From the NCBI RefSeq assembly GCF_000142905.1, contig NW_013657636.1, positions 124,001-188,000 on the forward strand: a DNA stretch of 64,000 nt. The letters run 5' to 3'. Shown here piece after piece: positions 1 to 64,000 of this stretch (position 1 is its first letter; each line of letters starts with the position of its first letter). Below the pieces are notes generated by a model. The model was not told where the DNA came from. It ran no database searches and saw nothing but the letters and a program-made list of their open reading frames with translations. The DNA is from Thecamonas trahens ATCC 50062 (taxonomy: Eukaryota; Protista; Apusomonadida). Both the position numbers and the translations under genes were made by a program.

Positions 1-361
1 GCTAGCATGAACAACGTGTGATATACACATGCTTGATACGGTGCGCTGTGACAAACAGCATAATAAAAACGGTTGATCATCCGTCGCCTGACACACTCGC
101 ATACAGATGCTTCAGACGTAAACAATCTGTTCGACATGCCTAAAGGAATCATGTGCAGTTGATTCGTCCAATGCAAAAGTATGTGATGTGTTATACAGAG
201 TTTTAGTGTAGAGAGAGTAAAGCCTGAGGTGCTGCGTGTTTGTCTGCAAAGAGATCAAGTATGGATGTAACCGTGGTGCCTGGCGGGAGAAGCAAGCCAC
301 GCACGTGGGCTGCGTTCGCGCGTGGCACAGACACAGAACACTTGACCTGTCACGCCCTGGC

Positions 362-3300
362 ATGGCCCATTCCCCACTCCACCTCCGGGTCGGGTCGACT
401 GTTTCTGTGGACGCAGAGGCGCGCGGCAGAGTCATGGCCGCTGTGCCACTGTCCGGTGGTGGGCTAGGCCGTGCTTGGCTCGGCTTTGCTGTCTGTCTCA
501 CCGACTCTGCGGCGGCGTCGTCGTTGTCGCCTGCCGGGCTGGCGGCCTCGTGCCGCACCGTGCTAGCGCTGGCATCAGCGGTGTCGAGCTCGTTTGTGCG
601 CGATCCACCGCACCAGACTCTCGGTCTACTCAAGGACGTCCTTATTGCTGCTCGGCGACTGTACGACGCTGTGCCGGCTGCTGGCTCGGCTGGGCGCATC
701 CGCAGTGGTCTCGGCGACGCCGCCAGAGTCCTCAAGCTCGCCTACCGTAGTCTGGCGGATGCATCTCGTGTAACTGGAGTAAGATCGAGTCTCGCGCCTG
801 AACTAGTTGATGGTGCTTGCGAAGCCCTCGAGGCAGCATGCCGTCGAGTGGGCGAGTTGCTGGCATGGGCCGAGGCCAAGGCAGCGCTTGCTGGCAATCT
901 CGATGCCGACTGGTCTCAGAACGTCGATGCCGCCGTCTCAGACGCACTGGAGACCTCGTTGTACATTGCTGACGATTCGAGTAATAGCTCACCCGGTCAC
1001 ACTGTCGCACTCGACGAGCCTGTCACTACCGAGCTCCTCACCCGTGCCGCGGGATGCGAGGCGGCTGCCGATCGTGTTCTTGCCTCGGATGCGCTCGTCG
1101 ACCTGCTTGCGCTTGGTAACTCACCAGTGACGCAGGACCCGACGTCAGGACTCTCGCTCGACACTGTTGTCCAGCACGTTGTCCGGGCCCGGGCCTCAGT
1201 CCGATCAGCCATCGAAACTCTGAGGAAGCGGCTAGCGTCCACCACTGCCCGCACCCTCCTCTCCAATGCGATTCACGAGCTCTGCGTTGCATGCAGGCTC
1301 CTCCACGCACACCTCGCCCTTATCAAGCGTTCAACATCTGCAAGTAGCGCGCATCCTGCTGTCGTCCGAGCTCGCGCAGGATCGGACGCGGCGTCAAGTG
1401 TCGGCTCGTACGCCACAGCTCTAACTCGCGAAGTCTCGTCGCCCACAGGTATGCACTTTCCACACCAGCGCTCGGTTCGGTTTGACGCGGGGCGCGGGCG
1501 GGCAGGGTCGAATGTCTCGTTGAACTCGACGTCGCCCATGCTCTCGCGCCGGCCGCTGGGGCTCGCCTACGCTGAATCAGTCGCCACCCTCTCGGACCAC
1601 TCGGGCACATCACCACTGCAGCGCCGGCGCCGCTGCGGTATGAGCAACCGACTCAACAGTACATCAGGCTCGATTACATCACTGGCTACTCGCCTCTCCG
1701 AGCTGGGTAGAGACCGCCAGGCACCGCGGCCTCCGCTTGCTTACACCCTCACACCCGATGATCATGCCGCCATGGCCAGGTTGGACGCCACAGTCTCGTG
1801 CTCCGACCTGGATGAGAGCTCGATCTCCTCTGACGCCGAGTCGGGAAGCCCCAAGGCCAAGAGCAAGACCAAGGCCAAGGCCAAAAAGAGGCTCAAGAAG
1901 AAGAGAAAGTTGACAGACCGGAAGACTCCGCTGCCGATGGCTGCTCGCCGCATGGCGTCGATGTCGGCACTCAAGATGGCATCGGTTCTGGACAAGCTTG
2001 GGAGGGGAGAGCCGGAGCTGGCGGGCTCACTGGTTCGGACGCCGGACCATGTTACCAGTCTTGGCGAGAAGGAGGCAGGCCATGTCAATCTCAATCCATC
2101 GACCAACTCGCGGATCTCGTACCTGATGACACTACTGCAGGTCTCGCCGGGTCCCAAGTCGCTCGCCCAGATCCGCAAGGCCTTTGCCCGTGAATCCAAG
2201 GCGTGGCGCTCTGACTTTGCAGCCGCCGGCGGCGTCTCGGCACTTTTTGACCTTGCCAACATGGTCTCGTCTGTTGTTGCAGCTGTCGCTGACGATGTCG
2301 TACTTGCAGAAGATCTGACAGCCACCATTCTCCAGCTGACAGAAGCCGATGGTGGCGCGGAGCTCATTGCGACGCATCCGTCGCATCTTGCATCACTTGT
2401 TCGCCTACTGGTGTGCGAGACTGAGGTGGGCACTGGGCCGAGTGTCACAGCTGCGGCCTTGATACTTACCCGGGTTGTCGATGCTGGCCATGGAGGCGCG
2501 GTGCACGACGCACTGCGGAGTGTGCAAGCCGAGCTCGGGCGAGCATCGGTCATTGTGGATGCGCTCGCCATGCATGCAGGCGACTCTGGCACGGCTTGTG
2601 CCGTTGTCTCGCTCACCAACGCTCTCCTGGCCAGCTTTCCGCGACTTGCGCCTCGCGTCGCTGTCCGCACCACCCTCATCGACGCTGGCATCGGTCACCA
2701 GCTGACTGTGGTGGAGACTCATGCAGGAGCCTCGCTTGCCCCAATCGACGCGTTTCATCATGCTTGGGAGGACGACACAGCAGCGCTGTCTGTTGCCGGG
2801 CTTGATCTCACCTCGCCAGTTGCAGTCTGCAAGGCGCTCGCTGCCTCGTTGCGGACTACCGAGGCCTGGCCACTCTTTGTATCGCTCATGGAGCGGCTAC
2901 TGGCAGTGCCGACCGATGGCACGCGTGGGCTCTCTGCTTGGTCTGCGCTCGTCGATACTCTCGATGCAGCGCTGGCGCTCGACGGTCCGGGCGTCAACGA
3001 GCCCCTGGCCAAGCTCAAAGATGCCATCGAGCAGCGATCTGGGCTCGAGAATCTACGCGCCGAGCGTGACGAGGCGTTGTCGACGGTTACACAGCTGGAG
3101 AATCACATCCAGGCGCTTCTTGCTCGGGCGCCAGAGGAGATTGCCATCGAGGTGGCGTCGTATCGGGCACAGCGCGCCAAGATGAGTGCCGTTCTTGCCT
3201 GCCAGGCGCAGATGGCGGCGGAGCAGCGTGCCGCCGACGCCACTCGTGCCGCTCAGCAACTTGATCGCTGGAAGGCGAAACACGACAAGTCAATGGCTGC

Positions 3301-4876
3301 CCTCAATGCCATGGCCAAAGAGCTCCGGACGCTCAAACTACGACTTGGCTTTGTTAAGCAGCCGTCCGTCTCGACGGTTGTGGCGGCGGCAGTGGGGCCC
3401 GAACCAAATGTGGCGCTAACCGAACCCAGCGCAGATGCTCCGCTCCCGCCATTGCCTGGAGATGCAATTCAGGAGGCAGCAGCGCCACCGCCACCGCCCA
3501 AAAGCATTCCACCGCCACCACCGCCGCCACCGCCGCCGCCGGGCTCAGCTGCTGGCGGCAGCAATGCCAGCGTCACCAGGGTAGCTCCAACCGAGGAAGG
3601 CGGATTCTGGACCGTGGATGGTTGGGAAGTGGCCAACGTGCCGATGCGCAAGTTGATGTGCCTACCGCTGCGGGATGTCGCTGGCACTGTGTTTGCGGAC
3701 CTTGACGAAGCGGCGGAAGATGAGGCGCTGGACGAGATGCTGGAAGAGGTGCTGGATCTGCACGATCTCGAGCGGGCGTTTGCAGCGCGGGCTGCCAAGC
3801 CTGTGGCCAGCGCGGCCAAATCTGAAAAGTCAAGCTCGGACCACGTCGAGCTCCTTGACCCATCGCGGGCGCGAAACATCGACATTTTGCTCTCGCAGTT
3901 CAAGGGATGGAATCTAAGCCAGATTCGCAACGCCATTCTCGAATGGGACACGCAGGTCCTCACGCCGCAGCGGGTTCGCGCCCTTGTGCGGGCCGCCCCA
4001 TCGGACGCCGAGACCGAGGTTCTCACCGAGTACACCGGCCCGCGGGCGTCACTTCCGCGACCAGTCAAGTTTATGTATGAGCTTGTGAGCGTGGCAATGC
4101 TCTCTGAGCGGCTCTCGGTCATGGTGTTTCTCGATGAGGCACCTGGTCACGTGCTAGATGTCTCGCACGACCTCGTAAGCGTCGCAGGCGCGCTGCACGC
4201 ACTCGACACCTGCACTTCGCTCATGTCGCTGCTCCGGGTCGTCCGGCGCATCGTCAACTTTATGGGCGGCGCGTCGAAAAGCCGGCCTGTTGCTGGCTTC
4301 CGGCTCTCTGTCCTCACACGCCTCGCAGACGTTCGCGCCGCCGACGGCTCGACCACACTGCTGCACTACCTCGTGGAGCGAGTTGCTGATGCAGCGCCGC
4401 ATCTCGGGCGGTTTGTGCAGGAACTGGGCCTCCTCGAGCACGCCGCATCCAAGCCGCTTACGGGATACATTGCGCCCAACGTCCGGGTCCTCGCCCGCGA
4501 TCTCGAGCTCGTCAATGCCACCCTGCAGCAGCTACCGGCTGACGATCCGATCGTTGTCAAGGCCCGTCCGGCAGTCGCGGACATCACCGACCGCATTCAC
4601 CACCTCCACACGGTACTCGCCGAGGCCAACGCTGACTACGCCCGCCTCGCAATCCGCTTCGGTGAGAAGGCCGACGTCGATGCTGAGGACTTCCTCGGCG
4701 TGTTGGTCCGGTTCCGCGCTCAGTGGATCCGCGCCGAGGCTGATCTCGAACGCGCGGCCAAGGTCCGCGACGCTGCTGCCAAGCGGGCCGCGCTTGCCGA
4801 CACGCTTCGTGCAGTCAAGGCAAAGGCAAATCGACGAGGGAATGTCCAACCGCGGCTTGCCCCGAGCACCATCTAG
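362..4876 (+). CDS. Formin (long N-terminal helical region, GBD/FH3, coiled coil, FH1 polyproline, FH2)
   Basis: Long ORF with first ATG at 362. Polyproline FH1 (PPPPPKSIPPPPPPPPPPP) is followed by FH2 motifs (ELLDPSRARNIDILL, GFRLSVLTRLADVRAADGSTTLLHYL, FGE..DAEDFL). The armadillo-like GBD/FH3 region includes FAAAGGVSAL and RVAVRTTL. Confidence 0.9.
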   Translation: MAHSPLHLRVGSTVSVDAEARGRVMAAVPLSGGGLGRAWLGFAVCLTDSAAASSLSPAGLAASCRTVLALASAVSSSFVRDPPHQTLGLLKDVLIAARRLYDAVPAAGSAGRIRSGLGDAARVLKLAYRSLADASRVTGVRSSLAPELVDGACEALEAACRRVGELLAWAEAKAALAGNLDADWSQNVDAAVSDALETSLYIADDSSNSSPGHTVALDEPVTTELLTRAAGCEAAADRVLASDALVDLLALGNSPVTQDPTSGLSLDTVVQHVVRARASVRSAIETLRKRLASTTARTLLSNAIHELCVACRLLHAHLALIKRSTSASSAHPAVVRARAGSDAASSVGSYATALTREVSSPTGMHFPHQRSVRFDAGRGRAGSNVSLNSTSPMLSRRPLGLAYAESVATLSDHSGTSPLQRRRRCGMSNRLNSTSGSITSLATRLSELGRDRQAPRPPLAYTLTPDDHAAMARLDATVSCSDLDESSISSDAESGSPKAKSKTKAKAKKRLKKKRKLTDRKTPLPMAARRMASMSALKMASVLDKLGRGEPELAGSLVRTPDHVTSLGEKEAGHVNLNPSTNSRISYLMTLLQVSPGPKSLAQIRKAFARESKAWRSDFAAAGGVSALFDLANMVSSVVAAVADDVVLAEDLTATILQLTEADGGAELIATHPSHLASLVRLLVCETEVGTGPSVTAAALILTRVVDAGHGGAVHDALRSVQAELGRASVIVDALAMHAGDSGTACAVVSLTNALLASFPRLAPRVAVRTTLIDAGIGHQLTVVETHAGASLAPIDAFHHAWEDDTAALSVAGLDLTSPVAVCKALAASLRTTEAWPLFVSLMERLLAVPTDGTRGLSAWSALVDTLDAALALDGPGVNEPLAKLKDAIEQRSGLENLRAERDEALSTVTQLENHIQALLARAPEEIAIEVASYRAQRAKMSAVLACQAQMAAEQRAADATRAAQQLDRWKAKHDKSMAALNAMAKELRTLKLRLGFVKQPSVSTVVAAAVGPEPNVALTEPSADAPLPPLPGDAIQEAAAPPPPPKSIPPPPPPPPPPPGSAAGGSNASVTRVAPTEEGGFWTVDGWEVANVPMRKLMCLPLRDVAGTVFADLDEAAEDEALDEMLEEVLDLHDLERAFAARAAKPVASAAKSEKSSSDHVELLDPSRARNIDILLSQFKGWNLSQIRNAILEWDTQVLTPQRVRALVRAAPSDAETEVLTEYTGPRASLPRPVKFMYELVSVAMLSERLSVMVFLDEAPGHVLDVSHDLVSVAGALHALDTCTSLMSLLRVVRRIVNFMGGASKSRPVAGFRLSVLTRLADVRAADGSTTLLHYLVERVADAAPHLGRFVQELGLLEHAASKPLTGYIAPNVRVLARDLELVNATLQQLPADDPIVVKARPAVADITDRIHHLHTVLAEANADYARLAIRFGEKADVDAEDFLGVLVRFRAQWIRAEADLERAAKVRDAAAKRAALADTLRAVKAKANRRGNVQPRLAPSTI

Positions 4877-5656
4877 GCGTGGGTGCGTGGTAAACGTAGA
4901 TTAGCGGGGGCCGTACGCTCAGAGCTCTCTAAGAGCGGAGCCCGAGACGCGATAGCAACAAGAAAAAGGCACTGAAACGCATTCGCAATTTGATCTATAA
5001 AACTATATAAACACAAATATACAATTACATAAACATATACTCCAATTTTACACAACTCCAATTTTACACTATTTGTACACAGTATATTATATATAATGAA
5101 TACATTTAACAAAAACAATCCAATTTCTAGATAAATGTTATCGTTTCGATCGAGATAATGGGCTGCTTAGCGTTTCTTGGTTTCTTGCGCGTTTAACACA
5201 CCTCACAACCATGCAACCTCGCTAGTCACATATGTTACACCTTGCGTCACGTGGTCATATGCAAAACGTTACTGTAGTTGCTCTAGATGGTGAGAAACAG
5301 GCGATTATCCAATCTGTCGCAGTCGCACACCGGCAGTCGTCATCTCCCGGCGTCGATCGCGGACCACAACGCTCGCAAGCTAGCCCTCAGGGGAGGTATT
5401 CGGCCTCGTTGCAACGAAGCCTGTATCCAGCCTTTGCATGGCGAGCGTTGCTGGATTCCAGGTTGTCCGATCCGTTGCTGTGCTACATGGCCGGGTGGTG
5501 GCCCCCGGCTGGGACTCAGTTTGCAGCAGAGGCCAAGGCCGGCAGGCGTCGCACGTCTCTCCCGCTGGTCGTCACATGCGCAAGGGTGCAACACCACGGG
5601 CCGCAGGAGAGCGGGCCGAGGTGCAGGGCAGCCCACCGCGGGCCTCGCACGTAGAC

Positions 5657-6415
5657 ATGACGCTCAACCTGCTGGCCAAGCTCAACCAGCCACCGCGCCA
5701 GGCGCGGTACCATGGGGTGGAGGTCTCGAGCGTGGCGACACAGACCGAGGTCACCGAGGTTGCGCCGCTCAAGCTGCTGCTGCGCAACTTTACGGTGCTG
5801 CGGACGCGGCTGGCGCGTGTGGCGCAAGAGTCGGCCAACGTCAAGGTCCGGATGCAGGCCGAGTTCAAGGCCTCGCTCGAGGCGCAGCTGCAGCAGCGCG
5901 TAGCGGCCATGGACACGCAAGTTGCCACCATCCGCAAGGCGCACGATGAGCACCTGGAGGACGTCCGCGCCGCCGCCCGCACCGAGGTCCGTCGGGCCAT
6001 CGCCTCTGTTCGCCGCGAGATCGTCATGCAGGCGACTGAGAAGGCCAAGGCCGAGCTGGCGTCTTCTGCCGCGGCAGGTGCGGTCCAGCCGGGCCCGTCA
6101 GGTGATCCGCAGTCAAGCGTCGAGCTCGAGATGGAGAACAATAGGTTGCGACGCGAAGTAGATGAGCTGCGTGACGAGCTCGACGAGACTCGTGATGACT
6201 TGGAGGACGCCGAGGCTGCTATTGAGACCCACCGCGCCCAGGTCGAGGCGTACAACACCACGCTGCAGAACACGCTGCAGACTCTGGCCGAGACTGTCGA
6301 GGCCCGATCGCGCGTGCCCGAGCTTGAGGAGCAGATCCGCCTCAAGAATCAGACCATTGCTCAGCTCGTCGAGCGCATCAACGCATACCACGAGCACGCC
6401 AAGGGCTTGCTATGA
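5657..6415 (+). CDS. Coiled-coil protein, C10orf67/DUF4709-like
   Basis: ORF with strong GC3 codon bias. ATQTEVTEVAPLK followed by long heptad helices resembles the DUF4709 N-terminus as recalled. Start could instead be the in-frame ATG at 5438. Confidence 0.6.
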   Translation: MTLNLLAKLNQPPRQARYHGVEVSSVATQTEVTEVAPLKLLLRNFTVLRTRLARVAQESANVKVRMQAEFKASLEAQLQQRVAAMDTQVATIRKAHDEHLEDVRAAARTEVRRAIASVRREIVMQATEKAKAELASSAAAGAVQPGPSGDPQSSVELEMENNRLRREVDELRDELDETRDDLEDAEAAIETHRAQVEAYNTTLQNTLQTLAETVEARSRVPELEEQIRLKNQTIAQLVERINAYHEHAKGLL

Positions 6416-6486
6416 TCGCATTGTCCTGTCTCGACACCACCACCACCGGCGCCGACACTCCTCACGGGTTTATCATCCTCACAACA

Positions 6487-7010
6487 TCACTGCGAGTCGT
6501 CAGCGCACGGAACTGCAAAGGTGATGCCGTACGCCTTGGCGCCACCGCGCCTGGCTGGGTACTCCTCGTTGACCCGCCCAACCAGCCGGTACGACTGGCC
6601 GCCGTGCCCGGCCGACCCGGCGTTGGCCGCCAGAGCCGGCGCCGAGTACAGGGCCTTGTCCAGCGACTTGAGAAGGAGCTCGGATGGCGCGTTTGGCCGG
6701 CCCTCTGGGTAAGCCACGGCCTCGGACGTGGCCCACAGCTCGACGTTGCGCTTCTTGACCAGACTCGGGTCGATGAGCGTCCGGCGCTGTTGTTGTCCGG
6801 TGACCACATCCACCATCCATAAACCGCACCGCACCGCACCGTTTCGCATGAGTCCCTACGCGTGTCCCTCTCCTGCCCCCTTTGCCCTGCCCAACCCCCA
6901 ACACGTACGTATGCGGCGATCTCGGGCGTCTCCTCAAACACCACCGGCTCGGACGGCTTGATGCGCTCCACCCGGGCAAGGTGGCGCAGATGCGCTTCGT
7001 TGAGGTTCAT
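6487..7010 (-). CDS. Hypothetical protein (spliced)
   Basis: Exon MNLNEAHLRH...EIAAY ends at a GTACGT donor (6908). A TAG acceptor near 6856 leads into the ORF ending FAVPCADDSQ. No family recognised. Confidence 0.5.
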
Positions 7011-7303
7011 GCTGAGCTATGCTCTCTCCCTCACCAGCAAGCACACCAGCACACAGCCTGCAAGTCTTGTCTGTAGCCGTCCTCTGCTCTGCCCCGTGTC
7101 CAGGTAGCTCTCGCGTGTGTTCCTTCTCGCCAGAGCAGTGCTTCCGCCCAACGGCCGGCCCCGCCAGTTCGCCACCAACCACCCCGCCACGGGGGGGGGG
7201 GGGGGGGGGGGCAGCCACTTTGGCGACTCAACCAACCATCGCCCGCTCCGCACCACTCCTCACCCGCGGCCTCACCTCACTCCTCCCCCACACCCCTCCC
7301 ACC

Positions 7304-8122
7304 ATGGCTGAGCTCACCGACATCAAAATCATTGCCGTGGGCGAGTTCGGGTGCGGCAAGACCTCGCTCTGCCGTCGCTTTGTTGACGGCTCGTGGGTGG
7401 AGGCTGCGCCGGCGTCGGCCTCCGGCAGCAGCCATGCTGAGGGCGGCGCTGGAGCTGGCGGCGGTGGCAAGGCGCGCGGGCGCAGACATAGCGGAAGCAG
7501 CAAGCCGGCGAACACGCTAGAGGTCGATGATGTGCGGCGGACGGCATCGTCATGCCTCTCGCCCGAGGTCGTCTCGGCCTTTGTCCGCGGCGGCAACACG
7601 GCCGTCGCCATGCGTGACCTGGCCATGGAGCACCACTTTGTCAAGATCGTGACCATGGACGGCTCGCCGGTCCGCCTCCGCCTCGTCGACACCTTTCCGT
7701 CACGCCTCGCCTCGCCCGCTGCCCTCCTTGAGCTCGTCGAGGAGCTTGGCGTCTTCCACGGCGTGCTCATGGTCTACGACATGGGCTCGCTCTCCTCGCT
7801 CCGCACCCTCCGCGCCTTTGTCGAGAAGTTCCCGCTCGACTCGCTGCCCATCCAGCCTGTCGTCACCCTGGTGGCGGCCAAGGCCGATGATGAGGACGCT
7901 CGTGAGGTCTCGCGCGATCTCGTCCGCACCTGGTCCGACGAGGTCTTTGGCGGTGCCCCATGCTACGAGGTCTCCGCCCGCGAAGATCCCGACTCGGTCT
8001 CTGCCGTCTTCCTCGACATGTGCGAGCGCATTCGCGAGCACGCCTCCACAGCCTCGATCGACGTCGCCACCTCGTCGCCCATGCTCGCCCGCGCCGAGCC
8101 GTCCGACTGCCGCACCTCGTAG
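7304..8122 (+). CDS. Divergent Ras-superfamily small GTPase
   Basis: G1 GEFGCGKTS, LRLVDT (G3 degenerate to DTFP), G4-like AAKAD, G5 EVSA and a C-terminal CaaX-like CRTS. Confidence 0.8.
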   Translation: MAELTDIKIIAVGEFGCGKTSLCRRFVDGSWVEAAPASASGSSHAEGGAGAGGGGKARGRRHSGSSKPANTLEVDDVRRTASSCLSPEVVSAFVRGGNTAVAMRDLAMEHHFVKIVTMDGSPVRLRLVDTFPSRLASPAALLELVEELGVFHGVLMVYDMGSLSSLRTLRAFVEKFPLDSLPIQPVVTLVAAKADDEDAREVSRDLVRTWSDEVFGGAPCYEVSAREDPDSVSAVFLDMCERIREHASTASIDVATSSPMLARAEPSDCRTS

Positions 8123-8548
8123 TCGGCCAATGCCATCCTTGGGTCCCGAAGGCGAGCACTGTGGCCCGCTTCCCCCCTCCCTCCCCCTCATATCGCTGGT
8201 TGTGCCTGTGCCATCTGCCAGTAAACAAGAGAATCAAATCATGTGGTATGTGGTGGTGCCCATCAAGGTCGTCAACTCGAGCGCCTTCAAGCGCATTCTG
8301 CTGGTCTGGACATCGGGCCTGACTACGCCGCCTAAAACGGATCACTGGCCCATGCCCTGCCCACTGACACCCTCTCCATGGACTTTTTAGTGTCTCTGTT
8401 GTCTGGTGGTGGTCCGATCTCACTTCCCTTGCCCCCCCCCCTCCCCCCCCCCCCCCTTTCCCTCCCTTCCCCAACCCACCTGCAATGGAAGCATTGCTCT
8501 CGTTGCCCGCGCCTCTCCCGCTCCACCCCCCCCTCTCCCACCGCCACC

Positions 8549-11500
8549 ATGCACAGCGTACGCCTGCAGGCATGGCCTGCCGGCTGCGCCTCGCCGGGCG
8601 TCTCAATCCCACTATCTCCTGCCGTGGTTGCTGCTCTTGGTGCTGTCCTTGTCCCCGCCGTCCGTGCGGCTCTCGCAGTCTCGGCGCCGTCGGCGCCCCC
8701 CGGCTCTCTGCGTGTCGCGCTCGACGCCGTCGTCCTCGCCGCCGTCCCTGATCTCGACTCAGCAGACGACACCACGTGGTCACACGACGCCTTGGCCGGC
8801 GCACCGCTCCTGCCGCTGCCTGCCACATCCAGGCCCGAGCCCGAGCTCGGCCCACCGCCGGCGCCGGCGTCGCAGACCGACGACGCTGCGCTCTCTACCT
8901 CGGGCTCGCACACCGGCTCGGCATCGCAGACGCTGACGCTCACTGCCGATCGGACAGAGACCCTTGCGCCGCACGCTCTTGCGCAACTCCAGTTTTCCAA
9001 GCCGCCCCACGCCCCACAGCTGCCATCGTCGCCGTCGTCGCCGCTGCCAATGGCGAGGCCGCGGACGGCGGGGGGTGGTGCTGGGCCTGCCGACGCCGGC
9101 CGGATCGCCGCTTCGCCGCCGGCGTTGTTGCAGCCGGTCAGCGCCGGTGCTGACGCACCGGGTCGCTCCTCGCCGCTGGTCCGCTACGTCATCGACAAGT
9201 CCGGCTGGTCCAACGACATGGACGTCATCGAGTGGGCTGAGCTCAAGGGTCTGGAAAAGATCGGCTCAGGTGCGTTTGGCACCGTCTACAAGGCCGAGCG
9301 GCACCACAAAGAGTGCTGCATCAAGGTCTTTGACGCACGCTCTCGCCGTCGGCGCTGCAGTCGTTTGTTGAGGAGGCCCACGTGCTTGCCCAGCTCAAGC
9401 ACCCCAACTGCGTCCTGTTCATGGGCGTTTGCCTCGATCCGGACCACACTGGAGTGGTCACCGAGTACATGGACGGCGGCGACTTGCGGCAGCTCCTCCG
9501 CGCATGGCGGGCAGCACACTCGGAAGATGGCCTCGCGTACCCGTACCCAGCCCCGAGCTCACCGCTCGCACCGCTCGCCTTTGCGTCGCGCAAGACCCGG
9601 GTCCGTATCTTGCTGGAGGCCGGCATCGGCCTGCAGTACCTGCACTCGCTTGGTTTTCCGCACCGCGACATCAAGCCGTCCAACATCCTCCTGGAAGGCC
9701 GCATGTTTCCTGTCAAGCTCGCTGACTTTGGCATGTCAGGACCCAAGGCGGCGCTCTCCGGCGGCGGCGGCACGCCGAGGTACTCGGCGCCCGAGGTTCT
9801 CCTCGGCGCTCAAGCTGACGCTGCATCGGACGTCTTTTCTTTTGGAGTGGTTGTTTACGAGGTCCTCACTACCACCAAGCCGTGCCTCCGTGGCCGCAAC
9901 GCCTTTGCCTCGCCTGTCGCCGAGCCTGCTCATCTGGAGACGCCTTCGCTCATTCCGGCTCACACTGCCGCCCTGCTCTCGGCCATGCTTGCGCCCGAGC
10001 CGGCGGATCGCCCGTCCATGGCTACAGTGTGCGAGGCTCTCGTTGCTCTGCACGACTCGCTGTGGGCCGCACCGGCGCCTATCCTCCTCGTGCCCGACGA
10101 CATCGTCCTCCGCATCTTTGGTTTTGTTCCGCTCCGCCAGCGCGCCTCGCTCCGTGCGGTCTGCCGTGCCTGGCGGGCCATCACCGAGAGCCACGCGCTC
10201 TGGGCGCCCGATCTCGACGAAGCGCTGGTTGTTGACTCGGATGAGCGAATTCAGCTCCTGCTCCGCGCGCCGTATCTTGGCGTGGCGCACTGGCTCTTTG
10301 GTCTCACCTCGCTCAAGGTCGGGCGCCATGTCTCGGACACTGGGCTGCACATCCTGGCCTCGTTCTGTGTTCAGCTTGTCGAGCTTGACCTCTCGCCGGC
10401 GCTGCTCGTCTCGGACCTTGGCGTCCGCGACATTGTATCATCGCTCACCGACCTCACTGATCTCGACTTGTCAGAGTGCAAGCATCTCTCGGACCGTGCG
10501 CTGCAGTACGTCGGCGAGTCGTGCGCCTCGCTGACCAAGCTCAATCTCGACTCGTGCGTCGCCATGACCTCGGCAGGCATCAAGCACCTCGCCATCGGCT
10601 GTCCCGACTTGCGCATTGTATGCCTCGCGGGCATTGCCACTATGGGTGACCCTGCTCTGCTCTTCCTTGCCTCGTGTGTTGGCCTCTCCGAAATCGACGT
10701 CTCGGGCTGCGCTGCCGTCACCGACGTAGGCCTCTCTGCGCTTGCCGCCTCATGCGTCCTCACTACCGTCATCGCCACCGCCTGCCCCAATCTCACCTCG
10801 CGCGGCGTCCGCGAGGTCCTCGAATACTCGGCTAATCTCCGAGTCGCTATCTTTAACGACTGCCCGGACGTCGGCTCGGATGCCTTTGCCGACTATGTTC
10901 CGCCGCGGCTGCGCCATCTCTCTCTCGCCGGCTGCCGTCGGGTCGGCAACTCTGCGCTCCGGCTTCTGCCGCCGACGCTCGAGCTCCTCTCCATCTCTTC
11001 GTGCACCCGCATCAATGCCGTCGGGTACGCCAGCCTTGCCGAGCTGGGCCTCACAGCACTCGAGGCGCTCTCGTTGCGGCGGACGTCAGTGACAGATACC
11101 CAGCTCGAGCCGCTGCTGGTCTCGACGGCTGGCGCGCTCTGCTCGCTGGATCTCACGCAAGCGCTCAAGATTGGCGATGCCGGCCTGCATGCCATCTCGC
11201 AAGCTGCCCCGCATCTGCGGCGCCTTGCTCTTGGCGGCTGCCACCGCATCTCCAACGACGGCCTTCGCTTCCTTACCCGCGGCTGCACGCAACTAACGGA
11301 GCTTTTTTGGACGGCTGTTCCAAGATCGACGACCTTGGCATGGCATATCTCACAAACCTAAGCTCGCTCTCAGCGCTCTCGCTGGCGTGGTGCTCTCGGG
11401 TCACTGACCTCGGCGTCGAGTCGCTTGCTCATCTACCAGCGCTCACGCGGCTCTCGCTCGAGCGGCTGCGGCTGCTGTCCGACAGCGGCGTGCTCGCGTT

Positions 11501-11777
11501 GGCGGCGCACGCTGCCTCGCTCACCTCGCTCAACATCTCCGAGTGCAGCTTAGTCACCGACGTGGCGCTCGACGCGTTGGCGCAAGCCGCCTGCGCATCC
11601 AAGCTCGAGACCATCAATCTCGCCCGCGTCGCTCACATCACCGCCCGTGGCGTTGAGACGGTGCTGACCGAGTGCTCGCGGGCTCACGTCGTGGTTAGTG
11701 CTGGTTCCAAGACTGTCACCGCCGATCAAGCCGAGTATCTGCGGCTGCGGCACGGGACCCGGCTTGCGCTTGCGTGA
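8549..11777 (+). CDS. TKL-type protein kinase fused to F-box and leucine-rich repeats (FBXL-type); two apparent frameshifts (~9338, ~11305)
   Basis: Kinase motifs IGSGAFGTVYKA, CIK, HRDIKPSNILL, DFG, APE and SDVFSFG. F-box PDDIVLRIFGFVPLRQRASLRAVCRAW is followed by many LxxLxLxxCxx(V/I)TD repeats. The protein spans three frames joined by single-base losses. Confidence 0.85.
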
Positions 11778-11780
11778 CGG

Positions 11781-12662
11781 CTACGCGCGCGAGCGGGCAA
11801 GAACGGCGCGAGCCCACTTGATGACTGGCTCGTCGACAACCTTGCCGTCGACCTCAAAGGCACCGACGCCGTCCGCGGCGGCAGCGGCAGCCTTGTCGAC
11901 AATCCGCGTGGCGAGCTCGATTTGATCGGCGCTCGGCGAGAAGCACTCGGTGATGACCGGGACCTGTGCAGGATGAATGGCGTACTTGCCGGTGTAGCCG
12001 AGCGCGTAGCCGTCGGCGCACTCTGCGCGCAGCTTGGCCTCGTCCTTAAAGTCGACACAAACCATGTCGATAGCCTCAAGGCCGTAGGCCTTGGCCACGG
12101 TCACCATGTGCGAGCGCGCGTAGAGGAGCTCGTGGCCGCCCGGGGTCCGCACGCCGCCGATGTCGGCGACATAGTCCTCGGCGGCAAAGAAGAGGCCCGT
12201 GAGCGAGTTGGCCTGGGCCAGGGCGTGGGCGTGGAGCAGGCCACGAGCCGACTCGATCGAGGCGTAGATCGCAAGCCGCTTGAAGCCCGCCGCGGCAACC
12301 GCCGACTGTACCGCGTGGATCTGCGCCACCGACTCGACCTTGGGCAGGACGAGGCCGGTGAGCGCCTTGCGGCTCCGCCCGGCACCCGGGCCGAAGAGCG
12401 CAGCCATGTCGCGGGCGCCCTCGTCGCTCTCCACCGGATTGATCCGCACAAGCACGTCGTCGGCGGCAAACGCCAGCCCGTCCTCGCCGTCGGCCAGCAC
12501 CGCCGCCACCGCCGCCCGCGCATCGCCCTTGGCCGCGCTGGCCACTCCGTCCTCGAGGTCGAGCACCACCGCGTCGCACGCCGTTGCCGCCGCCTTGCCC
12601 AGCATCTTAGACGAAGACGCCGGGACGTTGAACAGCACGCGTCGTGCGAGCTGGCTGGCCAT
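11781..12662 (-). CDS. CLYBL: Citrate lyase beta-like / HpcH-HpaI aldolase family (CLYBL/CitE)
   Basis: Motifs RRVLFNVP, LDLEDGVA, VRINP, PKVES, IESARG, AAEDY, GYTGKYAIHPAQV and DGKVVDEP. Confidence 0.92.
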   Translation of the reverse strand: MASQLARRVLFNVPASSSKMLGKAAATACDAVVLDLEDGVASAAKGDARAAVAAVLADGEDGLAFAADDVLVRINPVESDEGARDMAALFGPGAGRSRKALTGLVLPKVESVAQIHAVQSAVAAAGFKRLAIYASIESARGLLHAHALAQANSLTGLFFAAEDYVADIGGVRTPGGHELLYARSHMVTVAKAYGLEAIDMVCVDFKDEAKLRAECADGYALGYTGKYAIHPAQVPVITECFSPSADQIELATRIVDKAAAAAADGVGAFEVDGKVVDEPVIKWARAVLARSRA

Positions 12663-12922
12663 GTTTGTAGTGTGTGTGTGTGTGCTTGGGTGCGTGTGGG
12701 GTGTGGGCGTGTCTGGGCTTTGAGTCACCGCCACCACGTCGGTCGCCGCCAGCACTGTTCGGTCACAGGCTGTTCGGTCACAGGCTGGCTAGGACACTTT
12801 GATCGGCAACGATGGCACCACGCTCCCTGTCCCCCTCCTCCTCTCTTCATCGACTTTCACCGAGCGCAGTGTATGTTTGTAAGCTTGCGTGTGGAGGTCC
12901 GCACGGGATCGTAGGCGGGGTC

Positions 12923-14200
12923 CTAGAGCGGGTTCTCGAGAGCATACGAGGCCCAGAACTGGATGGCGGCCCAGACTTCCTCACCGGTGGGGATGATCTG
13001 GTTCGGCGGGAGGAGAAAGCCCGGATTGGCGGAGGCAGGGCGCGCCTCGAGCGTAAAACCGTAGGTCAGGCGGCCGATGCCGTCGAGAATCTGCTGGCCG
13101 TAGAACCAGTCGCCAGCCGAGCCGGTGGTTGGGTAGAGATCAACCGACGGCTGAGAGACGTACTTTTTGCCGTGCACTTTCTCGATGGCGAGCGACTGAA
13201 AGTTCCCCGAGGTCTGCAGCTGCTGGGCATGCGGCGGGGCAGCGTGGGTCCAGCCGTACGGGCCCAGGATGAGCTGCGAGTAGGCGTGGAGGTCGTAGGC
13301 GGCCACGATCCGCGAGTTCTGCAGGATAAAGTCCGAGACAGCAAGGGTCTCCGGGGCGGCAAACGGCGCTGGGCCGTGGTAGGTGTCAGATCGCGGGTTG
13401 GACGACGAGCCCTGTCCGCCCCAGTGGTCGTCCCAGTTGCGGTTGGCATCGATGCCGTACGAGCCGTCAGCGTTGCGGTACCGGGTCTTGCGCCACAGCC
13501 GATCGGTGGTCCAGGTGTAGGCGTACCCGTCCGGGTTGACCACCGGGACAAGCACAAACTCGGCGGCTTCAAGCAGAGCTGTCTCGGTTGTTGTCGCCAG
13601 CTGTTGCGCAATGTACTGAATGACTGCGCCGCCGATCCACTCGCGCGCGTGCTGCAGGGCCTGGAGGTAGATCTGCGGCCGCTGGGCGACCGGCACGGGG
13701 CTGGGCGCCGAAATCCTCACAGCAAACAGAGCACGGCCCTCGGTCGACTCGCCGATCCGTGGCTGGAACGAGACCCGCTCCGGGTACTGCGCCGCAAGCT
13801 CGGCGAACCACGCCGCGATCTCGTCGTACGTGTGGTAGTCGTTGAACCACGGCGTGTTCGACGTTCCACGCGCCAGCGGTGCCCGCGACGCCGCCACCAG
13901 CGCCTGCAGATCGTCCACCACCACCCGGCATCCGCCCGCCACCGCAGCCAGTCCCCGCGCGACGACGGCACCGGTGACGCGGACATCAGTCACCCCGTCG
14001 CGCACCGCCCACACGTCGCCGCCGACCTCCTCGGCCCAGGCACGCACCGCCGCACCGCCCGTCGCGTTCCCATGCTGGCACTCGAGCACCACCTCGTCGT
14101 CATACCGCACCACCTTGTCTCCCGCTGCACTCGCAACAGCTGCCGCAACCAACACCATGACCATCACTGCCGCCACCATCGCACTCGGTCGCCCCATCAT
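12923..14200 (-). CDS. Secreted zinc carboxypeptidase A/B (M14A) with propeptide
   Basis: Signal peptide, then YHTYDEI, Zn motif HAREW, NPDGY, LWRKTR, DANRNW, DLHAYSQ and the catalytic Glu in FTLEAR. Confidence 0.93.
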   Translation of the reverse strand: MMGRPSAMVAAVMVMVLVAAAVASAAGDKVVRYDDEVVLECQHGNATGGAAVRAWAEEVGGDVWAVRDGVTDVRVTGAVVARGLAAVAGGCRVVVDDLQALVAASRAPLARGTSNTPWFNDYHTYDEIAAWFAELAAQYPERVSFQPRIGESTEGRALFAVRISAPSPVPVAQRPQIYLQALQHAREWIGGAVIQYIAQQLATTTETALLEAAEFVLVPVVNPDGYAYTWTTDRLWRKTRYRNADGSYGIDANRNWDDHWGGQGSSSNPRSDTYHGPAPFAAPETLAVSDFILQNSRIVAAYDLHAYSQLILGPYGWTHAAPPHAQQLQTSGNFQSLAIEKVHGKKYVSQPSVDLYPTTGSAGDWFYGQQILDGIGRLTYGFTLEARPASANPGFLLPPNQIIPTGEEVWAAIQFWASYALENPL

Positions 14201-14441
14201 CACTCCGCCCGCACGTGACATGTGTCGCTCGTCAGGTGGCTGGCCACCCCCCCCCCTTCTCACCCGACCAAAAAAAACACCCCCCTTCACTCAGCTAGAC
14301 CCAATCCGCAGTGCTGCCTCTGCCGCCGGGCGTTTGTGGCGGGCAGCCACCGGCCATCGGTTGGCTCATCATTCATGCTCAGGATCAGGATCAGGATCAG
14401 GATCACTCCGACGACGACCATCAACACTCGTCGTTGACAGC

Positions 14442-14972
14442 ATGGTTCAGACCAAGAAGCTGACGACCCGCGCCGTGGAGGGCCTGCGCAAGAAGCGCCA
14501 GAAGAAGCAGCGTATGTGGTGCGGGGGCGTGTGTGTGTGTGTGGGCGTGTGTGTGTGTGGGCGTGTCGGAGGGGGCGGTGGTGAAGGAGGTGGTGGTGGG
14601 CGGTGGCAGGATGGCCGACTTGGCCGAGTCGCATGGCCAGAGGCCTCCCGAGGGCGGGACGGGGCGGGGCGGGGCGGGGGCGGCAGCTGTGCTTACTATG
14701 CCATGTGGCGGCCGGTGCTGCATGGGGCGGGAACAGGGGTGAGTAAGGCGCGGATGAAGAAGCGCAAGTACAACAAGAAGGAGCTGGATCAGCGCAAGCT
14801 CAAGGTGGCCATCAACCAGAACATCGAGCGCATCATGGCCAAACGGCTCGAGCGCGCCTCGCGGTTCTCGGTCAACAAGAAAGCTCTCGGCGTTGTCAAG
14901 GCTCTTCCCAAGTCGGAGCTCCTCACCAAGGGCAAGAAGAATGTCCGCAAGACTGCCGATGATGACGATTAG
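14442..14972 (+). CDS. Small basic protein, UPF0390/C19orf53-like; intron 14512-14736
   Basis: MVQTKKL..KKQ joined through a GTATGT...CAG intron to RVSKARMKKRK..KLKVAINQNIERIMAKR; lysine-rich. Confidence 0.65.
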   Translation: MVQTKKLTTRAVEGLRKKRQKKQRMWCGGVCVCVGVCVCGRVGGGGGEGGGGGRWQDGRLGRVAWPEASRGRDGAGRGGGGSCAYYAMWRPVLHGAGTGVSKARMKKRKYNKKELDQRKLKVAINQNIERIMAKRLERASRFSVNKKALGVVKALPKSELLTKGKKNVRKTADDDD

Positions 14973-15244
14973 ACGACGAGACTGCTCGCCGCGCGCCGAC
15001 CTCTCATCGTGCGCACGCCAAACCTTGGACCTCTCATTGTGCGCGCGCCGACCTCGCATCGGGTGCGTATCGCTATCTATTGTGCACCACAATCACGCAC
15101 ACACACTTGCATCCTGCCTCGACAACATGGCGCGTGATGCAGAGAGGCTGCGCCATCGGCCAGCATGGCGCCGGCATCGGGCGCTGGCCCCGAGCGGGTG
15201 GTAAACCCGTCGGCAGACAGCAGGAGTTTCATTGTCACACTACT

Positions 15245-16389
15245 TTACGGCGCATCATCAGCCTCCGACACTGCGCCACCGCTAGTCGCCCCCTCGTCGT
15301 CGGCGGCGCCTGCAACCTCCACAGCAGAAGCGCCGGCCTCGGACGCCACCTCTCCGGCCATGTTAAAGACAACAACCAGCGCGGTGATGTTGTCGAGCGA
15401 GCCCTTCTTGAAGGCGTACTCGACGAGACGGGCCGGACGTCAGCGGCAGGAGCGCCGTCGGCAAGAGCAGCCGACACAAAATCGGCGGCGTCCTGGTAGG
15501 AGAGGACGTCCCAGAGGCCGTCGCAGGCCAAGATGAGGAACTCGTCCTCGTGGGTCAGTTCGACACAGTTGATGTCAGGCTCAGCAATGAGACCCGAGGG
15601 CTTGCCGTCGGTGTTAGGCCCAGCCTTGAGCGACGACGCTCCGATTGACCTTGTCACTCCAATGTTGAGGACGGCCCAGATGGGATGAACCAGCCGCGAC
15701 CGCCGGATCCGGCCGCCGGCCTGCACCACCCGCACCTCCTCGGCATGGTTGGTCTTGGCGTTGTGCACAATCGAGAGGCACGTCGGCGCACCGTTGCGCA
15801 CCAGCACACACTCCGAGTCGCCCACGTTTGCCACCCACAACAGGTTGTTGACTAGCAGCGCCACAACAGCGGTCGTCCCGTCCTCCATGTTCCCCTCGTA
15901 TGCCTTGCTCATCCACCCCTCTTCCACCTTGGCAAATCCCTCCTCGATCGCCTCGCGGATCCGGCGGTGCGCAAAGTGCTGCGAGGTGGCAATCACATTG
16001 TGCAGGTGCTTGGACACATACTCAGATGCCCGCTTCCCGCCGTGTCCGTCATACACCCCGCAGAACGCAATGCGCGGCTTGATGTTGCGGTCCACCGGTC
16101 CGCTGCCGCTCTCCGCCGCAAACGGAATGATGATGTGATGGTCCTCCATCGACGGCCGCACCCCGCGGATGGCATGCACGCCCACATCGATCCCGTATTC
16201 AAAGTCCACAGCCACGCGCGTGCCTTCTGCCGGCTGCGCAGGCACAGACACTGCAGACTCGGACGCCATTGCGCCCTCAGTCCCATCACTCAATACAGCT
16301 GCCGCCTCCACAGTTGGGTTGGACGCCGAGAAGTCGTCCCGCTGCGACGGCAGCGACTGCGACGATGATGACGACGATGATGACGACAT
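15245..16389 (-). CDS. Protein phosphatase 2C (PPM family); frameshift near 15435
   Basis: Motifs GVRPSMEDHH, GVYDGHGG, DGTTA, ANVGDS, TRSIG and ILACDGLWDV. The C-terminal GSLDNITALVV lies in the adjacent frame. The 5' end is uncertain. Confidence 0.9.
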
Positions 16390-17350
16390 GCTCTCACTCT
16401 ATTCGGCAACAATGCAATTCGCTTCTGATTTTGCTTCTGCTTGCACAAGTACCGGTCCTCGTGCCCCTTCCCCTTCCGATCGCTAGACGGTTCGCTCTAC
16501 CTGCCTGTCGTCCAAGCCGCCGCCAGCCGCCGCCCGCACCACCACCACCACCACCACCACCACCATTACCACCATTACCACACAACACCACCAGACATAC
16601 CACCAATGAGTTCCCCATGCACACCACCATCCACATCCCCTCTTCCCTGTCTCCCCTCCCCCTCCCCCTTCCCTTCCCCCCAAAGAACGTTCCCCTCTTC
16701 CACACGCACGCGACCTGCCTCCCCCCTTCCCCCCCTCCCCCCCTCTCCCCTCCTTCCCTCTCCTTCCTCCCTCTCCTCTCCTTCCCCCTCATCCCTCCCC
16801 TCCTTCTTTCCCCCACCCCTCCCCCCACCCCCCCCCACCCCCCCCACAACTGTTGCAGGACACAACGGCTGCAAAACCGGTTCCACCGGTACCTCCACCC
16901 CACCACAGTCATGGCCACTCTCTCCACCCCCGCTAATCACCCCCACCCCACCCCCCACCCCCCACCCTGCACGGCTTCACATACCCCTTGCTGCTACCTG
17001 GACTGAGTCGAGTGCACTACCAGCTGTTGGGAACCGTGGCTTTGCTGTCGGGGAAGGGAAGGGGTGGAGGGGGGACTCGTCGGCTGGTGGCGGTGTTGGT
17101 GCCAGTGATGGCACACACTTGTTGCCCTTAGCAAATGTTCTTTGAACGGCTGGCGTAGAATCACCGACAACACGGGTCTTCAACCGCCACGCAGAAGCTA
17201 TGGTCCGCTTTCAGGAGCACACCTAGGAATCGGCCCGCATGGCAGCGCAGGCCCGCGATCGTGTCGCCACGCCGTCTCACTAGCTGGCTTTTCTGCTCCT
17301 TCGGAATGCTTTTTATCGTTTCGCGTCGTCTTGCCCTAGACATGTTGCAA

Positions 17351-19597
17351 CTACGCAACGTCCTTGGTCGCCGCCGAGCCCGGGTTGTACTCGGTTCCGT
17401 TGTGCTTGCCAAACGAGGTAGTGCAGCGAGCCATGACTGGCGAGGCCCGCGAGATGGCATCGTTCTGGTAAAAGTTGTCGATGACGAGCTCGATCGGCGT
17501 GTTGAGGGCACCGTTGGAGGTGGCGGCGCGCATGGCGTCAAAGGCGAGGTCCGAGATGGCCGCCGAGGCGAACGGCGGGGTGTCCGGCACAGCCATGTGC
17601 GGGGCAACGGCAAAGAGGCGGGCCTGGACCTCCTCGGCCGTGGCGTACGGCAGCGGCTTGCCCACGACCTCGGAGAGGGCGCGCGGGATGGCCCAGTCCG
17701 GACGGGCGTGGCCGGGAGTCGGCGCTGCGCGCCGGGTCCGCTGCACGCGCCCTTCTGTGTTGACGTACGTCGCCGTCTTCTCGGTGTACGCCGCACCCGG
17801 GAGAATGACGTTGGCGCGTGACGCGCCGGCGTCGCCGTGCGAGCCCTGGTAGATGACAAAGGCGTCATCCGGAATCGACGCCGGATCGTAGTCGTCGGCG
17901 CCAACGAGGTAAACAACCTTGGCGGGCGCCTTGTCGGCGCCGACGCCCGGCACAAAACCGACGTCGAGCGCTCCGACACGCGACGCGTCGGTGTGCAGCA
18001 TGTTGATGCCTGCCCACGACGACTCGCTCGACACCTTGAGGTGCGGGTACTTGTCCGCGAGCTGGGCCAGGAGGCCTGGCAGCGCCGCCGCGTCCTTGCC
18101 GGCCCACGCGCCCTTGCCCACCACCACCACCGGCCGCTCGGCCTTGGCCATCGCGTCAGCGAACGGCGACGTGCCGTCGGCGAGTGCCTTGAGCGCCGCC
18201 AGGTCGGAGCCGAGATGGTCGTAGTCGTACGTCAGCTGTGCGCCCTCGGCGCCGATGTACCCGATGTCCAGCAGGTCGTAGTTGCGGAGCGCCTTGCGGA
18301 TCCGGGTGTTGATGATGGCAGCCTCGACTCGCGGGACGGCGCCCACAAGCAGCAGTGCGTCGGCCTCCTCGAGCGCCTCGATGGTGGTGTTGAACACGTA
18401 GTTCGGCCGCAGGTCCGCAGACAGCGCCGCACCGTCCTCATGCACCGTGTTCTCCGAGCCGAGCGAGTTGACCAGGTCCTTGACCGCCATCAGCGTCTCG
18501 GCGTCTGCCATCGGCCCGGCAACAGCCTTGAGCGCTCCGTTGGCCAGCTCGGCCTCGGAGAGCGCCGAAATCGCCTCGGCCGCCGTCGCCAGCGCAGTCT
18601 CCCACGACACAGGCTTGTGGTTCACCATCGGCACGTCAAGCCGCTGCGCCTTCAGCCCATCGCACGCGTACCGCGTCTTGTCTGAAATCCACTCCTCGTT
18701 GACGCCCTCGTGCAGCCGCGGCAGGATCCGCATCACCTCGGGCCCACGCGTGTTGACCACAATGTTCGAGCCAACCGCGTCAAAGACGTCAATCGACTCG
18801 GTCGCCTTGAGCTCCCACGACCGCGCGGAGAATGCGTACGGCTTGTTCGTGAGCGCGCCCACAGGGCAGATGTCCACAAGGTTGCCAGACACCTCCGAGC
18901 CAAACATCTTGGACACATACGTCCCGATCTCCATCTCGTTGCCGCGCCCGGTCACGCCGAGCATCTCCACGCCGGCAACCTCGGTCGCAAACCGCACGCA
19001 CCGCGTGCAGTGGATGCACCGCGTCATCACCGTCTTGACCAGCGGGCCGAGGTCCTTGTCCTGCACCGCACGCTTGTTCTCAAAGAACCGCGACCGGTCC
19101 GACCCGTACACCATCGACTGGTCCTGGAGGTCGCACTCACCTCCCTGGTCGCAAATCGGGCAGTCGAGCGGGTGGTTCGCGAGGAGGAACTCCATCACGC
19201 CCTCCCGCGCAGCCTTGACGTTGTCCGTGTCCGTCATCACAACCATGCCCTCCTCAACCTGGATTGCACACGACGCCATCGGCTTGCGTGCCTTCTCAAT
19301 CTCCACAAGGCACATCCGGCAGTTGCCCGCAACCGCAAGACGGTCGTGGTAGCAGAACCGCGGAATCTCGATCCCAGCCACCGCACACGCCTGAATGATC
19401 GCCATTCCCTTGGGCACAACAACCTCCTGCCCATCAATCGTCATCGTCACCATCGGCACCTCCTCGCTCAGTCCCTCCAGACTCGGCGCCGCAGACGTCC
19501 GCGCCGCCCCGGACAGCGCCGCCCGTCCAGCCAGCACTCCAGCGCCTGCCCACCAAAGATACCAGCCCATGCCTCACACACAATAAGTACTTGCCAT
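17351..19597 (-). CDS. NDUFS1: NADH:ubiquinone oxidoreductase 75 kDa subunit (Nad11/NuoG), nuclear-encoded
   Basis: Motifs IPRFCYHDRLAVAGNCRMCLVE, HPLDCPICDQGGECDLQDQ and RCIHCTRCVRF. A probable 45-nt intron (19546-19590) gives an Ala/Arg-rich presequence MASAGVLAGR. Confidence 0.97.
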
Positions 19598-20121
19598 TCC
19601 CTCCTACCGCAGCCAACACCCCACACAAGCCACCCTCCCCCCTCCTCCCTCCCCCCCTGCCTTGCCGACGCAGCGTAGGATGGCCGTCCAAAAAATTAGC
19701 CGCGGCCCAAGCCCCCGTCAGCAGCGCTGCCTCCGCCACCCTCCACACACTTGCGCTCACCCCTGCCAACCTCCGACCCACTCCATTGCCTCGCCTGCTC
19801 TTTCTCCTTCGCTCTACTTGTTTCTTCACCTCGCTGACTCGTTCCTCTCGCCCTCCTGCCTCGCCTGCCCGCCCGCACGTACGCTGAACAGCACCCACAC
19901 GGAGCATCGGGTGAATTCGCAAAGTTGTGTGTTGGAGGCATTTGTCCATTGGCTGACTCGGGCCAGCCATGCCAGCTGCTGGCCGTCGGCCTCCCGCCCG
20001 CCGCTCGACCAATCTCTCACTCTCGCTCTTGCTCACTCGCTTCCTGCTTCGCCATCCAAATAGGACACACGGCCACTTGCACTTTTGTAATCATCCGCAT
20101 ACATGCATGCTTGCTTGCCGG

Positions 20122-22440
20122 CTAGAAGCGACGGATCCGTGGCGGGGGAGACATGGCGAGTGAAGGCGGTGCCCACATGGGCAGGAGTGGGGACATGGCC
20201 GACGGCCCGGCGGCATGCGCCGGGGACGGTCGCGGCGGCGAAAAGGCCCACGACAGCGGTGGGTGTGCCGGCGGTGGGTGTGCTACCGCTTGCAGCTCCG
20301 GCATCGCGTCGGGCCGCGGCTCGGCCGGGTACCGCGCAAGGAACGAGGCAATCATGCCCTCCAAGCTCGGCTCAAAGTCCTGCTTGACCACCCGGCCGGT
20401 ACCTGGCTCGATAAAGGTGTGCGACTGGACAAGGACCGGGCGCGGCTTCTTGAGAGCAAGGACGGCATCGCGGAGCTCGAGCCAGTCGCCGACAACGTCG
20501 GCGTAGGCCATGAAGAACGCAGTGCCGCCTGCGGCGTCGCCGGTCGACTTGTACGTCTGTAGTGCGGTGAGGAACTTGGCGATGGCAGGAATGCCGACAG
20601 TCGCAATCTTATCAGCATCGACGCTGACGTGCAGCTCAGGCTCACGGTGGATGGTGACGAGGCCGTCACCTGCCTCGAGCATGACCCGCAGCAGGACAAA
20701 GCGCGCGTGCATGTGGGCCTGGTGCCATGCGCCGTCGTCGGGCGAGAAGAACTCGAGAGCGCGCACGCCGGCACGCGCCATGGCCAGCCAGTTGATGTAC
20801 GCCAGCCGGGCTTGCTCCTCAGCCCCAGTGTGGCCAAAGATCTCCAGCACCTGGGGGTTGACACAGAGGAAGAGACCAACGGCTTCGGCCCGGCACTCCT
20901 CGTATGCTGACGAGACCGAGCCGAACTTGGACGAGTACGTCTCACCCGGCCCGTACCAGCTCGTCACTGGCTCGCCGGTCAGCGGAGAGACGGTGGTCTC
21001 GCGGTCAAAGTTGAGGCTCCCGTCGCCGGCTGAAGCCAAGATCTTGCCCGAGCCGTGACCAAGCAGCTCGTGAAGGCCAACCTGGACCTCAAACGCGGGC
21101 CCGTGCAGCGCCTTGTACTCGGCCTGGTCGCTGTCGGCGAGGAGCGGAACGGCTTCGGTGGTGTTGGCTGACGCCGCGAGCACGTTGCCGAGCGAGACGT
21201 TCTTGAACCCGGTGTTCTGCCGCACCTCGTCATAGTTGGGAATGTTGATGCCGGCCGGAACGCCCGACGAGCCAAACGAGACAACATCGAGCGAGGTAAA
21301 ATCTGGCCGCCGGAAGGTGTCCTTCTCAAAGGCAGCACCCCACGGGAGCTGGGCCAGAAAGGTTGGCGCGGCAGAGACGAGTGCGTCAAACTTGGCCGAG
21401 CCGGCGGCGTTGACCACCGCCACAAAGCCCTCCCACTCGCCGCGGACGCCAGCTGGGTCACGGTACGACTCGATGAACCCGATGTTGGTCTCCACCGCAG
21501 GGCCGACATCGGTCACCCACTCGCGCTGCGACTCCTTGTGGGCCTCGATCGAGCCGCGGGAAAACGACTCGATATACTTGCTAATCATCCGCACCTGGGT
21601 CGGGTTGGCTGCGTACTGCCTCGCCCGCTCCATGTACCGCACCACGGCCTTGAGCCAGTGGGCGTGGTCGCCAAACTCGAGCGCCACCCGCCATCCGCTC
21701 TCGCTACCCACGCTGTAGGCGCCATCGGCATCGGTCTCGAGCTCGGCAAGCCCCGGGAAAATGCCGGCCACGCTCGGGACGGCCTCGGTCTCCACCGATG
21801 CGATGCGCAGGAGGAGCAGGTCGTCAGCGGTGTCCGAGCGCCACACCCGGGTGTTGTACGGAGACACGCCGTGGCGGTCCATCCAGCTCTGCAGCGCGGT
21901 GACCGCATCCTGCGAGATACCAGGCCCGTAGTACATGGTCACGCCCGCGCCTTCAAAGCCGAGCGTTGCGGTCGTCGCATCACTCGCCCACATGGCGTCG
22001 GCGACGGCGGCGAAGCGGGAGAGCAGCTCTGCAGTGAGACGAGGCGCAAAGGCACCGCTCTCCAGCAGAGCTTTGACCTCGTCGGGCGACGCAGCTGGCA
22101 CAAACTTGCGATCGCCAAACGAGGTGTAGTTGCCCATGTTGCCGTAGAACCGGGCCGAGTACAGCGCCAGTGCATCGACAGCATCCAGGCACTCTGGCGC
22201 ATTGGCATCGAGAACAGCCTGCTTAAGACCCGCCGGCCCGCCCGACCACGCCCACATGGGATGCAGCCAGTCAAAGATCAGCGGAGCCTCGGGCGAGCAC
22301 TGGGTGAGGCAGATGCGGGCGCCCCACCAGGCCGCCTGCGACATAAAGTGGGCGTACGCCTTCTCCCGCTCGCTCAGCCCGTCCCACGCCTCGGTGCACT
22401 CGAGCACCAGCACGTTCTGGCTCTTGCACACTTCAGCCAT
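20122..22440 (-). CDS. DPP3: Dipeptidyl peptidase III (M49)
   Basis: Diagnostic HELLGH and EECRAE motifs, plus GFIESYRDP and AGINIPNYD. Confidence 0.97.
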   Translation of the reverse strand: MAEVCKSQNVLVLECTEAWDGLSEREKAYAHFMSQAAWWGARICLTQCSPEAPLIFDWLHPMWAWSGGPAGLKQAVLDANAPECLDAVDALALYSARFYGNMGNYTSFGDRKFVPAASPDEVKALLESGAFAPRLTAELLSRFAAVADAMWASDATTATLGFEGAGVTMYYGPGISQDAVTALQSWMDRHGVSPYNTRVWRSDTADDLLLLRIASVETEAVPSVAGIFPGLAELETDADGAYSVGSESGWRVALEFGDHAHWLKAVVRYMERARQYAANPTQVRMISKYIESFSRGSIEAHKESQREWVTDVGPAVETNIGFIESYRDPAGVRGEWEGFVAVVNAAGSAKFDALVSAAPTFLAQLPWGAAFEKDTFRRPDFTSLDVVSFGSSGVPAGINIPNYDEVRQNTGFKNVSLGNVLAASANTTEAVPLLADSDQAEYKALHGPAFEVQVGLHELLGHGSGKILASAGDGSLNFDRETTVSPLTGEPVTSWYGPGETYSSKFGSVSSAYEECRAEAVGLFLCVNPQVLEIFGHTGAEEQARLAYINWLAMARAGVRALEFFSPDDGAWHQAHMHARFVLLRVMLEAGDGLVTIHREPELHVSVDADKIATVGIPAIAKFLTALQTYKSTGDAAGGTAFFMAYADVVGDWLELRDAVLALKKPRPVLVQSHTFIEPGTGRVVKQDFEPSLEGMIASFLARYPAEPRPDAMPELQAVAHPPPAHPPLSWAFSPPRPSPAHAAGPSAMSPLLPMWAPPSLAMSPPPRIRRF

Positions 22441-22700
22441 TGTTTCCTGGCGAGAGAGTAGTCTTGGTGCTATCTAAGGGTGCTTGTTGCTGTTGTAGAG
22501 GCGTGGCAGTGGCAGTGGCAGTGGCAGTGGCAGCGGGAAATGGCTGGCACCGTGGGTCGCTTTGCCACCACCCACAGGTGCGCCGTATCGTCTTCTCTGC
22601 GGCGATTGCTTTGGTGCATGGCTTTGGGGTATGTGGGGAACCGGTTGATCCTAGCTGTGGCAAGACGCGTGCAGCAGAAAGGGAGGTGCTAGCTGGTACG

Positions 22701-23411
22701 TTAATCGGTGTCGCGCGCTGCAAGGATGACGGCAGTGCGGCGGTCGGGGCGGATGCAGACGATGCCCCAGACCCAGGCCGAGTAGGCGTAGAGCTCGGCG
22801 TGCCATGGGGAGAGAAAGGCGTACCACTCGCAGGCAATGATGGTTGGAGACGCATCGGTACGGCTGGCTTTGGTCTCGTCGGCGAGCGTGATGCCAGCTG
22901 CGGCCGCCACGGCGGACCAGGCCTTGGCAAACGCGGCGTCGGGTGTGGCCGACGCCCCGTAGCATCCGCCGACAACCGCGGCCGATCGGAACATCTCCAG
23001 TGCCTGTCGAGGAGTCTGGCGCTGACAGCTCGAGCCGCTCGTAAAGGCCATGCTGACCGCATCAAGGACGGTCTCACACGCCGGCGTGCAGCTAGCATCG
23101 CACGCGGCTGGCTGCAATGGAAGCGGCCCAGCCAATGTGATGGTCGCGCCCTTGATGTGTCCGTTCGATCCGCGATGCCAGGTAGCAACACACTCGAGGG
23201 TGCCGGCTGGTGACTCATCGTACGCCGTCTGTGCGCAGGCCTCCATAGCCTCGGCGCGAAACGCGACGCATCCGTCGCATTGGCATCGGCTGCCGTCGGG
23301 GGATGAGAGCGGTGAGAACGCCGAGTTTCGGGCCGGCACCTCGGAAGCGTCAACCGGTAGACCGAGCTCGACTTGCCCGTCTAGCCCGTCAAGAGTGCCG
23401 TCTGCAGCCAT
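22701..23411 (-). CDS. Hypothetical protein resembling actinobacterial DUF6183 family
   Basis: Intronless ORF. SAAVVGGCYG...AWSAVAAAAG and the C-terminal WYAF...WVWGIVCIRPDRRTAVILAARDTD match the recalled DUF6183 pattern GGAY...AW...PDRR.LAVLAATDTD. Confidence 0.55.
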   Translation of the reverse strand: MAADGTLDGLDGQVELGLPVDASEVPARNSAFSPLSSPDGSRCQCDGCVAFRAEAMEACAQTAYDESPAGTLECVATWHRGSNGHIKGATITLAGPLPLQPAACDASCTPACETVLDAVSMAFTSGSSCQRQTPRQALEMFRSAAVVGGCYGASATPDAAFAKAWSAVAAAAGITLADETKASRTDASPTIIACEWYAFLSPWHAELYAYSAWVWGIVCIRPDRRTAVILAARDTD

Positions 23412-23864
23412 AGTCCAGTCAAGAGTGCTGTTGATGGTAGCTTAGCCGTGTAGCGCACCGGCGTCCGTCGCCGTTTACCCTGCGACTGCGTCGCTCATCG
23501 AAGCCACGCGTTTGTCTCCGTCCCGCCGGCAGTCGCTTCGCTTCCAAAGCCCAGAACTCGAACAGGCAGTGGAGGTAATGAGCAGAATGTGGAGCAGGCG
23601 ATTGTGAGCAGGTAATGAAGCTTGCGACAGCGCTGCAGCTGCCGTACCCCACCAGTCCAGTGCGATCATGCGCGCGCAAGCTGTGTGTTTTTTCCATTGT
23701 TTGCGACGCGACGACAGCCATGACTGGCACATGCGGGTGAAGTAGCCGGGAGGAGGGGGGGTAGGGGGAGGGGGGGGGTGTCTGTCACCGCAACCGCGTC
23801 GTGGCTTTGGCCTCGGTCACCCGTCTGTTGTCAGCAGGAGACTTGAGCTATCCTGTCGAGAGCT

Positions 23865-25115
23865 ATGGAGAGCCTGTGGCCTGTGCTGGAGGCGCTCGGA
23901 GTGGCCAGTGCTGATGGTGTGGTCAAGACACTGACACTGGCTGTTCCACTGATTGCCACTCTGTGGTATTGGGTATGGCCATGGGGAGAGGAAGAGGGAA
24001 GAGGGGGAAGGGGGGGGGGGGGATACTCATGGTGTGTATGTGTATGTATGCGTGTGATCGGTTGGGTGGTGGGGTCATGGCTGACGGTGGTGGTCATGGC
24101 TGACGGTGGCTGATGGTGGCTGGTGGTGGCTGGTGGTGGCTGGTGGTGGCTGGTGGTGGCTGGTGGTGGCTGGTGGTGGCTGATCATGGCTGATGGTGGG
24201 TGGTTATGGTTGACGGTGGCCGGTTATGACTGGGCATGGCTGATGGTGGCCGGTGTTGGCTTGTGCGGGCGGATGGTGGCTGGTCATGGACAGAGTAACC
24301 GATCTTTGTTCTCGGTCCCGTGGCAAACAGCTCATCCGTCGGGCTACTGCGAGCGGTATGATCCGCGCCACTACTCGGAAGAGGTGCGTGGCTCAGAACT
24401 GGTGGTGGAGAATGGGAATGCGCTGGAGAACGTGCCGTCGGCTGAGCACGACCTCGCGTATCCGCACAGGCGGTTCGCGCCGACGATCAAGAGCCATGCC
24501 GAGCTGCTGGCGGCGTCACGGGCACACTACGAGATGATGAACTCACGGCGGTCGTGCCGGTTCTTCTCCACGGCGCCTGTCCCGCGCGAGGTCATCGACA
24601 ACATCGTGCTGACTGCTGGCACGGCACCGTCGGGTGCCCACATGCAGCCGTGGACCTTTGTGGTGGTCTCGGACCCGGGCGTGAAGCGGGCCATTCGTGA
24701 GGCCGCCGAGGCTGAGGAGCGGACCAACTACGACTCGCGGATGTCGGAGGAGTGGAAGCGCGACTTGGCGCCGCTTGGCACCGACTGGCAGAAGCCGTTT
24801 CTCGAGCTTGCGCCGTACCTCATTGTGGTCTTCAAGCAGACGTACGGGGCACGGCCCGATGGGACGCGGGCGACGCACTACTACTTTGAAAAGTCGGTCG
24901 GCATCGCCACAGGCATGCTCATCGGTGCCATCCACGCCGCTGGGCTCACCACTCTCACCCACACACCCACGCCGATGGGCTTTCTCTCTTTCATCCTCCA
25001 GCGCCCGCCCAACGAGAAGCCGTATCTCTTGCTCCCGGTCGGTTACCCGGCCGAGGCCGCCACCGTGCCGGACCTCAAGCGCAAGGCGCTGTCAGAGATC
25101 ATGACTGTAGTGTAG
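23865..25115 (+). CDS. IYD: Iodotyrosine deiodinase (nitroreductase superfamily) with N-terminal membrane anchor; intron 23973-24293
   Basis: Motifs RRSCRFFS, GTAPSGAHMQPWTFVVV, EAEERTNY, LGTDWQKPFLELAPYLIVVFKQ and LTHTP. A hydrophobic first exon joins in frame through GTATGG...CAG. Confidence 0.9.
24075..24290 (+). repeat. Intronic (TGGTGGTGGC)n / ATGGCTGA low-complexity repeat
   Basis: About 7 perfect 10-mers at 24111-24180 with degenerate flanks, inside the IYD intron. Confidence 0.8.
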
Positions 25116-25168
25116 CGTTCGAGCCATTTACATCGGGGGAGGAGGCAAATGCACGCGCATCAACGTAA

Positions 25169-25972
25169 CCCTTTACGGTACGGAATAGACAACTTGTCCA
25201 TCGCGCAAGCCACGCTCCGGCGACGCTCCACAAACGTCGCAACGTCCATGAAATGTGTAAAAGAGTAGCACAATGTGTTCATGGCTGCCACAACAGAAAA
25301 CAGTCGGCGATGCAGGATGGACGCCGCACGCGGCACAAGAGGTCCGCCGTCGCGATCGCTTACCATGAAGCTTCCGGCCAGGGAGGCAGTCGCATCGCAG
25401 AGCGGCTTGTTGGGGAAGGTGGTGATGACAAGCAGCCGCTGCAGAAGGACGCTTTTACTTGCGCAACGGCGCGGAGCTGGCGGTGAGGGCGTCGATGACG
25501 TCGTAGAGAAAAGCCACGTGAGTCGTTGCGGGGCGTGGGCTTGCGTCGGCGTACGCGTTGATGAGCGCGGCGTCCAGAATCTAGTACAAGGATGGCGTGC
25601 CACGAACTTGCGCGGCCATGCCGACCAGCAAGCTCGTCCGTCGCAAGACGTCCTCGCGCTCTCCCGTCTGGCCGCTGTGTTCAACTCTGTCATGCTCTCC
25701 TTCCCGGTCGTCGGGGTCGTCAACGACAAGCTCCGCACCGTCCGCGCCCGCCGCTCCTCCGGGTCGGCACCGTACGGCACCTCGCACGCCTCGCCCCATG
25801 CTCCCAGGCGTCCGTGACCGCGATGGCAACTCAGGCATCCTCCAGGCGGGCGTCTACGTGTCGACCGCCATCACGTGCGGGCGCGCCTCCCACCCACCGG
25901 GAAGTCAAGCATCATCGAGTTGTTCACTTAAAGACGCGCGACAATGCGTCCGAACGACCGTACCGTCAAGGG
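25169..25972 (-). mobile_element. Non-autonomous piggyBac-derived element, copy 1
   Basis: 15-bp TIRs CCCTTTACGGTACGG / CCGTACCGTCAAGGG (1 mismatch), flanked by GTAA and TTAA. It carries a decayed transposase C-terminus including the Cys-rich domain and is homologous to 32244-33105 in inverted orientation. Confidence 0.85.
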
Positions 25973-26691
25973 TTAATGGCCGACGGGGAGGAGGCCGATG
26001 TTGGCGCACTGCTTGAATGAGCCGAACGAGACAATGTACTCGGTGCGAATGACGATCGGCGTCGGGTGCGTCACCGTCGGCGCGGTGATCTCGGCCGTGT
26101 AAACCGTCAGCGACGACGTGTTCGTGTCCTTGATGAAGGCCAGCGAGTGGAAGTCCGAGCTGTCGTCCTCGGCGTACGAGATCTGGAACCCGCCCTGCGG
26201 GTACTTGGCATCGTAGTGGTTGAGGTTCTTCTGGAACACAATCGTGTGCTTCTGGCCAGACATCAGCCACACCTCGGGATCAGTCGGCTTTGCCCCGCCG
26301 CACGGGCCGGTCATCAGGCCACACGCGTCGGCATGCGGGGCGTTGACGCCCTCCAGTGCCGTCCTATCGTCCGTAGTGCACCATCACGATCACCACATCA
26401 TATCATCCAAGCCAAGAAATAAGTCGCACTCTCCAAAAAGTCACGTGCACGGCATCCCCCTGAAAAAAACCCCCTTTCCCTCCCTCGTGCGACTCTCTCC
26501 GCCTTTTCTTCTTTGTTGCCCCCTTCCCCCCCCCCTCCCCCCCCCCTCCCCCCCTCCCCCTTCCCTCCTCCGTCAGCCACCACCACCGCCACCACCACCA
26601 CCTACCGCTGTGCAGGGTTGAACATGCACACGTGGGCCAGGGAGACAGCCATGAGGCAGGAAAAGACAGCAATGATCACAGCAAGCTTCAT
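25973..26691 (-). CDS. Secreted His1 protein, LPMO-like/copper-binding fold candidate; intron 26364-26605
   Basis: Spliced product MKLAVIIAVFSCLMAVSLA|HVCMFNPAQRTALEGVNAPHADACGLMTGPCGG...VFQKNLNHY...FKQCANI. The phase-2 GTAGGT...TAG intron restores the frame. Confidence 0.75.
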
Positions 26692-26811
26692 GTTGGACGA
26701 GTGTAGAGTGCGGTGTGGCCTGTCTGTCGCTGTCGGGTGGCTGTCGGGTGGCTGTCGATGTCGATGGCTGGCCGGGAGCCCATTGATCGATAGCCAGCGA
26801 TTGCATTTGGG

Positions 26812-27095
26812 TTGGCAGCCAGCCATCGGCGACCAGTCAGCCATCGCCTGTTCATCGCAAGTCAGCCATCGCCTGCTCATCGCCATCGGCAGCCAGCCAG
26901 CCATCGCCTGCTCATCGCCAGTCAGCCATCGCCTGTTCATCGCAAGTCAGCCATCGCCTGCTCATCGGCAGCCAGCCAGCCATCGCCTGCTCATCGCCAG
27001 CCAGCCAGCCATCGCCTGCTCATCGGCAGCCAGCCAGCCATCGCCTGCTCATCGCCAGCCAGCCATCCCTGTGTGGTCGGCAGCCAGCCATCCCT
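26812..27095 (+). repeat. Minisatellite, core CAGCCATCGCCTGCTCATCG (~10 imperfect copies)
   Basis: Directly visible tandem repeat in the divergent intergenic region. Confidence 0.85.
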
Positions 27096-27234
27096 GCCTT
27101 GTGCATGTCTAGCTTGCTCTCGGTGGTGCGGCGGTGGGTGTGGTCGGCAGCCAGGACATGTCGGTCGGCGAATGAAACCCCGTCTGGGCGCAGAGCCACC
27201 GCACTCGCTCCTCCCTCCCCCCTCGACCACTGCC

Positions 27235-29178
27235 ATGGCCGACAGCGGCCAGCCTGCGGAGCCACCGGTGGTGCTGGGTGCAGAGGGCGAAGGCCCTGTC
27301 CCAGAGCCCTGGGTCCGGCTCAACGTGGGTGGCACGCTCTTCACCACCACCCGGGCCACCCTCGGCCTGTGCCCCGACTCGGTCCTCGCCGCCATGTTCC
27401 CGCTCTCCGGCCCGCCCTCGCTCCCCATCGCCCGTGCTGCCGATGGCGCCTACCTGCTTGATCGCGAGCCGGCCTACTTTGGCCCGCTTCTCTCCTACCT
27501 TCGCTCAGGCGCCGTCTTTATCGATGCCGGCATCGCCGCCACGGGCGTACTCCACGAGGCCCGCGCCTTTGGCATCACCCCGCTCGTCGCCCTGCTCGAT
27601 GCCCAGCTCGCTGATGAGGCCCAGCCCAAGCTCGCTCCGGCCCTCTACCTGGTCGTCCGCTGTGTCACCCTGTATCAGGCTGGTCGTGCCCGGACAAACA
27701 TCGCCTACATGGGCCCACTCTCCCGCCGCAAGCGAGAGCGCCTCGAAGGCGTTTCGCTCTCGCCTGCGCTCAACATGCTTGCCTCCTGGGGCTGGCGGCT
27801 CGTCACTTCGTGCGGCAAGGGCGGCGATCATGAGAAGTTTATCTTCTCCAAAACCCCCAAGTCGCTCCGCTCCGCCCGCCGTTACATCGATACCATCCTC
27901 TCGCCCTCGGTCCGCCACGACCCGATGACTGCTCTCCGTTCAGAGTTTGATCCGCCGGTCGACTCGGACACCGAGGCCGATACCCAGCCCGACTTTGGCT
28001 CTGCATCGCTTTCCTCCTCTGCCGACTCGTCGTCGGCTGAGCCCGACATGCCCGATCCTGAGCTCGACGCCACGGACCCGGCCGCCTCAGACCCAGCCGC
28101 CGGCATCGCCGTGACTGCCTCGACCCATGCGCTGGACGGTGGCGCCGGCGCAGCTGAGCACGCGCTGCACCGTGCTGTCCAGCGCGCGCGCCGTGCCCGT
28201 CGTAAGCGTGACTCGACGGCCCTCGTCTATCCGGTCGAGGAGCTCTTCCGCGCCGACGACGAGTGGATCTCGCTTAATGTCGGTGGCAGGATCTTCTGCA
28301 CCACACTGCGGACTCTCCGCGACCGTGCTCCGGCCTCGATGCTTGCGCACATGTTCCGTCCGCTCACCGAAGGTGACGAGCCGGCCTCGCCTAGTGCCCC
28401 GGCCTCGTTTGCCTGGCACTCGGCCCGCGACGCCCACGGCAACTATCTACTCGACCGCGACCCACGCTACTTTGGCCCCATCCTCCACTACCTCCGGACC
28501 GGCAACCTAGTTGTCGACCCGGGCGTATCGCTCGAGGGCATCCGCGCCGAGGCGCTCTTCTTCCAGATTGCCCCACTCATCACCGCTGTCGAGCAGCGCC
28601 TCAACGCTCCCGACGAGGCACCGCTCTTCCAGTACCTCATCGTCCGCTCGGTGACCCTCTACTACGCCTCGCGCGCCCAGGTCAAGGTCACGATCCGCGG
28701 GCCGTACAACCGCTTTCGCGACACAGACCTTGAGAACCTCTCACTTGCCCAGATCTTCAACATCGTCGCCGCTGATGGCTGGCGACTGCAGTCGGCCTCA
28801 GGCAAGGGAGGCGACCACGAGAAGTTTGTCTTTGAGCGCCCGTTCTCAGACGCAAACCACCCTTCGGTTCTCGAGCCACTCCTTCCGCGCAATGCATCGA
28901 CCCTAGATCCCGCAGGGCCTACCCCCGCTGCAGCTGCATCCGCCGCCGCCGCCGCCGCTCTCAATCCGCGAGGCGCCACCGCCATCCCTGTAGGCGCCGG
29001 CGCCGCCATCGCCGCCACCACTGCCGCCGCCGCTGCTGCTGCTGCCGCCACCGCTGCGCTGCGTTCACCCGCCGCCACCACCACCACCACCACGACCACC
29101 ACCGCAGCCGCCTCCTCCTCCTCCACCCGCCACCGCACCTCATCCTCATCCTCGTCGTCCTCGTCCGACTCGTTCTAG
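27235..29178 (+). CDS. KCTD-like protein with two tandem BTB/T1 + C-terminal (H1/GFRP-like) modules
   Basis: Two copies of W(V/I).LNVGG..F.TT..TL...LLDR.P.YFGP.L.YLR.G, each followed by L...GWRL....GKGGDHEKF.F. Confidence 0.88.
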   Translation: MADSGQPAEPPVVLGAEGEGPVPEPWVRLNVGGTLFTTTRATLGLCPDSVLAAMFPLSGPPSLPIARAADGAYLLDREPAYFGPLLSYLRSGAVFIDAGIAATGVLHEARAFGITPLVALLDAQLADEAQPKLAPALYLVVRCVTLYQAGRARTNIAYMGPLSRRKRERLEGVSLSPALNMLASWGWRLVTSCGKGGDHEKFIFSKTPKSLRSARRYIDTILSPSVRHDPMTALRSEFDPPVDSDTEADTQPDFGSASLSSSADSSSAEPDMPDPELDATDPAASDPAAGIAVTASTHALDGGAGAAEHALHRAVQRARRARRKRDSTALVYPVEELFRADDEWISLNVGGRIFCTTLRTLRDRAPASMLAHMFRPLTEGDEPASPSAPASFAWHSARDAHGNYLLDRDPRYFGPILHYLRTGNLVVDPGVSLEGIRAEALFFQIAPLITAVEQRLNAPDEAPLFQYLIVRSVTLYYASRAQVKVTIRGPYNRFRDTDLENLSLAQIFNIVAADGWRLQSASGKGGDHEKFVFERPFSDANHPSVLEPLLPRNASTLDPAGPTPAAAASAAAAAALNPRGATAIPVGAGAAIAATTAAAAAAAAATAALRSPAATTTTTTTTTAAASSSSTRHRTSSSSSSSSSDSF

Positions 29179-29451
29179 CGCCTTGCTCCTTGCTCGGCCG
29201 TGATGATGACCGTGGCCGCACCAATGAATGTGCTCCCCGACTTCAGCCGCCTGCCCGGCGTCAGTCACCCAACATCAACCACCACCATGCCACCCACGAG
29301 CCACGCATCGATCGTGCCCCGCGTGCCAGACTGGCTGTCGTTCTGCTCCCGCTGCGCCGACTGCCTGACTCGGCTCCTCCCTCGCAGCCACCGGCACCTC
29401 CCTCCCCCCCCCCCTTCCCCCCCTCCCCCTGACCTGTATCCACACTATGCC

Positions 29452-31076
29452 ATGACGACAGCCGCCTTTCTCGCCTCTGTCCTTGTCCTCGACCTCGCCT
29501 TTGTCCTCACCACCACCGCCACCGCCACTCCCTCCTCCACCCAGCTCGACCTTGTTGTGGTCGGCCTCGGCCCGTCAGGCTTGACTGCCATGGCCACCGC
29601 CGCCGCCGGCCGCATCCCGGTCCTCCGCCCTCTGCAGCATCTGCATCCGGCAGGTTCTGCCCTAGCCGACGCTCTGCCGCTACCGCTGGTCCATGCCCTC
29701 GCTCTGGCTTCCGACGCCGGGCTGGCGAGGCTTGACGGCCGATCCGATGCCCCCGCTGCGCTCCTGGTCGATGCCCACGCTGCGCCGCGGGCTGACGATC
29801 CCCATCACTCTGGCTACGGCCTTGCAGAGTCAGCGCTGGACATGGTGTCCTCCGACGTCGCTACCGCGCTGAACGTGCTGGCGGTCGGCGATGCTCCGCC
29901 AGGAGGATCCTGGCACGCTATGGCCGCGCACATGGCCACCCTCTCGCCTGGCGAATGGATGGCCTTGCCAGGCATGCCGTTCTGGCCATGGCTCCTCTGC
30001 TCGACGCCGGACGCTCTGTTTAACGCAGTCCTTCTGCCTCATCACGCCGATGCTGAGCATGAACTCCGGGCCGAGCTGGCCGCCGTCACGCCGCAGCTCT
30101 GTGCGCCGAAAACCTGTCTTCGACAGCGTGGCTGCGATCGCTCGATGACGCCACTCTCCTCCGCGAAGCCCTGGCTTTTGCCCGTCCGCGCCGCCAACTT
30201 GTTGTCGACTACTATGCAGCGTACCCCGCGGCCATGGCTCTGCCACCAGACACGATCAAGCATGGCTACCGTGTCGTTGCCGTGGACCTTGCGCCGGATG
30301 GAGCTGGCTTTGATCTCGTTGCGCTGCGGTGCGATGCGCCCGGCCCGCATGCCCCGCTCCGGCTCTCAGCCCGTGCTGTAGTCCTTGCCCTCGGTATGTA
30401 CGGCAAGCCGAAGATGCTAGGCGTGCCCGGCGAGGACCTGCCGCTGGTTCACCACCGGACGGCGGCAGTGGACGACCTGGATCCTGACCTTGCCGCCACC
30501 GTGGTGATTGTGGGTGACGGTCTCTCGGCCGCCGATGCGCTTGCTGCGCTGCTCGGCGACGGCTACTCTTGTCGTGTCGTTCATCTGTTCCGAAGAGACA
30601 CTGATGGCGAGCTTAGCCTCGACTCGTATCGCGGCGCCGATGACGAGTATCCTGAGTACGCACGCGTTCTTGAGCTCATGGAAGGCACGGCGACCCACAC
30701 TCGGTATTCAGGGATGGAAGGGAAGGCTATAGCACGCATCACGTCAGCAGGGCAGGTAGTGCTGAGCGACGGCTCTATCCTTGTTGACGTCAGTGCTGTT
30801 CTTGTTCTCATCGGCTCGACGCCCGATCTCGGTCTGTTGTCACCATCGCTGTTGGAGCGACTTGGCATCGGGGCGCCTGACTCGCAAGATGTGCTCCGCA
30901 AGCCGCTGGCGGTCCATCCGCGGACCTTTGAGGTCCGCGCCGTACCTAGCCTCTATGCTGTGGGCCCGCTCGCCGGCGAAAACTTTGTCCGCTTCAATGT
31001 GGGCACCGCCCTCGCTGCCGCCTACACGGCGGTGCTCCGGGCGCTGGCAGCTACGCAGCACGCGGTAGCCGTTTGA
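29452..31076 (+). CDS. OSGIN1/2-like FAD-dependent oxidoreductase; frameshift near 30130
   Basis: Motifs VVVGLGPSG, GRSDAPAALLVD, PPGGSWHAM..MATLSPGEWMALPG, VIVGDGLSAAD and LYAVGPLAGENFVRF. Start is uncertain (alternative near 29224). Confidence 0.8.
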
Positions 31077-31077
31077 T

Positions 31078-32123
31078 TCAAAAGTACGAGTACGATGTGG
31101 CGATGTGGCGCTGCGACGCAACCTGCGGGCGAGGCACAGTAGGTGAGCGGCTTGGCCTGTGCGACGAGGCGCAGTCACCCATCGGCATGCAGACAGCCGC
31201 CGGCACGGGTCCTGCTTCCCGCGGCGAAACCGCTGGCTGCGCCACCTCCGCCTCCAACAGCGCCTTTTTCTTGGCCAGCCTACGGGAGCGCGCCTTGAGC
31301 GATGTTCGCAGCTTTTTGATCCTCTCGAGACGGGCACGGACCGGTCCGATCGGCGAATTTGCCTCGCGCTCGGCGTTGGCGTTGGATTGGCGGGTGTGGG
31401 CCGAGTCAAGAAAAGCGCGGTAGGCGCGCGTCGCTGCCTCCAACCGGTTCTTGGCATCAGCAGTGGTAGCTTCCACATCTGCGCGCTGCGCTGCCAGCTC
31501 CTCAGCCTCGGCACGCGCCACTGCCGCACCTGCAGTGGCAGCCGCCACCCTGTCCCGCGCCGACGTCTCCTCGGCCTTGAGCTGGGCGAGCGAGATCCAG
31601 CGCTCGTCGCCGTCCCCAGCATTTGGAACGCAGACGAGGCCGTCTTTGATCCGCATGCAAAGTGGATGATTGGCCATGCGGGCAAGGACGACACCGCGGC
31701 GATCGGCAAGGTCCTTGCCCAGTCCGGCCAGCTCGGCTTCGGCTGCCTCTGCCGCGGCTTCGGCAGTGTCGGCGGTAGCATCGAGACGGGCGGCGAGGTC
31801 GGCGGCGGCGGCGGCGCTTGATGCGGCAGCAATGCGGATGGCAAGAAGGTGCTCGAGGCTATCTGTTCCGGACCGCCGCATTTGCTTCAGCCTGTGCAGC
31901 CGCTGAAGGTCGTCCTGATGGCTCCTGTGGCGCAGGACGAGCGTGAGTGTGGCCCCCACAATGCGACCTTTTTTTCGCCGCGGTGGCGAGGCTGTGGCAT
32001 GACCTGACGACCTTTTTCTGCACCGCGGGAGACGTACCGCTGGGCAAGCCGCAGAGCAGTGGTCACTTCCTGCAGATCAGCTTCAATGCGGTGGACATGG
32101 GCTAGAAGCTGATCGGCGTTCAT
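31078..32123 (-). CDS. Hypothetical coiled-coil protein; frameshift at a homopolymer near 31970
   Basis: Two adjacent ORFs (31887-32123 and 31078-31959) with Ala/Glu/Arg-rich helices. Confidence 0.5.
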
Positions 32124-32243
32124 GGGTCGAAAAGAGGGGCGGCCGGTCTGGCGACAAGTGCCGAGGAGAGGAGGGAGCGGTGTGGTGGTCGAGGCATACG
32201 CTGAGCCATCAGCCGAGCAGCAGATGGCGTGACGGGCTCATCA

Positions 32244-33105
32244 CCCTTATCGGTACGGTCGTTCGGACGCGTTGTCGCGCGTCTTCAAGTGAACAGCTCG
32301 ATGATGCTTGACTTCCCGGTGGGAGGCGCGCCCGTACGTGATGGCGACCGACACGTAGACGCCCGCCTGGGGGATGCCCGAGTTGCCATCGCGGTCACGG
32401 ACGCCTGGAAGCATGGGGCGAGGCGTGCGAGGTGCCGTACGGTGCCGATCCGGAGGAGCGGCGGGCACGGACGGTGCGGAGCTTGTCGTTGACGACCCCG
32501 ACGACAGGGAAGGAGAGCATGACAGAGTTGAACACAGCGGCCAGACGGGAGAGCGCGAGGACGTCTTGCGACGGACGAGCTTGCTGGTCGGCATGGCCGC
32601 GCAAGTGGTGGCACGCCATTCTTGTACTGGATTCTGGACCCCGCGCTCATCAACGCGTACGCGCTCTACGCTGCCGTGAGCCCACGCCCCGCAATGACTC
32701 GCGCGGCTTTTGTCTACGACATCATCGACGCCCCCGCCGCCAGCGCCGACGCTGTCAGCTCGCGCCCTCGCCGCCGGCGCCGACGCCGTCAGCTCCGCGC
32801 TGTCGCGCAAGTGGAAGCGTCCCTCTGGAGCGGCTGCTCGTCATCATCATCACATTCCCCAACAAGCCGCTCTGCGATGCGACTGCCTCGCCTGCCGGAA
32901 GCTTCATGGTAAGCGATCGCGGCCGCGGACCTTTTGTGCCGCGTGCGGCGTCCATCCTGCATCGCCGACTGTTTTCTGTTGTGGCAGCCATGAACACATT
33001 GTGCTACTCTTTTACAACAATCCATGGACGTTGCGACGTCTGTGGAGCGTCGCGGAGCGCGGCTTGCGCGATGGGAAAAAACTGTCCATTCCGTACTGGA
33101 AAGGA
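32244..33105 (+). mobile_element. Non-autonomous piggyBac-derived element, copy 2
   Basis: Ends CCCTTATCGGTACGG ... CCGTACTGGAAAGGA followed by TTAA. Transposase remnants KWWH..YWILDPALINAYALY...MTRAAF and CDCLACRKLHGKRSRPRTFCAACGVH are broken by frameshifts. Confidence 0.85.
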
Positions 33106-35898
33106 TTAAACGAGGGCGGCAAAGGCGGAGCGCTGGCGCTCGAGGCGGAGCTCGCGATCGCGGGCAAAGCGGACAACGCCGGCGTAGATAGACTCGGTGT
33201 CGAGCTTGGCCTCGGCGATGACATCAGGCTCGAGGCCGCCGGTGCGCCAGCGGTCGTCGTGGTCAGTGGCAAGGGTGTACTCGGTGGTGAGCGGGCCGAG
33301 GTTGCGGAGCGGGAAGATGGTCTTGGTCATGGTGGTCACGACCATGCAATCGTAGTGAGCGGCGAGCGGCATGACCTTGTTGCGGTACTCCTCCGACTGG
33401 ATGTCGAAAAGCTCCTGCGAGACGACCGAGACGATGCGGACGTTGATGCCTTCAGCCTCGAGACGCGGGATGAGCGAGACCAGGTTGACAGTTGAGGAGC
33501 AGCCCTGAACGAGGACGGTGCCCATGGGAGGCTCGTTGTCCGAGTACTCGCGAATGACGTATGCGCCCTTGGCGGCAGCGCGCGGGTCGGAGTCGGCAAA
33601 AGCGGAGCGGTCGGCGACGGCGAGGTCGGGGCGGGCGACGTGGACGGCAATGATCGAGGTGTTCTTGTTGGTGAGCGCCATGTTGAGGGCGGCAAAGTAA
33701 CCCGGGCAGACGTCGTTGTAGTCCCAGAAGTACAGGTTAACGATGTGGCCGTTGGGGAAGAGGCGCCAGCACTGGGGGGCGTAGACACCAAAGTGCGAGC
33801 GGGCGTCGGCAGCGGTCTCGGGGCCCGAGTGGCCGGCGATGACGGTGACGGTGCCGAGCGCAAACGGCGAGTCCTGGTTCTGCTGCGAGAAGATGCGAAG
33901 CGGGAGGTAGAATAGCGGAGTAAACGCACCGTAGGTGCCAGTGGCGGCGTGGAACCCGTTGTGGACCGCCGGGTCAGCCGAGAGCGTCTGCGACGCAATG
34001 CCAGCCGCTGTGCACGCGTTGCCGGCCTCCTGAATGGCGGCCTTAAGGCGCGTGCCGGCCACGTTGGTCACCGGCGAGTAGTGGCCGGTCCAGTTGGAGT
34101 TCTCCAGATTGATCGAGTTCGAGAGGTCTGCGGCAATGGTCATGTACCGGTTGCCAGTCACGTAGTTGATCCACTTGCCAAACTCGGAGATGGCACGGCG
34201 GGTGCCCTTCTTGGTTCCGGCCGGTAGCGACATGCGGATGGTCTCAGTCATCTCCTCACCGGTCACCGGGTGGACCATGGTGAGCTCAACGGGCTCAAGC
34301 GGAATGTTGTCCACAAGGAGGCGCTCGTCGAGGAACGGGTCGGCCGCCGCCGGTGCCAGCCGAAGCGTCGTCTCGAACGACGCGGTGGCGGCTTCCCAGT
34401 CCGAGGCGATGCGGACGAGGCGCTGCGCGATCCACTTGCGAATGGCGCCGTCGTTGGCGTCGAGGACCGAGAGGCAGACGTCGATGTTGGTCTTGAACTG
34501 CCGGAGGCGCTCGGCCTCGGTGGCCGGCGGCGCGTCACGGATGCCGACAAACTCGACGCCAAACTTGGCCTCGAACGACTCGGCAAGCGCCACAAAGTAC
34601 TCCGAGTTCATCTTCATCGAGTACGGGTGAGACGGATACGAGACAATCTGCTCAGTCGAGCCAACCTTGCCGTCCTTGGCTGCCGGCCACCAGCCCTTCA
34701 CCGTGTGGGCAATGACAACCATCGGGCGGCGGTCCGCAGGGTCCGACTCCTCCATGGCCTTAAACGTGGCCAGCAGGTCGGCGTACGACGAGCCGTCGAC
34801 AAGCTCGACCACGTTCCAGCCGTACGAGGTAAACTGCTCCACGATGTTGTACGAGTCGGCGTACTCGCTCGGCACCACGCCACCCACCAGTGCGTCGTCG
34901 ATGCCGGCGTTGTTGTACGAGAAGAAGAAGCGGAGACGCTTGCCGACCTGCTGCGCAAGCGCAATCGTCTTGAGCTCCTGGGCGTGGCCCTCGGTAAAGG
35001 CAAACTCACCTTCGAGCGCCCAGATCTTGAGCGAGTCCGGCGCGCCGGCCGCGTCCCAGAACAGTGCCTTACCCGCGGTCGTCGCCGCGCCCACGCCTGA
35101 TGGTCCGCCGTTGACGTCGTTGGTCACGTCGGTCGTCTCCGAGTGGCCCATGAGCGCGCGGATCCCGCGGATCTTGGCCTGCTCAAACAGCGGCTCGTCT
35201 GCCACACCAGCATCCTCCAGCAGAGTCTTGACCGCGTCCGGCGACCGCCGGAAGCCGAGCGCGTCGATGGCGTACATGCCGATCTCCGGATCGACCTTGT
35301 ACGTGTCGTCACCCGTCGCAGCATGCTCGCGTGCCATCGACTCGTACAGAATCATCCACAGCGAGTAGCACGTCGGGATGCAGTGCCCGCCGGTGAGCAT
35401 GAACTTGTCGGAGAACGGATGCTTCGGGTTGCGGATGTCATACCCGAGCGCACCGTTCGACGGCAGGCCAAGATGCAGCGCCACGTTGGCTGGCGTGTAC
35501 GACATCGGCCCTCCAAAGTGGCCCGTCTGTGCATAGTTGCCCATCACCACCATGTTCATTGCAGTGATGAACCCAACGTCCGCAAACATCTGCTCATCAA
35601 AGTCCACAAGGCTATTCCCCCGTCCCCCCCCGCAGTATACCCCACCGATGTCCGTGGTGAGTAAGGCCATGTGACCCATGCCACCGCCACGCCATCACGC
35701 CCTCCACGCTCTCCTTCCGCCTCCACCACCGCCACCGCACATGTCCACGACCCCCCCCCCCCCCTCCCCTCATCCCCCATGCTCTCCTCCCCTCCCCTCC
35801 CCTGCTTCCACCCATCTTCACCTCCCTCCTCCCTCCCCTTCCCCCCCCCCCCCCCCTGCGCTTCACGCGTGTTCGTGTTCGTACTTGGAGGCCGACAT
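33106..35898 (-). CDS. Atypical long transketolase-family (ThDP-dependent) enzyme; intron 35612-35884
   Basis: Motifs GHFGG, GGHCIP, GHSET, NGGPSGVG, HTVKGW, AADLSNS, AAIQEAGN, TYGAF and HSGPETAADARSH. A phase-2 GTACGA...TAG intron gives the N-terminus MSASNLVDFDEQ. Confidence 0.85.
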
Positions 35899-36713
35899 GG
35901 TTATTCTGTTCTCAAGAAAGTTGAATGGAGAGGGGTGGCTGTTCGATGGATAGGTCGCGGGGAACGTTATAGTTTTACTTTGTAGTCGTAGTCGTTGTCG
36001 TTGCTGCCTTTGTAGTCTGCGTCATGGTGGATTGTGCGATAGACAACATGCCAGGGTGGTACATATCGACTCGCGTGCTCTTGATCAAAAGACTGCGATT
36101 GTCACCCGGATGTCGTTGGCGTTGTCCGCGTGTGGGTGACGTGCCCGCCTATCGGTCAGCGACCCCCCCGACAATCACAAGCGACCATCGCCATCAAAGG
36201 AGTCGATCATACCAGCCCCTGGCCTACTCTATCCACGTACGCGTAGTGAGCCAGTCCCCCTTGCGCGGGTCGGCCATGCATCTCATCACTTGCGTGATGT
36301 GCCTCCCACCCACCCCAGTCGATCCCTTGTGCGATCACGTACAGATCGCACAACACCGTCAACTGGGCCGTGGTTTTTACGGTCACTGGTGGTAGGTAAC
36401 CCGCCGACTGATGCGAGAAAAACCAGACCAACCTCAAAGCCCACTACCCAGCAATCTGCAATCGAAAGCCCGTTGCTCTTTACACCCTCTGCAACCCCGA
36501 GACGAGTGCTTTGGGGGAGAATGGGAGGGGGGGTGGGGGGTGACACGCAGCGAACAATTTGTTTTGGACCTGCGAAGCACTGCCACTGTGCACGCGTGAC
36601 CGACCAACCATCTCTTCCGTCAGGGAGTGGGAGCGACGGAGAGCTGACGTACGGTGTCTATCTTGTCTCTACTGGTTTCATTGTCTGATATCTGTGTGGC
36701 TATATTGACTGCC

Positions 36714-39700
36714 ATGTTTAGTTGCTCGCAAGAAAGGCTTGTGTGCGTGTTGGTGGCGGTGTTGTGCTTGGCTGGCTCTGTCAGGGGCGCCACGGTTGCC
36801 GTGCCGAACGATGGCCAGTTTCCGTCGATTCTTGCAACGATTGCAGCGGCGGCGCATGGCGATACGGTATTGATTCCTGCCGGGACATGGACCAACTGTA
36901 CAGCGCCCATCAATGGTCGTGGTGTAGGCATTTCTCTGTCGATTGTGGGAGCTGGTGTCGCGAGCACCATCATCGACTGTGGCTTTCCTGACCGGCCTAT
37001 TATGAAGTTGACGCCAAAGGCCGATGGGTGGAACGTGACCGATCTGACGATGACCCGCGGCGGCTCACTGACGGCATCGTACCAGCTTGGCGGATGCGTG
37101 TATGCGCTCAGCGGATCTGTAGTCTCTTTTGAGCGGGTCCACTTTGTCGACTGCCAGCTCGATGGTATAGCTCTACCCAAGTACATGGGCGGTGCACTGG
37201 CGACGACTGGCGTGGGGACTTCGGTGGAGATGGTAGACGTGGAGATGCGCGGGTGCCGTGCTGGTGGCGTTGCCAACGGCGAGGGTGGGGCGCTGTCGAT
37301 CGGCCAGGACACAACGCTAACGGCTGGCGGCATCAAGATCACCAACTCGAGTTCTGGCGGGACCGGCGGCGGACTGTGGTCGAACGCGGCGACGGTCAAC
37401 ATTGTCGGTGCTGGTGCTGTTGTCGCCAATTGCTCGGCCGCCCTCAACGGTGGTGGCCTAAGGATTCAGTGGACGTCCACGTGGGCAGTGTCTGCGCCAC
37501 TCACTGTGTCTGGAAACATCGCTGGCGCGCTGGGTGGTGGCATCTCGCTTTCCGGCCTTGCTTGCGCTGGCTCGCTGGCCGGCGCTATTGTCACTGGCAA
37601 CACTGCGGGAGAGTGCGGCGGCGGCATCCATTGGACCGTCAAAGCGCCAATGACTCTGGTCAACGGTGTTGTGAGCGGCAACCGCGCAGCCAACGGGTCT
37701 GGGATCTGCTTCCACGACTTTCGCCCGTCGACAGGCGTCCGAATTATCGACTCGGTTGTCTCGGGCAACGAAGCATCGGGCTATGGTGGTGGAGTCTACT
37801 TTGGCATGGGTGTCGGATCACCAGGTCTGCAACGAGTTTGGTCGTGGGCAACACAGCGATGCAAGGATCAGGTGTATTTGTCGGTCGCGATATGAGCCCA
37901 TCGATTCTGGCATGCAACATTAGCCGCAACTTGGCGCCGACTGGGGCCGGGTTTGCGATTGCAGACGGTGCGCCGGGCACTGTGGACACAGCAGGAACCC
38001 GCAGCTGCGGCAACTTTGGCGCGCTGGCACACGGTGTGGATGTGTGGTGTGGCGGGGCGTCGCGGATGATCAACCCCATTGTGGGCGGATGCACGCCAGG
38101 AGCGTACTGCCGTCGTAGCGACGGCGCTTGCCCGCTGAGTGGCAGCACGTGCATGTCTGCGTGCCCGGGTGGATGGGATGGGCCGCGGTGCACGGTGAAG
38201 ACCAACTGCGCGAGCGATCCAGGTGAGGGAGTGTGCACAAGCTGTGATCCCGGATTTGACGTCGTGACGAGTTTGGATGCGCGATACGGGACGTGTGTGG
38301 TGGCTGCTAGTCCGCCGCCATCGCCACCGTTCCCGGCGCCGCCGCCATTCCCATCCCCGCCGCCGCCGATGCGGGCCAAAGAGCCACAGCCGGTGGTGTG
38401 GACGCTCAGTCCGTCGGTCTCGCCATACGCGGGTGGGATCAGGATGCGGCTGAAGCGGACGCGCGCCACGCCCGAGGTGCCAGACTTTGTTGCGAGCGGG
38501 ACGTACTCGCTTGACATGCCTGTGTATCAATCGCCGGACGAGGCGTATCCGGCGCAGACGGTGTTAATTCCGTGCACGGTGGTGGACGCCAGGACGCTCG
38601 AGTTTGTGTCTGTGGAGTCGAACCACACTGGATACCACGAACTCAAGCTTGCGGTGGGCGGAAGTGCGAGCAGGGTGCGGCTGACGTCGCTGATCACGTA
38701 CGTAGAGCACCAGTGCTTCGACGAGGGCACGGTGTGGTACGGGCAGCGGTGCCAAGACTGCTCCAAGTTCAAGGGCGCGTTCTGTCCCGGCGGGACGCGG
38801 TTTTGGCCGCGGGCCGGGTACTGGTCGGCAGATGAGGCGCAGCCGCCGACACAGTGTCGGCTGAAGGCGGCGTGTCCGGGTGCAATGGGTGACAACAACG
38901 TGTATCCTGCGCGTGTGGACGAGGGCGGACGGCGGCTGACGACACAGTGCTCAAGCGGGTATGCGGACGCGTTCTGCTCGACGTGCAAGGTGGGATACTA
39001 CCAAGAGTACGGAGTGTGCCGTGCGTGCGGGTCTAGCGCGTCTGTGGAGACTGAGATGGCGCTGATGCTTGTTGTTGCGGGCGGGTATTTTGTTGTTGTG
39101 CTTGTGGGGCTGTTCTGGCTCTCGCCGCGGTCGCTGGTGGGAGTTGTGGCTGTTGTGCTCGCGGTGCAGCAGATGGTGATTGTGGCCAAGGTCGCACTGC
39201 AGCAAGTGGCGGAGAGCACGAAGAGCGAGGTTGTGCCGACGATTGTGCGTGTGCTGTCTATTCTCAACTTTGAGATCCAGGTTGTGAAGCCAGGATGCGC
39301 GATTTCGGCCATGTCGTTTGTGTCGCTGTACTTTGGGACGCTGCTTGTTGTGTGCGCGGCGGGGATCGGGTTCCTTGTTGTGGTTTGGCTGCGGACGCGG
39401 GTGTGTGGGTCTGGGTCGCAGCTGCAGCTGGCGAGGCAGGCGCCTGTGTCGCAGTCTGTACTCGACCTTGTGGAGGCCGAGCGACGTGGGGCCGGGCGGC
39501 ATGGTCCGCGTGCGGAGCGCAACTCGATATCGATTGTGTCGGAGCGGCTGACAGCGATCGACACGGCGTCGACTCGGTCGGACTCGACGGTGAGCAGCGG
39601 ATCGCTTGTGTCTGCGCTGTACGTGCGGTCACGGCTGAAGCACTCGCTGGTGATTCTGGGCGCGCTGGCATACCTGCAGATTGCACTGCGGAGCGTACAG

Positions 39701-40681
39701 GCACTGCACTGCGTGCGCGCCGGTGACGGCGAGCTGCGGCTCAAGGTGGAGCTGCGAGTGGTGTGTTACAGCGGGGCACATATGCAAGCAGCGGTTGTGG
39801 CATGGGGCGTGATGGCTGGCTACTGCGTGGGGTTCCCTGTGTGGATCGGAGTGACGGGGGTGCAGACGCTGCGCAAGGTGAAGGGCCTGCATGCCGCGGT
39901 GATTGATCTTGCGCTGCAGTCGTACGGGCTTTTGCTGCGCGGGCTCAAGCCGACGTACTTTTGGTTCCGTGCTGTGCAGGTTGCGGCGACGCTGTCGTTC
40001 ATTGCGGAGACTGTGACTATTGCAGAGGATGGGATGCGGATGTTTGCGTGTGCGATGAACTTTGTGGGCGTGACGGCGATTGTTGTTGTGCTCAACCCGT
40101 TTGTAGGGTGGCTCCACACGTGGCTGGCGGTGGGGACGGGAGTGGCAGGAACGGGGCAACTGCTGTACTTTCTGTTTGCGGAGAACAGTGGGCTGTTTGC
40201 GGTCGGCGCGATTGTGAGCGGGGCCGTATTTGCTGTGCTTGCCGGGATCGGGCTGTGGCGTCGGCGTCGGGAGCGTGGCAAGGGCGAGCGGATGATCGCG
40301 CCGGCTCGTGGAGGAGATGGGACCGAGTCCCCACTGGTGCTGGCGTCGCTGCCGTCGCAACTTGGCGTTGTGGATGAGGAATCACCTGCGACGTCAGACA
40401 CTGACGACGTGGAGGTGCTTGATGCGTCGTTGGCGTCGTCGTCGTCGTCGTCGTCGTTGGGCTCGACTGTGAACCTTGTGATCACATCGGCAAACGTGTC
40501 GCGTGCTGACAACGTCGCGGTTGGCCTGGGTACGACGTCTGAGTCGCAGTCGCGGTCGGGTGACCATGGAATGGGAAGCAAGACGATGTCGTTCGAGCGG
40601 CTTCCAGCGAGACGGCGGACAGCAACCGGACGGAGTCGACTTCGTACCACGACGCCTCGCAAGTATCGCAAGCGTGGGTGA
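36714..40681 (+). CDS. Large membrane protein, copy 1: signal peptide, Pmp-like GGA(I/L) beta-helix, Cys-rich/EGF-like, Pro hinge, Cys-rich repeats, multipass TM; frameshift near 37820
   Basis: Repeated N.A..GGG(I/L) motifs, CPGGWDGPRC, CPGG..FWPRAGYWS, CSSGYADAFCSTCKVGYY and about 7-8 hydrophobic helices. Confidence 0.8.
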
Positions 40682-43600
40682 GAGTGGGCTTGACAGACCC
40701 GACGTTGGCCAGCCCACCTTTCTCCTCGCGAGGTCTAAAAATTGTTGTGGTCACCACAGCTGTCAATTTCAGTGCGCGTGCGCGCTTCGGACCTTTTCGA
40801 GCTACACCACTCTGCTGAGACTACTCTTGTCACACAGAGCGTCTGTGCGGAACAAGGCCGTAGCGACTCACCACAAACAGATTGTTTGTATACCTCTGTA
40901 CACCATGCGATGGCCATGGATGGGGTTGCTGCTTGCCTCCGTCCTCGTCCTCCGCACCACGCACGTGGCGTCGGCCGCCACGGTTGTGGTGCCGGCCGAC
41001 GGGCAGTTCAGCTCGATCCTTGCAGCGGTGGCCGGAGCTGCCAATGGCGACACAGTGTCGATTCCTGCAGGGACATGGACCAATTGCACAACATGGCTGC
41101 AAGGTCGTGGAGGCGGTGTGAGCTTGACCCTTGCCGGCGCCGGTGCTGGGAGCACGGTCATTGACTGCGGGTTCCCGGACATGCCCATTATGACGTTTGC
41201 GCCCATGGCCGACGGGTGGAACGTGACCGACCTAACGCTGCGGCGCGGCGGATCGCTGGCGGCGACATACTCGTCAGGCGGATGTGTGCACGCGATGAGT
41301 GCATCTGTGGTGACCTTTGAACGAGTTCATTTCGAGGACTGTGTGCTCGATGGTGGGCTTGCCAGTTACCAGGGCGGGGCGATGATGACGAACGGAGCAG
41401 GCGGGGTGGTGACGCTCAACGATGTGGTTGTGCGCAACACGAGGGCCGGCGGGAGTGCACCAGGCGAAGGCGGAGGGATTGCTGTGGGGCAGGACACGAC
41501 GCTTGTGGCGAACGGGTTGCGGGTAGAGGGCTGCAGTGCTAGTGATGCCGGCGGCGGGATCTGGGCGAATGCTGCGACGGTGAATGTGATTGGAGCCGGG
41601 CTGACGCTTGTGGGCAACACGGCGGCAAAGGTTGGTGGCGGCATGGTGATCAAATGGACGACGACGGTGTCTGTGACTGCGGCGCTCAATGTGACTAGCA
41701 ACAGCGCTGGTGAGTACGGCGGTGGAGTGTGGCTGACCGCACCCGGGAGCACTGGCACACTTGGAGCAGCGAGTGTGACAGGCAACACAGCTGGAGTGTG
41801 CGGAGGTGGGCTGGCGTGGACGAAGCGAAGTCCTGTGCTACTGGATGGCGGAGTCGTGAGCGGTAACCAGGCAGTCAACGGGTCTGGGATCTGTTTTTAT
41901 GACATGGTAACAACGGCTGGAGTCCGCGCGGTGGACTCTGTTGTGTCGGACAACGTGGCGACGGGTTACGGCGGTGGTGTGTACTTTGGAGGCAGTGGGA
42001 TTGCAACGATTGAGCGCGTTGCGGTCGTGGACAACACAGCGATGATGCAAGGATCAGGTGTATTTGTCGGTCGCGATATGAGCCCATCGATTCTGGCATG
42101 CAACATTAGCCGCAACTTGGCGCCGACTGGGGCCGGGTTTGCGATTGCAGACGGTGCGCCGGGCACTGTGGACACAGCAGGAACCCGCAGCTGCGGCAAC
42201 TTTGGCGCGCTGGCACACGGTGTGGATGTGTGGTGTGGCGGGGCGTCGCGGATGATCAACCCCATTGTGGGCGGATGCACGCCAGGAGCGTACTGCCGTC
42301 GTAGCGACGGCGCTTGCCCGCTGAGTGGCAGCACGTGCATGTCTGCGTGCCCGGGTGGATGGGATGGGCCGCGGTGCACGGTCAAGACCAACTGCGCGAG
42401 CGATCCAGGTGAGGGAGTGTGCACAAGCTGTGCGCCCGGATTTGACGTCGTGACGAGTTTGGATGCGCGATACGGGACGTGTGTGGTGGCTGCTAGTCCG
42501 CCGCCATCGCCATCGTTCCCGGCGCCGCCGCCATTCCCATCCCCGCCGCCGCCGATGCGGGCCAAAGAGCCACAGCCGGTGGTGTGGACGCTCAGTCCGT
42601 CGGTCTCGCCATACGCGGGCGGAATCAGGATGCGGCTGAAGCGGACGCGCGCCACGCCCGAGGTGCCAGACTTTGTTGTGAGCGGGACGTACTCGCTTGA
42701 CATGCCTGTGTATCAATCGCCGGACGAGGCGTATCCGGCGCAGACGGTGTCAATTCCGTGCACGGTGGTGGACGCCAGGACGCTCGAGTTTGTGTCTGTG
42801 GAGTCGAACCACACCGGATACCACGAGCTCAAGCTTGCGGTGGGCGGAAGTGCGAGCAGGGTGCGGCTGACGTCGCTGATCACGTACGTAGAGCACCAGT
42901 GCTTCGACGAGGGCACGGTGTGGTACGGGCAGCGGTGCCAAGACTGCTCCAAGTTCAAGGGCGCGTTCTGTCCCGGCGGGACGCGGTTTTGGCCGCGGGC
43001 CGGGTACTGGTCGGCAGATGAGGCGCAGCCGCCGACACAGTGTCGGCTGAAGGCGGCGTGTCCGGGTGCAATGGGTGACAACAACGTGTATCCTGCGCGT
43101 GTGGACGAGGGCGGACGGCGGCTGACGACACAGTGCTCAAGCGGGTATGCGGACGCGTTCTGCTCGACGTGCAAGGTGGGATACTACCAAGAGTACGGAG
43201 TGTGCCGTGCGTGCGGGTCTAGCGCGTCTGTGGAGACGTGAGATGAATGCGCTGATGCTGTGTGCGGGCGGTATTTGTTGTGTGCTGTGGGCGTTCTGGC
43301 TCTCGCCGCGTCGCTGTGGGATTGTGGCGTTTGCTCGCGGTGCACAAAGGTGATTGGGCCAAGTCCCATGCACCAAGGGGGGGAGCAGAAGAGGGAGTTG
43401 TCCGACGATTGGGCGTGTGCTTTTTTTCTCCACTTGGAGTTCCGGGTTGTGAAGCCAGGATGCGCGATTTCGGCCATGTCGTTTGTGTCGCTGTACTTTG
43501 GGACGCTGCTTGTTGTGTGCGCGGCGGGGATCGGGTTCCTTGTTGTGGTTTGGCTGCGGACGCGGGTGTGTGGGTCTGGGTCGCAGCTGCAGCTGGCGAG

Positions 43601-44815
43601 GCAGGCGCCTGTGTCGCAGTCTGTACTCGACCTTGTGGAGGCCGAGCGACGTGGGGCCGGGCGGCATGGTCCGCGTGCGGAGCGCAACTCGATATCGATT
43701 GTGTCGGAGCGACTGACAGCGATCGACACGGCGTCGACTCGGTCGGACTCGACGGTGAGCGGCGGATCGCTTGTGTCTGCGCTGTACGTGCGGTCACGGC
43801 TGAAGCACTCGCTGGTGATTCTGGGCGCGCTGGCATACCTGCAGATCGCACTGCGGAGCGTACAGGCACTGCACTGCGTGCGCGCTGGTGACGGCGAGCT
43901 GCGGCTCAAGGTGGAGCTGCGAGTGGTGTGTTACAGCGGGGCACATATGCAAGCAGCGGTTGTGGCATGGGGCGTGATGGCTGGCTACTGCGTGGGGTTC
44001 CCTGTGTGGATCGGAGTGACGGGGGTGCAGACGCTGCGCAAGGTGAAGGGCCTGCATGCCGCGGTGATTGATCTTGCGCTGCAGTCGTACGGGCTTTTGC
44101 TGCGCGGGCTCAAGCCGACGTACTTTTGGTTCCGTGCTGTGCAGGTTGCGGCGACGCTGTCGTTCATTGCGGAGACTGTGACTATTGCAGAGGATGGGAT
44201 GCGGATGTTTGCGTGTGCGATGAACTTTGTGGGCGTGACGGCGATTGTTGTTGTGCTCAACCCGTTTGTAGGGTGGCTCCACACGTGGCTGGCGGTGGGG
44301 ACGGGAGTGGCAGGAACGGGGCAACTGCTGTACTTTCTGTTTGCGGAGAACAGTGGGCTGTTTGCGGTCGGCGCGATTGTGAGCGGGGCCGTATTTGCTG
44401 TGCTTGCCGGGATCGGGCTGTGGCGTCGGCGTCGGGAGCGTGGCAAGGGCGAGCGGATGATCGCGCCGGCTCGTGGAGGAGATGGGACCGAGTCCCCACT
44501 GGTGCTGGCGTCGCTGCCGTCGCAACTTGGCGTTGTGGATGAGGAATCACCTGCGACGTCAGACACTGACGACGTGGAGGTGCTTGATGCGTCGTTGGCG
44601 TCGTCGTCGTCGTCGTTGGGCTCGACTGTGAACCTTGTGATCACATCGGCAAACGTGTCGCGTGCTGACAACGTCGCGGTTGGCCTGGGTACGACGTCTG
44701 AGTCGCAGTCGCGGTCGGGTGACCATGGAATGGGAAGCAAGACGATGTCGTTCGAGCGGCTTCCAGCGAGACGGCGGACAGCAACCGGACGGAGTCGACT
44801 TCGCACCACGACGCC
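37849..44815 (+). repeat. Direct duplication of ~2.8 kb (37849-40656 vs 42032-44815)
   Basis: Near-identical nucleotide sequence at an offset of about 4.16-4.19 kb. Confidence 0.92.
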
Positions 44816-44834
44816 GCGGCTGCGACGAAAGTAA
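40905..44834 (+). CDS. Large membrane protein, copy 2 (tandem paralog); garbled segment 43238-43445
   Basis: Same architecture as copy 1. Segment 42032-44815 is almost identical to 37849-40656. An indel-rich patch breaks the frame. Confidence 0.75.
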
Positions 44835-44846
44835 ATGGTGAGCCAG

Positions 44847-47114
44847 TCACAGGAGAGAGAACAAGTCAGAGCGCGGCGGTGCGCGGTGCGATGTGGGCAT
44901 GGCCAGCGGTGGCCGAGCATTGACCATGGGCGCCGAGAACGATGAAAGCGCACCGGAGGAAAAGGGAGCGTAGGTGGAGTACGAGGTGGTTGGTGGCGGA
45001 TGACGGGAGAGCGAGGCAAAGGTTGATGGGCCGGTGTGTGAGCGACGAGCGGCGCCATAGGAACCCGGTGCGGGCGGCAAGCCGTGCGGGGCAAGGACAG
45101 CTTCAGTGCGTAGTGATAGCGGGGAGATGGAGAGAGTGTTGAACTTGTCATCGAGCGAAGCGAGCGGGGTTAAGACTGGTGAGGAAGCGCGCAGCGGTGA
45201 CTGCGGGCGGTGGCGGGGCTTGAGACCAGACGGAGTAAGCGAGGTCGAGAGCCCGGGCGCCGTGTTGCCGACGACGACGAGGCGTATGAGAGCAGCGGCG
45301 GAGCGTCAAGTGAAATTGAGGACGACGCATAGCCAAAGGCAGGCTCTGGTCTTGCCGACGAGCGCAATGAAGGCGACGCACCGTAGGAGGACGCATCCGC
45401 TCGCGACGACGACCAGCGACCAGGCGGTGATCGGGCGAGCGAGAGGGAGGCACCGAGTTCGGGCGAGGTTTGCCGTGAAGCAAGGCTGTAGCGGGCGGTC
45501 GGCGAGGTGGCGCGGTAAGGCGAGCCATAACGGGCCGGGCCGGCGGACGCGCGAGGGTATTGCGACGACGAGAAGAGCGGCGAGGCAGCCAACGGGGCAG
45601 CTCCCGAACCGTAGTCGGGGTCGAGGATGGATTTGCGCGGCGGAAAGAGCGAAACGTAGCCCGGGGGCGTGATGCTGGCTTCGAATCGTGTACGTCAGTG
45701 TTGTTGCCGTTGCTGTTGCTGTTGTTGTCATTGGTGTCGGCGAGCTGGCGGAGAAAGTCCGCGTGCGGCTCGTCGGCGCTGCCTGCAGCGCCATCGCGTG
45801 TGTCGTCGAGCTGCGAAGCGCGGAGTTCGTCGTCAGAAGCATCATGCGCGTCCGAGTCGTACGGCCCAACACCGCCGTCAAGATCGGTGTCCGGCCCGTC
45901 AGTGTGAGCATCGGCATTGGCAGCGGCCTCGGCCTCACCCTCGGCGGCGCCGGCGAGGAGCCACTCGTCAGCCCACACATCAGCGGCCTCGTCCTCACCC
46001 TCGGCCTCTAGATTGTGGCCATAGTCAGCGGTGTCGTCTTCACCGTAGCCTGCTGCTTCGGCTTCAGCAAAGCCGGCATCCATCCAGCCGGCATCTTCGC
46101 CCTCGGCTTCTGCGGCGTCGACATCCCAGTCTTCAGCGTTGCCCTCACTCTCGGCCTCACCCTCGCCCTCACCGGTGTCAAACACCGGAGCTGGGCGTGG
46201 GGTGAGCGGGCGGCCGTCGCAGAGAAGCGATGCAACGGCGCGGGCATCACCCTTGGTGGCGCTCTCGACGAGTCCGACAACGGTGGAGCGCTTGCGATCA
46301 AAGAGCGAGACGTACTTGTCGGCGAGGCGGAGGGTGGTGGGATGTGCCCAGGGAAGAAGGCGCGGGTATGCGCTTGGCCCGCCCTTGACGAGAGCGCGGG
46401 CGAGGCCCATGGGGGGTTGATGATGTGTAGCAGAGCCTGGACGAGGTCGTTGTCGCCGACGGCATTGATGATGTCATCCTCGAGCTCTGTAGGGCCGAGC
46501 TTTGCGTACTCAAAGGCAACAGAAGCCATAAACTCTGAGCTGCGATGGCCAGCGACATCGACGAGGACGGCCTCGACCGACTTGCCGGCCTCCATGGCTG
46601 CATAGATGCGTGCGGCGTCTGCGGCCGGGACGGCGGTGTCCTCGCCAGCCATCCTATGCGGATCTAGGAGATAGGCAAGCAGATGGCCAGTCATGCCGCC
46701 CATCTCCGAGCCGACATCGTCGCGGAGAGCGTTGCCGTGCTTGGCGGCGTAGGCAGCGGGAAGATCAGCCGAGACGTGCGAGTGCGGGCGGGCAGCGAGG
46801 AGGTCGACGAGGGCAGCCTCGTCTGTGCCGAAGCCATCCATGGCCTTGTGGGCGGCATCGGCGTCGTAGACGGGCCAAGGCGTGGCCAGGGCAGCAAGCA
46901 AGGCACGGACATTGCTCGGCTGCTTGGCCTTCTCTAGCTCGCTCGCCAGCGTCCTGCCCTGGCTGACGGCGTACTGCTCGGCGACGGCGGCCCGGGCCGA
47001 GAGCGGGAGGCGGGCGAGTGGCTCAGCCACGGCCATGGCCGCCACCTTGCGCTTCTTGCCGCCGGCCACAATCGCCTGCCGCACTGTCTCTACGCACCCG
47101 TCGACAGAGGCCAT
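44847..47114 (-). CDS. Annexin-domain protein with long acidic and Ser/Pro/Tyr-rich C-terminal extension; multiple frameshifts
   Basis: Annexin repeat DADAAHKAMDGFGTDEAALVDLLAAR...AYAAKHGNALRDDVGSEMGG. It continues past a C6 run near 46411 into a D/E-rich tract and then S/P/Y-rich sequence. The 3' end is uncertain. Confidence 0.7.
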
Positions 47115-47218
47115 TGGCTAGAGGAGATGCGAGAGGTGTGTGGGTGTGTGGGTGAATGGGGGTGTTTGAGCCCGCCTGCTGCGCTGTGGCAGGCCAACGG
47201 TCGAGCTAAAGTGGCGGG

Positions 47219-47589
47219 CACGGGATTAATCGTTGGCTTTGGAATACGGGATTAATCGTTGGCTTTGGGGGTACGATTAATCGTTGGCTTTGGGGGCACG
47301 GGATTAATCGTTGGCTTTGGGGGTACGATTAATCGTTGGCTTTGGGGGTACGATTAATCGTTGGCTTTGGGGGCACGGGATTAATCGTTGGCTTTGGGGG
47401 TACGGGATTAATCGTTGGCTTTGGGGGTACGGGATTAATCGTTGGCTTTGGGTGTACGGGATTAATCGTTGGCTTTGGGGGTACGGGATTAATCGTTGGC
47501 TTTGGGTGTACGGGATTAATCGTTGGCTTTGGGTGTACGGGATTAATCGTTGGCTTTGGGTGTACGGGATTAATCGTTGGCTTTGGGTG
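47219..47589 (+). repeat. Minisatellite, 14 copies of 25-27 bp unit GGGATTAATCGTTGGCTTTGGG(G/T)GTAC
   Basis: Counted 14 GATTAATCG cores with no unique spacers, in the annexin/RACK1 divergent promoter. Confidence 0.95.
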
Positions 47590-47681
47590 GCATTCATTCG
47601 CTCGTTGGTCGTTGCTCTTTGGCCGCCGGTCGCCGGTTCACTGTCGGCGGTCAGTCAGTCACACCTCACTTCGATCCAATC

Positions 47682-49538
47682 ATGGCCTCGACGAACCAGA
47701 AGCTTTCCATGCGCGGCGTGCTTGCCGGTCACGGCGGCTGGGTGACGTCCATTGCGACGACGCCCGAGTCGAACGACATGATCCTCACCGGATCCCGCGA
47801 CAAGTCCGTCATCGTGTGGGACCTTGTCCGCGAGGAGGGCCAGTACGGCCTTGCCAAGCGTGCCCTTACCGGCCACGACCACTTCATCGAGGACGTCGTG
47901 ATTTCGTGCGACACCCAGTTCGCCCTCTCGTGCTCGTGGGACAAGACCCTGCGCCTTTGGGACCTTGCTGACGGCTCGACCGCCCGCCGCTTCATTGACC
48001 ACGACAAGGACGTCCTCTCCGTCGCCTTCTCCGCCGACAACCGCCAGATTGTCTCGGCTGGCCGCGACAAGTCGATCAAGCTGTGGAACACCCTCGGCCA
48101 GTGCAAGTGTACGTCGCTGTCTGTCCGCCGCCTCCGGCCTCCGCCTGCTGCCTCCCACACTGCCTCCTCGGGCCTACCACCCCCCGCCTTGGCGCCCACG
48201 CCCCTGCCGCCTCTACCCGCCCTCCCGGCCCCCGTTCTCCCCTCTCCCATGCCCCTCCTGTACCCCCCTCGCCTGCCGGCCAAAGGCCCTCGCTCCGCGG
48301 ATGGCCACATTTTCGCTCATTTTGCGGTTTTTGTATGACTCGGCCGCCAGGCCCTCGCCTTGCCGCCGCCCCTCCTGCTGCCCTGCCGCCTCTGCCGCCA
48401 CACTCTCGCCCGCCATCTCTTGTGCACGGCCTGGGTGGCCCTCCTTCCCCCTGCCCCCCCCCTCTCTCTTGCTCCCCTCCTTCCCTCTCCCCCAATCTTC
48501 CCTGCTACCGGTGGCCACGCTGCTACCAGAGGCTACCCTTTCCGGCCACCCGATCCAGGGTGTACACCACCGTCCTCCCCCCCTCTCTCTCTCTCTCTCA
48601 CTCACCCTCCTTATGCTCTGCTGGTCCTGGTCCTGCTGGTCTGTCTGCCCCCCCCCCCCNNNNNNNNNNNNNNNNNNNNNNNNNNNNNNNNNNNNNNNNN
48701 NNNNNNNNNNNNNNNNNNNNNNNNNNNNNNNNNNNNNNNNNNNNNNNNNNNNNNNNNNNTAAAAAAAAAAAATAAAAAAAAAACAAAAAAAAAAAAAAAT
48801 GTTGTGCTTTCAGCCGCAGGGGGGGGGGGGATGGAGGGGGGGGTGGTTTTGTTTTTATAGATCACCCTCGAGCCCCCCCCCCCCCCCTTCCGCCTGGTCG
48901 TGGTTGCTCTCCTGTTTCTGCTTGTGCTGCTCTCCACGTGGCTGCTGCTTTTCTTTATCGTTGGGCTCCTCCTTCTCCTGCTGATGGACCGCTTGTTCGC
49001 ACTCGCCTTCAACAGACACCATTGCCGACTCGGACGCCCACACCGACTGGGTCTCGTGCGTGCGCTTCTCGCCGAACCAGCAGACGCCCCTCATCATCTC
49101 CGGTGGCTGGGACAAGGTCGTCAAGGTCTGGAACCTCACCAACTGCAAGCTGCAGACCAACCTCGGTCGACAACCGCGCAGGTCAACACCGTGACTGTCT
49201 CGCCCGATGGCTCGCTCTGCGCCTCGGGTGGCAAGGACGGCACCGCCATGCTCTGGGACCTCAACGAGGGCAAGCACCTCTACAAGCTCGACGCCGAGAA
49301 CCCCATCAACGCGCTCTGCTTCTCCCCGCAGCGCTACTGGCTCTGCGCCGCCACCGACGAGGGCATCAAGATCTGGGACCTCGAGTCGAAGTCGCTTGTC
49401 GACGAGCTCAAGCCCGAGCTTGACCTCGAGACCACCAAGGTCCCGTCGGTCCTCTCCCTCGCCTGGTCCGCCGACGGCAACACCCTCTTTGCCGGCTACA
49501 CCGACAACGTCGTCCGTGTGTGGCAGCTCCGCCAGTAA
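47682..49538 (+). CDS. RACK1: RACK1 (40S WD40 protein); intron 48109-49015 containing an N gap; apparent frameshift near 49170
   Basis: Motifs [61 protein letters not shown] and [18 protein letters not shown]. Confidence 0.97.
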
Positions 49539-49777
49539 GGTGCATTGCCCAAAGCAAAACAAAGCAACAACCCAAAAGCCTCGTCCTCCCCCTCCCCTCA
49601 TCGTCATCCCCATCCCATCGGCGTCTCTCTGTCTTTGCCTCCAGGTTGCGGGTCGCCCAGCGCCCGCTCGCCACACCGCGCCCGCCCAACCGACTCAACT
49701 GCAGCAACCGCCTACAGCAGCCATTGGCAGCAAGGCGTAGTCACTCAACTCAGCCGACAAAGAAGAGGCAGAGGAGC

Positions 49778-50728
49778 ATGGGGAGGACAGGCGAGAGCAA
49801 GCAGGAGTCTGCGAGACATGGCAGCGAACGATCGATTGTGGCTGTGGCGGGTGAGAGCTTGCTCCGGCTGCCTGGAGCTCTGGCGGCGGCCGTGGTCGTC
49901 AGCCTCGGCTTGCCGCATCCCTCCTTTCTGGCGGTGGGCAAGGTCGATGACGCCGATCTGTTCATGCGGAACAACGAGTACATTCTGACGGGCTACCGAC
50001 TCAATGCTAACACCATTCCACGCTGCATCTCCTCGCTCGCCCGCCTCCACAACGAGACCGTCAATGTGGCATCGCACGCTGGCGGCGCGCTCCTCTTCCT
50101 CATCCTCGCCGCCATCGCCTCGCCAGCTGCCGTCTGGTCCGATGCCCTTGCCTGGGCTGCCTTCTTTGTCGGCGTCGAGGCCGTCCTCCTCGGCTCAGCT
50201 ACCATGCACGCCCTCCACTGCCACTCGCCGGGCGTCAATCACACCGTCTCGTGCCTCGACTACGCCGGCATCGCCGCCTTTATCGCAGGCGCCTCGGCTG
50301 CTGTCACGCACTTTGCCCTCGCTGACTTTGCCCGCCTCAAGGCCACGTACATTGTCATGATCGTCGTCCTTGCCGCAGCCGTCACTGCCCTCTCCACCAT
50401 GCCGCGCTTCTGCACCCCGGCCTTTCGCCTCATCCGCACCTTTACCTTTGTGGCGCTCACGGCGCTCACCGCCCTTCCGCTCGTCCATCTCCGCCTGCTT
50501 ACCGGACCGACCGCGCTTACTACTCTCATCGCCGAGCATCTCTCGTTCGAGTACGGTGTCTTCCTCGTCGGCGCCCTGCTCTACGGCTTCCGCCTGCCGG
50601 AGCGGCTGGCGCCGGGCGCATTCGACATTGTCGGCCACGGTCACCAGCTTCACCATCTGTGCGTCGTCTACGGCGCATACCTGCACTACGACCTGCTGCA
50701 CGCACTCCAGGCCGCCCGGTCATTCTAA
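49778..50728 (+). CDS. PAQR / adiponectin receptor-like (HlyIII family) membrane protein
   Basis: Motifs NEYILTGYR, LHNETVNVASH, SATMHALHCHS, LDYAGI and PERLAPGAFDIVGHGHQLHH. Confidence 0.92.
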   Translation: MGRTGESKQESARHGSERSIVAVAGESLLRLPGALAAAVVVSLGLPHPSFLAVGKVDDADLFMRNNEYILTGYRLNANTIPRCISSLARLHNETVNVASHAGGALLFLILAAIASPAAVWSDALAWAAFFVGVEAVLLGSATMHALHCHSPGVNHTVSCLDYAGIAAFIAGASAAVTHFALADFARLKATYIVMIVVLAAAVTALSTMPRFCTPAFRLIRTFTFVALTALTALPLVHLRLLTGPTALTTLIAEHLSFEYGVFLVGALLYGFRLPERLAPGAFDIVGHGHQLHHLCVVYGAYLHYDLLHALQAARSF

Positions 50729-51246
50729 CTCTCGCCCTCGCTGCCATCGCCACCCGGCACCACGAAGAACCGGCCCTCGCGCTCGCTCGCCGCGCCCACA
50801 AGCACTTCGGGCTCCACCAGTCGGTAGCCGTCAGCCTCGGCCTGCGCCGCGCCATCGCGGACAGGCATGAAAACGTCGTCGGCTGCGCCGGCCTCACCGC
50901 GCCCGTCATGGCTCGTCACCCGTGACACAAGCCCATCGAGGCTACTCAGCGCCGCCAGCAGCGCATCGCGCTCGCCAGCAGCCAGCAACGACGGCCGGGC
51001 AAGCCTCGCCAGATCCGCCACCGCATCCGCGCGATCGCCATCAGCCCACGTGCCTCCAGCCGCGTTCTGTCCGTACACTGTCTCGACACTCCACGTGCTC
51101 TCGCCGTCAAACTCCGCCTCTGCGCCTCGTCCGGCCCGTCCTTGGCTTGCCGCGTCGTCGGCCACACCACGTGCCCCGGCAGCAGCAGCCCCTGCCAGGC
51201 GCCTCGCACGGGCCACACTTGCCACTTGCACCAGACTCTGCAGCAT
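50725..51246 (-). CDS. GATC: Mitochondrial Glu-tRNA(Gln) amidotransferase subunit C/F-like
   Basis: Arg/Ala-rich presequence, WSV motif, LARLARPSL, PVRD and a C-terminal A.EREGRFFVVP. Confidence 0.7.
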   Translation of the reverse strand: MLQSLVQVASVARARRLAGAAAAGARGVADDAASQGRAGRGAEAEFDGESTWSVETVYGQNAAGGTWADGDRADAVADLARLARPSLLAAGERDALLAALSSLDGLVSRVTSHDGRGEAGAADDVFMPVRDGAAQAEADGYRLVEPEVLVGAASEREGRFFVVPGGDGSEGES

Positions 51247-51370
51247 AGTATGGATGACTGTGCTTGCGGCTGTCTCTCGCCCTTGTCCTTGCTGTTCAAC
51301 CGAGGCCAAGCAGAGTGGGGTGGTGGTGGCGGTGAAGGGCAAGGTTGTTGCCGATGGCTGGGCATCAACA

Positions 51371-51525
51371 GTAATCGTTGAGGCAACGATAGTAATCGTT
51401 GAGGCAACGATTACGCCATGGTTACCATCAATGTTCAACAAGTTCGTTCGGTTCGTTCAGTTCGTTCGGTTCGTTCAGTTCGTTCGGTTCGTTCGGTTCG
51501 TTCGGTTCGTTCGGTTCGTTCGGTT
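51371..51525. repeat. Duplicated palindrome GTAATCGTTG-AGG-CAACGATTAC plus (GTTCGTTCG)~9 array
   Basis: Directly visible in the GatC/RPS6 divergent promoter. Confidence 0.85.
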
Positions 51526-51610
51526 GGAAAGGCAAAGTGAAAAACAGATTGTCTCCGCGCGAGCTCGTTTGGTGGGAGGGACAGCCACTTCTGTACAATT
51601 CGACGCGAGG

Positions 51611-52821
51611 ATGAAGGTACGTCGCAGTATGAGGGGACATTGACTTGGGCGGCAAAGCCAATGGTTGCGAGGGGAAGAGCACCACCATACCAGGAGAGTA
51701 GCAGGCAGTGTGTGCGAGGGTCCTAGCTGGCCATGTACTCTCTGGTGGCTCTGTCCTGGCCCCCTAGCGCCGTGTACACCTCCCCTACACCAGCTCGCCG
51801 AGCCCTCCGTTTTTTGCCTGCATCCCGGCTCGCCGCTGCTTGCCGCCACCACCATGGCCCAGCACGGCGACTTGCCCGACAGCCGACCACCACCCCACAC
51901 GTGTACCGGCCTGTGGACGAGCGCGCCGCTGCGGTGGCGTGTGCATGCATGCCCACGCGGCGTGGGCAGCGCACCCCGGGCGGGGAGCATATTATTTTGT
52001 AGGATGGGCATCAGGGCTCTGGGCGGGGAGACGACCGGAGCGGTGGGCGTGGGCATGGCGAAGAGGGAGGAAGCGGCAGCGACTCATGGAGATGTGTATG
52101 TAATGGACGCGTGACGCAGATTAACATCGCGAACCCGGCGACCGGCGCCCAGAAGCTGCTCGATGTTGAGGACGACCTCAAGGTCCGCCACTTCATGGAC
52201 AAGCGGATCTCGGCTGAGGTTGCCGCCGACCCGCTCGGTGAGGAGTTTGCCGGCTACGTGTTCAAGATCACTGGCGGTAACGACAAGCAGGGCTTCCCGA
52301 TGAAGCAGGGTGTCCTCCTCCCGCACCGCACCCGCATCCTTCTCTCCAAGGGTGACTCGTGCTACCGCAGCAAGCGCTCCGGCGAGCGCAAGCGCAAGTC
52401 GGTCCGCGGCTGCATCGTCCAGCAGGACCTCTCGGTCATCAACGTGGTCATCGTCAAGCGCGGCCCGGCTGACCTGCCCGGCCTTACCGACGTCTCGCAC
52501 CCGCGCCGCCTTGGCCCGAAGCGTGTCACCAAGATCCGCAAGCTCTTCGACCTCGACGAGGATGATGATGTCCGCAAGTTTGTCGTCCGCCGCGCCATCG
52601 AGAAGAACGGCAAGACCTTCTACAAGTCGCCGAAGATCCAGCGTCTTGTCACGCCCCGCCGTCTGGAGCGCAAGCGCCGCCGCCTCAATGAGAAGAAGCA
52701 GATCATCGCCAAGAAGGTCGCCGAGGCCCAGGCTTACGCTGATCTCCTTGCCGAGCGCGCCTCGAAGCGCAAGGCCGAGCGTGCCGCGCAGCTCGCCAAG
52801 AAGAAGAAGGGTGGCAAGTAA
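51611..52821 (+). CDS. RPS6: 40S ribosomal protein S6 (eS6); intron 51617-52119 after codon 2
   Basis: ATG AAG|GTACGT...CAG|ATT AAC ATC gives MKINIANP. Further motifs [27 protein letters not shown] and PKIQRLVTP. Confidence 0.98.
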
Positions 52822-52916
52822 GCGAACTCCGTAAACAAACAAAGAAACAATGCGCCACTCGCCACACCACATTCACTCGTCTTTGTACTACTGCGCGTCG
52901 TGCCCGTCTCTCGCGT

Positions 52917-54085
52917 TTACGTCGCTGACGGCCCTGCCTCGTCCTTGCGCTTCCGTCGCTTCTTCCGCTTAGCTTTCTCCACAGAGATCAGTGAGCCGGC
53001 AACAACCGCGAGCTCATCGAGCCCGATGCGGCCGGCTCCGTTGATTTGCCGCGCCACCGCCTTGAGCTCGCTCATGGTCACGTAGATGTACTTGCCACGG
53101 TCGTCAAAGATGCCCATCAGCCGACCGTCAGCCTCGAGCGCACGCAGTCGCGCCACCACCTCGGGCGTCCGCAGATGGAACTTGCTCGCCAGCGCGTCGA
53201 GCTCGACCACCTTTTGCCGCTTGACGTACTTGCAGAATGCGGTGTTCACATCCTCGCCTTCGGCGCCGAGGTCGGCGAGGAGCGAGCCCTCGGTGACAAC
53301 CTCAAACTCAGCCTTCATCGCCTCGTACGCCGCCGCCTCGGCTGCCGCTCTTTCGGCGGCCTCTACCGCCGCCCTCTCAGTCTCGGCCTCAACGCGTGCT
53401 GCTTCAGCAGCAGCCTCATCGTCACCCTCGTCGCCCACAAGCAGCTCGTCGGCCTCGGCCGCTCGCGCCTCCTCGGCCGCCTGCGCCTCCCTCGCCTTCC
53501 TCCGCGCTTCCTTCATCCGCTGCTTGGCCTCGTACTTGGCTCCGCGGCGGTTTCTTCCCACCACCGGCCCATCGCCGCCTCCTGCTCGGGGAAGCCCTCC
53601 GTCATCGCCATCCCCACCGTCCGTCGCCCCTCCAGGACCATCCCCACCGGCGTCCCGTTTCTTCCTCCTCCGAGCCTCTCTCTCCGCCCTTCTCCTGGCC
53701 TGTCGCGACAGCCCCGAGGGCGCCACCTCCACCTCGGGCTCATCACCTGGTGCCACATCCTTCCTCGTCTGTCCCTCAACCCAGCCCCCGTCCCCGCCGT
53801 GGCGCAACCACAACACAGCCATGATCGAGGCATCACATAGCCATGATCAAGGCATCACATAGCCATGATCAAGGCATCACATAGCCATGATCACAGCATC
53901 AACACGACCACCGTCACTGCGATTGTGAGTCCCCCCAGAGCCTTGTCCGCATGTAGAAGGGAGGGGAGGGAAGGGTGAGGGGGGAGCCATGGCTATCATG
54001 CCCGTACCTGTCCCTTGAACACCGTCAGGAGTGCCGCCACGCCCACAACCGCCAGACACAGCGCACCTACAAGCACCCAGTCCAT
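52917..54085 (-). CDS. DDRGK1: DDRGK domain-containing protein 1 (UFBP1); intron 53769-54007
   Basis: The first exon encodes the TM anchor MDWVLVGALCLAVVGVAALLTVF, followed by a charged helix and a PCI-like domain with GIFDDRGKYIYV. Confidence 0.92.
53817..53898. repeat. 22-bp tandem repeat AGCCATGATCAAGGCATCACAT (~3.7 copies) in DDRGK1 intron
   Basis: Directly visible. Confidence 0.85.
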
Positions 54086-54321
54086 GCTATACTTCCTTAG
54101 ACGTCACCTAGGGGGTGTGGTGTATGGGCGTATGAATGGTGGGGGGGGGGTGGTGGGTGAGTCGGTGGGGCAACGTGTGGCCTGACGGGTCCATGACTCA
54201 CGGCTCTGGTCATCGCCTCGCGCCGCTCACCTGCAGATCCCTGCTTGCCAGCCACCAAAGGTCCCGATGGGAGGGGGGATCATACCATACATGCATACGT
54301 ACATACACACATGTATGCATG

Positions 54322-54357
<36 letters not shown>

Positions 54358-54438
54358 AGAAGTGCATGTCATTGTCCGTGCTCGCGCGCAAAGCAGGGCG
54401 CTCAAGATCGTCGTGGTGCACAATGAGGTGATGTGCTG

Positions 54439-56064
54439 TCAGAGATCATCATGGCGCGCAAAGAAAGCATCGTGGTCGTCGCTGCCATTGCGACTCCCGA
54501 CAGGTTGAGCAGGCATCGAGGTGTCGGCAAAAGGAGGGACGGCGGCAGCGTCGGCACGAGCAACAGCAGCTGCAAAGAGATTGGCGGCGTTGCGGGCCGA
54601 GATGGCCTGAGTCTCCATGCACGACACAGCCGACTCAAAAGCGTTGATGTAGTACAGCCGCGGCGCGATCTCGAACCGCGCCCACGTTGGCGACGGCCGC
54701 AGCTTGGGGTAAGCCCGCCACCGGTATGCCCCGAGCACTGTGTACCCGGCCTGGAACATCTTGTCCAGCTCGCTGCGCTCCATCGCCTGCCGCGAAAAGA
54801 TCTTGCGCACTGGTGCACTATACGTCGTCGAGTAGCCCTTGACCGCCACCGACGAGAACGGGAGGCTGTCGACCTCGGCCGTGCCCACAAACGACGGCAC
54901 TTCCTCGTCCGCCTCGGCCGCGCCAAAGTACCGCGCATCAAGCTTGCCCGCCACAAATGTGGCATGGGTGACCTGGAACTCGCGCCAAGACGGTGGAATG
55001 CCCGAGCCTGCCGGCCGGATCACCGCCAGATCCACATGCGGAATGCCTGTAAACTCAAGCGACGACGCAAACTCGAGCGGGGTCGCCACAAACACTGCAT
55101 CGTACAGCGTGCCCCGCTCGCCGTTGATCACGTATCGCGTGCCCCACATCGCGTCGCTATCATCGTTGACCGCTTCGATGCTCGTCACAGCAGTCTGCAG
55201 CCGAAGCTCGAGACCCTGCACTTTGTTCAGCAGCGCCTTCGGCAGCGCAGCGTTGCCAGTCGCCACGGCGTGCAGATCGGGTTCCACCCCCACCAGCGCA
55301 ACCATACCCGCAAGCGCGTTAATCTCCGGGGACTGGCCGTACTGCACTCTTGTCACAGCCGCCACAAGATCGTCCACAAACGCCGCCGTGAGTTTGCGCC
55401 GCCCCTGGGTCAAGTACTCGCGCAGGGTCCGCTGCGTCAGTCGGAGCAGGCCGATCGCCTCCAGCAGCTCTGGCACACTCTCATAGCCCTGGCCGGCGTC
55501 CTGAAGGTCGTAAACATCCAGAAATGCGGCCACAACCTCGGCCGTCTCACCGCGAAGGTTCATCGGCGAGAGGCCCCAGGCGTACAGCGCCCGGACTGCC
55601 GTCACCACCGAGTACACCGACTCGCGAAAACGCCACCCGCTCCCGTCCCACACCCCGAGCGTGCCCTCGGGTGCGTCCACCGTCGCCAGACCAACCTCCC
55701 TGACAGCATCTGCCACATACCGGTTGACGCCATGGAAGACGCCGGCACCGATCTCGTACCGCACGCCGTCGAGCTCAAAGTCGGCCGTCCGCCCGCCGAT
55801 CCTATCAGAGCCCTCAAAAACCGTGATCGCCACCTCCCGCCCGACCTTGCTCGCCCACTCTGCCACAAACTTTGAAGTAAAGCCGCCAGACACACCAGCG
55901 CCGACCACAGCCACTTGCAGCGCCCGCCGTTCCTCGCTCGCTCCCGCCGACCAGTCACCCTGCGAGTCGCCCAAGTCGTCGCCACGCGCACCGCCAGCAA
56001 TCACGGCAACAACCACAAGAGCAACCACCAACCAGCTCCAGTTATTGTGCACACACTGCATCAT
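54439..56064 (-). CDS. PCYOX1: Prenylcysteine oxidase / farnesylcysteine lyase
   Basis: Signal peptide, VAVVGAGVSG, RIGGR, EIGAGVFH, TRVQYGQ, WRAYP, LYYINAFESAVSCMETQAISARNAA and a C-terminal HDDL ER-retrieval-like signal. Confidence 0.92.
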   Translation of the reverse strand: MMQCVHNNWSWLVVALVVVAVIAGGARGDDLGDSQGDWSAGASEERRALQVAVVGAGVSGGFTSKFVAEWASKVGREVAITVFEGSDRIGGRTADFELDGVRYEIGAGVFHGVNRYVADAVREVGLATVDAPEGTLGVWDGSGWRFRESVYSVVTAVRALYAWGLSPMNLRGETAEVVAAFLDVYDLQDAGQGYESVPELLEAIGLLRLTQRTLREYLTQGRRKLTAAFVDDLVAAVTRVQYGQSPEINALAGMVALVGVEPDLHAVATGNAALPKALLNKVQGLELRLQTAVTSIEAVNDDSDAMWGTRYVINGERGTLYDAVFVATPLEFASSLEFTGIPHVDLAVIRPAGSGIPPSWREFQVTHATFVAGKLDARYFGAAEADEEVPSFVGTAEVDSLPFSSVAVKGYSTTYSAPVRKIFSRQAMERSELDKMFQAGYTVLGAYRWRAYPKLRPSPTWARFEIAPRLYYINAFESAVSCMETQAISARNAANLFAAAVARADAAAVPPFADTSMPAQPVGSRNGSDDHDAFFARHDDL

Positions 56065-56502
56065 TGCGTCCCCAACTATTAGCCTTGAAGTCGAGTTGTC
56101 GCGCCCGTCCGAGCCTGTCTTGTCGCCGCTGTCCCAGAGCTCTCACCCACACTGAGCCGGTCCGTTCGTTCACGCCTGCCGTCGCGTCAGGACCAGTGAA
56201 ACGCACAGAGGCCATGCCGAACAATCACCGCCCGTAGAGTGCTACAATGCGGCCGGCTCAAACAATGTCCCACCGATTGCACGCCTCTCGAAGTCCAGGC
56301 AATGTCACTCGTTCTGAACCAGCGCCATCGTCTGGCTATGTGTGATGCACCTGTCAGTCATTTGGCCGACCTGTCACTCATGGCTTGATGGATGTGATGC
56401 GGAGAGGCGACAAAACGGAGCGCAATGGCCAGTGCAGAGACACATCGTCGCGCTCAACACACCTGCAATTTACAGTGACCTTTGATTGATCGATAAGAAA
56501 TC

Positions 56503-57867
56503 ATGCTTGGCTTTCGCAATAACGCAGGCAAGGTAGATGGCGGCTACGCCGATCGGCTGAGGAAGGCACGGCGTAACGCGGCCGACGCGCTCCGGGCAGC
56601 TGAGCTTGCTCGCGATCGGGCCAACGCGCGGCTCACGGCCGTGCGCAAGGCGCGCGGGAAAGATGCGGAGCGCAAGGGCTTAGACGCCGGGCTGGCACAG
56701 TACAACATCATCCGCGAGCTTGGGGCGGGGACCTTTGGCACGGCGCGGCTAGCGCAGCGGACGCGCGGCGATGGACGGAGCGAGATGGTGGTCATCAAGG
56801 AGGTCGATGCGATGACCGGCAACGCGCGGCTGGAGGCGCGCAACGAGGTCCGGGTTCTCCGCAAGCTCAAGCATCCGTTTATTGTGCGGTACTTGGGCTC
56901 GCATACGACAACGGGCAAGCTCCACATCGTGATGGAGTACGCGTCCGGCGGCGACCTGCACCAGCGCATCGAGGCACAGCTCAAGCGACGCAAGTACTTT
57001 TCCGAGAAGCAGGCCATGACCTGGATCTGCCAGATCCTGCTCGCACTTGACCACATGCACTCCAAAGCCAAGATTCTGCACCGTGACCTCAAGTCCAAGA
57101 ACGTGTTTGTCGACAAGAACGGCGCTGTCAAGCTCGGCGACTTTGGCCTCTCCAAGGTCCTCGCCCACACGCTCGAGCGCCGGCGTACTCGGACCGGCAC
57201 CCCGCTGTACATGTCGCCGGAGCTGATCAAAGGCGAGCCGTACGACGGCTCCGCTGACATGTGGGCGCTCGGCTGCCTCATCTACCAGATCCTCGCCCTC
57301 CGCATGCCCTTCCGCGGTGCCAACATGGTTCAGCTCTCTGCCAACATCCTCAAGGGTTCGTTCCCGAGCATTCCGGACCACTACTCGCCGAAGCTTGCCC
57401 AGATTGTCGCCGACCTGCTGCAGTCAGACCCTTCCTCCCGGCCGACCTGCCGCGATCTCCTCCGCCGGCCCTACGTCCAACGCTGGTTGTACCGGGTTGT
57501 GCTCGACAAGCCATCGCCGTCGTCCAAGACCCAGACCAAGACCAAGACTGCGGCGCCTGCTGCGGCGCCTACGCCTGCTCCCGCGGCGTACGTGGCAGAC
57601 TCAAACGAGTCGGACGAGTCTGACGATGACGATCTCGGCGGAACGGTGGTCCGGGTGGTTTCCGCAGTGACGCCCGAGGCGCCCGACGTGCCAGACGTGG
57701 CCACCCGCGGCGCGCAAGTGACTGCAACTCGGGTACCCAGGGCATCGCCGGGGCGGCGGATAGCTCCTGCATCGCCGGCACTCACGCCGCGGTACCGCTA
57801 TCGGCCGACGCTCATCCTGCCGCACCTGCAGCCACCGCCGCCACCGTACGATGGACGCCGGTACTGA
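56503..57867 (+). CDS. NimA-related (NEK) Ser/Thr kinase
   Basis: Motifs LGAGTFG, VVIKEV, EVRVLRKLKHPFIV, IVMEYASGGDL, ILHRDLKSKNVF, KLGDFGLSKVL and GTPLYMSPE. Confidence 0.93.
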   Translation: MLGFRNNAGKVDGGYADRLRKARRNAADALRAAELARDRANARLTAVRKARGKDAERKGLDAGLAQYNIIRELGAGTFGTARLAQRTRGDGRSEMVVIKEVDAMTGNARLEARNEVRVLRKLKHPFIVRYLGSHTTTGKLHIVMEYASGGDLHQRIEAQLKRRKYFSEKQAMTWICQILLALDHMHSKAKILHRDLKSKNVFVDKNGAVKLGDFGLSKVLAHTLERRRTRTGTPLYMSPELIKGEPYDGSADMWALGCLIYQILALRMPFRGANMVQLSANILKGSFPSIPDHYSPKLAQIVADLLQSDPSSRPTCRDLLRRPYVQRWLYRVVLDKPSPSSKTQTKTKTAAPAAAPTPAPAAYVADSNESDESDDDDLGGTVVRVVSAVTPEAPDVPDVATRGAQVTATRVPRASPGRRIAPASPALTPRYRYRPTLILPHLQPPPPPYDGRRY

Positions 57868-57909
57868 GCCGACAGCACCCGAGATCAAACACACACCGCG
57901 AGCCATACT

Positions 57910-58701
57910 CTACGCCGCCGCCTCAGTAGCTGCCGCCGCCTTCTTGGGTTTCTTCGGCTCGACAAGCGGAAGATACCACTCCTCGGTCATGCCGGCGGCG
58001 GCGCGGCCGTCAGTGTTGAAAGGCGGCTTGAGGGAGCCGGCAAAGTTGGCGCGCACAAGGTCGTAGAAGAGCGGCAGAGTGTCGAGACCGTCACGGTCGC
58101 AGAGCCAGGTGAACCAGCGGAGGCCAGCGGCGACGTGTGTGATCTCCTCCTCGTAGATGTGCTGCAGCATCTCGGCCGACGTCTTGTCGCCTTGCGAGGC
58201 AAAGCGGGCGATGGTCTTGGGTGTGACGTCGAGCCCATGGGCCTCGTGGACCATATGCATCACCGCCAGCCGGGCAAGAAGCGAGTCTGCGGTCGTCTCG
58301 GCAGTCTCCCACAGGCCCTCGTGGACCGGGAGGGCGCCAAAGTGCGAGCCGAGCTCCTCCAGCCTGGCTACCAGCTGCGAGTGGTGCCGGGCCTCGTCGT
58401 CGGCGACGGCGACCCAGTCGTCAAAGAACGCGTCGGGCAGCTCGGGGTGCTTGGCCGCAAACCGGGCGATGATGTCCCACGAGACGTCGATGGCCCAGGC
58501 CTCGATGTTGGCGAGGGCATGGAGCATGGCGATCCTGCTCTTTGTGCTCTTGGCATGCCGCGGATCAACAACCTCCAGGTGCTCCGGACGACCCGGATGA
58601 TCCGGCGCGGTCACGGCCTCTTCTCCAGCCTCGTCCTCGCCAGCCCGGGCCGGAACGCTCTTGCTTTGCCATGCTGCCACGGCCTCTTCCGTCAGGGCCA
58701 C
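57910..58701 (-). CDS. DUF455 ferritin-like di-iron protein (3' exon; 5' part obscured by intron and gap)
   Basis: Motifs HALANIEAWAID, DEARHH, HEAHGLD, EEITHV and PFNTDGRAAAG; CAG acceptor at 58702. Confidence 0.85.
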   Translation of the reverse strand: MALTEEAVAAWQSKSVPARAGEDEAGEEAVTAPDHPGRPEHLEVVDPRHAKSTKSRIAMLHALANIEAWAIDVSWDIIARFAAKHPELPDAFFDDWVAVADDEARHHSQLVARLEELGSHFGALPVHEGLWETAETTADSLLARLAVMHMVHEAHGLDVTPKTIARFASQGDKTSAEMLQHIYEEEITHVAAGLRWFTWLCDRDGLDTLPLFYDLVRANFAGSLKPPFNTDGRAAAGMTEEWYLPLVEPKKPKKAAAATEAAA

Positions 58702-59370
58702 CTGTGGGGTTGTGAGTGTGATGATGATGACGATGATGGTGATGATGACCAAGATGACCGTGCCCATGACAATGATGATCAAGGCGGTGATGGCCATGAC
58801 TGCACCCCCATGCCCCAACATGTCAATGGTCATGACCATACCACCGATACTCCTTCCCCACACCATCCATACCCCCCCCCNNNNNNNNNNNNNNNNNNNN
58901 NNNNNNNNNNNNNNNNNNNNNNNNNNNNNNNNNNNNNNNNNNNNNNNNNNNNNNNNNNNNNNNNNNNNNNNNNNNNNNNNNNNNNNNNNNNNNNNNNNNT
59001 CAGCGCCCGATGAAACCTGTTGTATAGGGCGGCTGGTGCGCGCTGGTGAGTTCGGGATCTGAGGCGAACATGAGGCCGGGCGATGTGCCCGTTGTGAAGC
59101 GCAGCCCCTGTGCCGCCATCCTACTCGATTTTTGGCGCGTTGACGGGGTGAGGGGGATGCCACAAGATTGGGGTTCATGCCACACGGTGAGGAGGTGGAG
59201 GTGGAGAGGGGGGGGGGGGGCATCAGGTGGCGATCACAGCGTCAAGCAGTTGAGGGCTGTAATGGGGATGATGGGGTGTAGGGAGTGTGGGCAGTCAATG
59301 AGTTCATAGATTCATGGTAGTGGGAGAGCGAGTGAGATCAGAGGATGGGAGGAACACGGAACGTTCTAAC

Positions 59371-60141
59371 TCATAGGACAAGGGCAAAGACGGCCGAGAT
59401 GAGCATGGCAACGGCGGCGGCAGCAGCGACGGGAGTGGTGGTGATGCCGGCCGAGGGGTAGGGGTCCGATCCGGACTCGGTGGTGACGTAGAAGCGGTAC
59501 GAGCCAGAACCACCCTTGTTCGTCCCGTACAGCACCACTGCGATGGTCTTCTCCTCCTGGCTCCGGAGCAGCGGCAGGCCGAGCGTGGCACGGGCGATCA
59601 CGTTGTTCTTGTTTGCCTCACGCACGTCGAGCGAGACGTCCGAGTCGAGCGGGGCCACAAAGGTGGTGGCTGAGAGATAGCCCAGCGATGAGGTGACCGA
59701 GTTGGCATCGATCACAATGTCGGAGGCGATGTCAAGGCCTGCGTTGAGTACCATGATCGAGGTGGTATCGTTCCGTGCCTGCGTTGCCGGGCGAGAGATG
59801 AGCGAGAACGAGGACTCTGAGACCGACGAGGTCGAGGTCTTGACGGCAAACAGACGACGATCGGTCCGGCGGGCAGCAGGCGTGTACGTCTGCTGGATGT
59901 TGGTCCCATCGTTGGAAGAGGTCATCTTGAGGTTGATGGTCACCGCCGGAGTATAATCGAGGACAGCACAACGAGCAAAGGCCACATCGCCCGTCTTCTC
60001 TGCACTCACCGCCGTGTTGGACAGGACCAGCGTCTCGCCTGAGACATAGTTGCAAAAAGTGAGCTCGTCAGCATGGCCCGTCATGGCCAGCACAACCACA
60101 GCAGCCATCACCACCACCACCGCGAACGTAGTGTGCACCAT
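59371..60141 (-). CDS. Secreted, probably GPI-anchored surface protein (DUF4397-like beta domains)
   Basis: Signal peptide, IMVLNA..DIVID...SSLGY motif and a hydrophobic C-terminal tail with no cytosolic residues. Confidence 0.65.
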   Translation of the reverse strand: MVHTTFAVVVVMAAVVVLAMTGHADELTFCNYVSGETLVLSNTAVSAEKTGDVAFARCAVLDYTPAVTINLKMTSSNDGTNIQQTYTPAARRTDRRLFAVKTSTSSVSESSFSLISRPATQARNDTTSIMVLNAGLDIASDIVIDANSVTSSLGYLSATTFVAPLDSDVSLDVREANKNNVIARATLGLPLLRSQEEKTIAVVLYGTNKGGSGSYRFYVTTESGSDPYPSAGITTTPVAAAAAVAMLISAVFALVL

Positions 60142-60271
60142 GATCCTCTTCTTACTTGTTGTCAGAGTGACAGTGCAGTGCTTGTGTCCCCCTCTCTCTC
60201 CCCTCTCCCTACCCTACCTCTCTGGGCATCTATCGTGTCACCGTTGGGTTGCTGGGGAATTGCAACTGAAG

Positions 60272-60885
60272 TGATGCCGGGCTGTGGGGTTGTTGATGGG
60301 CGATGATGGTGGCATAGGCATGGGGTTGCTGACGACGGCATGGGGGTTGTTGATGGGCGATGATGGTGGCATAGGCATGGGGTTGCTGATGCCGGGCTGT
60401 GGGGTTGTTGATGGGCGATGATGGTGGCATAGGCATGGGGTTGCTGATGACGGCATGGGGGTTGTTGATGGGCGATGATGGTGGCATAGGCATGGGGTTG
60501 CTGATGACGGCATGGGGGTTGTTGATGGGCGATGATGGTGGCATAGGCATGGGGTTGCTGATGCCGGGCTGTGGGGTTGTTGATGGGCGATGATGGTGGC
60601 ATAGGCATGGGGTTGCTGATGCCGGGCTGTGGGGTTGTTGATGGGCGATGATGGTGGCATAGGCATGGGGTTGCTGATGACGGCATGGGGGTTGTTGATG
60701 GGCGATGATGGTGGCATAGGCATGGAGTTGCTGATGCCGGGCTGTGGGGTTGTTGATGGGCGATGATGGTGGCATAGGCATGGGGTTGCTGATGCCGGCA
60801 TGGGGTTGTTGACGACGGCATGGGGGTTGTTGATGGTGGTATAGTATGGGCATGGGGTTGTTGACAACGGCATGAGGTGGTTGAT
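60272..60885. repeat. Minisatellite, ~9 copies of 57/58-bp unit with degenerate tail
   Basis: Core GGGGTTGTTGATGGGCGATGATGGTGGCATAGGCATGGGGTTGCTGA with two alternative linkers (GCCGGGCTGT and GACGGCATG). Confidence 0.92.
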
Positions 60886-61037
60886 GGATGGCAGCACAAA
60901 GTGGTCGCTGGCAAACTACGCAAAGAGGTCACTGGTCGACGACGGCACACGGTCGGCCTTTCTCGGGGCATTTACCACGACCTATCACGGGATATGCAGA
61001 TCGGGATGGCGCAACACGTGCGCAACACCCATTGGCA

Positions 61038-62521
61038 TCAGCCATCATATGGCTGCTGGTGCCATGCGGCAGTGTGGGAGAGCGGTGCAGCATGGGCAAA
61101 AGCGTCGAGGAGGTGGGCCGAGAGTCCAAAGAGGGTGTGCTCAGAGAACGCTGGGCCAATGAGCTGCATGCCGAGCGGAAGGATGCCATCGGCGGTGCTG
61201 GCGGTGCCGAGCGGGAGCGAGAAGGCCGGCAGGCCAGCGAGGTTGGCGGGGACGGTGAAGACGTCGTTGGCGTAGGCGGCAAGCTCATGATCCAGCGGCG
61301 CGTCATCAGCAACAGTGCCATCGATGCGTGGTGGGGGTGTTGGCGCCGTGGGTAGCAGCAGTGCATCAACGTGGCCAAAGGCGGCAGCCAGCTCGGCGGC
61401 CAGATCGGCACGGACGCGCCCGGCGGCAACGTAGTACTCGGCGTACGCCGCAGCAGAAAGCACATGAGTCCCCAGAAGAATCCGCTTGCGGACCTCGGGC
61501 CAAAGCCGGCGGTGCGGTTGGCAGTAACAACAGCGTCGTACCCGACGGTATCGCGCCCGGCGGCTCCGTTGCCGTACCGCAAACCGTCGTACCGCGAGAG
61601 GTTCGATGCAGCCTCGGCCGCGGCAATCACGTAGTACGCTGCTAGGGCGACCGGCAGCGACGGGAGCTCGATCCATTCGACTGACGCGCCGCCGGCCTCG
61701 AGCGACCGCGCCGCCTCTCGCCACAGCTGCTTGACCTCGGGCGCAAGCTCAGCAATGAGCGCCGAACGCGGCAGCCCGATGCGCTTGCCGGCCAGCTCGG
61801 GAGCGGCCTCAACGGCATCTGCATACGATCCCAGTGCGGTAATGGCGTCAGGCGCCTGGCACGAGGTGGCGTCGTCGGCATCAAAGCCTGCAATGGCGTC
61901 CAGTCCAGTGGCGGCCATGCCGAGCTCGGCCGCGAGCACGCCGATGGTGTCCATCGAAGAGGCGTATGAGATGAGCCCGCGGCGCGAGACAAGCCCATAC
62001 GTCGGCTTGATGCCAATGATACCGTTGTATGCCGCAGGCAGACGAACAGATCCGCCGGTGTCCGAGCCAAGCGCAATGTGCGCAGCGTTGATGGCGACCG
62101 AGACACCAGCCCCGCCCGACGATCCTCCCGGCGAGCGAGCCGGATGCCAAGGCGAGACGACCGGCCCAGCTGCCGAGTTCTGCGAGTGTGCTCCCATACC
62201 AAACTCGTCCAAGTTGGTCTTGCCCACCATCACAGCATCGGGTAGCGCAGCCTTGAGCGCCGCCACTGCCTTTGCCTCAAACGGCGAGACGTAGTCATCA
62301 AGCAGCAGTGATGCTGCCGTGCTCGGGCCATCTTCCTCAACAGTACAGATGTTGTCCTTGATCGAGATCCTCACGCCAGCCCCAGCCCCTGTCGCCCCTG
62401 ATGCCGTCGCCCCATGCCCTCCCGCCCCACGTCCGCTCCATGCGCTCGGCGGGGTGACCGAGGTAAACGCGTTGAGTCGCGCGTTGGCCCCGGCTAGCCA
62501 CTGGGCGTACCGCGCAGCCAT
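61038..62521 (-). CDS. QRSL1: Glu-tRNA(Gln) amidotransferase subunit A, mitochondrial; frameshift near 61500
   Basis: Motifs IKDNICT, GKTNLDEFGMG, PGGSSGG, GSDTGGSVRLPA, AEAASNLSRYDGLRYG, then EVRKRILLGT and DVFTVPANLAGLPA in the next frame. Confidence 0.93.
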
Positions 62522-62583
62522 AGGAAGTGTTAGAGATAGAGTTAGAGAGGTGTAGTAGTCGGAGTAGTGTGTGTGTGTGTGTT

Positions 62584-62619
<36 letters not shown>

Positions 62620-62887
62620 GCCGTGGCTGATGTGGGTCGGTCGTCCGGTTCCGACGCGACACCGTCGCAAGTTGAGCGATGGGTGGGGCGGGAAGGAGGG
62701 GGAGGGGGAGGAGCGGAGGGGGAAGGGGGAAGGGGGGGGCGGACGGGCCGTGAATGGCGGGCTACGATGAGAACTGATCGGGAAGGTCTGGCTGAGCTGA
62801 TGAGTGGTTTGAGAGAGTGGGTGTGATTGGTGAGGTGGATGGCTGTGCGCGCAGAGGCGAGGATGCCGGAAGCGCAAGGGGGGTACG

Positions 62888-64000
62888 TTACTTGGGATTG
62901 AAGATCTTGTAGATGCCCGACTTGTGGGCAAATATGAAGAGGTGCTCGGTGTCCTCGTCTGACTTTGACGAGATGTTGCCCGGGCCGATGGAACACGACG
63001 AGTAGGCGGCCGAGGACTGGACGAGGACCCAGCCCTCGGCCCGGAGCGCGTCGAGGACCTCCGAGAGCTTAAAGTTCTTGAGGAGCCAACCGAGCTCTGT
63101 GAGCCCGTAAACACGAGTGTGCAGATCGTCGGACTCGACGGAGAACGGCGGCTTGCGCGGGGGGACAACGCCACCGTTGAGCTGCTTCATGACGGCATCG
63201 ACGGGGCCTTCGATGAGCTTGACGCCTGCACCCTTGACAGTGAGGACGACGTATCGCCTCTGGTATGGCGAGTTTTCAGAGGCAGCCTCGGCCTCGAGCT
63301 CAGACGCAATGAGCTCCTCCAGTTTCGTGACTTGGAAGAACGAGGCCTCGAGCAGGAGGCCTTCGAGTGACACGTCGTCGGGGCGGATGAGAACGCCTGT
63401 CCGAAGGTAGTTGAGGAGCGGGCCAAAGTAACGCGGATCGCGGTCAAAGAGGACGGCACCGGACGCGTCGGTGGCCGACGACCACTCGAAGCCGTCACCC
63501 GAGTCGCGTTGCGAGCGGCCAAACAGCCTGGCCAGCATCGAGTCCGGATCGCGACAGAGGGTGGTGCGCGACGTGTGAAACACTTGGCCGCCCACATTGA
63601 GCGAGACCCAGTCCGAGTTGGGCGGCGGCGCCATCGAGACTGCCGGCGACGAGCCAAGAAGGCCGTCGCCACCGTCCGTCGACGAGTACGCCAGCGCTGC
63701 AGCTGAGAGCGACGGCGCCGATCCGGGACCCGGCATGCAGACCGCCGACGAGACAACCACGGCGGTCTGGGTGGTGAGGACCGAGCCGTCGTCCGAGACC
63801 GAGCACAGATCCGAGCCTTCGGCCGTATCGTGCCGCTGTGAGACAACCGAGAGCACACGCTGCAGCTGCTTCGGCCGCGGCGCGTCCGAGACAAACAGCA
63901 AGTCATTGTTCTGGATGACGTCGACCGACCGCACAAGACCGCCCGACTCAGTGTACACCATCTTGGCGTTGATGCCGAGCTCGCGCGAAGCGACCGTGAG
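62888..64000 (-). CDS. KCTD9-like protein (KHA-like + BTB + H1/GFRP-like C-terminal domain), 5' truncated by window edge
   Basis: VYTESGGLVRSVDVIQNNDLLFVS (KHA-like), DWVSLNVGG...FDRDPRYFGPLLNYLRTG and LSEVLDALRAEGWVLV...EHLFIF. Confidence 0.82.
   Translation of the reverse strand, partial: LTVASRELGINAKMVYTESGGLVRSVDVIQNNDLLFVSDAPRPKQLQRVLSVVSQRHDTAEGSDLCSVSDDGSVLTTQTAVVVSSAVCMPGPGSAPSLSAAALAYSSTDGGDGLLGSSPAVSMAPPPNSDWVSLNVGGQVFHTSRTTLCRDPDSMLARLFGRSQRDSGDGFEWSSATDASGAVLFDRDPRYFGPLLNYLRTGVLIRPDDVSLEGLLLEASFFQVTKLEELIASELEAEAASENSPYQRRYVVLTVKGAGVKLIEGPVDAVMKQLNGGVVPPRKPPFSVESDDLHTRVYGLTELGWLLKNFKLSEVLDALRAEGWVLVQSSAAYSSCSIGPGNISSKSDEDTEHLFIFAHKSGIYKIFNPK

Follow-up and report, generated by a model that had tools for sequence, protein, structure and literature searches.

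In Thecamonas trahens, relics of a piggyBac-type transposon family are concentrated just behind genes and on their native stop codons

Within the 64,000-nucleotide stretch of Thecamonas trahens DNA analysed here (the window), the first of two transposon relics lies between a pair of convergent genes. On the plus strand, a nitroreductase-family gene (24123..25115) ends in a TAG stop, and facing it on the minus strand is a His-brace-like gene whose terminal-exon ORF (25973..26314) ends in CAT TAA. This ORF is strongly coding-like (GC3 0.89, codon log-odds 0.70), its BIM1-like/X325 match is weak (E = 0.05), and the signal-peptide exon of the gene lies at ~26600-26691. Between the two genes sits copy 1, an 804-bp non-autonomous piggyBac-type element (25169..25972, minus strand) bounded by T-type (25169-25192) and A-type (25949-25972) terminal repeats of the form CCCTT[T/G]ACGGTACGG, and the C-terminal remnant of its transposase, interrupted by stops and frameshifts, runs along the minus strand. 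The gene-side target-site duplication is a TTAA (25973..25976, minus strand) in which 25973-25975 form the TAA stop of the His-brace-like gene, giving the junction GGG-TTAA-TGG (25970-25979). On the far side, the duplication has decayed to GTAA (25165..25168) and lies 53 nt past the nitroreductase TAG; if copy 1 were removed, ~57 nt would separate the two stops.

Copy 2 is an 862-bp element (32244..33105, plus strand) that is inverted relative to copy 1, to which it shows 91% column identity by MAFFT and 86% identity by BLAST. Its terminal repeats (CCCTTATCGGTACGG / TCCTTTCCAGTACGG) comprise an A-type repeat at 32244-32267 and a T-type repeat, degenerate, at 33082-33105, and its transposase remnant on the plus strand includes a Cys-rich stretch. 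Here the gene-side TTAA (33106..33109, minus strand) supplies, at 33106-33108, the TAA stop of a transketolase-like gene (33106..35679, minus strand) with the junction AAAGGA-TTAA-AC (33100-33111), and the far-side duplication has decayed to ATCA (32240..32243). The 857-aa transketolase-like ORF contains Transketolase_N and Transketolase_C_1 domains, is 100% identical to a T. trahens protein and ends in GTT TAA; its C-terminus aligns with those of homologues at an offset of 0-2 residues, marking this as the native end. Beyond copy 2, a probable gene of two exons, which scores weakly as coding (31078..32123, minus strand), has its ATG (32121-32123) 120 nt from the A-type end, so that in this tail-to-head spacer copy 2 lies on the side of the tail. 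A preliminary description of this DNA had reported two piggyBac relics, each inserted on a host TAA stop (the CAT TAA of a secreted His1 gene and the GTT TAA of the transketolase), and both junctions were found where it had placed them.

The two copies are members of an extinct T. trahens family of short, internally deleted elements of the piggyBac superfamily, which range in length from ~250 to 900 bp and for which BLAST returned 135 candidate matches in the genome. A 15-bp terminal repeat of the CCC ... GGG type, CCCTTWACGGTACGG, is present at both element ends and has 35 exact matches genome-wide and at least 65 with one mismatch. Among 100 ends sampled, which represent at least ~87 elements, TTAA is intact at 30 and most others are one or two bases off; TTAA is found on both sides at C34:191541-191799, C21:239833-240149, C2:67242-67957 and L007. 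The transposase of the family survives only as its C-terminal part. A 336-aa ORF at locus L031 matches PF13843 (DDE_Tnp_1_7) over positions 191-349 of 349 (E = 2.5e-12, above the cut-off), and the window copies align to residues 184-333 of this ORF with E = 2e-39 and 2e-30. The L031 ORF and copy 2 both carry a Cys-rich stretch of the form C..C....C..C..C...C, which matched no Pfam zinc-ribbon model. Searching the whole genome with PF13843 yielded no complete catalytic triad and no more than two partial matches, of which one contains a stop. The family is extinct and non-autonomous, the missing triad bearing on its activity and not on its ancestry, and identities of 74-88% between its copies and copy 1 characterize all of them as old, fixed relics. 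The piggyBac identity of the relics stands, with the refinement that what amplified were non-autonomous elements with internal deletions, as opposed to full-length copies that decayed independently.

The preliminary description had also proposed a genome-wide comparison of element-flanking TTAA with other TTAA for overlap with stop codons. We ran this comparison on the 28.7-Mb T. trahens assembly, picking 100 ends by terminal-repeat sequence alone with their flanks ignored, and scored as a stop case any end at which the stop of a long coding-like ORF formed the last three bases of the target-site duplication. Gene calls came not from annotation but from codon log-odds scoring, with 40 long ORFs as the training set; at least one genuine gene escaped this caller, DUF6183, whose stop is at the TTAA at 22701. 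A caller based on GC3 alone was dropped as too noisy, as it returned 236 'long ORF stops' in 144 kb. Stop cases made up 19 of the 100 element ends, compared to 3 of 182 background TTAA ends (p = 4.5e-7) and 3 of 107 non-coding background ends (p = 1.7e-4). A matched control within the element flanks gave 1/49, and the pooled directional background gave 5/231 (p = 4e-7 vs 19/100). The background, which drew on 900-nt flanks and eight random 10-kb pieces, is small, at 254 kb and 95 TTAA sites. In a conservative test, for which the discovery cases were dropped, the DUF6183 stop was added by hand and a 27-nt tandem array (47226-47570) holding 14 of the window's TTAA sites was treated as one site, 18 of 97 element ends lay on stops compared to 4 of 81 non-coding ends (p = 0.006); relative to the pooled 5/231, p was again 4e-7. 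Among elements chosen by BLAST, 6 of 28 were on stops. The anticipated excess is therefore borne out: native stops of conserved genes hold ~19% of element ends, and at least 21% of elements, against ~2% of background TTAA ends. The share on stops was the same when ends were divided by repeat mismatches as a proxy for age (6/35 with none, 12-13/65 with one), which is uninformative. Comparing duplication decay between stop and other ends was rejected as evidence of selection, since a stop is required there by definition and the comparison is circular.

Genes with an element on their stop include those encoding HSP90, RPS3, talin, Glu/Gln-tRNA synthetase, a GKRP-like protein and adenylate kinase, and in at least 22 conserved genes the element begins at the base after the stop codon. 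That insertion leaves the protein intact, as had been suggested, is supported by Pfam profiles and known C-terminal motifs that extend to the last residue. The MoeA_C (72/72), PSME4_C (88/88) and VHP (36/36) profiles all reach the final residues of their proteins, the S10 peptidase profile reaches 420/420 at three residues from the protein end, and the HSP90 with an element on its stop ends in HEDL.

The niche occupied by the family is the immediate 3' end of the gene, and stop-codon hits are its mode. Of 100 ends, 18 lay at 0 nt from a stop and a further 30 at 1-70 nt past it, together 48 versus 4 of 120 in background (p = 7e-16), and this 0-70-nt zone, which constitutes ~5-8% of non-coding DNA, accommodates ~48% of ends and at least 53% of elements. 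Looking outward from each of the 100 ends, the nearest coding ORF presented its tail in 53 cases and its head in 13, and in 34 there was none. Thus, the stop-codon niche initially proposed holds with respect to the excess on stops and has to be widened to the sequence past the stop. The accompanying proposal that T-TAA stops make up a large share of available TTAA sites applies within the 0-70-nt zone, where 42 confident stops included 3 T-TAA and 2 further TTAA in the next 70 nt, but not genome-wide, where the share is only ~3-5%; the ratio of stop to other elements in the niche is similar to TTAA availability there. Within the niche, the interval of 8-23 nt is overrepresented, holding 17 of the 28 ends found at 8-70 nt (p = 2e-5 relative to an even spread over 1-70 nt), and up to 23 nt it is more often the A-type (transposase-5') end that faces the gene (26/37 vs 28/63, p = 0.014). 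The flanks of the 48 gene-proximal ends have no motif in common beyond TTAA and their position after the stop. No recognisable polyA or terminator motif was found, and a k-mer search for 3'-end signals after stops was dominated by leftover element sequence. In a search for a second repeat family that could act as a control for a general safe haven, three large convergent gaps consisted entirely of unique sequence, and two more regions of the window held no usable family.

We consider the most likely cause of this 3'-end pattern, with a probability of roughly 60%, to be the scarcity of TTAA in a compact genome combined with purifying selection, which we infer. TTAA occurs at a density of 0.4 per kb, with 65 sites observed versus 155 expected (0.42 of the base-composition expectation), and ~63% of the genome is classed as coding. 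Convergent gaps of 18, 42, 50, 71, 122 and 143 nt were sampled, and half of the sampled gaps fall within 18-143 nt. With TTAA this scarce and genes this tightly packed, insertions in exons and promoter-side spacers would have been purged, while those in tiny 3' spacers would have persisted. The link to stop codons follows from the target itself, because TTAA contains TAA: integration duplicates TTAA, and at a T-TAA stop the gene-side copy restores the stop and so leaves the protein unchanged. Survivors would then be predicted to pile up on stops because about half of the TTAA in 3' spacers are, on our counts, probably stop codons. Insertions 0-23 nt after the stop occur at RPS3, HSP90 and tRNA synthetase genes; such an insertion should sever the gene from its 3' UTR and polyA signal and is not obviously neutral. 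Furthermore, neither the clustering at 8-23 nt nor the orientation bias of the A-type end is predicted by TTAA availability alone.

A different origin for the 3'-end pattern would be a lost transposase that preferred gene 3' ends, through nucleosome-depleted or termination-associated chromatin or a host tether, in which case the pattern would reflect insertion preference and not survival. The 10- to 27-fold excess in the 70-nt zone after stops, the tight distances at 0 and 8-23 nt and the modest orientation bias (p = 0.014) would all suit such targeting, as would the finding that gene heads face only 13/100 ends even though promoter-side TTAA are commoner in background. We nonetheless regard it as unlikely: both orientations are found, with four added stop cases cutting the bias to 14:8, the flanks lack a conserved motif, stops and other sites in the niche are hit in proportion to their availability, and what is left of the transposase is a C-terminal remnant. 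In addition, the piggyBac transposases studied so far prefer open chromatin and 5' regions over 3' ends.

Co-option, by which the terminal repeat and subterminal DNA would now act as a 3' UTR, polyA site, terminator or buffer between convergent transcripts, strikes us as more doubtful still. Insertions have been kept at essential, highly expressed genes (RPS3, HSP90 and Glu/Gln-tRNA synthetase), convergent spacers as short as 18-71 nt can hardly accommodate a 3' UTR, and both ends carry the same 15-bp repeat, so any signal in it could act from either side. Nine subterminal bases are slightly better kept at gene-adjacent ends (0.59 vs 1.14 mismatches, p = 0.055), but this difference is marginal, no recognisable polyA or terminator motif emerged (the k-mer search being confounded by element sequence), and about half of the copies sit elsewhere. 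To chance or ascertainment, meaning that the window holds two coincidences or that duplications overlapping a stop are easier to spot, we assign very little probability, and it is already contradicted by the enrichment tests. It is true that the first reading relied on two cases and that stop-codon TTAA, being shielded from decay, look cleaner (10/18 intact vs 20/82). However, ends were sampled by terminal repeat and blind to flanks, the test scores long coding ORFs ending at the boundary and not TTAA intactness, and the excess survives both removal of the discovery cases and selection of elements by BLAST.

Yeast Ty and Dictyostelium TRE retrotransposons target the neighbourhoods of Pol III genes through tethering to Pol III factors, and the Thecamonas family resembles them in that transposable elements in gene-dense genomes last only in narrow, harmless niches, its own being found where protein-coding genes end. 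In its build, the family is like the elements of the piggyBac superfamily (PBLEs), including those that are non-autonomous or MITE derivatives. With these it shares TTAA duplication, CCC...GGG terminal inverted repeats, a PF13843-type transposase remnant and copies with internal deletions that were amplified in trans, and it may also share a Cys-rich stretch at the C-terminus. Unlike PBLEs, it is without an intact transposase in T. trahens and its copies are concentrated at gene 3' ends and native stops; our literature search found no description of piggyBac copies concentrated at either. Pokey, a piggyBac-superfamily element of Daphnia, inserts at one TTAA in 28S rDNA, and so likewise places copies in a particular functional class of TTAA site, but that site is one conserved sequence in a multicopy gene whereas the Thecamonas sites are unrelated single-copy gene ends (PMC3849761). 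Tn7 inserts at attTn7 just downstream of glmS, a comparable safe haven directly after a coding end that leaves the protein intact, with the difference that it relies on a dedicated selector, TnsD, which recognises the end of the glmS coding region at one site (PMC2918618). By comparison, the Thecamonas family is eukaryotic and has lost its coding capacity, and no selector or conserved flank was seen; with only TTAA and a post-stop position shared by the 48 gene-proximal flanks, it does not show the target recognition of site-specific safe-haven elements.

A transposase directed to termination zones and stop codons, or terminal repeats recruited as 3'-end or terminator modules, is a prospect that we hold only tentatively. 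If recruited, the repeats would serve dozens of housekeeping genes (among them RPS3, HSP90, tRNA synthetase and talin) in a genome whose convergent genes are 20-140 nt apart, and in either event 'stop-codon docking' would be a general strategy for transposons that target TTAA (and TAA/TTA) in GC-rich compact genomes. The explanation that we favor, scarcity of TTAA together with selection, makes the family a clean and quantifiable case of a transposon target sequence interacting with genome composition. Where a genome is rich in GC and dense in genes, a TAA stop is one of the few places outside exons and promoters where TTAA occurs, and piggyBac insertion at such a stop goes unnoticed at the protein level, since the stop is restored by the duplication. 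Since piggyBac excision is precise, insertion at a stop codon would also be reversible. The at least 22 genes with an element at their stop constitute a natural experiment in how little 3' UTR T. trahens needs, and bear on whether transposon ends can provide 3'-end signals. Other eukaryotes with compact, GC-rich genomes are predicted to show the same pattern for elements that target TTAA or TAA.

Reading of 24600-33700 in the window places copy 1 from 25169 (CCCTTTACGGTACGG...) to 25972 (...CCGTACCGTCAAGGG), followed by TTAA at 25973-25976, and copy 2 from 32244 (CCCTTATCGGTACGG...) to 33105, followed by TTAA at 33106-33109. A minus-strand ORF (25973..26314) stops on the first of these TTAAs (CAT TAA), and a minus-strand 857-aa ORF (33106..35679), which carries Transketolase_N and Transketolase_C_1 domains and is 100% identical to a Thecamonas trahens protein, stops on the second (GTT TAA), confirming both junctions of the preliminary description, which had placed two piggyBac relics each exactly on a host stop codon. 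On the far side of each element the target-site duplication has decayed, to GTAA (25165-25168) at copy 1 and ATCA (32240-32243) at copy 2. The two copies are mutually inverted, with 97% identity in 289-nt blocks and 91% identity across aligned columns, and no further copies were found within the 64-kb window. Without its element the spacer at copy 1 would be ~57 nt long, and copy 2 lies 120 nt from the start codon (ATG) of the probable gene beside it. The window also contains short tandem repeats near gene starts (26786-27113 and 24049-24309), one with 25/29-nt units (GCCAGCCATCGCCTGCTCATC...) and the other repeating every 10 nt (GGTGGCTGGT...), long C/CT-rich tracts (26500-26570, 29395-29430), and N runs (48660-48759, 58881-58999) that are assembly gaps or masked stretches.

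Throughout the assembly (131 contigs, 28.7 Mb in total), in which the window is C44:124001-188000, at least 63 of 135 candidates are BLAST matches, 74-88% identical to copy 1. Two end types are common to all copies, T-type (CCCTTTACGGTACGGAATGGACAA) and A-type (CCCTTAACGGTACGGTCGTTCGGA, the transposase-5' end), and the flanks are TTAA or derivatives 1-2 bases away. A genome-wide PF13843 search returned only two partial matches, the better of which, a 336-aa ORF at a locus elsewhere in the genome (L031), spans positions 191-349 of the profile (E = 2.5e-12) and continues into the T-type repeat; residues 184-333 of this ORF align with the window copies, in which stops and frameshifts occur. Based on these end types, TTAA-like flanks, partial matches and disrupted frames, the family derives from piggyBac by internal deletion and amplification in trans, and is extinct. 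No transposase remnant in the genome is longer than the 336-aa ORF (L031:1081-2091, minus), which is open through the terminal repeat and duplication (…SIPYRKGLKG) and lies 8 nt past the stop of a 343-aa ORF without an assigned family. The usual A-type repeat (CCCTTAACGG...) has an internal TTAA at bases 4-7 that could receive a nested insertion; this internal site has changed to TTGA in copy 1 (25949-25972) and TTAT in copy 2 (32244-32267).

Element ends were sampled genome-wide with the pattern CCCTTWACGGTACGG, which is blind to flanks, yielding 100 listed matches with 0-1 mismatch, all with well-kept terminal repeats as the sampling requires, and 900 nt outward of each end were retrieved. 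Gene calls came from a home-made log-odds score of codon usage, for which 40 long ORFs served as the training set, and a stop hit was an ORF that has at least 100 codons, scores at least 0.2 and stops on the three final bases of the duplication. Nineteen of the 100 ends are stop hits, 17 of these ORFs remaining open to the edge of the flank, over at least 298 codons; counted by element, the ends represent ~87 elements, of which 18 (21%) have a stop hit at an end. In 254 kb of background with elements masked (drawn from the window, from eight 10-kb pieces picked arbitrarily and from the outer flanks of 30 loci), stops account for 3/182 directional TTAA ends (p = 4.5e-7) and for 3/107 when only non-coding ends are counted (p = 1.7e-4), and among TTAA sites inside the 100 flanks for 1/49 (p = 0.004); the pooled comparison is 19/100 against 5/231 (p = 4e-7). 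A genome-wide check for stop enrichment had been proposed, and other copies do exceed background TTAA when the DUF6183 stop at 22701 is added, a 14-site tandem array is corrected for and the discovery cases are dropped (18/97 versus 4/81, p = 0.006). The DUF6183-family gene (22701-23411, minus; profile to 360/360, E = 1e-14) has atypical codon usage and was missed by the caller, and its unoccupied T-TAA stop (22701-22704) is a natural control. The array (47226-47570), just upstream of a gene head, comprises fourteen tandem 25-27-nt units (…GGGATTAATCGTTGGCTTTGG…) with a TTAA in each; it supplies 40% of the window's TTAA sites, and elements occupy none of them.

The transketolase-like protein ends in ...RQRSAFAALV, and its homologues (59-70% identity) terminate within 0-2 residues of the same position. 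Pfam searches of 18 further ORFs ending on element duplications found conserved families, with profiles reaching the last residue for MoeA_C (72/72), PSME4_C (88/88) and the villin headpiece of a talin-like protein (36/36), and ending three residues short for serine carboxypeptidase S10 (420/420). Others include an aminotransferase I/II (361/361), an HSP90 with C-terminal HEDL, and Pfam matches to RPS3, a GKRP-like protein, UFL1, TRAPPC10 and a papain-family protease. Outside the 100-end sample we found three more stop cases, an adenylate kinase, a PH-domain protein and a Glu/Gln-tRNA synthetase, the last with a duplication that now reads TGA. Since insertion at a TTAA in any other reading frame yields no junction stop, the occupied stops predate insertion. 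The duplication regenerates the stop and the genes retain their native ends, bearing out the proposal that the protein is left intact.

Stops are part of a wider niche. Judged by the nearest coding ORF, 53 of the 100 element ends face the tail of a gene, 13 face a head and 34 face none; 48 fall 0-70 nt downstream of a stop (0 nt, 18 ends; 1-4 nt, 2; 8-23 nt, 17; 33-70 nt, 11), versus 4/120 background ends (p = 7e-16) or 4/48 non-coding ones (p = 9e-7), this zone being ~5-8% of non-coding DNA. The family thus shows a strong concentration at the 3' ends of genes. Of 42 gene stops called with confidence (window plus loci L106-L113 elsewhere in the genome), three are T-TAA and two more TTAAs fall in the following 70 nt; the on-stop share of niche insertions (18/48) is in line with this availability. 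T-TAA stops had been expected to form a large share of available TTAA sites, which holds within the 0-70 nt zone (three versus two others) but not across background directional TTAA ends (3/182). The same 42 stops comprise 17 TAG, 15 TGA and 10 TAA, and T precedes only TAA (3/3 = TTAA), never TAG or TGA, in these small numbers. At locus L084 (G000:C22:271236-272164) a gene has an unoccupied T-TAA stop and the element lies 34 nt beyond it, at a site that has decayed, so stop-codon TTAAs are not obligatory targets even when adjacent.

We favor, with a probability of roughly 0.6, an explanation in which TTAA sites are scarce, insertions within exons and promoter-side spacers would be purged, and those in 3' spacers, where stop codons would supply about half of the TTAA sites, would survive. 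In 144 kb we counted 65 TTAAs against 155 expected from base composition, and the stops of convergent genes are often separated by very little (18, 42, 50, 71, 122 and 143 nt). Active targeting of 3' ends seems unlikely, even though ends cluster at 8-23 nt (p = 2e-5 versus a uniform spread) and the A-type end faces the gene modestly more often (26/37 versus 28/63, p = 0.014), a bias that at distance 0 weakens to 14:8 with four extra cases. As all copies are old, insertion preference and survival are inseparable. Less probable still is co-option of the elements as 3'-end or buffer modules, with which the slightly better preservation of subterminal bases beside genes (p = 0.055) is consistent.

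Full-text literature searches returned no account of transposons, piggyBac or other, landing on stop codons, nor any mention of piggyBac in Thecamonas. Within the window, the inverted pair (25169-33105) lies either side of a 6.3-kb block holding a double-BTB (KCTD-like) gene, a Pyr_redox_3 gene and a probable coiled-coil gene. If copies 1 and 2 recombined, this block could flip, and the palindromic TTAA would conceal the inversion.
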